Virus record (IMG/VR): IMGVR_UViG_2606217100_000002
Length of the DNA: 9,772 nucleotides
DNA from: a virus
Lineage: Duplodnaviria; Heunggongvirae; Uroviricota; Caudoviricetes
Reading direction: 5' to 3' (one strand)
Shown here: piece by piece, positions 1 through 9,772 of the stretch
How positions within the stretch are numbered: position 1 is the stretch's first letter
Layout of the letters: the number at the start of each line of letters is the position of its first letter
Position numbers and translations under genes: made by a program
Notes under the pieces: generated by a model
Told to the model about the DNA's origin: nothing
The model's database searches: none
What the model saw: the letters and a program-made list of their open reading frames with translations, nothing else

Positions 1-258
1 ATGCAAACCGTTATTTTTGGTCGTTCGGGTTGCCCTTACTGTGTGCGTGCAAAAGATCTGGCTGAGAAATTGAGCAATGAACGCGATGATTTTCAGTATC
101 AGTATGTAGATATTCGTGCGGAAGGGATCACTAAAGAAGATCTACAACAAAAGGCAGGTAAACCCGTAGAAACCGTGCCGCAGATTTTTGTCGATCAGCA
201 ACATATCGGCGGCTATACCGATTTTGCTGCATGGGTGAAAGAAAATCTGGACGCCTGA
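1..258 (+). CDS. grxA: glutaredoxin 1
   Basis: Complete 85-aa ORF with CPYC active-site motif near the N-terminus; sequence recognised as enterobacterial Grx1; TGA stop at 256-258 followed by a hairpin terminator. Confidence 0.93.
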   Translation: MQTVIFGRSGCPYCVRAKDLAEKLSNERDDFQYQYVDIRAEGITKEDLQQKAGKPVETVPQIFVDQQHIGGYTDFAAWVKENLDA

Positions 259-267
259 TCGTCTGAC

Positions 268-300
268 AAGCCCTCGCGTTGAGGGCTTTACTGATTTTTT
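268..300. terminator. intrinsic terminator shared by the convergent grxA and ybjM genes
   Basis: Stem AGCCCTC (269-275) / GAGGGCT (281-287) with 5-nt loop, followed by a T6 run at 295-300; lies between two convergent genes and overlaps the ybjM stop. Confidence 0.6.
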
Positions 301-665
301 CTGTGCTGTGGTTTAAACAAACTACTGATAAATAAGAAACACAGTGCCCCCAGCGCACACCAGAACACCGCGCTTAGTAACCATGCCAGCTCTTGCCAGA
401 ATGAGCGCGTCGGTGAAAAAAACAGCCGCATAATGAGCATTGAACAGGGTGCCGCCAGCATTGCGCCAAATAGAGGTTTCAGGACTTCTCTACGCTGTGA
501 AAAGAAACTGGCAACTGCTCCAGGAAGAATGAAAAATAGCAAGCCGATTTCAGGATGCCCGGCAGCCCGAAAAGCGCCTTTCATGTGCGTCGCCAGAAAA
601 AGGCACACCACAATGAAGAGGACAAAACAGCAGATTGCCCCCGCCCAACGTTGTTTATGTTTCAC
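288..665 (-). CDS. ybjM: inner membrane protein YbjM (function unknown)
   Basis: 125-aa ORF, very hydrophobic with several predicted transmembrane helices; conserved position between grxA and ybjL as in E. coli. Confidence 0.85.
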   Translation of the reverse strand: MKHKQRWAGAICCFVLFIVVCLFLATHMKGAFRAAGHPEIGLLFFILPGAVASFFSQRREVLKPLFGAMLAAPCSMLIMRLFFSPTRSFWQELAWLLSAVFWCALGALCFLFISSLFKPQHRKNQ

Positions 666-934
666 TCGTTCCTCCTGACACTGCGTCTATCGAACACATT
701 TTTCGCCAGTGTGGCGTTCAGTAAGATAAAGCCGCTTCGCATTCCATGCTAATATAGGCCAACGCAATTCATATAGCCGTTGATACCTAATGTGATTACA
801 CTAGTAAAATATATTGTTACTTTACTATCGTTTAGGTGCGCTGAATGAATCTGCGCCCTGAATTCTGGTAAAAAACATTATCGTAAATTACCATTTCTTT
901 CAACAGCTTACTAGTAAACAAGAAGTTAGCCTCC

Positions 935-2620
935 GTGAATATAAACGTCGCCGAATTGTTAAATGGGAATTACATTCTGTTATTATTTGTGGTCCTCGCG
1001 CTTGGGCTATGTCTCGGAAAGTTACGACTTGGTTCGATCCAACTGGGTAATTCCATTGGCGTTTTAGTCGTATCGCTGTTATTAGGCCAACAACATTTCA
1101 GCATTAACACCGATGCGCTTAATCTTGGCTTTATGCTGTTTATTTTCTGCGTCGGGGTCGAAGCCGGACCGAACTTTTTTTCCATTTTTTTTCGCGATGG
1201 GAAAAATTACCTAATGTTAGCACTGGTGATGGTTGGCAGTGCGCTGGTGATCGCCTTAGGGTTAGGTAAGCTGTTTGGCTGGGATATTGGCCTGACGGCC
1301 GGTATGTTAGCAGGCTCTATGACGTCGACACCGGTTCTGGTCGGTGCTGGCGATACACTGCGTCATTTCGGCATGGAAAGCAGGCAGCTCTCACTGGCAC
1401 TGGATAATCTGAGCCTCGGGTATGCCTTAACCTATTTAATCGGTCTGGTGAGTTTGATTGTTGGTGCGCGTTACTTGCCGAAATTGCAGCATCAGGACTT
1501 ACAGACCAGCGCCCAGCAAATCGCCCGCGAACGTGGCCTGGACACTGATGCCAACCGTAAGGTTTATTTACCGGTGATCCGCGCCTATCGCGTCGGCCCG
1601 GAGCTGGTGGCCTGGACCGACGGCAAAAATCTGCGTGAACTGGGTATTTATCGACAAACCGGCTGCTACATTGAACGTATTCGACGTAACGGGATTCTGG
1701 CAAATCCAGACGGTGATGCCGTGCTACAAATGGGCGATGAAATAGCGTTGGTAGGCTATCCCGACGCCCATGCCCGACTCGATCCCAGCTTCCGTAACGG
1801 TAAAGAAGTTTTCGATCGTGACCTTCTCGACATGCGTATCGTCACTGAAGAAGTGGTCGTTAAAAACCATAACGCTGTAGGTAAACGTCTCGCACAACTG
1901 AAGTTGACCGATCACGGTTGCTTCCTTAACCGCGTCATTCGTAGCCAGATTGAGATGCCGATAGATGACAACGTCGTGCTTAACAAAGGTGACGTTTTAC
2001 AAGTCAGCGGTGATGCCCGTCGCGTAAAAACCATCGCCGATCGCATCGGCTTTATCTCGATTCACAGCCAGGTCACTGACCTGCTGGCATTTTGCGCCTT
2101 CTTTGTTATTGGGCTGATGATCGGGATGATCACCTTCCAGTTCAGCACATTCAGTTTCGGCATGGGGAACGCTGCCGGGTTGTTATTCGCCGGAATTATG
2201 CTGGGCTTTATGCGTGCTAACCACCCGACCTTCGGTTACATTCCGCAAGGTGCATTAAGCATGGTGAAAGAGTTCGGCTTGATGGTGTTTATGGCAGGCG
2301 TTGGTCTGAGCGCCGGTAGCGGTATTAATAACGGCCTGGGCGCGATTGGCGGTCAGATGTTGATTGCCGGATTAATTGTCAGTCTTGTGCCCGTGGTTAT
2401 CTGTTTCTTGTTCGGTGCTTATGTATTGCGAATGAACCGCGCACTGTTGTTCGGCGCAATGATGGGCGCACGCACCTGCGCGCCGGCAATGGAGATCATC
2501 AGTGATACAGCTCGCAGTAACATCCCTGCGCTGGGCTATGCGGGCACCTACGCAATCGCCAACGTCCTGCTGACGCTGGCAGGGACAATCATCGTCATGG
2601 TATGGCCAGGATTAGGATAA
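935..2620 (+). CDS. ybjL: putative transporter YbjL (AAE-family permease with two cytoplasmic RCK_C/TrkA-C-like regulatory domains)
   Basis: 561-aa ORF with GTG start at 935; hydrophobic N- and C-terminal permease halves flanking a soluble central region; sequence recognised as E. coli YbjL. Confidence 0.92.
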
Positions 2621-2661
2621 AACTGAAGTTGCCCTGAAAATGAAATTTTTTTGCACAACCG

Positions 2662-2690
2662 CAGAACTTTTCCGCAGGGCATCAGTCTTA
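2662..2690 (+). promoter_or_regulatory. sigma-E-type promoter of rybB
   Basis: aGAACTT (2663-2669) resembles the sigma-E -35 GGAACTT; 16-nt spacer; TCTTA (2686-2690) resembles the sigma-E -10 TCTGA/TCAAA; about 6 nt upstream of the RybB 5' end at 2697. Confidence 0.55.
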
Positions 2691-2696
2691 ATTAGT

Positions 2697-2775
2697 GCCA
2701 CTGCTTTTCTTTGATGTCCCCATTTTGTGGAGCCCATCAACCCCGCCATTTCGGTTCAAGGTTGATGGGTTTTTT
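2697..2775 (+). ncRNA. rybB: RybB small regulatory RNA (Hfq-dependent, sigma-E regulon, represses outer-membrane protein mRNAs)
   Basis: 79-nt sequence starting GCCACTGCTTTTCTTTGATGTCCCC (the known RybB seed) and ending in a 10-bp stem (CCCATCAACC 2733-2742 / GGTTGATGGG 2760-2769) plus T6 (2770-2775); located downstream of ybjL as in E. coli. Confidence 0.85.
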
Positions 2776-2833
2776 GTTGCCTGAAATTTATGCTATTTAA
2801 AATCATGATGTTAGAAGCACTGTTTTTTAACGA

Positions 2834-2855
2834 TGGCGACAAAATGGCGGCAGCG
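2834..2855 (+). repeat. 22-bp direct repeat, left copy (TGGCGACAAAATGGCGGCAGCG); candidate att core or Int arm-type site pair
   Basis: Matches 9733-9754 at 21 of 22 positions in the same orientation; directly abuts the ogr stop codon; contains two TGGCG half-sites spaced 11 bp apart. Confidence 0.5.
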
Positions 2856-3074
2856 TCAAAGAGAGAGCGCCACCTGTCCTGATTTCATTGGATGCGGCTG
2901 AACCGGATTTGACTCTTTGGGCGTTGCAATCGAACGAACAAAAGTTTCATGGGTAACAAAAGTATGGCTGCAGTTAATGTTCTGGCACTGGTTGTAACGC
3001 TCTTTGGTCAATGAAGATACCTGAAAACTGCTGCGAGTATGGGCGGCACTTCCACACAGTGGGCAAATCATCAT
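2856..3074 (-). CDS. ogr: Ogr/Delta-family zinc-finger late-gene transcriptional activator
   Basis: About 72 aa from ATG at 3074 (GGGAGA RBS 8 nt upstream); C-x2-C ... C-x4-C zinc-binding pattern (CPLCGSAAH ... CQNINCSHTF) resembling P2 Ogr; sits downstream of D as in P2. The tracked ORF extends to a GTG at 3107, which seems less likely. Confidence 0.85.
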   Translation of the reverse strand: MMICPLCGSAAHTRSSFQVSSLTKERYNQCQNINCSHTFVTHETFVRSIATPKESNPVQPHPMKSGQVALSL

Positions 3075-3164
3075 TTTTCGAGTTCTCCCCATTTTTGCTA
3101 AATTCACAATAATGATACCGCATTATTCCATTTTGCAAACTTAAAAGTTCTCCATTGCGAAGAA

Positions 3165-4265
3165 TCATTCCATTTCGAAATCATCAATCCTCACTTCAAG
3201 CTCCAGACTGGTCGTAAAACCATTATCCGGGCTGACGGTATGTGTCAGAGTCGTAATGGTCCATTCCGCATCATCTATCGGCTGTTTAAAGCCACTGACT
3301 TTCACTGGCATTTCCGTGTAGAGATCTGCCCGCCCTTCCGCCAGTTGTAGCGAGAATGACGCAACGCCGCGTTGCAGGCGTTCCCACTGCATTTTTGCCG
3401 CTCGTTCGGCGTTGCTCCGGTTGGCATAAGTGCGATTAAGTACCAGCACGTTTTCATCCGTCCCCACCAGGTAATCGCCCTGCTTCGCTTCCGGCTCTTT
3501 CTTCTGCTTCTTGGTCCTGCGATTACGCTTCACTGTAGTGCTTTCTTTCTTCGCAGGTTCGCGGGTATGCAACCAGCTGGCAATTACGCCCGTGTAGGCT
3601 CCGCGATCCGCCAGGGTAAAGCGGTGACTGTCGCCGTCCTTGCGTGTGATAGTGATCACCGGCAGTGGTTTACCGCTGGCACTTTTACCCTGTCCCTGCC
3701 GGATGAATAACAGATTGCTATTTTTCACCGACGCAATAGCACCGTACTGGCGCGCCAGCCGCATCAGAAAACTGCCGTCACTCTCATTAGTCTGGTCTAT
3801 ATGATCCACGGGTTTATCCGACAGGTCTTTACCCAGTGCCATCTTCAGTTTGTGACGCGCAGCTATTTCCTTCACCACTTCCCCGACCGTGGTCTTGTGC
3901 CACGATTTTTCACGGCGGGTATTCAGCGTTTCCCGAAAATCAGCACTTCGCGCCCGGATGGTCAGGCGGTCCGGTGCGCCAGTGTGTTCAATCTCGTCCA
4001 CCGTGAATGCCCCTTTCGGGAAAAGCGGCTGCCCCTTCCAGCCCAGCGCCAGCGTAATGACCGCACCACGGCGCGGCAGCACGATTTTTCCGTCGGCGTC
4101 GTCCAGCTCCAGATCAAGCTGGTCTGCTTCAAAGCCCCGGTTATCCGTCAGCGTCAGCCCCATCAGGCGGTTGTCCAGCACAGTGGTGATATCCCTGCCT
4201 TCAATACTGATGCTGAATGCCGGAGTTTTGTTACCTTTGTTAAGCAGTTCAGAGCTGAAATTCAC
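3165..4265 (-). CDS. gpD: P2 gpD-like tail protein (late control gene D family)
   Basis: 366-aa ORF immediately upstream of ogr, the gpD position in P2; start overlaps the upstream gene stop in an ATGA arrangement (translational coupling); GC-rich phage-type composition. Confidence 0.8.
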   Translation of the reverse strand: MNFSSELLNKGNKTPAFSISIEGRDITTVLDNRLMGLTLTDNRGFEADQLDLELDDADGKIVLPRRGAVITLALGWKGQPLFPKGAFTVDEIEHTGAPDRLTIRARSADFRETLNTRREKSWHKTTVGEVVKEIAARHKLKMALGKDLSDKPVDHIDQTNESDGSFLMRLARQYGAIASVKNSNLLFIRQGQGKSASGKPLPVITITRKDGDSHRFTLADRGAYTGVIASWLHTREPAKKESTTVKRNRRTKKQKKEPEAKQGDYLVGTDENVLVLNRTYANRSNAERAAKMQWERLQRGVASFSLQLAEGRADLYTEMPVKVSGFKQPIDDAEWTITTLTHTVSPDNGFTTSLELEVRIDDFEME

Positions 4266-4747
4266 GACAGCAGCCCTCCCACCGTTTTACTGATATCGCT
4301 TAATGCAGACGTTGCCGTATCCTGCAGATTATTCAGTTGCGTACTGAGATCACCGAACATATCGGACAGGGATTCATCCACCCGTTTGAGCGACAGGGTG
4401 AACTCAATCCGGCGCGGCATACCGTCGCGGAAAAACTCCGTTTTAGTCAGATTCAGTCCCTCAATCACATACATGCCGTAAATCGTGCCACTGCCTTCAA
4501 TCAGGGGCCATGCTTTTCCCTGTTCTGCCATCTGCTCCAGAGCCAGCAACGACAGCCTGCCGCCCGTTATCTCCGGCATAAGAACACCAGAAAGCGTCAG
4601 CATGTCGTTGTCCGGTCCCAGAAACTGCGTGGACGGACGACGGTTTACCCGGCTGTTTGCCGCATGTCGCCAGCTGCGTTGATACTGCAGTTCCTGATAC
4701 GGAACGGTGCGCAGCATAAACACGTACAATCCCAGCACCATCATCAT
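4262..4747 (-). CDS. gpU: P2 gpU-like tail protein
   Basis: 161-aa ORF between the T remnant and D, matching P2 order T-U-D; ATGA overlaps at both ends (4744-4747 and 4262-4265). Confidence 0.78.
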   Translation of the reverse strand: MMMVLGLYVFMLRTVPYQELQYQRSWRHAANSRVNRRPSTQFLGPDNDMLTLSGVLMPEITGGRLSLLALEQMAEQGKAWPLIEGSGTIYGMYVIEGLNLTKTEFFRDGMPRRIEFTLSLKRVDESLSDMFGDLSTQLNNLQDTATSALSDISKTVGGLLS

Positions 4748-5994
4748 GCGTCGTAACCCCCCTGATCGCTGTAGTTACTCCTGGCTTTTGCCTTCAGCCT
4801 GCGTTCACGTTCATCAAGCTGGCGGGCCACCTCCCGCGCAATATCCTGCGCACTTTGTCCAGGCTGCGTCTGGATGATGATCTGCATCGGTGCCTCAATC
4901 CTGTAAACGGGCGGCACAGTGGCTGCGCGACTCACCATCGCTTCTCCACCTTTCGCGGGAAGTGCCAAAGGGTGCAACGGTGGAAGCTCTGCTGGCGCGG
5001 CAGCAACGCCCATCATTCCGGCAACAACGGCAGCCAGTGCAGCTGTATTTCTCCGGCTGGTCACATTTGCCGGGCCATTAACAATTTCCGGCCCGTTTTC
5101 ACCGACGATGCCAAACTGCCCGCGCGGGATATAGCCGCCGCTGTCATACATCCCCGCAAAGCCATATCCCCATGACGGAAAACCACCCGATGGCATCATC
5201 ACTTTACCGTCTGCATTCACCGTCGCAGTTTGCTGACGCGTCACGCTTTCCGGCAGTTTTGCCTTTGCGGCCTCTTTACTGACAATGCCGAGCTTCTCCA
5301 GCAACCAGGAAACGCCGGATTTCAGGGAGTCCAGCGGATGCATGACCATATTCAGCCCTTCCGCCAGTGCCTCCCCGAATCGTCGCCCCATTGCCGCTGC
5401 GCTCTGCAGTTCGGCAGAGGTCGACTTAACGGGCGTCAGCAGATCAGTAAACCAGCCCCACAGCGCCTGTACTTTGTCGCCAATCCACTGAAACACAGGC
5501 TTAAGTGGTTCGAATGCAGCACTGATGGGACCTGCCGCCGCTTTGAATCCTTCCACCACGCCACCGATAAATGCGGTGATGGGTTGCCAGTATTTCCAGA
5601 CAACCAGCGCCACGCCCGCCAGTGCAGTAACCACAAGACCTATCGGACTGAGCAGAGCACCTACCGCACCTGCTGCAACACGCCCGATCTCTGCAGTTGC
5701 GCTCATGACGTAATGCGGCAGTTTCTCTTTTGCTACCTCATTAATCGGTACACATGGCAGACAATGAATCTGTGCCAGAAAACCATCTACCAACGTTGAA
5801 TCTTCAGTCAGATCGGTAAGCAGCCAGATTTCTGGTGCGGTTAATAAATGAGGTTGAGCTGGGTTCAGCTTGTTCCGCAGAATCTGCACATTCATGCCCG
5901 CACGTTCTGCCAGTTGCACCAGATTGTGGCGCAGTGCGAATGCACGACAGGCTTCATCAAAATGTGGATGTTTGGAAACTTGGTAATCAAACAT
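4744..5994 (-). CDS. chimeric ORF: N-terminal ~100 aa of a 186 CII-like regulator fused in frame to the C-terminal ~300 aa of a tail tape-measure protein (gpT remnant)
   Basis: From ATG at 5994 (GAGGTG RBS upstream) the first ~100 aa ([19 protein letters not shown] ... [25 protein letters not shown]) resemble phage 186 CII family regulators; the remainder is Gly/Ala-rich hydrophobic sequence typical of the C-terminal part of P2-type tape-measure proteins and is followed by U and D. The tracked ORF start at 6048 would overlap the upstream gene. Confidence 0.62.
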
Positions 5995-6026
5995 GGTCGA
6001 CACCTCTGATGTATCCCAAAATGGAA

Positions 6027-6248
6027 CTAGTTGAATACAACATTGCAATCAGTAAGTGCATCAACGGTAAGAGCAGCAAGGTTGATCATTACCTTTTCTC
6101 TTTTCTTGTCTTTACGAAGACGATGCCGAGGAATGCGACCATCCGCCAACATATCGTTGATTGTGTCGATTGAAAGACCAGTAAGTTCGCTATAACGCTC
6201 GATTGTGACGTGTGGCGTATTCAGAGTTATTGAAATGTTAGGGGTCAT
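6027..6248 (-). CDS. Apl/Cox-like small DNA-binding protein (excisionase / lytic-switch regulator)
   Basis: 73-aa ORF from ATG at 6248 (AGGAG 10 nt upstream); first gene of the leftward operon, divergent from cI and followed by the cII-like gene (the apl position in 186); helix-turn-helix-like segment [25 protein letters not shown]. The tracked start at 6365 would overlap cI. Confidence 0.55.
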
Positions 6249-6298
6249 GATGCAACATCTCCTATTGGCTTGTGGTGAGCCTGTAGTAATCGTGACAA

Positions 6299-6314
6299 GT
6301 ACCCAATTGGGTAC
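6299..6314. promoter_or_regulatory. perfect 16-bp palindromic operator GTACCCAATTGGGTAC in the lysis/lysogeny switch
   Basis: Perfect inverted repeat in the cI-apl intergenic region, located at about +1 to +16 of the predicted leftward early promoter and 30 bp upstream of the cI start. Confidence 0.5.
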
Positions 6315-6321
6315 AAAACTG

Positions 6322-6350
6322 ATACTAGGATCGCAAAAGAGATATGTCAA
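6322..6350 (-). promoter_or_regulatory. early (lytic, pR/Pe-like) sigma-70 promoter driving apl/cox and the cII fusion
   Basis: On the minus strand TTGACA (plus coordinates 6345-6350, overlapping the cI start codon), a 17-nt spacer, then TAGTAT (6322-6327); predicted start near 6314 at the edge of the palindrome. Confidence 0.5.
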
Positions 6351-6940
6351 CATCAAAGTACCCAAGTGAGATCAAAATAAATCCCAATAAAGGTGGTAAG
6401 GCTGCGATTGAGCGATTAGTCGAAGCCTATGGCTTTACGACACGACAGGCTTTAGCTGATCACTTGGAAGTATCAAAAAGCACACTAGCGAACAGGTATT
6501 TGCGGGATACATTTCCTGCTGACTGGATAATCCAATGTGCTCTTGAAACAGGAACCTCCCTCAAATGGTTAACTACCGGACAAGGCCTTAAGCAAAGCTC
6601 GCTGACAGCAGCTACAGAAGAGCTTGTTAAGTTTCGCCTTGCCGCAGGCAAAATGATTGAAGACGGTTCATATGTCTTCGATTCATCATTTCTTCCTGCA
6701 AACCTTTCATCACCAATTGTTGTTCAGGATGGACTCGTCACATACATTTGTGATCAAAAATTTTCTGAAGTACTTGATGGAAACTGGTTAATCAATATCG
6801 ACGGAACCTATTCCATTCGAAAAATCACAAGGCTTCCTAAAGGAATGATTAAAATTACAACAGCAGAGAATAGCTTTGAATGTGCATTTTCTGATATTGA
6901 AGTGGTTGCTTGTATAAGAAGTACAATAGTCTCGAATTAA
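6344..6940 (+). CDS. cI: phage CI-type immunity repressor (186 CI-like: N-terminal HTH plus C-terminal oligomerisation domain)
   Basis: 198-aa ORF; N-terminal helix-turn-helix region (GFTTRQALADHLEVSKSTLANRYL) typical of the phage CI repressor family; divergent from the apl/cox-like gene and upstream of int as in P2/186. Confidence 0.8.
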   Translation: MSTSKYPSEIKINPNKGGKAAIERLVEAYGFTTRQALADHLEVSKSTLANRYLRDTFPADWIIQCALETGTSLKWLTTGQGLKQSSLTAATEELVKFRLAAGKMIEDGSYVFDSSFLPANLSSPIVVQDGLVTYICDQKFSEVLDGNWLINIDGTYSIRKITRLPKGMIKITTAENSFECAFSDIEVVACIRSTIVSN

Positions 6941-6960
6941 TATAGTAAAAGGATTTTAAA

Positions 6961-8637
6961 ATGAATTCATTTGCCATCGTTATACTCTTATTAGCATTTC
7001 TCGCCCCTGTTCTAGCTGTAATATTATTTAAACAAAGTAAAAAACACAAAGCGGCTATAGATAACCTGACAGCTAACAACATAGCCCTTTCTAACCAACT
7101 GATTGAAAATCAAGAAAAACTAGCACAGACCGTACGAGAATTATCAGAGCTTGAAGGGCGAGCAGCACCATTGTGGCAATACGAAGAATTGCACAGCGCA
7201 GTAATGGATGCAGAGAATAAGATAAAAAATGCGGACTCAATAGCCAAGCAAAAAATAGATGAAGCCCAAATTAAGGCGGCTAAAACAGTAAACGAAGCAA
7301 ATTATCAAGCTCAGATGACAATAAGCAACGCTAATAGCGAAGCTATAGCAATCACCAAAGACGCTCGCGATGCACGCCTGAAAGCCAAAGAACGTCTTGA
7401 TAATGCTAATAATAAAGCAAATGAGCTAATCTCAAATGCTAATGACAATGCAGTAAAAATTATTTCTGATGCAGAAGAAAGAGCAAAGGAGATTGCTGGT
7501 TCAGCATATGAAGCTAAAGAGTTTGCAGAAAAATATGAAGCAGTTGCAAAATCAATGAAAAATAAAATTGAAGGTTATGGTGATGAATGGATCATCCCTA
7601 ACCGTAGTGTACTTGATGAGCTGGCAGAAAATTATGAATTTACAGATGCAGGCAAGGAATTACAAAAAGCCAGAGAGTTAACCAAATCATTAATAAAAAC
7701 TAATAAAGCTGCTTCGTGTGATTATGTTGAGCAAAACAGGCGTAATACTGCCATAAACTTTGTTTTGGATGCCTTCAATGGAAGAGTTGACAGTATTTTA
7801 TCAAAAGTCAAACACAACAATTTTGGAAAACTTTCCCAAGAAATAAAAGATGCATTTCAACTAGTAAATTACAATGGCTCTGCCTTTAGGTCCGCAAAAA
7901 TAAGTGACATCTATCTTCAGGCAAGACTCAACGAGCTAAAATGGGGTGTAGCAGTTAATGAAATTATGCTCGAAGAAAAAGAAGAGCAAAGAAGGATTAA
8001 AGAACAGCTTCGTGAAGAGGAAAGAGCTCGTAGAGAATATGAAAAAGCGATAAAAGAAGCTGAAAAAGAAGAAAAAGCTATTCAGCAAGCTATAAATAAA
8101 GCAACGAAAGAACTTATGCTTGCAAATGAAGAACAACGCTTAGCTTTAGAGCAAAAAATAGCTGAACTACAGTTAAAATATGAAGAAGCTGAAGCTAAAA
8201 ATCAACGAGCTATTTCTATGGCTCAACAAACCAGATCAGGCTACGTCTATATCATTAGTAATATTGGTTCATTTGGCGAAGATGTATATAAAATTGGAAT
8301 GACACGCCGCCTTGAACCACTTGATCGTGTTCGTGAACTCGGAGATGCTAGTGTTCCTTTTTCGTTCGATGTTCATGCGATGATTTATAGTGATGATGCA
8401 CCATCATTAGAAAACCATCTGCATAAAGTTTTCAACGAAAAGCAGGTCAATAAAATTAACTCACGAAAAGAGTTTTTTAACGTAAATTTAAAAGAAATCA
8501 AATCAGTTATTGAAGACATGAACATCAACGCCCACTGGACAATGTTTGCAGAGGCGAAAGAATATAGAGAGTCTCTAGCTATTGAGCAGGAGCGCAAAGC
8601 AGCCACTTCCGCCAACGATGAACTACATGTTGCTTAG
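6961..8637 (+). CDS. cargo (moron) protein: N-terminal transmembrane anchor, extended coiled coils, DUF4041-like middle region and C-terminal T5orf172/GIY-YIG-type nuclease domain; candidate anti-phage defence effector
   Basis: 558-aa ORF with AAAGGA RBS 8 nt upstream of ATG, 20 bp after the cI stop. Residues 5-23 hydrophobic (FAIVILLLAFLAPVLAVILF) followed by KQSKKHK. Two long K/E/A-rich coiled-coil stretches. C-terminus GYVYIISN...YKIGMTRR...RVRELGDASVPFSFDVHAMIYSDDAPSLENHLHKVF...RKEFFNV fits the GIY-(10-11)-YIG, Arg, Glu pattern of T5orf172/GIY-YIG nucleases. Markedly AT-rich relative to the flanking prophage genes. Confidence 0.6.
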   Translation: MNSFAIVILLLAFLAPVLAVILFKQSKKHKAAIDNLTANNIALSNQLIENQEKLAQTVRELSELEGRAAPLWQYEELHSAVMDAENKIKNADSIAKQKIDEAQIKAAKTVNEANYQAQMTISNANSEAIAITKDARDARLKAKERLDNANNKANELISNANDNAVKIISDAEERAKEIAGSAYEAKEFAEKYEAVAKSMKNKIEGYGDEWIIPNRSVLDELAENYEFTDAGKELQKARELTKSLIKTNKAASCDYVEQNRRNTAINFVLDAFNGRVDSILSKVKHNNFGKLSQEIKDAFQLVNYNGSAFRSAKISDIYLQARLNELKWGVAVNEIMLEEKEEQRRIKEQLREEERARREYEKAIKEAEKEEKAIQQAINKATKELMLANEEQRLALEQKIAELQLKYEEAEAKNQRAISMAQQTRSGYVYIISNIGSFGEDVYKIGMTRRLEPLDRVRELGDASVPFSFDVHAMIYSDDAPSLENHLHKVFNEKQVNKINSRKEFFNVNLKEIKSVIEDMNINAHWTMFAEAKEYRESLAIEQERKAATSANDELHVA

Positions 8638-8694
8638 CAATGTATGTTTCATAGTAATCACACATTGATTACTGGTTACATATACAGTTAAATT

Positions 8695-8719
8695 TAGCCC
8701 TCTGATATGAGGGCTTTTT
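8695..8719 (+). terminator. intrinsic terminator after the cargo gene, abutting the int start codon
   Basis: Stem AGCCCTC (8696-8702) / GAGGGCT (8709-8715), 6-nt loop, then a T-run to 8719; int ATG at 8720. The GAGGG of the 3' stem half doubles as the only candidate Shine-Dalgarno for int. Confidence 0.55.
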
Positions 8720-9772
8720 ATGGCAGTACGAAAACTAACCACAGGGAAATGGCTTTGCGAATGTTACCCCGCCGGACGAAGTGGGCGTCGTGTGCGTAAA
8801 CAATTCGCTACCAAAGGCGAAGCACTGGCTTTTGAGCGCCACACGATGGAAGAAACCGAAGCAAAGCCCTGGCTGGGTGAATCAGTGGATCGTCGAACAC
8901 TGAAAGACGTGGTTGAGCTATGGTTCAAACTACATGGTAAATCTCTGACAGCTGGGCAGCATGTCTATGACAAATTGCTGTTGATGGTTGACGCTCTGGG
9001 CAATCCTCTTGCAACCGATCTCACCTCTAAAATGTTTGCCCACTATCGAGATAAACGCCTGACAGGCGAGATCTACTTCAGCGAGAAATGGAAGAAAGGA
9101 GCAAGCCCGGTCACCATTAACCTGGAGCAAAGCTATCTAAGTAGTGTTTTTAGCGAACTATCCCGTCTGGGCGAATGGTCGTATCCGAACCCACTGGAGA
9201 ACATGCGAAAATTCACCATCGCAGAAAAAGAGATGGCATGGCTTACCCATGAGCAGATTGTTGAATTGCTGGCTGATTGCAAACGTCAGGACCCAATTCT
9301 GGCACTGGTAGTTAAGATATGCTTAAGCACAGGCGCACGCTGGCGTGAAGCCGTAAATCTTACCCGCTCACAGGTGACCAAATACCGAATTACCTTTGTC
9401 AGAACGAAGGGGAAGAAAAACAGAAGCATCCCTATCAGTAAAGAGCTTTACGAAGAGATCATGGCGCTTGATGGGTTCAATTTCTTCACAGACTGCTATT
9501 TTCAATTTTTATCCGTGATGGAAAAAACGTCTATCGTGCTCCCTCGCGGTCAACTCACACACGTTCTGCGCCATACGTTTGCGGCGCACTTCATGATGTC
9601 GGGTGGAAACATTCTGGCCTTACAAAAAATTCTCGGACACCACGATATAAAAATGACTATGCGTTACGCACATCTGGCACCGGATCATCTAGAAACGGCG
9701 CTCCGTTTCAATCCTCTGGCAACGCTACCAAGTGGCGACAAAGTGGCGGCAGCGGTTGGCATTACCCCGTAA
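8720..9772 (+). CDS. int: P2-type tyrosine integrase (site-specific recombinase)
   Basis: 350-aa ORF; N-terminus MAVRKL.. and overall sequence resemble P2 Int; catalytic-region motifs LSTGARWREA (Arg), HVLRHTFAAHF (His-x-x-Arg) and MTMRYAHLAP (Tyr nucleophile); last gene before the presumed attachment site. Confidence 0.93.
   Translation: MAVRKLTTGKWLCECYPAGRSGRRVRKQFATKGEALAFERHTMEETEAKPWLGESVDRRTLKDVVELWFKLHGKSLTAGQHVYDKLLLMVDALGNPLATDLTSKMFAHYRDKRLTGEIYFSEKWKKGASPVTINLEQSYLSSVFSELSRLGEWSYPNPLENMRKFTIAEKEMAWLTHEQIVELLADCKRQDPILALVVKICLSTGARWREAVNLTRSQVTKYRITFVRTKGKKNRSIPISKELYEEIMALDGFNFFTDCYFQFLSVMEKTSIVLPRGQLTHVLRHTFAAHFMMSGGNILALQKILGHHDIKMTMRYAHLAPDHLETALRFNPLATLPSGDKVAAAVGITP
9733..9754 (+). 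repeat. 22-bp direct repeat, right copy (TGGCGACAAAGTGGCGGCAGCG), inside the 3' end of int
   Basis: 21 of 22 identity with 2834-2855 in the same orientation; encodes int residues ..GDKVAAA..; 18 nt before the int stop. Confidence 0.5.

Follow-up and report, generated by a model that had tools for sequence, protein, structure and literature searches.

Integration of P2-like prophages at the small RNA gene rybB is a known and ordinary arrangement that has been published since at least 2011, and for this reason the use of rybB as an integration site is not in itself a new lead. Archer et al. (2011, PMC3032704, Table 2) describe the defective P2-like prophages Rybb*W, Rybb*B and Rybb*Cr of E. coli W, B (REL606) and Crooks, for which 'rybB ncRNA' is given as the insertion site; Rybb*B carries retron Ec86. 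The main text of Hochhauser, Millman and Sorek (2023, PMC10121019) presents defence hotspot #29 as occupied only by Felsduovirus-type prophages integrated within rybB (109 genomes, up to two defence systems each), and the places in that main text where rybB is mentioned do not give a core or crossover position. For Klebsiella, Hudson et al. (2014, PMC4048246, Table 3) list the island Kpn38RybB, and GenBank record KY271398 (Klebsiella phage 4LV2017, Elveevirus) annotates both attL and attR as ATGGGTTTTTTGTTGCCTG and holds a whole rybB at its end.

The DNA analysed here, referred to as the window, is a stretch of 9,772 nt from IMG/VR virus record IMGVR_UViG_2606217100_000002. We are confident that the window spans the junction (attR) between the 3' end of rybB and a P2/186-like prophage (Peduoviridae) that is defective. 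In the model that we favor, a tyrosine integrase would insert the phage into the rybB 3' end by means of a 27-bp copy of chromosomal sequence in attP. This copy takes in the final 5 nt of the rybB terminator stem and the U-run and stops 3 nt short of the stop codon of rcdA, and Int would exchange strands in the left 14 bp of this core (2765-2778). To the left of the exchange point rybB would be host DNA, and an identical 3' tip plus the next 13 nt would come from the phage, as a result of which rybB, and rcdA at the other end, would both remain intact. About 25-26 kb between genes T and cII has since been lost from the window copy, which retains ogr-D-U, cox/apl, cI, a PD-Lambda-1 gene and int. 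Features on the rybB side of the junction are as follows.

935-2620, plus strand: ybjL (aspartate:alanine antiporter), the host gene 5' of rybB; Pfam Asp-Al_Ex 3e-83 and TrkA_C, and RefSeq ybjL in matching genomes
2664-2690, plus strand: sigma-E-type promoter of rybB, by motif match; -35 GAACTT (2664-2669), 16-nt spacer, -10 TCTTA (2686-2690)
2697-2778, plus strand: complete rybB sRNA gene; RF00110 match, fold, and identity to an empty-site E. coli genome (L002)
2765-2791, no strand: attR copy of the 27-bp att core, ATGGGTTTTTTGTTGCCTGAAATTTAT; identity to attB in L002
2765-2778, no strand: probable strand-exchange interval; linkage of core polymorphisms and secondary-site junctions
2792-2855, no strand: phage P' arm between the core and ogr; absent from empty sites

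An Rfam search revealed RybB (RF00110) as the sole RNA family in the window, at 2700-2778 on the plus strand, with a score of 105.3 bits compared to a gathering score of 40 (E = 1.9e-21) and with the whole model covered (1-79 of 79). The GCC at 2697-2699 was added to the Rfam span, as we take G2697 to be the known RybB 5' end; the 5' seed of the RNA is GCCACUGCUUUUCUUU. Alignment showed the whole gene to be identical, base for base, between the window and L002. Dependence of rybB on sigma-E is established, and the promoter is assigned here by its match to the motif GAACTT-N16-TCTTA (2664-2690), which ends 7 nt 5' of G2697; the pattern GAACTT-N15-17-TCTNA has a single match in the window versus 0.04 expected by chance. 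At the other end of the gene, a 12-bp stem (2731-2742 paired with 2760-2771) runs into a U-run at 2770-2775 that is followed by GUU. The fold of the stem plus UUUUUUGUU (-25.2 kcal/mol, z = -3.3) is that of a Rho-independent terminator with a U-run, i.e., an Hfq-binding 3' end. A simple terminator scan of 2550-3250 reported no terminator, because the scanner limits loops to 3-8 nt and the loop of the rybB hairpin exceeds 8 nt; the blank was rejected as evidence against the rybB terminator, as the loop-size rule accounts for the miss. To the left of rybB the window contains grxA, ybjM and ybjL, and the conserved position of rybB between ybjL and rcdA is kept, with rcdA directly next in empty sites and after the prophage in lysogens.

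An earlier note on this DNA had proposed a complete rybB with a sigma-E-type promoter and terminator, and phage sequence starting with ogr by 2856. Both proposals hold. The full RF00110 model, the motif at 2664-2690 and the fold bear out the first, with the gene ending at 2778, and the Ogr_Delta match together with a RefSeq gene at 2856-3074 bears out the second. The region from 2765 to 3732 is 95.9% identical to the attP-ogr region of Klebsiella phage KP12, and the phage genes of the window are as follows.

2856-3074, minus strand: ogr/B-type late-gene activator, zinc finger, reading toward rybB; Pfam Ogr_Delta 6.7e-22, phrog_603 1.5e-28
3165-4265, minus strand: tail gene D; Pfam Phage_GPD 3.5e-27
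4262-4747, minus strand: tail gene U; Pfam Phage_P2_GpU 9.5e-44
4744-5994, minus strand: chimeric ORF of 416 aa, CII joined to tape measure; BLAST and PHROGs
6027-6248, minus strand: Cox/Apl-like excisionase and repressor; phrog_575 9.6e-32
6344-6940, plus strand: 186-type CI repressor; Pfam Phage_CI_repr 8e-32, Phage_CI_C 3.5e-27
6961-8637, plus strand: PD-Lambda-1-type defence gene, cargo between cI and int; PADLOC PD-Lambda-1 3.4e-120, Pfam DUF4041, T5orf172 and MUG113
8720-9772, plus strand: tyrosine integrase, 350 aa; Pfam Int_N 3e-32, Phage_integrase 7e-22

The ORF that matches Ogr_Delta extends over 2856-3107 on the minus strand, and the equivalent RefSeq CDS in a genome with an intact prophage (WP_000972391.1 in L001) corresponds to 2856-3074. 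The att-proximal genes ogr, D and U are P2/186-like (Peduoviridae) and stand in the same order as in intact relatives; at the other att end, a 186-type switch of cI, cox/apl and cII, which also gave a Pfam Phage_CP76 match, accompanies the tyrosine integrase. The window finishes with the int stop codon, about 75 nt short of attL. In three lysogens (L004, L005 and L006), attL comes next after the equivalent int (WP_000290937.1), and rcdA lies beyond it. The full replication, head, lysis and tail gene set of a functional phage was not found in the window.

The chimeric ORF marks a deletion. It fuses the CII N-terminus (about 110 aa) in frame to the tape-measure C-terminus (about 306 aa), with the junction at about 5663; PHROGs place CII-like sequence at aa 1-114 and tape-measure families at aa 106-416. 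BLAST revealed that window positions 1-5663 are collinear with the intact prophage in L001, ending inside gene T, and that 5663-6263 matches L006 inside cII. The intact prophage in strain Res13 occupies about 33.7 kb between rybB and rcdA. From the layout of the intact relative and the T/cII junction it follows that about 25-26 kb, with the replication, head, lysis and tail genes, has been deleted from the window copy, and the deletion and the chimeric ORF together make the window prophage a defective remnant. Related copies carry other deletions: in L004 the start of D is fused to cII, and in L005 (strain L6-21) it is the middle of D. The cII-side endpoint of L005 (window 5662/5663) is shared with the window while its left endpoint, in gene D, is different, which suggests nested deletions from a common breakpoint. 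The exact T'-cII' junction of the window was absent from complete E. coli genomes, where the best match covered 82% of the window in two pieces, and the contiguous whole window was found in none of these genomes. Some related remnants carry IS1 (H33, H34 and H38).

A further observation concerns the genes that remain. The cI gene, the PD-Lambda-1 gene and int are all kept in three differently deleted remnants (the window, L004 and L005), and at the position of the PD-Lambda-1 gene the intact relative in Res13 has a small ORF only. The pattern fits a remnant that is retained as a defence island.

The attachment sites were compared in occupied chromosomes, empty chromosomes and phage genomes. 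The attR core of the window is identical at 27 of 27 positions to attB in the empty site of L002 (4366-4392). Of its 27 bp, the first 14 close the rybB gene (terminal part of the 3' stem strand, U-run and GUU) and the other 13 are spacer; in the empty site, the rcdA stop codon (TAG) stands 3 nt past the end of this spacer. Homology to empty sites stops at about 2791; visible divergence from the chromosome, where rcdA comes next, starts at 2792. The attP of an IMG/VR contig (L011) matches E. coli attB at all 27 core positions. That of the packaged Klebsiella phage KP12, in which int and ogr are contiguous, matches at 26 of 27 and reads CATAA-ATGGGTTTTTTGTTGTCTGAAATTTAT-GCCG; in this comparison the first 26 bp come from an aligned table and the 27th base (T) was read from flanking sequence. 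Both attP sequences lie between int and ogr and contain ATGGGTTTTTTGTT, i.e., the last 14 bp of rybB, and 12-13 further matching bases. The phage site carries a copy of the 3' end of its target gene, as is characteristic of integration into the 3' ends of RNA genes.

In L004, L005 and L006 the attL between int and rcdA reads ...AACCC[A/G]TTTACATAA-ATGGGTTTTTTGTT.... Direct repeats of the core flank the prophage in L001/L006, L004 and L005, and a single copy is present in the empty L002; the duplication is seen in these related genomes only, because the attL of the window strain lies past the end of the window. Comparison of attB, attP, attL and attR therefore defines a common core of 27 bp, 2765-2791. 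The empty-site alignment also confirms what the earlier note had proposed in general terms, integration at the 3' end of an sRNA gene by a P2-family element. Directly after int, the left arm of attL and the core form a hairpin with a U-run behind it, and thus the left part of the core serves as the 3' half of two terminators, that of int and that of rybB. In a further IMG/VR contig (L019), the attL sequence occurs twice in inverted orientation at the contig end (11542-11574, plus strand; 12064-12096, minus strand), which is probably an assembly artefact.

The spacer part of the host attB is polymorphic in E. coli. At the equivalent of 2779-2788 it reads GCCTGAAATTTAT, ATCTAAAATTTAT or ATCTAAAACTTAT (alleles seen in L002, L004-L006, L013-L024 and matches H138-H152), and the ATCTA-type allele is present in most of the attL copies sampled. 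An empty site constructed with ATCTA matched many unoccupied genomes at 100% over 81 nt. As ATCTA is present in unoccupied rybB-rcdA sites, it is a host allele. Both recovered attP sequences carry G[C/T]CTG and not ATCTA. Integration into an ATCTA host puts the phage GCCTG version right after the RybB U-tract.

The exchange of alleles, in which the bases after ...UUUUUUGUU change from AUCUAAAA to GCCUGAAA in ATCTA-allele hosts, is one of two features that might lead integration to alter RybB output. The other is that ogr points toward rybB and that no terminator-like site was found between them; on the minus strand between ogr and rybB no significant structure was detected (z = +0.24). A convergent ogr or a new downstream context could then act on termination, 3'-end length, Hfq binding or stability. 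We regard such an effect as unlikely. The mature RNA, the stem and the U-run are the same in every junction examined, and in GCCTG-allele hosts 13 more nt are also unchanged. Native rcdA is itself already convergent on rybB, and about 20 nt separate its stop codon from the U-run; that of ogr lies farther away, 77 nt past the rybB end. Moreover, the remnant retains cI. In phage 186, CI represses the late activator gene B, and by analogy CI would be expected to keep ogr silent in the lysogen. We infer that RybB expression is unaffected by integration, and the possibility raised in the earlier note, that the insertion affects RybB termination or stability, finds no basis in a sequence where the RNA and the next 13 nt are as in the GCCTG-allele empty site. 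A small effect is still conceivable in ATCTA-allele hosts, where the bases after GUU change.

In the empty site of L002 (4360-4420, minus strand), the 3' end of the rcdA CDS can pair with the antisense of the 3' half of the rybB terminator (-17.8 kcal/mol, z = -3.4). Integration shifts rcdA to the attL side and removes this pairing partner. Whether by the allele swap, by the lost rcdA pairing or by ogr replacing rcdA, lysogeny at rybB might be phenotypically non-neutral in some hosts, an idea to which we give little credence. If it were true, a shift could occur in how RybB 3' ends form, in read-through or in the stability of the 3' UTR of rcdA, and the sigma-E or RcdA regulons would be slightly retuned by a phage that about 20% of genomes carry.

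The same polymorphism bears on the position of strand exchange. Our initial model put the crossover in the rightmost part of the core (AAATTTAT, 2785-2791), so that insertion would be strictly in the spacer 3' of rybB and both rybB and the bases next to it would come from the host. This model drew on the attL cores of L004, L005 and L006, in which 3-4 positions are unlike those of attR and of the first empty site (ATCTAAAA[T/C] versus GCCTGAAAT); if ATCTA were the phage allele, the crossover would have to lie to the right of the differing positions. However, ATCTA belongs to the host and both attP sequences carry the alternative, as described above, and the pattern of linkage runs against the model as well. 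The first polymorphic position of the core is 2779. Comparison of 24 loci showed that bases in the right half of the core follow the phage ogr arm in attR and the host rcdA flank in attL, where GCCTG is linked to cccagcaatcc and ATCTA to ccctgcaaccc. L005 has ATCTA in attL, while its attR pairs GTCTG with the phage arm tgccgttt, the very combination of the KP12 attP. In Klebsiella, identity between attL and attR stops after GCCTG and leaves out AAATTTAT; divergence of the host flank beyond GCCTG limits the core identity there to 19-20 bp, versus 27 bp in E. coli. The initial model was rejected on these data and on the junctions of secondary sites, and we now consider a crossover at the right end of the core very improbable.

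Secondary insertions of the same phage were found at two kinds of site. In five complete genomes the phage is inserted in ptrR (yneJ), the putrescine regulator gene, which is split on both sides of the element, and the integrase of these insertions is identical at 348 of 350 residues (99%). At one junction ...GGTTAATGG is joined to GTTTTTTGTTGCCTG..., and at the other ...CATAAATGG is joined to CAGTAAC...; empty ptrR reads caggttaatggcagtaac (loci L003 3990-4040, L009 14590-14620 and L010 600-625; E. coli N32, TUM10828). What the ptrR site has in common with the core is limited to AATGG and a displaced ATTTATGCC. A fossil of aberrant excision or a chromosomal rearrangement was also considered as the origin of the rybB-like sequence next to ogr at ptrR, and this was rejected given the 99%-identical integrase and the splitting of ptrR on both sides. 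The second kind of site, which on its sequence appears to lie inside another prophage, is represented by L012 (IMG/VR UViG_2703718839_000004, about 8000-8060). Here the ogr arm and core are joined, at ...gcaaaaaaa next to ATGGG, to a lambdoid lysis cassette with Rz1, endolysin, holin and Q, and RybB is absent. The junctions at both kinds of secondary site, ptrR/yneJ and the lambdoid prophage, fall at the left edge of the core, within AATGG.

Taken with the linkage pattern, these junctions point to strand exchange inside rybB, probably within 2765-2778 and near ATGG(G). The DNA rightward of the exchange point would therefore be phage DNA that recreates the rybB 3' tip exactly. The 3' end of the gene in the lysogen thus appears to be phage-derived, and it is from the same comparisons that we infer the exact cleavage positions. 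Later gene conversion or homologous recombination could in principle give the same linkage pattern. The earlier picture of a prophage lying immediately 3' of an intact rybB is borne out as to the P2-family element and the intact gene. It requires correction as to the border: the core overlaps the last 14 bp of rybB and exchange maps within this overlap, so that the 3' tip of rybB in the lysogen would be rebuilt from the phage copy.

Occupancy of the rybB site, a comparison that the earlier note had called for, was assessed over complete E. coli genomes. With a match over 80% or more of window positions 2400-3300 as the criterion, the rybB-ogr junction was present in 1115 of 5426 genomes (about 20%). 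The intact rybB-rcdA junction was present in 4227 of the 5426, and about 80 genomes fell in neither class. That the rybB-ogr adjacency is a rearrangement or an assembly artefact and not the product of site-specific integration has next to no probability, for although the internal deletion and chimeric ORF mean that the region has been rearranged, the same junction recurs with base-pair precision in the 1115 complete genomes, a matching attL adjoins rcdA, attP is present in phage genomes, and a dedicated integrase adjoins attL.

A scan for the core plus P' arm with one genome per species gave a single match, Escherichia sp. E1V33, and says little on taxonomic spread because species representatives are mostly non-lysogens. 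In Klebsiella pneumoniae phages (KP12, L007; 4LV2017, L025/L026; matches H56-H95), the int, attP and ogr modules are 96-98% identical in nucleotide sequence to those of the E. coli prophage. Identity at this level implies either recent cross-genus exchange or a host range that would span Escherichia coli and Klebsiella.

The window resembles the Rybb* prophages most closely, as the site, the P2-like type and the degraded state are all the same. Cargo, which is PD-Lambda-1 in the window, and deletion differ; the Rybb* prophages are set apart here by their published description. Hotspot #29, as the main text of the survey presents it, matches the window in site, phage type and defence cargo. That survey, on the same account, counted only defence-carrying elements; the count reported here over complete genomes is 1115 of 5426. 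The Klebsiella elements (Kpn38RybB, 4LV2017 and KP12) belong to another host genus and are intact prophages of about 33 kb, not remnants. The P2 remnant ogr-D' of E. coli K-12, beside cyaR (ryeE), is likewise decayed and likewise has its ogr end adjoining an Hfq-dependent sRNA gene. By description, this remnant and the other P2-family sites at RNA genes (PMC3032704, Table 2; PMC3603311) involve a different sRNA, integrase and core.

As a discovery the locus carries little weight, since rybB has figured among the P2-family sites from 2011 at the latest and is already catalogued as a defence-island hotspot. What is added here is the 27-bp core, the probable exchange inside the rybB terminator, the polymorphism of the host attB, the rare secondary sites and the double use of the core. 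This base-pair detail opens no new question but is useful for the annotation of prophage borders and for the design of cured or marked strains. The general parallel is with integration at the 3' ends of tRNA and tmRNA genes (Williams 2002, cited in PMC10121019), where attP likewise carries a copy of the 3' part of the RNA, exchange occurs within that copy, the gene is rebuilt and int adjoins att. The rybB site differs from these in that the target is the terminator hairpin and U-run of an sRNA instead of the stem-loop of a tRNA, and in that the shared segment doubles as the 3' half of the terminator of the phage int gene.

Follow-up and report, generated by a model that had tools for sequence, protein, structure and literature searches.

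Phage lambda Int has arm-type sites that are termed P1, P2 and P′1–P′3. The element described here shares with lambda the plan of a heterobivalent integrase, whose N-terminal domain would act on distant arm sites while bending proteins bridge arm and core, but the sequence, number and arrangement of the sites are unrelated, and homology is found at the level of the integrase family only. The element lies in a stretch of 9,772 nt (hereafter the window; IMG/VR record IMGVR_UViG_2606217100_000002, Caudoviricetes) and has a 22-bp repeat near both of its ends (Table 1).

In the record of phage P2 (NC_001895), the P and P′ arms are annotated as protein-binding sites of Int with the consensus tgTGGaCa. 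The P2 P′ arm (TGTCCACAcagTGTCCACA) is inside the last int codons, as is the int-side arm of the window. Other properties in common are two direct repeats per arm, the 11-nt spacing of the repeats, an IHF site (a candidate site in the window) on the ogr side and a central core. The recognition sequence differs, being TGGCGRCA in the window and TGTGGACA in P2, and so does attB.

In the record of phage 186 (NC_001317, 20889–21147), arm-type sites of Int with the consensus YAYCGCCAYTY are predicted to either side of attP. Turned to the orientation of the window, the int-side pair of 186 reads TGGCGATAAAGTGGCGGTAG and its B/ogr-side pair TGGCGATAGAATGGCGGTGG; the former is identical to the int-side copy of the window at 18 of 20 positions. 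Both phages have the TGGCG motif, an A-type and a G-type half-site (TGGCGAxA ... TGGCGGxA) with 11-nt spacing and in direct orientation on both sides of the core, as well as a switch with cI, a gene at the apl position and cII. Position 7 of the half-site is C in the window and T in 186; this change is concerted over all four sites and is the sole systematic difference. The integration target is the 3′ end of rybB in the window and tRNA-Ile (ileY) in 186, and the cores differ. Pairs are separated by 183 nt here and by 229 nt in 186, the third sites of 186 (inverted on the B side, degenerate on the int side) are not evident in the window element, and 186 has orf69 between int and the sites, whereas the window int reads through them. 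The attP of the element is of the 186 type but has another core specificity.

Nilsson et al. described two types of arm sites, tgTGGaCa (P2) and tgccGCCActt (186), and named three N-terminal Int positions as discriminators of arm-site type (PMC3448106). Integration at rybB is also on record. The P2-like prophages Rybb*W, Rybb*B and Rybb*Cr are located at rybB in E. coli W, B and Crooks (PMC3032704), rybB integration constitutes hotspot #29 (PMC10121019), and prophage Kpn38RybB is found at rybB of Klebsiella (PMC4048246). These rybB-integrated P2-like prophages (Felsduovirus/Elveevirus) have the same target gene as the window element, which differs from the full prophages in being a deletion remnant of ~7 kb. 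Klebsiella phage 4LV2017, whose Int is 99% identical to that of the window, carries the same 22-mers in both arms, and its record annotates att at ATGGGTTTTTTGTTGCCTG within Klebsiella rybB. P2-like integration at rybB and the arm-site consensus of the group are known already, and such sites are an ordinary feature of P2/186-like phages; no published map of arm sites for this integrase turned up in the literature search.

Table 1. Features of the rybB locus and of the prophage ends, in window coordinates
Feature	Position	Strand	Remarks
rybB small-RNA gene, integration target	2700–2778	+	Rfam RF00110, 105.3 bits, full length 1–79
att core, left-junction copy	2765–2778	+	ATGGGTTTTTTGTT, last 14 nt of rybB
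ogr-side spacer	2779–2833		between core and putative arm sites
Putative ogr-side arm ("P arm" in P2 record naming)	2834–2855	+	22-mer copy 1, TGGCGACAAAATGGCGGCAGCG; 55 nt from core
Putative ogr-side half-sites	2834–2841; 2845–2852	+	TGGCGACA; TGGCGGCA; 11 nt start to start
ogr/B late-gene activator	2856–3074	-	Pfam Ogr_Delta, E 5e-22; annotated so in L001 and L002; last gene at its end of the prophage
int, 350-aa 186-type tyrosine integrase	8720–9772	+	Pfam Int_N, Phage_integrase
Putative int-side arm ("P′ arm" in P2 record naming)	9733–9754	+	22-mer copy 2, TGGCGACAAAGTGGCGGCAGCG; 92 nt from right core in relatives
Putative int-side half-sites	9733–9740; 9744–9751	+	TGGCGACA; TGGCGGCA; inside last 40 nt of int

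The paired repeat and the type of the prophage integrase

The two copies of the 22-mer are in direct orientation and are identical at 21 of 22 positions, with the sole mismatch at position 11; the positions and orientation given in the first-pass annotation were confirmed. A scan of the window at up to three mismatches returned these two copies as the sole matches. Copy 1 adjoins the stop codon of ogr (TCA, 2856–2858, minus strand). Copy 2 is 18 nt upstream of the int stop codon (9770–9772), with which the window ends.

The idea that the repeat arose by chance, or is a common motif of chromosomes with no relation to the ends of prophages, has in its favour that the half-site TGGCGRCA alone is not enriched in the window (22 matches with up to one mismatch versus 16.5 expected). 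It is the paired 22-mer, not the single 8-nt half-site, that carries the significance. None of 200 dinucleotide-preserving shuffles of the window matched the 22-mer. The exact 22-mer is rare, with 27 stretches found in 185,579 species (one genome each); 21 of these have an int or ogr homologue within 1.2 kb, and two more have the same int-tail sequence downstream. These counts speak against the common chromosomal motif, which the first-pass annotation had itself named as a refuting alternative, and the probability of a chance origin is negligible.

With a probability of roughly 0.9, each 22-mer consists of two tandem arm-type sites for the 186-type Int that the prophage itself encodes, with one pair in each attP arm. 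This was the second of two readings put forward at first pass (paired Int half-sites one helical turn apart in each arm), and it gains support from the 186 consensus as well as from the attP of a free phage and the conservation described below. The sequence AAGTGGCGGCA (window 9741–9751) is the exact reverse complement (aagTGGCggca) of the 186 consensus tgccGCCActt, and the other three half-sites retain TGGCG and have one to three flanking differences from that consensus. Over its full length, the Int of the window shares 56% identity with that of 186; with P2 Int the identity is 35%. At the discriminator positions, W11, E14 and Y16 are common to the window Int and 186 Int, and P2 Int has Y/D/R. 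The features of the P2 type, i.e. TGTGGACA repeats together with a Y/D/R Int, were not found, and TGGCGRCA and W/E/Y are present instead. A full-text literature search for TGTGGACA returned only unrelated primer sequences. By analogy, the N-terminal domain of Int would be the reader of the arm sites. The last 13 codons of int (GDKVAAAVGITP*) span the int-side sites.

Perhaps the sites are bound by another phage protein, such as an Apl/Cox-type excisionase, the CI repressor or Ogr, since in 186 and P2 excisionase sites lie in the int-side arm beside the Int arm sites. The motif, however, fits the Int consensus and not the 186 Apl-site region (attggcaaaca/atggcaatcta), and TGGCGRCA is absent from the cI-apl switch region (~6000–6400), where Apl/CI operators must lie. 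It also tracks the type of Int, TGGCG being found with a W/E/Y Int and TGTGGACA with P2 Int, and it is present on both arms, whereas excisionase sites are on one. Binding by a protein other than Int is thus improbable.

The att core, the empty site and rybB

Two complete E. coli genomes that extend past int, NZ_CP123963 (L001) and NZ_CP051716 (L002), allow both host–phage junctions to be read; the latter is identical to the window at 399 of the last 400 nt. The sole block common to the left and right junctions in these genomes is ATGGGTTTTTTGTT, the sequence at which the 4LV2017 record also places att. The right-hand core is found 92 nt past the int-side 22-mer and 16 nt before the rcdA stop codon. 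Inferred from these relatives, the right-hand core of the window would lie ~68 nt past its end, and the DNA beyond 9772 is predicted to read TAACCACCACTGACCACC ... ATGGGTTTTTTGTTATCTAAAAC, followed by the rcdA stop codon. Read from left to right, both relatives have the core, 55 nt, one 22-mer ... the other 22-mer, 92 nt and the core again, which puts the two 22-mers within the prophage, between the cores.

The attB site was rebuilt by joining the left and right host flanks via one core, and the resulting sequence is present in real E. coli genomes with 100.0% identity across all 599 nt. Among 5,426 complete E. coli genomes, ~4,294 carry this site without an interruption; in about one in five it is interrupted. 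The empty site was read directly in one such genome (L316) as ...GGTTGATGGGTTTTTTGTTATCTAAAACTTATCTA..., and a search of 10.6 kb around it (5 kb on either side) found no match to the 22-mer at up to three mismatches. Likewise, attP was rebuilt by joining the int side and the ogr side via one core. This sequence is contiguous in Klebsiella phage KP12, where it matches in one piece with 98.1% identity over 803 nt and holds the two 22-mers at a distance of 183 nt. Although its record is filed under Klebsiella phages, KP12 is 98% identical to the E. coli element.

It should be pointed out that a direct repeat, in the same orientation and near both prophage ends, is what an att common core looks like, and the first of the two earlier readings took the 22-mer as the core at attL and attR, overlapping the 3′ end of int and with host DNA to the right of 9754. 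An att core is expected once in the empty attB, once in attP and exactly at the junctions. The 22-mer is found twice in the attP of the free phage and, as the empty-site alignment that had been proposed reveals, attB contains no part of it; the att-core reading is refuted because of these two findings, and the same alignment favours arm sites. In addition, the 14-nt block alone is common to both junctions, located 55 nt and 92 nt outside the 22-mers, and to the right of the position equivalent to 9754 both KP12 and 4LV2017 continue as phage DNA; in the two E. coli relatives another 92 nt of phage DNA follow this position. That the 22-mer is the core is hardly credible. The details of the earlier annotation fared unevenly. 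A core beyond the window end on the right is supported by the junctions of the two relatives, but the core on the left, which had been placed within 2776–2833, is ATGGGTTTTTTGTT, and the left boundary, which had been put downstream of rybB, is inside the last 14 nt of the gene. The crossover must occur inside these 14 identical nucleotides or at their edge.

The rybB terminator hairpin (2732–2778) folds at -22.4 kcal/mol, and the core covers the 3′ half of the terminator stem plus the T-run. The rybB gene is intact in the lysogen because the phage core supplies the same last 14 nt. A phage hairpin, AACCCGTTTACATAAATGGGTT with a T-run (-9 kcal/mol), is located just past the window end (L002 11321–11346); its 3′ half and T-run are the att core. 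This hairpin is a mimic of the 3′ half of the rybB terminator, and in attP it would terminate the cI-int transcript.

The attP and attB cores are identical over 19–20 nt in Klebsiella (ATGGGTTTTTTGTTGCCTG); in E. coli this identity ends after 14 nt, with attB continuing as ATCTAAAAC. Therefore the phage lineage may be native to Klebsiella-like hosts.

Layout and conservation of the putative arm sites

All four half-sites are on the plus strand, two per arm, and flank the core in both the rebuilt attP and that of KP12. The order in the free phage is int ... TGGCGACA-aag-TGGCGGCA – 92 nt – ATGGGTTTTTTGTT – 55 nt – TGGCGACA-aaa-TGGCGGCA – ogr. Judged by consensus match, the ogr-side spacer has one IHF-like site, AATCATGATGTTA (2801–2813), with one mismatch to WATCAANNNNTTR, and the int-side 92 nt have two, formed by AAACAATAAGTTA repeats and with one mismatch each. 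The elements of attP succeed one another as arm pair, int stop, two IHF-like sites, hairpin AACCCGTTTACATAAATGGGTT/core, IHF-like site, arm pair and ogr stop. Both arms can be seen together in KP12, 186 and a 186-like contig (L074) only, as nearly all IMG/VR contigs are cut-outs that end at int or ogr.

The 18 nt that follow the int-side pair (9755–9772; GTTGGCATTACCCCGTAA) stay beside the pair even where int is displaced by cargo, and are also present in L131, L135, L145, L149 and L152–L154. The TTGGCA in GTTGGCATTACCCCGTAA is similar to the TGGCAA repeats in the Apl sites of 186 and also to a third, degenerate site for Int. The sequence GTTGGCATTA, just after the pair, may be a third Int site in degenerate form or else the first site of the excisionase. 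Two further candidates were rejected. A third, inverted site GCGCCA (2868–2873, inside ogr), suggested by the one in 186, departs from TGGCGRCA at two positions, and a diverged relative (L079) does not have it. Escherichia phage vB_EcoM-813R9 had been considered as a second attP with a divergent ogr-side arm, but its record is that of a prophage with host flank (rcdA, ybjJ) and repeats the right junction only.

A motif scan of IMG/VR, a set selected by the motif itself, found the pair in 67 distinct flank contexts, mostly at prophage ends, on a total of more than 120 contigs. An independent set consisted of 54 non-redundant int tails picked by Int homology alone (55–100% identity). On the int strand, 44 of these loci have the pair TGGC(G/T)-N6-TGGC(G/T) downstream of the conserved NPL motif, and on the opposite strand none of the 54 has it; most of the ten loci that have no pair are contigs ending within ~40 nt.

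The int-side copy is coding, and part of its conservation could be at the protein level; the synonymous positions and the cargo cases argue otherwise. For 32 non-redundant sequences with an int that extends through the pair, conservation at third-codon positions in the motif is 0.97 (0.96 when two positions fixed by the way the sequences were chosen are excluded), and the mean for 28 flanking third positions is 0.61. This synonymous freeze marks a constraint on DNA rather than protein. In several relatives with cargo inserted after a shortened int, the pair is kept 490–1,420 nt downstream. In two of them (L201, L205) an unrelated 240-aa open reading frame reads through the pair and ends in ...SGDKVA(A/T)AVG(I/T)(A/T)P.

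On the ogr side, 80 loci gave 23 distinct arms, a shallow sample in that Ogr is identical in all 80. Changes within the 22-mer are confined to positions 6 (A/G), 11, 17 (G/A) and 20–22, except in the divergent L273. The ogr-side copy might be viewed as a functionless scar, i.e. an int 3′ end left behind by an earlier tandem or recombined prophage, and int-tail remnants do persist beside the motif in cargo-carrying relatives. However, the likeness between the two copies stops exactly at the edges of the 22-mer, the ogr-side copy belongs to the attP of a free phage (KP12), an equivalent ogr-side pair is present in 186 and P2, and the variation among the 23 arms spares TGGCG and CA, again with the exception of L273. 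A scar is highly improbable, and a second pair of Int arm-type sites remains the preferred reading of this copy.

The remnant, its cargo and a proposed mechanism

The window starts with grxA, ybjM, ybjL and rybB, which are followed by the P2/186-like prophage with ogr, D, U, a CII::tape-measure fusion open reading frame, an open reading frame at the apl position, cI, a DUF4041/T5orf172 gene and int. Full-length relatives match window positions 1–5663 only; ~25 kb of replication, head, lysis and tail genes are therefore missing and the prophage is defective. A 434-aa open reading frame (4744–6048, minus strand) is a deletion fusion with its junction near 5663, in which residues 28–129 are a CII (CP76) regulatory domain, while the remainder corresponds to the C-terminal portion of the tape-measure protein of the tail. 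The small open reading frame at the apl/cox position (6030–6248, minus strand) has no Pfam match and shows similarity to 186 Apl over 20 residues only. A direct repeat, AAGTACCCAATTGGGTACAAAA/AAGTACCCAAGTGAGATCAAAA, is found at 6297–6318 and 6356–6377, one copy in the cI-apl intergenic region and the other at the start of cI, and the first copy is internally palindromic; these are probably CI operator sites.

The DUF4041/T5orf172 (MUG113) protein encoded between cI and int (6961–8637, plus strand) matches the PADLOC model of the anti-phage defence system PD-Lambda-1 (E 3e-120); the immunity–integrase module thus carries a defence gene. Differing remnants are present at rybB in L001, L002 and H3/H4 (NZ_CP075487/474): D′::cII′, ogr-cII′ and one with IS1. 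The deletions in the different E. coli strains are apparently independent. All of these remnants retain ogr, the small open reading frame at the apl position, cI, the PD-Lambda-1 gene and int, and this shared gene set may represent selective retention of the immunity and defence module.

Variable cargo is also found between a shortened int (cut at about amino acid 336–340) and the pair in L200, L201, L204, L205, L210, L223 and L229 (~2510–3920 in each), and cargo is located between int and the pair in L131, L145 and L152–L154 as well. L223 carries a SocA/Panacea antitoxin and a 251-aa protein, L229 an HNH/type IV restriction-like protein, and L200 and L204 a 195-aa membrane protein; the 240-aa protein of L201 and L205, which reads through the arm sites, has weak AbiD/HEPN matches. 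The boundary between int and attP looks like an insertion hotspot. One can go further and suppose that the int-side pair is a fixed module boundary for repeated insertion of accessory, defence-like genes between int and attP, where the abutting reading frame, whether Int or cargo, reads through the sites and gains a ...GDKVAAAVGI(T/A)P tail, and where bound Int could feed back on expression of int or cargo. Insertions and read-through are observed in relatives; the proposal as a whole is tentative and rather unlikely.

A mechanism can be proposed that follows lambda, P2 and 186, and it is this analogy that suggests a physical binding of Int to the arm sites. The attP core recombines with the identical last 14 nt of rybB, and attP is split by the event; after integration, one arm-site pair lies just inside each prophage end, in direct orientation, with a copy of the core outside it. 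In the proposed mechanism, Int would bind the arm sites with its small N-terminal domain, and the core-binding and catalytic domains would bind the core. IHF-induced bends would let one Int bridge arm and core to form the intasome for integration, and addition of an Apl/Cox-type excisionase would give the intasome for excision.

When a prophage has a direct repeat near its two ends, it is easy to misread the repeat as an att core. At this locus the misreading would shift the left boundary by ~60–70 nt and the right boundary by ~100–110 nt, label phage DNA as host DNA and hide that the RybB small RNA is targeted at its 3′ end. The locus is also a clean example of how a protein-binding site, here one presumably bound by Int, can freeze synonymous positions within a gene. 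The analysis provides a full map of attP, with putative arm sites, candidate IHF sites and core, for the widespread rybB-targeting integrases of E. coli and Klebsiella, and this map could serve in predicting whether remnants are competent for excision, or in the construction of rybB-specific integration vectors.

Follow-up and report, generated by a model that had tools for sequence, protein, structure and literature searches.

How a short stretch of DNA between two opposed phage genes might decide between lytic and lysogenic transcription, and which protein would recognise it, is the question raised by the 95-bp gap between cox and cI in the window considered here, i.e. the whole stretch of 9,772 bp that was analysed. 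Within this gap lies a perfect 16-bp palindrome, and the original prediction read the region as a compact P2/186-like switch with face-to-face promoters and a single operator shared by both. To answer the question it is necessary to establish what kind of element carries the gap, where its two promoters are likely to lie, whether the palindrome is inherited with the repressor CI or with Cox, and whether it stands alone.

Gene content and origin of the element

The window belongs to an E. coli chromosome and contains a prophage remnant between rybB/ybjL and rcdA (Table 1). Up to about position 5662 the remnant consists of a P2-like right prophage end comprising ogr, D, U and a portion of the tape-measure gene, which is joined to codon 112 of cII at a deletion junction placed at about 5662/5663. 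The view that this is a remnant, already part of the original prediction, is borne out by that deletion, which fuses cII codons 1-112 to the tape-measure gene. To the right of 5662, the identity with Escherichia phage vB_EcoM-813R9 is 99.9%, and over 5900-7000 it reaches 100% with this phage and 94.6% with Klebsiella phage KP12. The gene order, cII-cox on one side and cI-(PD-Lambda-1)-int on the other, matches the 186 map: the cI-int operon is opposed to a lytic operon led by cox and cII, with cII truncated and PD-Lambda-1 inserted. By this gene content the element is a 186-type prophage that lost its middle by deletion. Of 5426 complete E. coli genomes, 173 have the 221-bp switch at a coverage of at least 80%, and it is also found in Klebsiella phages and in many viral contigs.

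The product of cI shows both domains of the 186 repressor, a helix-turn-helix N-terminal domain (Pfam Phage_CI_repr, 8e-32) and a C-terminal oligomerisation domain (Phage_CI_C, 3.5e-27), and it matches the 186 CI structure PDB 2FJR (E=6.7e-27) as well as 2FKD. The integrase is 54% identical to 186 Int. The 73-aa product of the cox gene is annotated as Cox in ON470620 and has no Pfam match; its gene occupies the position equivalent to that of 186 apl. The defence gene between cI and int was recognised as PD-Lambda-1 by PADLOC (E=3.4e-120), and its product carries the Pfam domains DUF4041 and T5orf172.

Table 1. Features of the window. For the operator-like sites, the last two columns give positions relative to the predicted pR start (6314 in the window) and those of the corresponding right, central and left sites of 186, the latter deduced from the annotated 57-bp CI-binding region of the GenBank record.
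Feature	Position	Strand	Description	Relative to start, window	Relative to start, 186 (deduced)
ybjL	935-2620		Host gene		
rybB	2700-2778		Host sRNA gene; sole Rfam match reported		
cII-tape-measure fusion ORF	4744-5994	-	In-frame fusion of cII residues 1-112 with a C-terminal portion of the tail tape-measure protein		
cox/apl-like gene	6027-6248	-	73 aa; first gene of the lytic operon		
pL equivalent (putative)	6230-6258	+	-35 TTGAAA 6230-6235, in cox codons 5-7; 17-bp spacer; -10 CAACAT 6253-6258		
Inter-promoter block	6259-6298	No strand	Contains CTATTGGCTTGTGGTGAG and TAATCGTGAC; kept with cox across different CI types; holds the cox ribosome-binding site		
O1	6299-6314	No strand	GTACCCAATTGGGTAC; perfect palindrome, proposed primary CI operator	+1 to +16	-11 to +6 (right)
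pR equivalent	6322-6350	-	-35 TTGACA 6350-6345; 17-bp spacer; -10 TAGTAT 6327-6322; would transcribe cox and the truncated cII		
O2 (tentative)	6329-6344	No strand	GATCGCAAAAGAGATA; exactly occupies the 17-bp pR spacer; includes the cI ribosome-binding region	-15 to -30	-14 to -29 (central)
cI	6344-6940	+	198-aa 186-type repressor; Phage_CI_repr and Phage_CI_C		
O3	6358-6373	No strand	GTACCCAAGTGAGATC; second operator-like site, in cI codons 5-10, upstream of the pR -35	-44 to -59	-35 to -51 (left)
PD-Lambda-1 defence gene	6961-8637	+	558 aa; between cI and int, same orientation		
int	8720-9772	+	Integrase; last gene of the lysogenic operon		

Two predicted convergent promoters

The leftward promoter, TTGACA-17-TAGTAT, agrees with the consensus at 10 of 12 positions and is the sole sigma-70-like match in the interval 5900-7000. 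Promoter-like matches in this interval are not above chance (one found, against a mean of 3.2 in shuffled sequences), and the credibility of pR comes not from the scan but from the quality of the match, from its conservation in relatives and from its correspondence to the annotated pR of phage 186. Its hexamers are kept in the relatives, with only hexamer-compatible changes, e.g. TTGGCA and TAATAT. The -35 overlaps the cI ATG (6344-6346) by 2 nt, and leftward transcription is predicted to start at about 6314-6315; as G6314 is the first purine to occur 7-8 nt past the -10, the distance appropriate for a start, the palindrome would begin at about +1 of the leftward transcript. Both features, the near-consensus promoter with its -35 over the cI start codon and the palindrome at its predicted start, had been recognised in the original prediction.

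The promoter of cI is best approached through 186. The annotated record places the -35 of 186 pL 13 nt inside apl and its -10 at 5 nt before the apl ATG; when the two switches are aligned on the apl/cox start codon, this mapped promoter (TTGCGA-17-CATGAT) falls exactly over 6230-6258, column for column, and one related contig, L088, has TTGATA-17-CAAAAT in the same position. The -10 of the window, CAACAT, matches the consensus at only three of six positions and was missed by the consensus scan, and the conservation of the pL hexamers is not independent evidence, because they overlap cox codons and the cox ribosome-binding site. A pL equivalent in this place, with a predicted rightward start at about 6264-6267, would converge with pR and leave about 50 bp between the two starts, which falls inside the 40-60 bp that reportedly separate the face-to-face promoters of P2-like phages (PMC7498355).

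The block between the two predicted promoters (6259-6298) is kept with cox and not with cI. The Apl sites of 186 lie between pR and pL (annotated record; PMC7498355), and by analogy with Apl the block is likely to be the region bound by Cox. The same block also contains the motif TGtAGTAAT (TGTAGTAAT, 6282-6290).

Conservation of the palindrome and its inheritance with CI

The palindrome, GTACCCAATTGGGTAC at 6299-6314, is a perfect 8+8 inverted repeat, and the window, 9772 bp long, has no other perfect palindrome of 16 bp. When the window was simulated with a first-order Markov model, such a palindrome arose somewhere in 18% of the simulated windows, and the chance of finding one within the 95-bp cox-cI gap is about 0.002; for this exact 16-mer the expectation is 0.01 occurrences per window. 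This 16-mer is absent from the papers in the literature searched. It has 18 matches in IMG/VR, nine of which are the same switch and one a diverged relative, L017, while the remaining eight lie in unrelated contigs such as L018, a high-GC contig without CI. Eight unrelated matches are about the number expected by chance for a collection of that size.

Conservation was followed in a set of 80 viral contigs encoding CI relatives, 64 of which share at least 80% of the first 80 CI residues. The footprint of O1 was taken from the 37 unique switch sequences among those sharing at least 80% of the CI N-terminal domain, a group in which the CI C-terminal domains diverge down to about 30% identity. The resulting consensus is GT(a/c)CCCAA(a/t)(t/c)GGG(a/g/t)AC: little or no variation is seen at positions 1, 2, 4-8, 11-13, 15 and 16, whose counterparts at 3, 9 and 14 are variable, and the 4-10 nt flanking each side are free to vary. 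A perfectly symmetric O1 occurs in 8 of the 64 related contigs, every one with a CI at least 99% identical to that of the window. In these alignments perfect symmetry is a trait of one E. coli variant, and the conserved element is an imperfect inverted repeat.

Two kinds of relatives bear on which protein the site belongs to. In L017, where CI is 52% and Cox 82% identical to the proteins of the window and the flanks have diverged, the exact 16-mer is retained. In three E. coli prophages (L102-L104), Cox is 100% identical to that of the window and CI is a different one, and from about 6295 rightward these prophages have ATCACAnnTCGG-type repeats where the window has the palindrome. The same Cox, another CI and no palindrome indicate that O1 is inherited with the DNA-binding domain of CI and not with Cox. 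O1 is also identical at 9 of 16 positions, including CAATTGGG, to the CI site at the centre of 186 pR, TCTCTCAATTGGGAGA, with which it has CAATTG.G in common. That the palindrome is a repressor operator, as had been proposed, is supported by this comparative evidence, i.e. by its co-variation with CI and not with Cox, and the palindrome is most likely the main CI operator of a 186-type switch. Operator and CI N-terminal domain appear to travel as a module, which fits a role of the site as the immunity determinant.

Additional operator-like sites and their spacing

In a weight matrix built from the O1 variants alone, the second-ranking site in the whole window is O3 (11.05 bits, about 1.5e-5 per position), with its centre 59 bp from that of O1. 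It lies within a 22-nt direct repeat of the O1 region, AAGTACCCAAGTGAGATCAAAA (6356-6377, 82% identity), and L017 keeps the C.CAA.TGGG pattern at O3 despite a different peptide (KLTNGI versus KYPSEI). Because O3 sits in coding DNA, part of its conservation reflects constraint at the protein level. The third candidate, O2, is identical at 10 of 16 positions to O3 and at 10 of 16 to the central operator of 186, which has the same place in the spacer. It is graded as tentative because it is not significant by the O1 weight matrix (rank 226) and because part of it, GGATCGCA, is also kept in switches with a different CI; its sequence may be ancestral spacer rather than operator. The palindrome is probably not the lone operator, the sites pointing to at least two, with O2 as a probable weak third. 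The original prediction of an operator at the palindrome is thus retained for O1, but it had recognised only one of the sites, O3 and the probable weak site in the pR spacer having to be added.

The centres of O1, O2 and O3 are 30 and 29 bp apart. Three copies of GTyCACAnnTGGGwAs are found in L088 and L090 at offsets 0, 30 and 59, three ATCACAnnTCGG copies in L102 and L103, operator-like sites in 30-bp steps in SopEPhi, and repeats 62 bp apart on both sides of pR in Fels-2; in L088, L102 and SopEPhi a clear middle site occupies the offset of O2. Between O1 and the L088-type operator, most of the difference is concentrated in one half-site. Measured from the predicted start (Table 1), the central site would be placed as in 186, and the outer sites would each lie about one helical turn farther out.

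No distal operators resembling FL or FR of 186 were found at five or fewer mismatches within 1.5 kb on either side of the switch, and there was no other high O1-matrix score elsewhere in the window, where weak or divergent sites are possible. An FL-like site in or past cI was sought with the same mismatch limit and distance and with the weight matrix, and nothing was obtained. As an FR-like candidate, GTATCCCAAAATGGAAC (6011-6027, at the cII-cox junction) was set aside, since it ranks 13 by the weight matrix and is present whatever the CI type; it is probably part of a conserved pE/cox-cII module. Its location is that of FR in 186.

Alternative readings of the palindrome

The main alternative concerns the cI promoter. 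According to the original prediction, cI would be driven by an extended -10, TGtAGTAAT (6282-6290). Its start would then be at about 6297, the two transcripts would overlap by only about 18 nt, and the palindrome would be a single operator shared by both starts. The motif is indeed there, its ..GTAAT part is largely kept among the relatives, some of which have TGTAAT (5/6 to the consensus), and the conserved TAATCGTGAC block persists across CI types. This block, however, is inherited with cox and not with cI; moreover, the TG of the extended -10 is gone in most relatives (CCGGTAGTAAT, CCGTTTGTAAT; GGAATGATAAG in L017), no variant has an A at -11, and no -35 is recognisable. The experimentally mapped pL of 186 aligns instead at 6230-6258, about 30 bp further left, and an overlap of about 18 nt contrasts with the 40-60 bp reported between the promoters of P2-like phages (PMC7498355). 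A cI promoter at TGtAGTAAT is accordingly regarded as unlikely, and the one at 6230-6258 is preferred.

It is very improbable that the palindrome is a site for a Cox/Apl-like excisionase-repressor and not for CI. O1 does lie in the interval equivalent to the Apl sites of 186 (pR -6 to pL), just past the pR -10 (PMC7498355), but the three prophages with an identical Cox lack it and have other repeats that accompany their different CI; the targets of such recombination directionality factors are short direct repeats spaced by about 10-11 bp and not inverted repeats of 16 bp (PMC7498355), and O3, upstream of the -35 and within cI, is outside the pR-pL interval where 186 Apl binds. Even less credible is an action of the palindrome as RNA, in which a 5'-terminal stem-loop (GUACCC/AAUU/GGGUAC) would stabilise or regulate the cox transcript and would also be present in the cI leader. 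A hairpin is predicted in both transcripts and its three G-C pairs are invariant, yet protein contacts would explain the invariant pairs equally well, the fold z-scores (-1.2 and -0.9) are unremarkable, and pair 3:14 is non-Watson-Crick in 33 of the 37 variants with no compensating changes, so that most relatives are left with a weak 3-bp core; in addition, O3 is unable to form this hairpin, and the switch has no Rfam family match. Chance alone does yield perfect 16-bp palindromes, as seen in the 18% of simulated windows and in the unrelated contigs that hold about half of the 18 exact IMG/VR matches. A functionless origin is nevertheless close to negligible in probability for a palindrome that sits in a 95-bp regulatory gap, has a core conserved in 37 variants whose flanks are variable and a second copy at a distance of 59 bp, and is matched by analogous sites at the same positions in related switches.

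Comparison with other phage switches

The comparison with 186 is based on its annotated GenBank record, in which pR lies 15 bp from the cI ATG, the three CI sites take up the 57 bp that begin at the ATG and end shortly beyond the -10, and the Apl sites extend from pR -6 to pL. The window resembles 186 in having a strong pR that adjoins the cI start codon, a putative pL that would converge from the same position relative to the apl/cox ATG, multiple inverted-repeat operators of 16-17 bp over pR, one of them in the spacer (predicted in the case of the window), and a homologous CI with both domains, the identity being only about 32%. It differs in that its best operator is found past the -10, at +1 to +16, and not in the spacer, the centres of its sites are separated by about 30 and 29 bp where 186 has about 21 bp (20-21), and its predicted start sites are about 50 bp apart instead of 62 bp. 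The pR -35 of the window overlaps the cI ATG and its upstream operator lies in cI codons 5-10, whereas the sites of 186 end at the ATG. The Cox-like protein of the window shows no detectable similarity to Apl families, cII is truncated in this copy and the remainder of the lytic operon is deleted, and the window has an extra defence gene between cI and int. In 186, the C-terminal domain of CI assembles a 14-mer wheel that wraps DNA, and the distal operators FL and FR, about 300 bp on either side, loop to pR; none of these distal sites is detectable in the window. The wheel-and-loop mechanism of 186 is not simply transferable to the window because of the 29-30 bp spacing and the absence of FL/FR-like sites. 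Common to both phages would be the general logic by which CI, from three pR operators in the case of 186 and with convergent pR and pL, relieves interference (PMC3675496; PMC7498355).

With P2 the window would share face-to-face early and lysogenic promoters, and it shares a repressor-int operon opposed to a cox-led lytic operon, and the P2-like character of the tail and late genes in the remnant. The C protein of P2 is a small repressor of another family, whose two binding sites are direct repeats on either side of the Pe -10 (PMC2995052, PMC1904268), whereas the repressor of the window is of the 186 type and its sites are inverted repeats with dyad symmetry. Judged by the CI domains, the match to 2FJR and the dyad sites, the switch is of the 186 type (Peduoviridae) and not of the P2 type; of the P2/186-like switch originally envisaged, the 186 part stands, the convergent promoters are supported by comparison, and the P2 part does not stand.

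The layout of the window is found again in Fels-2, SopEPhi and L088, where repeats flank pR 59-62 bp apart, with 30-bp steps in SopEPhi and L088. Among the Felsduovirus-type switches (Fels-2, SopEPhi, the Klebsiella phages KP12 and 4LV2017, and vB_EcoM-813R9), operator sequences differ between types, and no paper was found that maps the operators of any of these five phages. It is conceivable, if rather doubtful, that in this switch and in Felsduovirus-type switches the CI dimers of the 186 family are placed three helical turns apart (30 and 29 bp) instead of two as in 186, with the strongest site at the start of transcription and the outermost encoded in the N-terminal arm of CI. If this were true, the three-turn spacing would mean that protein and DNA are arranged differently on the CI oligomer, the operator would evolve coupled with the peptide that it encodes, and half-sites would change between a TTCACA and a TACCCA form in the course of immunity diversification. 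In the 186 wheel study, the authors reportedly speculated on a different geometry at three-turn spacing.

Proposed mechanism and significance

The model as a whole, a 186-type switch with CI at O1 and O3 and probably O2 and with convergent pR and pL, held in a deleted prophage, is considered quite probable. By homology with 186 (PMC3675496), CI would be expected to bind here and to act cooperatively or form a wheel, transcription to begin at the predicted starts and to be subject to interference, and the locus to confer immunity. In this model the strong pR (6350-6322) would fire leftward into cox and the truncated cII, and the weak pL (6230-6258), partly within cox, would fire rightward into cI, PD-Lambda-1 and int. 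CI dimers would bind the pseudo-palindromic 16-bp sites through their N-terminal helix-turn-helix domain, with O1 as the best site, O3 upstream of the -35 and O2, probably weak, in the spacer, and this binding is likely to be cooperative through the 186-like C-terminal domain. Occupancy by CI would exclude or trap RNA polymerase at pR and so turn lytic transcription off; the loss of convergent transcription would in turn relieve interference on pL, and cI expression would be sustained. Cox presumably binds the cox-linked block at 6259-6298.

In the remnant, expression of cI, PD-Lambda-1 and int would be maintained by the circuit, which would also repress incoming phages with the same operators. 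With CII truncated and the lytic genes lost, maintaining CI, together with the defence gene and the integrase, and repressing matching phages would be all that the circuit is able to do. The locus is most likely an uncharacterised member of the well-understood family of 186-type switches and not a new mechanism; it is mildly unusual in the 30-bp phasing of its operators, in having an operator within the repressor coding sequence and in its lack of detectable distal sites.

The current understanding of such switches is left unchanged by these findings. Knowledge of the operators would nevertheless indicate which P2/186-like phages a lysogen or a remnant should exclude. The switch presumably drives PD-Lambda-1 together with cI, which may explain why the remnant has been retained, and, as a natural variant of the 186 paradigm, it offers a test case for the generality of the model of CI wheel and looping.

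Operator half-sites and CI proteins

In a comparison of L088 and L090 (two related switches with operator types of their own) around the cI start with FL and FR, the distal flanking CI operators of phage 186 (L003), the CI operator half-sites of the family look, from their sequences, like two interchangeable forms. One form, TTCACA, is present in FL and FR of 186 and in the left half-sites of L088. The other, TACCCA or TCTCCCA, is found in O1, the 16-bp palindrome proposed as the primary CI operator of the window, and, in 186, at the central CI site of pR; the L088 sites combine one half of each form (GTTCACAnnTGGGTAC). The cI genes of the related prophages L092–L101 and L102–L104 code for proteins of about 300 aa that carry two Phage_CI_repr-like helix-turn-helix domains in tandem; of these, the second is nearly identical to the N-terminal domain of the window CI. 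These proteins are accompanied by three ATCACAnnTCGG repeats over pR, spaced 20 and 29 bp, and in L102–L104 the two-domain CI occurs alongside a Cox (the apl-like first protein of the lytic operon) identical to that of the window.

Operator-like sequences elsewhere

At the cII–cox junction, GTATCCCAAAATGGAAC is similar to the operator core, and in phage 186 the corresponding place is occupied by FR. As this sequence is kept in loci whose CI types are unrelated, it is probably part of the CII-dependent pE promoter region or of the cox–cII module. The 16-mer of O1 is also present in an unrelated viral contig (L021, 9380–9480), amid several close-set GGGTACC/GTACCCAA repeats, which look like iterons or operators of another system.

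Organization of the remnant

Features of the window
Feature	Position	Strand	Evidence or remark
RybB sRNA gene, full-length	2700-2778	+	Rfam, 105 bits
Chimeric ORF, 416 aa, downstream of cox	4744-5994	-	Junction ~5662/5663
GTATCCCAAAATGGAAC	6011-6027		cII-cox junction
AAATGAATTCATTT, 14-bp perfect palindrome	6959-6972		Centred on PD-Lambda-1 start codon
PD-Lambda-1 anti-phage defence gene, 558 aa	6961-8637	+	PADLOC E=3.4e-120; Pfam DUF4041 + T5orf172

Through the internal deletion of the prophage, codons 1–112 of cII are now fused in frame with the C-terminal portion of the tail tape-measure protein. Everything from cII codon 113 to mid tape-measure has gone, including the genes for replication, lysis and the head and most of those for the tail. 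Since the ogr end of the prophage borders host DNA at rybB, the 3' end of this gene probably overlaps the phage attachment site. The PD-Lambda-1 gene lies between cI and int, all three sharing one orientation, and is therefore presumably driven by the lysogenic promoter; the palindrome at its start codon is the second longest of the window. This defence gene may explain the retention of the remnant.

What the first reader, a model, noticed from the sequence alone, without database searches (positions are those of the whole stretch)
6941..6960. Cargo gene is embedded in the lysogenic cI-int transcript
Only 20 bp separate the cI stop from the cargo start, with a good RBS and no terminator, so the gene should be co-transcribed with the repressor from the lysogenic promoter and expressed whenever the element is in the repressed prophage state. 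That is the expression logic expected for a prophage-encoded host-protective gene rather than for a lytic-cycle function.
Basis: inference. Interest (0 to 1): 0.5.

Follow-up and report, generated by a model that had tools for sequence, protein, structure and literature searches.

The report
Defence gene in prophage repressor operon
A gene of a known anti-phage nuclease family (SNIPE/PD-lambda-1) sits 20 bases behind the repressor gene of a 186-like prophage, so it is very probably made together with the repressor while the prophage is dormant. This arrangement has been described before, but the integrase gene behind it appears to have its own DNA-damage-controlled switch rather than simply sharing that transcript.

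Summary
The cI stop is at 6938-6940 and the cargo ATG at 6961. The 20-nt spacer carries a Shine-Dalgarno sequence (AAAGGA, 6948-6953) and no stable hairpin.

The cargo is a 558-aa homologue of SNIPE/PD-lambda-1 (PADLOC 3e-120), with an N-terminal transmembrane helix, DUF4041 and a GIY-YIG/T5orf172 nuclease domain. The prototype cuts siphovirus DNA during injection.

In phage 186, cI and int overlap, so this gene is an insertion. Prophages with the same integrase carry at least 23 different cI-int intervals. They include Old, PDC-S20, PDC-M11, PDC-M18 and many unknown genes. Almost all are co-oriented with cI, and most start 0-28 nt after it. This is a defence hotspot, as already described for Vibrio K139-like phages (cI-orf2-glo-int operon).

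Co-transcription with cI from the 186-type pL promoter is therefore well supported by inference.

The "cI-int transcript" part is doubtful. All relatives keep an ~80-nt leader before int. It holds a strong LexA box (8670-8689, 23.8 bits) between promoter-like hexamers, then a terminator-like hairpin (8696-8715) that contains the int ribosome-binding site.

Verdict: a new member of a known kind, of modest interest. The int leader is the more original point.

The parts
6230..6258 (+). Predicted lysogenic promoter pL: -35 TTGAAA (6230-6235), 17-nt spacer, -10 CAACAT (6253-6258). It lies face to face with pR.
   Evidence: Positional homology to the annotated 186 pL (TTGCGA-N17-CATGAT). Both hexamers are invariant in 9 loci from 7 genera. 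It is only an 8/12 consensus match.
6322..6350 (-). Predicted early lytic promoter pR (TTGACA-N17-TAGTAT), overlapping the cI start codon.
   Evidence: 10/12 consensus match. Same position as 186 pR. Nearly invariant across genera (one T-to-C change in the -10 of L006).
6027..6248 (-). apl/cox-like excisionase/regulator gene, first gene of the pR operon.
   Evidence: ORF; annotated Cox in the identical phage vB_EcoM-813R9; no Pfam hit.
6344..6940 (+). 186-type CI immunity repressor gene (198 aa).
   Evidence: Pfam Phage_CI_repr 8e-32 and Phage_CI_C 3.5e-27. dN/dS 0.04-0.09 against relatives.
6941..6960 (+). The finding: a 20-nt intercistronic spacer with the cargo Shine-Dalgarno sequence AAAGGA (6948-6953).
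   Evidence: Spacing and Shine-Dalgarno sequence are conserved in all SNIPE-bearing loci.
6961..8637 (+). Cargo: SNIPE/PD-lambda-1 homologue, 558 aa. Transmembrane helix at residues 5-23 (nt 6973-7029), DUF4041 at residues 267-322 (nt 7759-7926), GIY-YIG/T5orf172 at residues 427-520 (nt 8239-8520).
   Evidence: PADLOC PD-Lambda-1 3.4e-120 over residues 106-550. Pfam DUF4041, T5orf172 and MUG113. Hydropathy and E484. RefSeq name 'SNIPE associated domain-containing protein'. dN/dS 0.06. GC about 35% against about 47% in int.
8640..8665 (.). Inverted repeat ATGTATG-N12-CACACAT, marking the right-hand boundary of cargo exchange. Function unknown.
   Evidence: The conserved block starts here in all 23 interval classes. 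Not repeated near att.
8665..8693 (+). Promoter-like hexamers TTGATT (8665-8670) and TTAAAT (8688-8693), 17 nt apart, reading into int.
   Evidence: The TTGA of the -35 is invariant; relatives have TTGACC or TTGACA. In the window this is a weak 8/12 match (my count from the sequence; below the 9/12 cut-off; one search lists the same -35 with an 18-nt spacer and TAAATT). No conserved minus-strand alternative was found by reading the sequence.
8670..8689 (.). LexA box TACTGGTTACATATACAGTT, filling the promoter spacer.
   Evidence: 23.8 bits on a position weight matrix of E. coli LexA sites. Next best in the window is 9.3; the maximum over 200 shuffles is 18.4. Half-sites ACTG/CAGT are invariant with a variable middle. 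Positive control: the 186 p95 site scores 27.1. The only other strong box in the complete phage is at the tum-like operon. Kept with Int homologues down to about 78% identity.
8696..8719 (+). Terminator-like hairpin AGCCCTC-TGATAT-GAGGGCT (8696-8715) followed by a T run. The int Shine-Dalgarno sequence GAGGG (8709-8713) lies in the 3' arm.
   Evidence: Top terminator-like hit. -13.3 kcal/mol, z -3.1. Present in all relatives in two sequence variants. 95% of cells paired, with one C:G to U:A compensatory change.
8720..9772 (+). Tyrosine integrase gene (350 aa, complete; the stop is at the window end).
   Evidence: Pfam Int_N 3e-32 and Phage_integrase 7e-22. 54.5% identical to 186 Int. rcdA follows in relatives.

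Best explanation
The 20-nt stretch is the intercistronic spacer of a two-gene lysogenic operon, cI-SNIPE, in a 186-like prophage. In a lysogen, CI represses the strong convergent pR. This frees the weak pL (6230-6258) to transcribe cI and, without interruption, the SNIPE homologue, which is translated from its own Shine-Dalgarno sequence. The CII-dependent establishment promoter would feed the same message after infection. [quoted passage not shown] By analogy with the prototype, it cuts incoming siphovirus DNA during injection, protecting host and prophage. The message then meets a conserved hairpin plus U-run directly before int. This probably terminates much of the transcription and hides the int ribosome-binding site in whatever reads through. 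int has its own LexA-box promoter, so integrase is probably boosted by the SOS response, together with the phage's Tum-like antirepressor operon. The junction works as an insulated cargo slot that is swapped among related phages. Steps shown: the sequence anatomy, conservation, homologies and hotspot variability. Steps inferred: promoter use, co-transcription, termination, LexA control and the anti-phage activity of this homologue. My sub-probabilities are 0.8 for co-transcription with cI, 0.65 for LexA control of int, and 0.5 for the hairpin stopping most read-through.
For: Anatomy and the lack of structure in the spacer. The spacing and Shine-Dalgarno sequence are conserved across 7 genera, while the one candidate internal promoter (TTGAAG-19-TACAAT, 6897-6927) is not conserved (CACAAC elsewhere). 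The pL and pR hexamers are homologous in position to the annotated 186 promoters and almost unchanged across genera (one substitution, in pR -10), with the switch region 96% identical. The 186 record states that pL is inhibited by convergent pR and activated by CI repression of pR. In 164 of 5426 complete E. coli genomes cI and SNIPE occur as one block, and this cI is never found without SNIPE. The two genes diverge in step. At least 23 cI-int interval classes share one Int. About 25 cargo genes are co-oriented against 1 opposed, and most first genes start 0-28 nt after cI. Known defence systems are among the cargo: Old 9e-235, PDC-S20, PDC-M11A/B, PDC-M18A/B. K139 has an annotated PL operon cI-orf2-glo-int with a mapped start site. 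Cargo identity rests and PMC13190303. The int leader rests.
Against: No transcript data exist. pL is only an 8/12 consensus match. A 9/12 promoter-like match lies in the cI 3' end of the E. coli variants. The prototype PD-lambda-1 works from its own short upstream region, so the family does not inherently depend on a repressor promoter. The int-leader hexamers are weak in the window (8/12). A transcription start inside the hairpin is a prediction only. Hairpin covariation is slight (one compensatory pair). Int must also be made during establishment of lysogeny, so the hairpin cannot be a complete block.
Confidence: 0.6

Rival explanations
1. One reading: one pL transcript covers cI, cargo and int, as in 186 and K139. 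It supplies integrase in the lysogen. The hairpin is only a translational or stability element, and the LexA box is incidental or a minor addition.
For: 186 and K139 have cI-int operons with abutting or overlapping genes. All three genes are co-oriented. Int must be produced from pE/pL-type transcription during establishment. The 7-bp stem is not an exceptionally strong terminator.
Against: A GC-rich stem plus a T run sits 4 nt before the int ATG, with the Shine-Dalgarno sequence inside the stem. It is conserved in two sequence variants and with Int homologues down to about 78% identity. The LexA box scores like a genuine site and is one of only two in the whole phage. Relatives whose cI abuts int lack the leader altogether.
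Confidence: 0.25
2. The cargo has its own constitutive promoter inside the 3' end of cI (TTGAAG 6897-6902, 19-nt spacer, TACAAT 6922-6927). It is therefore expressed independently of the immunity switch.
For: A 9/12 match. The prototype PD-lambda-1 was active when cloned with at most 282 bp of its own upstream DNA in a vector without a promoter. AT-rich DNA often carries spurious promoters.
Against: The 19-nt spacer is poor. The -10 is CACAAC in the other six genera, although the 20-nt gap and Shine-Dalgarno sequence are kept. The standard scan found no plus-strand promoter between 6344 and 8429. Twenty-odd unrelated cargo types all abut their cI genes.
Confidence: 0.1
3. The gene is a silent or decaying passenger, or a lytic-cycle function, in a defective prophage.
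For: The window's prophage is a deletion remnant (cII fused to the tape-measure gene). The cargo is AT-rich (35% GC) and could be silenced by H-NS.
Against: The ORF is intact, with dN/dS about 0.06 and 82-100% identity across many genera. The same block is present in complete phages. The gene is oriented with cI and opposed to the lytic operon. The family is shown to act before phage DNA entry (PMC13190303).
Confidence: 0.04

Closest known systems
Vibrio phage K139 lysogenic operon cI-orf2-glo-int, and the K139-like cI-int hotspot of Rousset et al. 2022 (PMC9122126)
   Same: A P2-related phage with face-to-face PR/PL. Accessory genes, including the exclusion gene glo, lie between cI and int in the same orientation and are transcribed from PL. 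Rousset et al. describe this junction as a defence hotspot.
   Different: In K139 the genes overlap right through to int, with no leader, LexA box or hairpin. The cargo families differ. The hosts are Vibrionaceae, not Enterobacteriaceae.
Coliphage 186 pL operon (cI-int)
   Same: Homologous CI, CII, Apl and Int. The same convergent pR/pL layout, with pL hexamers at homologous positions. SOS-inducible through a LexA-controlled tum operon.
   Different: 186 cI and int overlap by 1 nt, with no cargo. Here they are 1779 nt apart, and int has its own leader with a LexA box and hairpin, which is absent from 186.
SNIPE / PD-lambda-1 of E. coli ECOR26 (Vassallo 2022, PMC9519451; Saxton 2026, PMC13190303)
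   Same: The same domain order: N-terminal transmembrane helix, coiled coil, DUF4041, GIY-YIG/T5orf172. Near full-length match to the PADLOC model.
   Different: 558 aa against 500 aa, with about 70 extra residues in the variable N-terminal region. The prototype was cloned with its own upstream region and is not described as part of a cI operon. Activity and phage range of this homologue are untested.
Phage lambda cI-rexA-rexB immunity operon (my own knowledge, not checked here)
   Same: Defence genes sit directly downstream of the repressor gene and are expressed from the maintenance promoter in lysogens.
   Different: An unrelated phage, repressor and defence mechanism. The lambda int gene is elsewhere.
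P2-like defence hotspots (gpA-gpQ old/tin site; Z/fun site; 'integrase to primase' 8% class of PMC13586616)
   Same: Variable defence cargo between conserved phage genes. An Old homologue is found here at the cI-int site.
   Different: The hotspot here is resolved to the cI-int junction of one Int lineage, with cargo abutting cI. The papers read here do not discuss its transcription.
LexA-repressed integron integrase promoters (PMC3108266)
   Same: A LexA box overlapping the promoter of a tyrosine recombinase gene, tying recombination to the SOS response.
   Different: An integron integrase, not a phage integrase. There is no upstream operon or hairpin arrangement.

Membership tests
SNIPE / PD-lambda-1 defence system | Match to the family profile over most of its length | tested here: met
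   PADLOC PDLC03976 3.4e-120, residues 106-550 against profile positions 36-481 of 491.
SNIPE / PD-lambda-1 defence system | Single N-terminal transmembrane helix, with the rest of the protein cytoplasmic | tested here: met
   Hydropathy peak of 3.16 at residues 5-23, followed by KQSKKHK. No other hydrophobic segment. Topology itself was not tested.
SNIPE / PD-lambda-1 defence system | Central DUF4041 domain | tested here: met
   Pfam PF13250 3.1e-12, residues 267-322.
SNIPE / PD-lambda-1 defence system | C-terminal GIY-YIG (T5orf172) nuclease with the catalytic Glu (E414 in the prototype) | tested here: inconclusive
   T5orf172 9.7e-18 and MUG113 3.7e-20. GYVY and YKIG motifs are present. E484 lies at the position expected from the +70 domain offset. 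No direct alignment to the prototype sequence was possible.
SNIPE / PD-lambda-1 defence system | Blocks siphovirus infection by cutting DNA during injection; associates with ManYZ and the tape-measure protein | not testable with these tools
   Known only for the prototype (PMC13190303).
186/K139-type lysogenic operon | CI-family repressor transcribed from pL, face to face with pR | tested here: met
   CI domains. pR 10/12. pL hexamers at the 186-homologous position and invariant across genera. Promoter activity was not tested.
186/K139-type lysogenic operon | int directly abutting the preceding gene of the operon, with no intervening signals | tested here: not met
   An 82-nt leader with a LexA box, promoter-like hexamers and a terminator-like hairpin lies between the cargo and int.
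186/K139-type lysogenic operon | A single transcript covering cI through int | not testable with these tools
   Needs RNA data.
Prophage defence hotspot | Diverse, unrelated cargo between the same conserved flanks | tested here: met
   At least 23 interval classes, 393-2964 nt, next to Int that is at least 99% identical in the 80 IMG/VR loci. Three further E. coli examples at the same chromosomal site.
Prophage defence hotspot | Known defence systems among the cargo | tested here: met
   SNIPE, Old (9e-235), PDC-S20, PDC-M11A/B, PDC-M18A/B and an OLD/AriA-like ATPase.
LexA-repressed promoter | High-scoring CTG-N10-CAG box overlapping the promoter elements | tested here: met
   23.8 bits, against a median of 18.5 for known sites and 18.4 for the best of 200 shuffles. 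The box spans the -35/-10 spacer. The matrix was built from sites recalled from memory and validated on the annotated 186 site.
LexA-repressed promoter | LexA binding and SOS induction of the downstream gene | not testable with these tools
   Needs a band-shift assay, lexA(Ind-) or mitomycin C experiments.
Intrinsic terminator | GC-rich stem-loop followed by a U run, conserved in structure | tested here: met
   7 bp with 5 GC pairs, then TTTT (five T counting the last stem base); -13.3 kcal/mol. Two sequence variants both fold. 95% of cells paired, one compensatory pair. Termination efficiency is unknown.

The most novel reading that the evidence does not exclude
In this integrase lineage the ancestral cI-int operon has been split into an insulated cargo slot. 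Whatever is inserted after cI is expressed from the lysogenic promoter. A conserved hairpin then ends the message and masks the int ribosome-binding site. A LexA-repressed promoter, whose predicted start lies inside the 5' arm of that hairpin, produces int mRNA that cannot form the hairpin. Integrase would thus be moved from lysogenic to SOS control. That would explain why so many different defence genes can be swapped in without disturbing integration or excision.
Probability: 0.35. Interest if true: 0.55.

Novelty: new member of a known kind. Interest (0 to 1): 0.35.

Why it matters
The locus ties a defence gene to the immunity switch. Any cell that keeps the repressor also keeps the nuclease. 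Even this deleted, non-inducible remnant should go on protecting its host as long as cI and pL survive.

It also resolves the coarse "integrase to primase" hotspot of P2-like phages to a precise slot with defined boundaries. That slot gives a ready list of uncharacterised candidate defence genes.

If the int leader works as proposed, it is a compact example of how a phage rewires integrase control to make room for cargo. It would also be a natural insulator design.

Tried and rejected
Rfam scan of 5900-9772: only a sub-threshold RyhB match at 8654-8722 (28.5 bits against a gathering score of 55, E 0.023) and a CRISPR-repeat match. I judged both to be chance matches, the RyhB one probably driven by the hairpin and U run.

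Internal promoter in the cI 3' end: found at 9/12 but not conserved.

Minus-strand promoter using the LexA box: reading the sequence gave no conserved hexamers.

ATGTATG/CATACAT as Int arm-type sites: not repeated near att.

P2 C-int gap (115 nt): a different hairpin without a U run and no LexA box, so the leader is not a general P2-like feature.

cI search in species-representative genomes: most hits were Xenorhabdus/Photorhabdus cI homologues with no Int relative nearby, which are uninformative for this junction.

PDB sequence search with the cargo: no hit.

Homologue search: the top 120 hits were all close 558-aa relatives, so the 500-aa prototype was not retrieved for direct alignment.

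First attempt to count hairpin pairs on alignment A1 failed and the two leader variants are out of register there. I redid it on a gap-free alignment of one variant.

Literature searches for a LexA-controlled int in P2/186-like phages found nothing in the held library.

Full report
**Context**

The window runs from the E. coli genes grxA, ybjM and ybjL into a 186/P2-like prophage. The phage genes are ogr (2856-3107, -), D (3165-4265, -) and U (4262-4747, -). Next comes an ORF (4744-6048, -) that joins the N-terminal part of CII (Pfam CP76, 4e-37) to the C-terminal part of a tape-measure protein. Then follow an apl/cox-like gene (6027-6248, -), cI (6344-6940, +), the cargo (6961-8637, +) and int (8720-9772, +). 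The prophage is therefore a deletion remnant. The same cI-cargo-int block occurs at 99.9% identity in the complete phage vB_EcoM-813R9 and at 95.7% in Klebsiella phage KP12. It is present in 164 of 5426 complete E. coli genomes.

**Checking the observation**

- cI ends with TAA at 6938-6940 and the cargo starts at ATG 6961.
- The spacer TATAGTAAAAGGATTTTAAA carries AAAGGA 7 nt before the ATG.
- The scan finds no terminator-like site there.
- RNA 6925-6990 folds no better than shuffled sequence.
- In loci from seven enterobacterial genera the gap is 20 nt (19 in one) and the Shine-Dalgarno sequence is unchanged. Synonymous sites of both flanking genes are saturated between genera, with pS 0.6-0.8.

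**What the cargo is**

- It matches the PADLOC PD-Lambda-1 models over nearly their full length (3.4e-120).
- It has Pfam DUF4041 and T5orf172/MUG113 (GIY-YIG) domains.
- It has one strongly hydrophobic N-terminal segment, residues 5-23.
- Newer RefSeq records call it "SNIPE associated domain-containing protein".

PD-lambda-1 was found by functional selection (PMC9519451). It was later renamed SNIPE: a membrane-anchored nuclease that cuts lambda DNA during injection, associates with ManYZ and the tape-measure protein, and is constitutively at the membrane (PMC13190303).

The protein here is 558 aa against 500 aa for the prototype. Both domains are shifted by +70 residues, which places the extra length in the N-terminal region that the paper reports as highly variable. 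E484 falls where the prototype's catalytic E414 would map, but I could not align the two directly.

The gene is under strong purifying selection, with dN/dS about 0.06. It is widespread in Enterobacteriaceae.

**It is an insertion in a hotspot**

- In 186, cI and int overlap by one base.
- In Dagavirus and Cartapus, whose Int is about 54% identical, cI and int are 2-3 nt apart.
- I fetched 80 viral contigs whose Int is at least 99% identical to the window's, three E. coli loci at the same ybjL/rcdA site, and seven loci from other genera.
- The cI-int interval in these falls into at least 23 classes, 393 to 2964 nt long.
- PADLOC recognises Old (9e-235), PDC-S20, PDC-M11A/B, PDC-M18A/B and an OLD/AriA-like ATPase among the cargo. 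Many others have no Pfam or PADLOC hit.
- About 25 cargo genes are co-oriented with cI and int, and one is opposed (L008).
- The first cargo gene usually starts 0-28 nt after cI. The last ends 70-90 nt before int.
- Each cI immunity type (43-56% identical to one another) travels with its own cargo. This particular cI is never seen without SNIPE in E. coli.

This is a known kind of thing. Rousset et al. describe a cI-int defence hotspot in K139-like Vibrio phages. The K139 record annotates a PL operon cI-orf2-glo-int with a mapped start site, where glo is an exclusion gene. [quoted passage not shown]

**Promoters**

- pR is a 10/12 match on the minus strand at 6350-6322.
- Alignment with 186 places pL at TTGAAA (6230-6235), N17, CAACAT (6253-6258). 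This corresponds to the annotated 186 pL, TTGCGA-N17-CATGAT.
- The whole switch region is 96% identical across seven genera; both pL hexamers and the pR -35 are invariant, and the pR -10 has a single substitution in one locus.
- The 186 annotation states that pL is inhibited by convergent pR and activated when CI represses pR.
- On the plus strand between cI and the end of the cargo, the standard scan finds no promoter before 8429.
- A laxer scan finds TTGAAG-19-TACAAT at 6897-6927, but the -10 reads CACAAC in the other genera.

Co-transcription of the cargo with cI from pL, and from the CII-dependent promoter after infection, is therefore the best-supported reading. It remains an inference.

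**What lies between cargo and int**

The roughly 80 nt before int are conserved in every class, whatever the cargo. The block contains, in order:

- an inverted repeat, ATGTATG...CA(T/C)ACAT;
- a -35-like TTGAyy (window 8665-8670);
- a 17-nt spacer;
- a -10-like TTAAAT (8688-8693);
- the hairpin AGCCCTC-TGATAT-GAGGGCT (8696-8715), followed by TTTT and the int ATG.

The spacer is filled by TACTGGTTACATATACAGTT (8670-8689). On a matrix built from E. coli LexA sites (recalled from memory) it scores 23.8 bits. The next best site in the window scores 9.3, the best of 200 shuffles scores 18.4, and the median for known sites is 18.5. The matrix recovers the annotated LexA site of 186 p95 at 27.1 bits. 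In the complete phage vB_EcoM-813R9 it finds only two strong boxes: one before the tum-like "SOS induction modulator" operon and this one. The 186 cI-int region and the P2 C-int region have none. The half-sites ACTG and CAGT are invariant while the middle varies. The box persists with Int homologues down to about 78% identity.

The hairpin is the top terminator-like hit, at -13.3 kcal/mol and z -3.1. It exists in two sequence variants that both fold. It shows a C:G to U:A compensatory change. The int Shine-Dalgarno sequence GAGGG lies in its 3' arm. The start predicted from the -10 (about 8699-8701) falls inside the 5' arm, and a transcript beginning at 8700 folds weakly (-4.9 kcal/mol).

My reading is as follows. 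Transcripts arriving from cI-cargo form the hairpin and are terminated or left untranslatable for int. Transcripts from the LexA-controlled promoter cannot form it. This last step is a hypothesis.

**Verdict**

So is the central idea: a host-protective gene expressed with the repressor, with alternative cargo in relatives. The phrase "cI-int transcript" probably does not describe this lineage. The operon more likely ends before int, and int appears to be under SOS control.

Nothing about the cargo or its placement is new in kind. SNIPE is characterised, cI-int hotspots are described, and K139 glo and lambda rexAB (my own knowledge) are precedents. The conserved LexA-box and hairpin leader of int, and the list of unannotated cargo genes, are the parts worth following up. 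I found no description of such an int leader in the held literature. That is absence from one library, not proof of novelty.

Noticed in passing
window 8640-8719: Conserved int leader: a LexA box (8670-8689) between promoter-like hexamers, then a terminator-like hairpin (8696-8715) containing the int Shine-Dalgarno sequence. It is present in all relatives of this Int lineage down to about 78% identity, and absent from 186, P2, Dagavirus and Cartapus.
   Followed up: yes
window 4744-6048 (-): The prophage is a deletion remnant. One ORF fuses the CII N-terminus to the C-terminus of the tail tape-measure protein (junction near 5662), putting the U, D and ogr tail/late genes directly downstream of the pR operon. 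This junction is seen in at most 3 of 5426 complete E. coli genomes.
   Followed up: partly
L042 2577-3512, L043 2559-3497, L080 4176-5114, L095 4311-5252 and others: Many cI genes at this locus encode 292-318-aa proteins with a second, tandem N-terminal helix-turn-helix domain in front of a complete 186-type CI.
   Followed up: partly
L060 6623-6814, L045 6621-6812, L073 5394-5576, L100 4994-5197: A 60-67-aa Cys-rich ORF with a signal-peptide-like N-terminus lies 5-15 nt after cI in more than 40 loci. It occurs alone or in front of a PDC-S20 gene and has no Pfam or PADLOC hit.
   Followed up: no
L083 5945-6919; L043 3508-4497; L076 5445-6911; L095 5255-6911; L107 5205-6910; L112 4408-5472; L007 10311-11240: These cargo genes in the cI-int slot have no PADLOC hit (those tested) and no convincing Pfam hit; L107 was not scanned against Pfam, and L043 has two weak Pfam matches below the curated cut-offs. 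They are candidate uncharacterised defence genes, sitting beside SNIPE, Old, PDC-S20, PDC-M11 and PDC-M18.
   Followed up: partly
L008 10406-11266 (-): The only cargo gene found in the opposite orientation. It is 286 aa, has no family hit, and lies between SNIPE and int in a Citrobacter locus.
   Followed up: no
L010 12586-14563: A second, partial cI followed by a full SNIPE gene lies downstream of int. This suggests tandem or neighbouring related prophages.
   Followed up: no
L011-L037: cI homologues (43-48% identical) are conserved in about 27 Xenorhabdus/Photorhabdus species, with no Int relative within 8 kb. Their context was not examined.
   Followed up: no
L127 5027-7002: Phage Cartapus keeps cI abutting int. 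It carries a RES-domain gene and an exonuclease gene between int and ogr instead, an alternative cargo site on the other side of int.
   Followed up: no
window 8640-8665: The inverted repeat ATGTATG-N12-CACACAT marks where conservation with other cargo classes begins. Its function is unknown, and it is not repeated near att.
   Followed up: partly
L001 6900-6935: A tandem direct repeat AACCTAACTTATTGTTTT (two copies) lies just downstream of int. These could be Int arm-type sites of attR.
   Followed up: no
window 8654-8722: A sub-threshold Rfam RyhB match (28.5 bits against a gathering score of 55), which I attribute to the hairpin and U run and judge to be chance.
   Followed up: yes
E. coli genome hits H16 and H70: IS elements (ISVsa5, IS1) are inserted inside the cI-SNIPE-int block in some strains.
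   Followed up: no

Follow-up and report, generated by a model that had tools for sequence, protein, structure and literature searches.

A predicted, diverged SNIPE-family nuclease gene at the cI-int junction of a 186-like prophage

The question raised by this locus is why a gene for a 558-amino-acid (aa) protein separates the repressor gene of a prophage from its integrase gene, and what that protein might do there. In phage 186 the start of int overlaps the stop of cI, and in P2 the 115 nt that separate C from int carry no annotation. The initial annotation, made from the letters alone, had rested on the premise that repressor and integrase genes adjoin, which both phages bear out, and had regarded the additional gene as cargo and as a candidate single-gene defence system. 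It had also taken P2 proper as the prophage type; this had to be corrected, as the prophage is 186-like (CI, Apl, CII). Here, we examined the whole stretch of DNA, 9,772 nt long (the window), with emphasis on this gene, which we call the SNIPE gene after the family assigned below.

Gene context at the cI-int junction

The features that frame the gene are as follows.

6322..6350, - strand: promoter-like TTGACA-17-TAGTAT facing apl, the positional counterpart of 186 pR (scan and 186 comparison)
6344..6940, + strand: cI repressor gene, 198 aa, 186 type, upstream gene (Pfam Phage_CI_repr, Phage_CI_C)
6949..6953, + strand: Shine-Dalgarno AAGGA, 7 nt 5' of the ATG (read from the sequence)
6961..8637, + strand: coding sequence of the 558-aa SNIPE/PD-lambda-1 family protein (ATG start; stop codon 8635-8637)
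8696..8715, + strand: GC-rich hairpin and T-run abutting the int ATG, right edge of the cargo slot (terminator-like match)
8720..9772, + strand: tyrosine integrase gene, 350 aa, downstream gene (Pfam Int_N, Phage_integrase)

The 558-aa open reading frame claimed initially is present exactly at 6961-8637 on the + strand, and both gene context and the comparison with 186 confirm its placement as cargo between cI (RefSeq product name "phage repressor protein CI") and int. It starts 20 nt past the cI stop codon and has its own Shine-Dalgarno sequence. With 36.9% GC (GC3 27%), the gene is indeed AT-rich against the GC-richer tail genes D, U, and T' (54-58%); the values for int and cI are 48.7% and 40.2%. 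The right edge of the slot is defined by comparison with prophages that carry other cargo there: homology to these restarts at 8640-8662, and the hairpin at 8696-8715 is kept in them. Among the alternative occupants of the same slot are KAP NTPases matching the PADLOC candidate system PDC-S20. The slot fits a minor "integrase to primase" hotspot of P2-like phages that was reported earlier (PMC13586616).

The order cI-SNIPE-int was found in 163 complete E. coli genomes, and the cI-SNIPE pair is also unchanged in prophages of Klebsiella, Salmonella, and Enterobacter. The neighborhood analysis proposed initially thus finds homologues keeping their cI-adjacent prophage position across four genera in all; cI always accompanies the SNIPE gene, and int varies (339, 344, or 350 aa). 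In 186, the cI-int transcription unit is the pL/pE lysogenic operon of the annotated switch region, and from the spacing and this paradigm we infer that the SNIPE gene would be cotranscribed with cI. A promoter scan detected no sigma-70-like promoter between cI and the SNIPE gene, and shuffled sequences gave more sites than the region did; an independent promoter is therefore not claimed. The prophage itself is a defective deletion remnant that has lost the whole interval separating cII from the tape measure gene, so the expression control of the SNIPE gene may differ. The cI-int junction of 186-like prophages comes into view here as a cargo slot, with its contents predicted to be expressed with the repressor.

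Purifying selection on the gene is strong: gene-wide dN/dS between the Klebsiella and Enterobacter copies is 0.05, which marks it as a coding sequence under selection. Between the E. coli allele and those of the other genera, synonymous sites are saturated across most regions. Rfam and tRNA scans gave no match within the gene.

Family assignment and domain architecture

By profile and sequence comparison, the 558-aa protein is a diverged member of the already characterized SNIPE (PD-lambda-1) family. The PADLOC PD-Lambda-1 model PDLC03976 aligned residues 106-550 with profile positions 36-481 of 491 (E = 3.4e-120, 400 bits), leaving residues 1-105 outside the match; PDLC03977 matched at E = 1.7e-116 and PHROG 1847 at E = 7.5e-133. 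As reference we used the 500-aa SNIPE of E. coli ECOR26 (RCP76574.1), compared via a proxy, a 500-aa E. coli MP1 protein in which all nine residues of the SNIPE paper and the published PD-lambda-1 Pfam coordinates match; this proxy scored 659 bits on the PD-Lambda-1 model (positions 1-485). PD-lambda-1 was validated by experiment as a single-gene defense (Vassallo et al. 2022; PMC9519451), and it was renamed SNIPE in Nature 2026, where its mechanism was dissected (Saxton et al. [quoted passage not shown] As in SNIPE, the gene forms a single-gene system without a conserved partner, its neighbors being the phage's own cI and int.

The initial idea of a candidate single-gene defense system was therefore right at the family level (PD-Lambda-1 E = 3e-120), and the profile searches that it proposed all matched (Pfam DUF4041 and T5orf172 as well as PADLOC PD-Lambda-1). 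Novelty had been left open: the defense idea stands, but the family was already known and the protein is labeled in RefSeq ("DUF4041 / SNIPE associated domain-containing protein"). No experiments on the 558-aa clade were found in the literature that could be searched.

Within the coding sequence, the following parts were distinguished.

6970..7029, + strand: single transmembrane helix FAIVILLLAFLAPVLAVILF, codons 4-23, followed by KQSKKHK (hydropathy)
7030..7572, + strand: long helical N-terminal region, codons 24-204, the family's variable "adapter" (AF2, composition)
7573..7935, + strand: DUF4041 region, codons 205-325; Pfam core 267-322 at nt 7759-7926 (Pfam PF13250)
7936..8235, + strand: highly charged helical linker from DUF4041 to the nuclease, codons 326-425 (AF2, composition)
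8236..8544, + strand: GIY-YIG (T5orf172) nuclease domain, codons 426-528 (Pfam)
8242..8244, + strand: codon 428, TAC, Tyr; allele-specific, in place of the G-H-V-Y motif His that is invariant otherwise
8410..8412, + strand: codon 484, Glu, counterpart of SNIPE catalytic E414 (pairwise alignment)

Each element of the architecture foreseen in the initial annotation was recovered: a hydrophobic N-terminal helix with a cytoplasmic C terminus (residues 4-23 and KQSKKHK), a region of about 170 residues rich in Ala, Asn, Lys, and Glu (about 180 helical residues), a DUF4041-like region, a second highly charged helical region (placed at about 330-410, seen at 331-422), and a C-terminal T5orf172/GIY-YIG module. 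Membrane targeting in an N-out/C-in orientation, as in the SNIPE family, is predicted from hydropathy and the positive-inside rule only. The helix at 4-23 is the protein's sole hydrophobic stretch (Kyte-Doolittle 19-residue mean 3.16); it is preceded by an N-tail of 3 residues, and four K/R occur among the 15 residues starting at F23, its last residue. A comparable N-terminal helix is present in 51/52 aligned homologues. For the reference SNIPE, N-out/C-in topology was established by PhoA-LacZalpha fusions, and a single membrane helix lies among the N-terminal 70 residues in 59% of SNIPE homologues (PMC13190303).

The stalk that follows was modeled by AF2 as two long N-terminal helices (3-131 and 136-204), and the composition of residues 24-200 is 19% A, 12% K, 11% E, and 10% N. 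Residues 24-131 are the most variable within the protein's own clade (median identity 70% versus 88-94% elsewhere) and have the highest dN, 3-4 times that of other parts. The DUF4041 region is a helix/strand domain in the AF2 model; PF13250 (DUF4041, now named SNIPE in Pfam) matched residues 267-322 over the full profile length (46.6 bits; gathering cutoff 27), and identical proteins carry the precomputed label "PF13250:SNIPE". Five of its residues (A271, F272, N273, N287, and N303) are unchanged across 52 homologues. The linker comprises AF2 helices 316-387 and 390-425, and charged residues make up 46% of the stretch 331-422.

The C terminus has the GIY-YIG (T5orf172) nuclease with catalytic Glu that characterizes SNIPE. 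Pfam T5orf172 (427-520, 65 bits) and MUG113 (443-520, 72.7 bits) both scored above their curated cutoffs, and the model of the domain matches the GIY-YIG enzyme SLX1. The nuclease motif residues are unchanged in 52 homologues, with Glu484 kept in 52/52 sequences; in the reference SNIPE, the E414A mutation abolished both defense and toxicity (PMC13190303).

Other identities were considered and set aside. An SMC-like "chromosome segregation ATPase" lacks support, given that Walker A is absent and TIGR02169 reached 15.8 bits against a cutoff of 729 within the coiled-coil stretch only; weak matches to DivIVA, PspB, SMC, and ATP synthase b/E, far under their cutoffs, likewise reflect compositional coiled coil. 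Foldseek, run on the PDB with the full-length AF2 model as query, returned coiled-coil look-alikes only, none at E <= 0.001, and a profile search of PDB sequences yielded no solved relative, the best match (ATP synthase b', E = 0.015) being a coiled-coil artifact. No sequence-specific DNA-binding module was among the profile-search matches, and the membrane helix, DUF4041, long helices, and fixed cI-int position do not fit a GIY-YIG homing endonuclease.

Proposed mechanism, position 428, and competing explanations

We consider it very probable that the gene encodes a diverged SNIPE, a single-gene, direct (nonabortive) defense that a 186-like prophage of the Peduoviridae bears as cargo within its lysogenic operon. 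In a lysogen, the protein would be made together with CI from pL and would reside in the inner membrane with its nuclease cytoplasmic and autoinhibited. DUF4041 might then engage the tape measure protein complex and incoming DNA at the injection site, upon which the nuclease would cut the entering phage genome and the cell would survive. Which phages are targeted is proposed to depend on the N-terminal stalk together with the surface of DUF4041.

Position 428, two residues ahead of the motif Tyr, raises the chief alternative. Among 122 fetched 558-aa proteins, 121 have His there, as do 40 of 40 distant aligned homologues and one DUF4041-less relative, so that the Tyr of this copy, a single-nucleotide difference from the AR_0085 copy, is unique among them; it was also found in 0 of 164 complete RefSeq E. 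coli copies. Tyr428 could weaken or abolish nuclease activity, and the copy would then be a decaying or attenuated SNIPE hitch-hiking in a defective remnant. The loss of everything from cII to the tape measure gene would suit such a history, as would the observation that tiny changes inactivate PD-Lambda-1 homologues of Streptococcus thermophilus, which at 98.5% identity range from fully active to inactive (bioRxiv 10.1101/2024.10.22.618286). However, the open reading frame is intact, apart from position 428 every invariant residue is retained, among them the experimentally validated catalytic Glu, and His-to-Tyr keeps an aromatic/polar side chain. Moreover, the exact Tyr428 protein occurs in 91 blocks of a large collection, both on remnants and on intact 186-like prophages with varied hotspot cargo, and its host flanks are of two kinds or more; this spread makes a dead allele unlikely, and we regard attenuation as improbable, though to be taken seriously.

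Membrane-tethered effectors freed on infection are a common abortive design, and an abortive-infection toxin of that type, with infection freeing or activating the nuclease against the host chromosome and killing the infected cell, would also account for an anchored nuclease. The sensor parts of the 558-aa clade differ from those of the reference, and deletion of the membrane helix from reference SNIPE yields a highly toxic form that binds to the nucleoid and cleaves host DNA (PMC13190303). Yet the reference gives survival at high multiplicity of infection, with infected cells unlysed (PMC13190303), and both the architecture and the parts that hold the nuclease at the membrane are conserved in the 558-aa protein, which leaves killing of the host a decidedly small chance. 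Smaller still, to the point of being hardly credible, is that of a role outside defense, as a selfish GIY-YIG homing endonuclease or a nuclease or structural protein of the phage cycle. Phage homing endonucleases do include proteins with T5orf172 and GIY-YIG domains, the gene is annotated as "chromosome segregation ATPase" in phage records ON470620 and OM835953, and there are the weak coiled-coil matches to SMC, DivIVA, and ATP synthase b; but a membrane anchor and DUF4041 are foreign to homing endonucleases, and the gene is fixed beside cI rather than within a target gene and lies in the lysogenic, not the lytic, operon.

Direct defense by a diverged SNIPE remains our preferred reading. Taken alone, the gene matters little: family, defense role, and mechanism are published, and annotation pipelines recognize it. 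Its value is as a natural variant for probing the published model, with the nuclease kept and the adapter and DUF4041 surface swapped, and with His and Tyr as naturally occurring alternatives at a nuclease site that is otherwise invariant. A bolder proposal, which we advance tentatively and think rather less likely than its converse, is that the 558-aa clade forms a SNIPE lineage with a function of its own, in which stalk and DUF4041 redirect targeting, the gene forms a cI-coupled cassette, and Tyr428 tunes activity. If so, the longer stalk and the strongly diverged DUF4041 surface would steer the nuclease to an entry route or a phage set other than those of the reference, with its lambda/ManYZ and siphovirus tape measure targets. 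With the gene firmly coupled to one particular cI allele in the lysogenic operon, repressor immunity and DNA cutting at entry would be inherited together as one "immunity plus defense" cassette, and the recurrent Tyr428 allele would represent activity tuning rather than damage.

Comparison with reference SNIPE and other known systems

The 558-aa protein shares with the reference SNIPE a common order of parts (membrane helix with positive flank, stalk, DUF4041, charged linker, and GIY-YIG/T5orf172 nuclease), and its AF2 model has the same elongated helix-domain-helix-nuclease plan. Identity is unevenly distributed along this plan. BLAST against the proxy aligned the C-terminal 293 aa at 49% identity: the nuclease domains are 73% identical (E414 aligning with E484), the linker equivalent 261-352 is 48% identical (44/92 aligned positions), and the DUF4041 core only 28%, whereas the N-terminal 264 aa gave no BLAST alignment. 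In total length the protein exceeds the reference by 58 aa, and in its N-terminal stalk alone by about 70 residues. Reference positions at which mutation altered tape measure binding also differ (E223 to S292, W257 to K327, K305 to Q375, and T319 to N389), and Tyr428 replaces the invariant His of the family. Because the stalk and DUF4041 surface diverge so strongly, neither the partner proteins nor the target range of the reference can be transferred to the clade, and its target range is probably other than the lambda/ManYZ-linked one of the reference. Both genes are prophage-borne, the one between cI and int of a 186-like myovirus and the other in a lambdoid ren/nin region.

More distant systems extend the comparison. 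PD-Lambda-1 of S. thermophilus, from a Gram-positive host, belongs to the same PADLOC/DefenseFinder family as the 558-aa protein, and these distant members also defend, against siphoviruses (bioRxiv 10.1101/2024.10.22.618286). The PADLOC candidate PDC-S57 is matched by the nuclease part of the protein only. The 414-aa "GIY-YIG nuclease family protein" of E. coli 042 (WP_000897032.1) is 49% identical over 217 aa of linker and T5orf172 and is likewise anchored at its N terminus, but by two hydrophobic helices and without DUF4041; its gene is chromosomal, alongside a type VI secretion cluster, and has a 3'-5' exonuclease gene as neighbor. Zorya and Kiwa act, as SNIPE does, at the inner membrane upon genome injection (PMC13190303). 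The PADLOC model search showed no similarity to either in the 558-aa protein: both are multigene systems of unrelated proteins, unlike the single-gene SNIPE.

A SNIPE-family gene between cI and int

The protein of 558 amino acids encoded between the repressor and integrase genes falls within an established family of single-gene antiphage defense proteins. It matched both PADLOC models of PD-Lambda-1, with E values of 3.4e-120 and 1.7e-116, bearing out at the family level the initial annotation's view of a single-gene defense candidate, and matched PHROG 1847 at 7.5e-133. PD-lambda-1 was recovered from E. coli DNA by functional selection against lambda-vir (PMC9519451) and was renamed SNIPE in 2026 (PMC13190303). 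The family is already known, mechanistically characterized, and recognized by PADLOC, Pfam, and RefSeq; its RefSeq product name is "DUF4041 domain-containing protein," and recent annotations read "SNIPE associated domain-containing protein." SNIPE spans the inner membrane once, with its N terminus in the periplasm, and its DUF4041 binds DNA and probably also siphovirus tape measure proteins; defense requires GIY-YIG residue E414, loss of the membrane helix leads to cutting of the host chromosome, ManYZ is an associate, and within the BASEL set siphoviruses were blocked while myoviruses and podoviruses were not (PMC13190303).

Features in the window (strand in parentheses)
2700-2778 (+): sRNA gene rybB (Rfam RF00110, 105 bits), where the prophage ends on the ogr side
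4744-6048 (-): in-frame cII-tape measure fusion, junction at 5661/5662; first ~111 cII codons joined to the tape measure gene's 3' portion
6344-6940 (+): 186-type CI repressor gene, upstream neighbor of the SNIPE-family gene
7 nt before the ATG of the SNIPE-family gene (+): AAGGA ribosome-binding site, read from the sequence
6961-8637 (+): SNIPE-family coding sequence, 558 aa, ATG start (ORF call)
8242-8244 (+): codon 428 (Tyr), a position held by His in every other examined protein of the SNIPE family
8720-9772 (+): tyrosine integrase gene, downstream neighbor

The architecture previously described, a membrane-anchored, coiled-coil GIY-YIG nuclease, was accurate in each element by ORF calling, hydrophobicity, composition, AlphaFold2, and Pfam. 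Residues 4-23 form the sole strongly hydrophobic stretch and are followed by KQSKKHK, a positive-inside flank; Ala, Lys, Glu, and Asn are abundant in residues 24-200, and charged residues make up 46% of residues 331-422. An AlphaFold2 model (52 homologues, mean pLDDT of 74.7, pTM of 0.34) comprised helices at 3-131, 136-204, 316-387, and 390-425, a small helix/strand domain (217-314), and an alpha/beta domain (427-528). DUF4041 (267-322), T5orf172 (427-520), and MUG113 (443-520) each scored above the curated Pfam cutoff. Two other identities were rejected: a homing endonuclease, given the membrane anchor and the gene's place in the lysogenic operon, and a "chromosome segregation ATPase" (the label in two phage records), as the protein lacks a Walker A motif and such matches were to coiled coil only, far under cutoffs.

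The prophage and its variable slots

The strand opposite to the gene carries an apl/cox-like gene and the cII-tape measure fusion, then U, D, and ogr. The underlying deletion removes replication, head, lysis, and most tail genes, and the in-frame fusion marks what is left as the remnant of a 186-like (Peduoviridae) prophage. This layout was also found in GCA_000704925.1 (locus L023) and, as a variant, in locus L026; the junction had no one-piece match in complete RefSeq E. coli genomes. The prophage adjoins rybB, between ybjL and rcdA, and similarity to prophage-free E. coli genomes stops at about position 2795; together, these place its apparent integration site at the rybB 3' end. Intact versions, with gene copies differing by 1 or 2 nt, occur in E. 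coli AR_0085 and GenBank ON470620. The GpA-GpQ hotspot of this lineage holds cargo that differs by strain (L001:1-1154 and L010:12886-14037 in two comparison loci); AR_0085, for example, has an ABC-three-component system there, and ON470620 has a Hypoth_Ymh-domain protein.

The cI stop and the int start overlap in phage 186, whose lysogenic operon, with transcription from pL and pE, includes both genes; the corresponding gap in P2, from C to int, is 115 nt. The earlier view that the gene had been inserted between the repressor and integrase genes was therefore right, and 186 is the better comparator. The inserted gene lies in the lysogenic transcription unit, starting 20 nt after the cI stop codon, and its GC content is 36.9% (27% at third codon positions), against 40.2% for cI, 48.7% for int, and 54 to 58% for the prophage tail genes.

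Integrases of this type were found in 1,135 genomes. Similarity to prophages without the gene restarts at positions 8640-8662, just past its stop codon, and the alternative contents of the slot were an ORF of 63 to 71 aa (its N terminus signal-peptide-like), a KAP-family NTPase, or a second CI-like gene with a KAP NTPase. These NTPases correspond to PADLOC candidate PDC-S20 (E = 1e-78 to 1e-82), with weaker similarity to PifA and QatA. A cargo slot between cI and int is not new as an idea; it fits the minor "integrase to primase" hotspot described in P2-like phages (PMC13586616). A second variable slot, from int to the attachment site, corresponds to the minor hotspot that PMC13586616 calls "integrase to att." Its contents were a DUF2971 protein (PADLOC PDC-S31, E = 4e-23), in Klebsiella a pentapeptide-repeat protein, or hypothetical proteins (89 to 240 aa); phage 186 carries Orf69 here.

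Slot contents in comparison loci
L004:2007-4473, L005:3050-4501, L003:4199-4390: alternative cargo at the same chromosomal site, counterpart of window 6941-8660
L006:5799-6551 (-), L008:4603-5325, L011:7910-8770, L007:4651-4920, L009:4686-5018: second slot, int to attachment site

The ~60 nt before int (8660-8719) are conserved irrespective of cargo and carry, in order, a promoter-like TTGATT-18-TAAATT, a GC-rich hairpin of 7 bp, and a T-run reaching the int ATG; no Shine-Dalgarno sequence was found there. In two prophages, the stem differed in sequence with pairing kept. A possible role for this element is to uncouple int from the cI transcript as a terminator or attenuator.

Distribution, selection, and the Tyr428 allele

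Copies with at least 90% nucleotide identity were present in 164 of 5,426 complete E. coli genomes, each chromosomal and single-copy, and all but one (163/164) within a cI-gene-int block. Klebsiella, Salmonella, and Enterobacter have 186-like prophages in which proteins 82 to 86% identical are encoded at exactly this place; the distance to cI (198 aa) is unchanged, and the integrases differ. At megablast sensitivity, no genome had this cI allele without the gene. Selection on the family copies is purifying (dN/dS = 0.05, Klebsiella versus Enterobacter). Nonsynonymous change was 3 to 4 times higher in residues 24-131 than elsewhere, in agreement with the published view of the SNIPE N-terminal region as a fast-evolving adapter (PMC13190303).

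The sole rival reading with real support is that this copy is an attenuated or decaying allele, which we consider improbable. A single nucleotide (position 8242) separates it from the AR_0085 copy and places Tyr428 in the G-H-V-Y motif. Of 122 proteins of 558 aa that were retrieved, 121 have His there, as do 40/40 aligned distant homologues and an E. coli 042 relative lacking DUF4041. AR_0085, among the best-matching complete E. coli genomes, has His428; among complete-genome copies, no 100% nucleotide match was reported, the best listed being 99.9%. In Streptococcus thermophilus, PD-Lambda-1 homologues sharing 98.5% identity span the range from strong protection to no activity (bioRxiv 10.1101/2024.10.22.618286). 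Yet the exact Tyr428 protein occurred in 91 blocks of a large collection. Its carriers, from more than one host background, include both intact prophages that differ in hotspot cargo and remnants of identical layout; HTH/peptidase M78 and GmrSD-like genes appeared in the GpA-GpQ hotspot of these loci. Tyr428 may weaken the nuclease. An abortive mode of defense would be contrary to the reference SNIPE and is unlikely.

Comparison with the tested SNIPE

As a proxy for the tested protein (RCP76574.1, ECOR26, 500 aa), we used a 500-aa protein from a lambdoid prophage of E. coli MP1, because 9/9 residues named in the paper were in place and its Pfam coordinates matched the 2022 supplement. Its gene lies between ren and nin genes (L002:6984-10393), with a 515-aa HD-domain protein encoded 3' on the same strand. 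BLAST identity to the proxy was 49% across 293 C-terminal residues; in a global alignment divided into segments, identity was 73% in the nuclease, 48% in the linker, and 28% in the DUF4041 core. E484 aligned with the reference E414 and belongs to a conserved catalytic set, with G427, V429, Y430, K444, G446, T448, R449, R450, E484, N500, and E504 invariant across 52 members. In contrast, the N-terminal 264 residues had no BLAST alignment to the proxy, this part being ~70 residues longer, and the reference positions at which mutations alter tape measure binding are S292, K327, Q375, and N389 in this clade.

By analogy with the reference, lysogens would make the protein together with CI, DUF4041 (perhaps with the stalk) would bring it to the injection apparatus, and it would cut the phage genome on entry. 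Partner proteins and phage range are not transferable, because the specificity-bearing parts differ.

The N-terminal 264 residues retrieved 204 cluster representatives at E ≤ 1e-10, and the 10 full-length homologues scanned encoded DUF4041 (10/10) and T5orf172 (8/10), so the protein belongs to a sizeable second SNIPE sub-lineage and is not a new fusion. T5orf172/MUG113 was not detectable in P0303 (565 aa) and P0309 (617 aa), two DUF4041-bearing homologues of this region that may represent fragmentary gene calls or SNIPE-like proteins whose effector is a different one.

DUF4041-less relative
L029:3160-4404: WP_000897032.1 of E. coli 042, 414 aa; two N-terminal hydrophobic helices, coiled coil, charged linker, and T5orf172

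At 49% identity over 217 aa, this relative has the linker and T5orf172 nuclease in common with the prophage protein, but it lacks DUF4041. Its gene lies by a type VI secretion cluster, with a 3'-5' exonuclease gene as neighbor, and its relatives occur in about 270 E. coli genomes. Judged by sequence, the prophage protein is a new SNIPE-family member, set apart by its adapter region, by its prophage location, and by the odd replacement of an otherwise invariant nuclease residue.

Follow-up and report, generated by a model that had tools for sequence, protein, structure and literature searches.

How does a temperate phage transcribe a lysogenic operon toward its own integrase gene without making integrase, and which RNA is the target of a hairpin that adjoins the int start codon? 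The question arises at the end of the 9,772-nucleotide stretch of DNA that was analyzed here (the window), where three genes follow one another on the plus strand. The first gene of the lysogenic operon, cI (6344..6940), encodes a 186-type immunity repressor (Pfam PF07022 and PF16452; repressor cI in ON470620). The cargo gene (6961..8637) starts 21 nt after the cI stop codon and encodes a protein with Pfam DUF4041 and T5orf172/GIY-YIG domains that belongs to the SNIPE-type anti-phage nuclease family. RefSeq names for the cargo are 'SNIPE associated domain-containing protein' or 'DUF4041 domain-containing protein', and SNIPE has been described (PMC13190303). An earlier sequence-only reading took this gene to be highly expressed; nothing in the sequence shows such expression. 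The int gene (8720..9772) encodes a 350-residue tyrosine integrase of the P2/186 family (Pfam PF24624 and PF00589, and homologues), and its start at 8720 is supported because ATGGCAGTACGAAAACT... is conserved in the homologues. The features described below suggest that the hairpin probably acts as a silencer of RNA entering from the upstream repressor-defence operon and of no other RNA.

The hairpin, AGCCCTC-TGATAT-GAGGGCT followed by a T run, occupies positions 8696-8715 of the plus strand and adjoins the int ATG at 8720. The 5' arm AGCCCTC (8696..8702) is the anti-SD arm and was identified from the sequence, the terminator scan and folding, as was the loop TGATAT (8703..8708) from the sequence and folding. 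The 3' arm GAGGGCT (8709..8715) contains the int Shine-Dalgarno (SD) sequence GAGGG (8709-8713), as indicated by the sequence, folding and the anti-SD energy. The stem comprises 7 bp, five of them G-C, closes a loop of 6 nt and leads into the U-tract TTTTT and AT. The run TTTTT (8715..8719; sequence and terminator scan) is at once a candidate terminator U-tract and the spacer between the SD and the ATG. Its first T (8715) pairs with A8696, and the gap between the run and the int ATG is 0 nt; the G+C-rich stem and T run reported earlier are real, although the run had been placed one nucleotide away from the start codon.

The segment 8690-8722 folds with a dG of -13.3 kcal/mol and a z-score of -4.1, with 1 of 200 shuffles folding as well. 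The minimum free energy structure of a longer context includes the same 8696-8715 hairpin, which the terminator scan also lists. Terminator-like patterns are not rare in the window as a whole (15 versus 11.3 +/- 3.2 in shuffles), hence the case against a chance origin of the int hairpin rests on its conservation. An Rfam scan of 8400-8900 (E <= 10) returned nothing at or above the gathering threshold. It yielded terminator-like sRNA matches, all sub-threshold, the best being RyhB with 28.5 bits versus a threshold of 55, and the other matches mostly overlap the same hairpin region. A similar stem at 268-288 (AAGCCCTC...GAGGGCTT) was considered as a repeat copy and rejected, as it lies outside the prophage and has a different loop. 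It closely follows the stop codon of ybjM, a host gene on the minus strand (288-665), and was treated as an unrelated host hairpin.

GAGGG is the only SD-like sequence for int and lies wholly inside the 3' arm, as the sequence-only reading had recognized. When the SD of each leader was chosen by anti-SD duplex energy, the best anti-SD partner in the -18..-4 region of int was TGAGGG (-6.1 kcal/mol, 6 nt from the ATG). The hairpin belongs to a conserved module of ~85 bp that precedes int in 41 of 73 genome loci, whatever cargo lies upstream. From 5' to 3', the module consists of CII-type half-sites, a -35 hexamer, a LexA box within the promoter spacer, a -10 hexamer, and the hairpin, whose 3' arm provides the SD.

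Conservation of the hairpin was judged by per-sequence z-scores, by a control set and by a list of independent stem solutions. A z-score below -2 was obtained for 32 of 35 distinct module leaders (median -5.1) and for 0 of 29 control leaders, from int homologues without the upstream module (median +0.3). As the loci share ancestry, such counts do not represent independent events. Across lineages, at least 10 unrelated stem sequences each pair with the SD, among them AGCCCTC, ATGCTCTCC, AAACTCTCCTAAA, GTAGCCC, ACCCCCTT, CACATTCTC, CCTCCAT, ACAGTCCTC and ACCCCT. These different stems are not positionally alignable and fall out of register in a MAFFT alignment of 29 leaders. Several stems include T.G (G.U) pairs that are valid only in plus-strand RNA (loci L003, L011, L028 and L074), and the loops of the homologous hairpins range from 3 to ~15 nt. 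A palindrome beside a promoter is the kind of site that phage regulators often bind, and the inverted repeat might accordingly be an operator at the DNA level that overlaps the int start and is bound by a dimeric protein (Int, Apl/Cox or CI), rather than an RNA structure. We consider this highly improbable: the stems of different lineages have nothing in common in sequence except that each is complementary to the SD, the T.G pairs correspond to A.C mismatches on the other strand, which a symmetric DNA site would have no reason to tolerate, and the loop length varies widely. The leader comparison thus supports SD:anti-SD pairing as a conserved, general feature, with a terminator part that is lineage-specific.

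With its G+C-rich 7-bp stem, 6-nt loop and U-tract of five, the int hairpin resembles an intrinsic terminator. It is located 58 nt after the stop of the cargo gene, and the cI-cargo operon and int have no other terminator between them. A role in stopping read-through, as the sequence-only reading proposed, is consistent with the T run and with this sole position, but it would apply to the lineage of the window only, as the T run after the stem is confined to that lineage and is absent from more distant homologues that keep the stem. In 43 loci, a hairpin with the T run and a canonical terminator ahead of the module are essentially mutually exclusive: the T run alone is present in ~23, the upstream terminator alone in 11 and neither in 8, and one locus (L013) has a weak match for both. 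Canonical terminators just upstream of the module occur only in lineages whose hairpin lacks the T run. Unlike an intrinsic terminator, the int hairpin has a U-tract that doubles as the SD-to-AUG spacer of the next gene, and its stem overlaps the discriminator and the predicted +1 region of the int promoter. The hairpin might nevertheless be a plain terminator of the cargo gene or of the cI operon, with an accidental SD overlap that has no effect on int translation, given that terminator-like hairpins are common in the window and that G-rich SDs readily pair with C-rich arms. Such a reading is very unlikely, as SD pairing is kept in lineages that lack the T run and have a separate upstream terminator, and a comparable structure is seen in none of the 29 control leaders.

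The predicted promoter of int lies immediately upstream of the hairpin. Comparison of homologues places its -35 hexamer, TTGATT, at 8665..8670 of the plus strand (TTGACA or TTGACC in most relatives) and its -10 hexamer, TTAAAT, at 8688..8693 of the same strand (TAAAAT in many relatives), directly 3' of the box CAG, in agreement with the consensus ...ATACAGT.AAAT. The promoter spacer is filled by a candidate LexA (SOS) box, TACTGGTTACATATACAGTT (8670..8689), with the core CTGG-N8-ACAG at 8672-8687. This core (CTGGTTACATATACAG) carries one mismatch relative to CTGT-N8-ACAG, namely CTGG in one half. The box scores 23.6 bits with a position weight matrix (PWM) built from 19 known E. coli LexA sites, on which known sites range from 15.2 to 28.1 bits, and the next best site in the window scores 9.7. 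All 34 distinct boxes found in relatives from many genera score at least 15.5 bits. When the intact phage was scanned with the same PWM, only the promoter region of an operon encoding a DinI-like protein ('SOS induction modulator') and the int site were identified. The sequence-only reading had missed the conserved promoter between the cargo stop and the hairpin, including its LexA box and CII-type half-sites.

In 41 genome loci from many enterobacterial genera, CTGT-N8-ACAG is found between TTGACA-like and TAAAAT-like hexamers. The -35, LexA box and -10 keep a fixed spacing and always directly precede int in these 41 genome loci and in at least 89 viral contigs; the LexA-box motif occurs in at least 120 viral contigs. 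In the copy of strain BL21, the promoter scan calls TTGACA-17-AAAAAT, with 10 of 12 matches. The window promoter, TTGATT/TTAAAT, has 8 of 12 matches, which is weaker than in the relatives, and is not called by the scan. This mediocre promoter, together with the undoubted hairpin, T run and SD-containing stem, would suit a scheme in which int has no promoter of its own, the hairpin acts as terminator and RBS trap on all int mRNA, and Int arises by leakage only. That scheme is quite unlikely in view of the promoter called in BL21 and the conserved order of -35, LexA box and -10 before int, since conservation across genera and cargos is unexpected for non-functional spacer DNA. The literature search found nothing relevant on int genes of the P2/186 family with a LexA box or a promoter of their own, and no ChIP or expression data on LexA binding or DNA-damage induction at the int module. 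Start-site data at nucleotide resolution were sought for BL21; the BL21(DE3) transcriptome paper comprises tiling arrays only.

The arrangement has known counterparts. In the E. coli recA promoter, TTGATA-CTGTATGAGCATACAG-TATAAT, the LexA box is situated in the spacer. The integron integrase gene intI is under LexA control (PMC3108266). The int module shares with these systems a CTGT-N8-ACAG box between the -35 and -10 hexamers and a tyrosine recombinase under predicted SOS control, and differs in that the box precedes a P2/186-family prophage integrase.

Based on the position of the -10 hexamer, transcription from the int promoter is predicted to start at 8699..8702 of the plus strand, inside the 5' arm of the hairpin. 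The predicted +1 is the 13th nucleotide after the box CAG; in each hairpin class it coincides with the 3' portion or the end of the 5' arm, and this arm is contained between the -10 and about +3. There is no purine at the ideal +1, as 8699-8702 are C, C, T and C. A start inside this arm would exempt int's own mRNA from the hairpin, whose action would be limited to read-through RNA. Modelling gives a median probability of an unpaired SD of 0.04 for RNA in the read-through context versus 0.40 for RNA from the predicted start, and the corresponding values for the window are 0.17 and 0.49; the modelled opening is partial and vanishes with a start 2-4 nt further upstream. Sequestration of the int RBS, which had also been proposed from the sequence, is supported insofar as SD pairing is kept in at least 10 stems, but with the predicted start it would not extend to int's own mRNA.

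The dependence on the predicted start invites another explanation, by which int transcripts start at or before 8695. The hairpin would then be located at the 5' end of the normal int mRNA and might dampen its translation constitutively, attenuate its transcription or stabilize its 5' end, instead of selecting against read-through RNA. Hairpins at the 5' terminus are established stabilizers of mRNAs, the int hairpin is retained even in lineages that possess an upstream terminator, and the upstream shift of 2-4 nt restores the modelled SD pairing. We regard this explanation as unlikely, although less so than the others considered here. The conserved -35 and the 16-17 nt spacer would leave only 0-2 nt after the -10 for such a start, and the -10 ends 2 nt before the stem in the window or lies inside the 5' arm in the BL21 class. 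Moreover, in the T-run lineage, int mRNA with a complete hairpin would terminate after ~25 nt, and the pE-like -38/-58 geometry of the CII-type half-sites fits a start at ~8700.

These half-sites form the upstream part of the module. Phage 186 has CII half-sites at a measured -38/-58 of the start of its promoter pE (PMC6593788). The window contains a single exact match to the CII motif, against a chance expectation of 0.00, namely the element's own pE-type CII site, ATGTTTG-N13-CAAACAT (5968..5994), which overlaps the start codon of cII. In sequence type and in position this site agrees with the CII site annotated at 186 pE, and it was used as the internal reference for the half-site motif. 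Upstream of int, a CII-type inverted repeat with one mismatch, ATGTATG-N12-CACACAT (8640..8665), comprises half-sites at 8640-8646 and 8659-8665. Across relatives the half-sites of the module conform to an inverted ATGTWTG-N12/13-CAWACAT, the site type of phage 186 CII, and are better conserved than the spacer (0.79-0.90 versus 0.47). Nearly every module-bearing locus has a site of this kind 76-85 nt before int. Within ~4 kb upstream of int there are typically two sites with the module (pE and the int-proximal one) and typically one without it, while some loci have only one CII-type site or neither.

The centers of the window half-sites, 8662 and 8643, correspond to -38/-57 of a predicted +1 at 8700, a placement that stands or falls with that +1. 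For the BL21 copy, the corresponding positions are -37/-38 and -56/-57 of the predicted start. A pE-like promoter with its -10 inside the center of the LexA box was also considered and rejected, as the published -38/-58 geometry fits the recA-like -10. The int module resembles 186 pE in having 7-bp inverted half-sites of the ATGTTTG type ~20 bp apart, at about -38/-58 of the predicted start. It differs from pE in its added LexA box, in its N12 or N13 spacing, and in the near-consensus TTGACA -35 of the relatives, which is unlike the activator-dependent pE and does not suit a weak basal promoter in need of CII. The window site measures 19 bp from center to center, and N12 and N13 are about equally common among relatives. 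Shearwin and Egan reportedly found in 2000 that a spacing change of +/-1 bp weakens CII binding. The cII gene is intact in phage vB_EcoM-813R9; in the window it is truncated and fused to other sequence, and any CII input would therefore be defunct in the window's element. In phage lambda, CII turns on int from pI, and a single CII-activated promoter has been described in phage 186 (both PMC7708051). The int module would functionally resemble lambda pI if CII activates it; the CII proteins of lambda and 186 are unrelated.

The module is widespread, being present in ~1084 of 5426 complete E. coli genomes, including BL21; REL606 also has it. The cargos upstream of it comprise the SNIPE-like gene of the window, GmrSD+HEPN (locus L082) and a 63-residue ORF in BL21, and Klebsiella phage 4LV2017 has unrelated genes at this position. 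The module is unannotated in 4LV2017, the one deposited phage record that was inspected at the int-leader position. The hairpin is part of this int-proximal module behind many different cargos, which argues against the earlier suggestion that it was created by insertion of the cargo gene.

From the observed sequence features, their conservation and their geometry, we infer termination, LexA and CII binding, the start site and differential translation as follows. It seems somewhat more probable than an even chance that a large lineage of 186-like prophages has a conserved int control module of ~85 bp whose promoter-proximal end is formed by the hairpin, and that the module acts by stopping read-through RNA and masking its SD, with the anti-SD arm missing from int's own transcripts. 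RNA polymerase that enters from the lysogenic cI-cargo operon would transcribe both arms, the RNA would fold, and most transcripts would terminate at the T run. In RNA that continues past the T run, the int SD would be paired, such that the lysogenic operon would not feed int. The promoter of int itself would be repressed by LexA and probably stimulated by the phage CII protein, and would start at ~8700 inside the anti-SD arm; the stem could not form in this mRNA, and the SD would be more accessible. Int would be made during SOS induction, alongside the DinI-like operon of the intact phage, which is likewise preceded by an SOS box, and probably also during CII-driven establishment of lysogeny, and would be off in the stable lysogen.

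Protection of a recombinase gene from incoming transcription is known from insertion sequences. Read-through transcripts of IS10 and IS50 are said to fold back on the RBS, with a resident promoter that starts inside the stem (work attributed to Davis, Simons and Kleckner, 1985, and to Krebs and Reznikoff, 1986). IS200 counters impinging transcription by a left-end terminator and an SD-sequestering stem (PMC4513863). The int module is similar in that the recombinase gene of a mobile element would be shielded from upstream transcription by termination and SD pairing, and in that the anti-SD arm precedes the start predicted for the gene's own transcript. Unlike in the IS elements, the gene encodes a phage tyrosine integrase rather than a transposase, a single hairpin would do both jobs in the window's lineage, and the incoming transcription is that of the element's own lysogenic operon with its defence gene. 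Furthermore, the resident promoter appears to be regulated, by LexA and probably by CII, and an antisense RNA is not evident.

In phage 186, int is co-transcribed with cI. The only known SOS input of this phage is p95-tum (PMC7708051). It is possible, though less likely than not, that a large 186-like lineage, found in roughly one fifth of complete E. coli genomes, has detached int from the cI operon by means of an ~85-bp three-input switch, consisting of LexA repression, CII activation and a promoter-embedded anti-SD/terminator hairpin that sorts RNAs by origin, and that this insulation lets the gap between cI and int serve as a hotspot for defence genes expressed in lysogens without integrase. 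The combination of terminator, RBS lock and inducible promoter in ~60 bp, functions that are predicted here, may also provide a compact natural part for synthetic biology. If the model of the int control module is right, a temperate phage would carry a constitutively expressed defence cargo in its lysogenic operon directly upstream of int and yet make no integrase in the lysogen. Int synthesis would be tied to the SOS signal and probably also to the activator of lysogeny establishment. The well-studied 186 switch, described as having one SOS-controlled unit and one CII-type target, would gain a second of each.

From 5662 to its right end at 9772, the window matches Escherichia phage vB_EcoM-813R9, a member of the Peduoviridae whose switch is of the 186 type, at 99.9% identity; similarity to this intact phage begins at 5662. 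The gene order there is cox/apl (minus strand, left of cI), cI (6344-6940), a cargo gene encoding a DUF4041+T5orf172 protein (6961-8637) and int (8720-9772), the tyrosine integrase gene of the P2/186 family. The left part carries the host genes ybjM (288-665, minus) and ybjL (935-2620, plus), followed on the minus strand by ogr (2856-3107), gpD (3165-4265), gpU (4262-4747) and a 434-residue ORF with a fused cII N-terminus (4744-6048). The window is a prophage remnant with a deletion. As the fused ORF keeps only the N-terminal CII domain (Pfam residues 28-129), CII is probably non-functional here; the remnant retains intact cI, defence and int genes. The cargo protein is assigned by sequence to the SNIPE anti-phage nuclease family (PMC13190303). 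A perfect palindrome, GTACCCAATTGGGTAC (6299-6314), adjoins a strong leftward promoter match, TTGACA-17-TAGTAT (6322-6350, minus strand), and this region (6299-6350) looks like the CI operator and pR of the switch.

The hairpin preceding int (8696-8715, AGCCCTC-TGATAT-GAGGGCT) has a 7 bp stem with five G-C pairs and a 6 nt loop, and is followed by TTTT (8716-8719); the resulting five-T run (8715-8719) directly abuts the int ATG at 8720. In isolation it has a dG of -13.3 kcal/mol (z = -4.1; one of 200 shuffles was equally stable), and it also forms in a 123-nt context fold. The sole good anti-Shine-Dalgarno (SD) partner upstream of the ATG, GAGGG (8709-8713), lies within the 3′ arm. The sequence, the fold and the anti-SD match thus confirm the structure described in the sequence-only reading. 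It is also listed by a terminator pattern scan, which returned 15 sites in the window versus 11.3 ± 3.2 in shuffled sequence; because this count is about that of shuffles, the pattern alone proves little and conservation carries the case. A second hairpin (268-288, AAGCCCTC-GCGT-TGAGGGCTT), with a nearly identical stem and a different loop, lies outside the prophage just past the ybjM stop on the minus strand, and is probably a host hairpin unrelated to that of int.

Among 77 genome loci fetched around Int homologues (numbered L001 onward), 73 were usable, and 41 of these share one plan over ~85 bp before the int ATG: ATGTWTG-N12/13-CAWACAT, a -35 element (TTGACA, TTGACC or TTTACA), CTGT-N8(A/T-rich)-ACAG, T(A/T)AAAT, and a hairpin ending 0-7 nt from the ATG. 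This module occurs in Escherichia, Klebsiella, Raoultella, Citrobacter, Enterobacter, Serratia, Yersinia, Rahnella, Pantoea, Brenneria and other genera. In approximately 1084 of 5426 complete E. coli genomes the match begins at ~8640 or ~8658 and runs through the 5′ end of int; just 164 of them also share the SNIPE-like gene. Only 15 of 50,697 deposited phage records carry the module, none of them a classical model phage; in Klebsiella phage 4LV2017 (L002), the single record inspected at that position, it is unannotated. In phage 186 the int start overlaps the cI stop (TAATG) with nothing between; in the window the cargo gene and the module intervene. The interval holds the SNIPE-like gene in the window, GmrSD and HEPN genes in another E. 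coli (L082) and a 63-residue ORF in BL21 (L081). In 4LV2017, unrelated ORFs lie upstream of the module, int is 96.7% identical, and similarity ends in the hairpin region. In these comparisons, the cI-int interval behaves as a hotspot for defence genes, with cI on one side and the conserved int module on the other; a defence hotspot between cI and int was already known from K139-like, P2-related Vibrio phages (PMC9122126). Since the module stands behind differing cargo, the hairpin belongs in front of int and was not created by this insertion, an origin that the sequence-only reading had proposed.

The stems differ among lineages: AGCCCTC/GAGGGCT, ATGCTCTCC/GGAGGGCAT, AAACTCTCCTAAA/TTTAGGAGAGTTT, GTAGCCC/GGGCTAC, ACCCCCTT/AAGGGGGT, CACATTCTC/GAGAATGTG, CCTCCAT/ATGGAGG, ACAGTCCTC/GGGGGCTGT, ACCCCT/AGGGGT and others, with the SD sequence in the 3′ arm of each. 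Several contain T.G pairs, which are legitimate only in plus-strand RNA. Because the different stems do not align position by position, structural support was taken from z-scores of individual leaders and control leaders. Among distinct module leaders, 32 of 35 had z < -2 (median -5.1), versus none of the 29 distinct equivalent 35-nt leaders of int homologues lacking the module (median +0.3). Judged from these leader sequences, selection acts on the hairpin at the level of RNA structure.

The T run is confined to the window's lineage (Int identity roughly ≥78%). In T-run loci no canonical terminator separates the upstream gene from the module, save one weak pattern match (L013). Eleven loci, all with hairpins that lack a T run, have a canonical GC-stem-plus-T terminator directly upstream of the half-sites, ~30-100 nt from the module (L031, L033, L036, L038, L045, L026, L028, L030, L032, L037, L078). 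The two arrangements are almost mutually exclusive; in eight loci neither was found. SD pairing is thus the general function, and the comparison suggests that the hairpin of the window's lineage additionally came to terminate the cI-cargo operon. The earlier interpretation holds in part, with comparison supporting insulation and ribosome-binding-site sequestration.

Comparison does not support the idea that the hairpin governs all int expression. Directly upstream of it lies a conserved, predicted promoter that the sequence-only reading overlooked. This sigma-70-type promoter (8665-8693; -35 TTGATT, -10 TTAAAT at 8688-8693) has its spacer filled by the 16-mer CTGGTTACATATACAG (8672-8687), a predicted LexA box. 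The recA promoter likewise has a LexA box between -35 and -10. Scored with a matrix based on 19 known E. coli LexA sites (range 15.2-28.1 bits), the box reaches 23.6 bits and is the only strong match in the window (next best, 9.7); in relatives, all 34 distinct boxes score ≥15.5 bits. The window promoter is weaker than the BL21 copy (TTGACA-17-AAAAAT, 10/12 matches) and, unlike it, is not called by the promoter scan. In the intact phage (L001) the matrix finds just two places, int and the region upstream of an operon comprising a small hypothetical gene and a DinI-like ('SOS induction modulator') gene. The latter has tandem boxes (L001 2506-2540; BL21 remnant L081 1146-1180) and is deleted from the window; it is the putative counterpart of 186 p95-tum, for which LexA control is documented (PMC7708051). 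The same scan found no such site in the 186 int-cI-apl-cII region.

Abutting the -35 is a CII-type inverted repeat, ATGTATG-N12-CACACAT (8640-8665), whose half-sites are of the 186 CII operator type, with one mismatch. A perfect copy, ATGTTTG-N13-CAAACAT (5968-5994; 0.00 expected by chance), lies over the cII start codon at the expected pE site; in the 186 record, GATGTTTG-N13-CAAACAT is the annotated CII site of pE. Typical module-bearing loci have two CII-type sites in the 4 kb preceding int and typical module-less loci one (~-1050); some loci have only one or none in that range. Half-sites are conserved at 0.79-0.90 versus 0.47 for the spacer (69 distinct sequences). At pE, Hao et al. located the half-sites for CII at -38 and -58 (PMC6593788); those of the window fall at -38 and -57 of the predicted start, with the same outcome for BL21, subject to the N12 spacing in the window and the strong -35 in relatives. 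A further caveat is that phage 186 is described with a single CII-activated promoter (PMC7708051). Six Rahnella/Ewingella loci (L027, L029, L030, L032, L034, L037) have a second site, ATGTATG-N13-CATACAA, at a distance of only 425-1320 nt upstream of int, which in some of them leaves too little space for a complete cI gene; this lineage may therefore arrange its switch region differently.

The -10 predicts a start at ~8700. Across all hairpin classes, the 5′ (anti-SD) arm falls between the -10 of the int promoter and about +3, and RNA begun at this promoter would therefore lack most or all of it. In a partition-function model, the median unpaired probability of the SD 6-mer rises from 0.04 in read-through RNA (38 of 43 below 0.2) to 0.40 from the predicted start (one of 43 below 0.2), and in the window from 0.17 to 0.49; this opening fades if the start lies 2-4 nt further upstream. 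From these patterns we infer the start site, termination, LexA and CII binding, and differential translation. Lysogenic transcription of cI and the cargo gene would stop at the hairpin, and leftover read-through RNA would be untranslatable. LexA cleavage, and probably also CII during establishment, would fire the int promoter, whose mRNA would be open for translation.

By analogy, the module would match the principle by which IS elements guard transposase genes from outside transcription. In IS10 and IS50, read-through RNA folds back on the ribosome-binding site. A terminator together with an SD-sequestering stem is documented for IS200 (PMC4513863).
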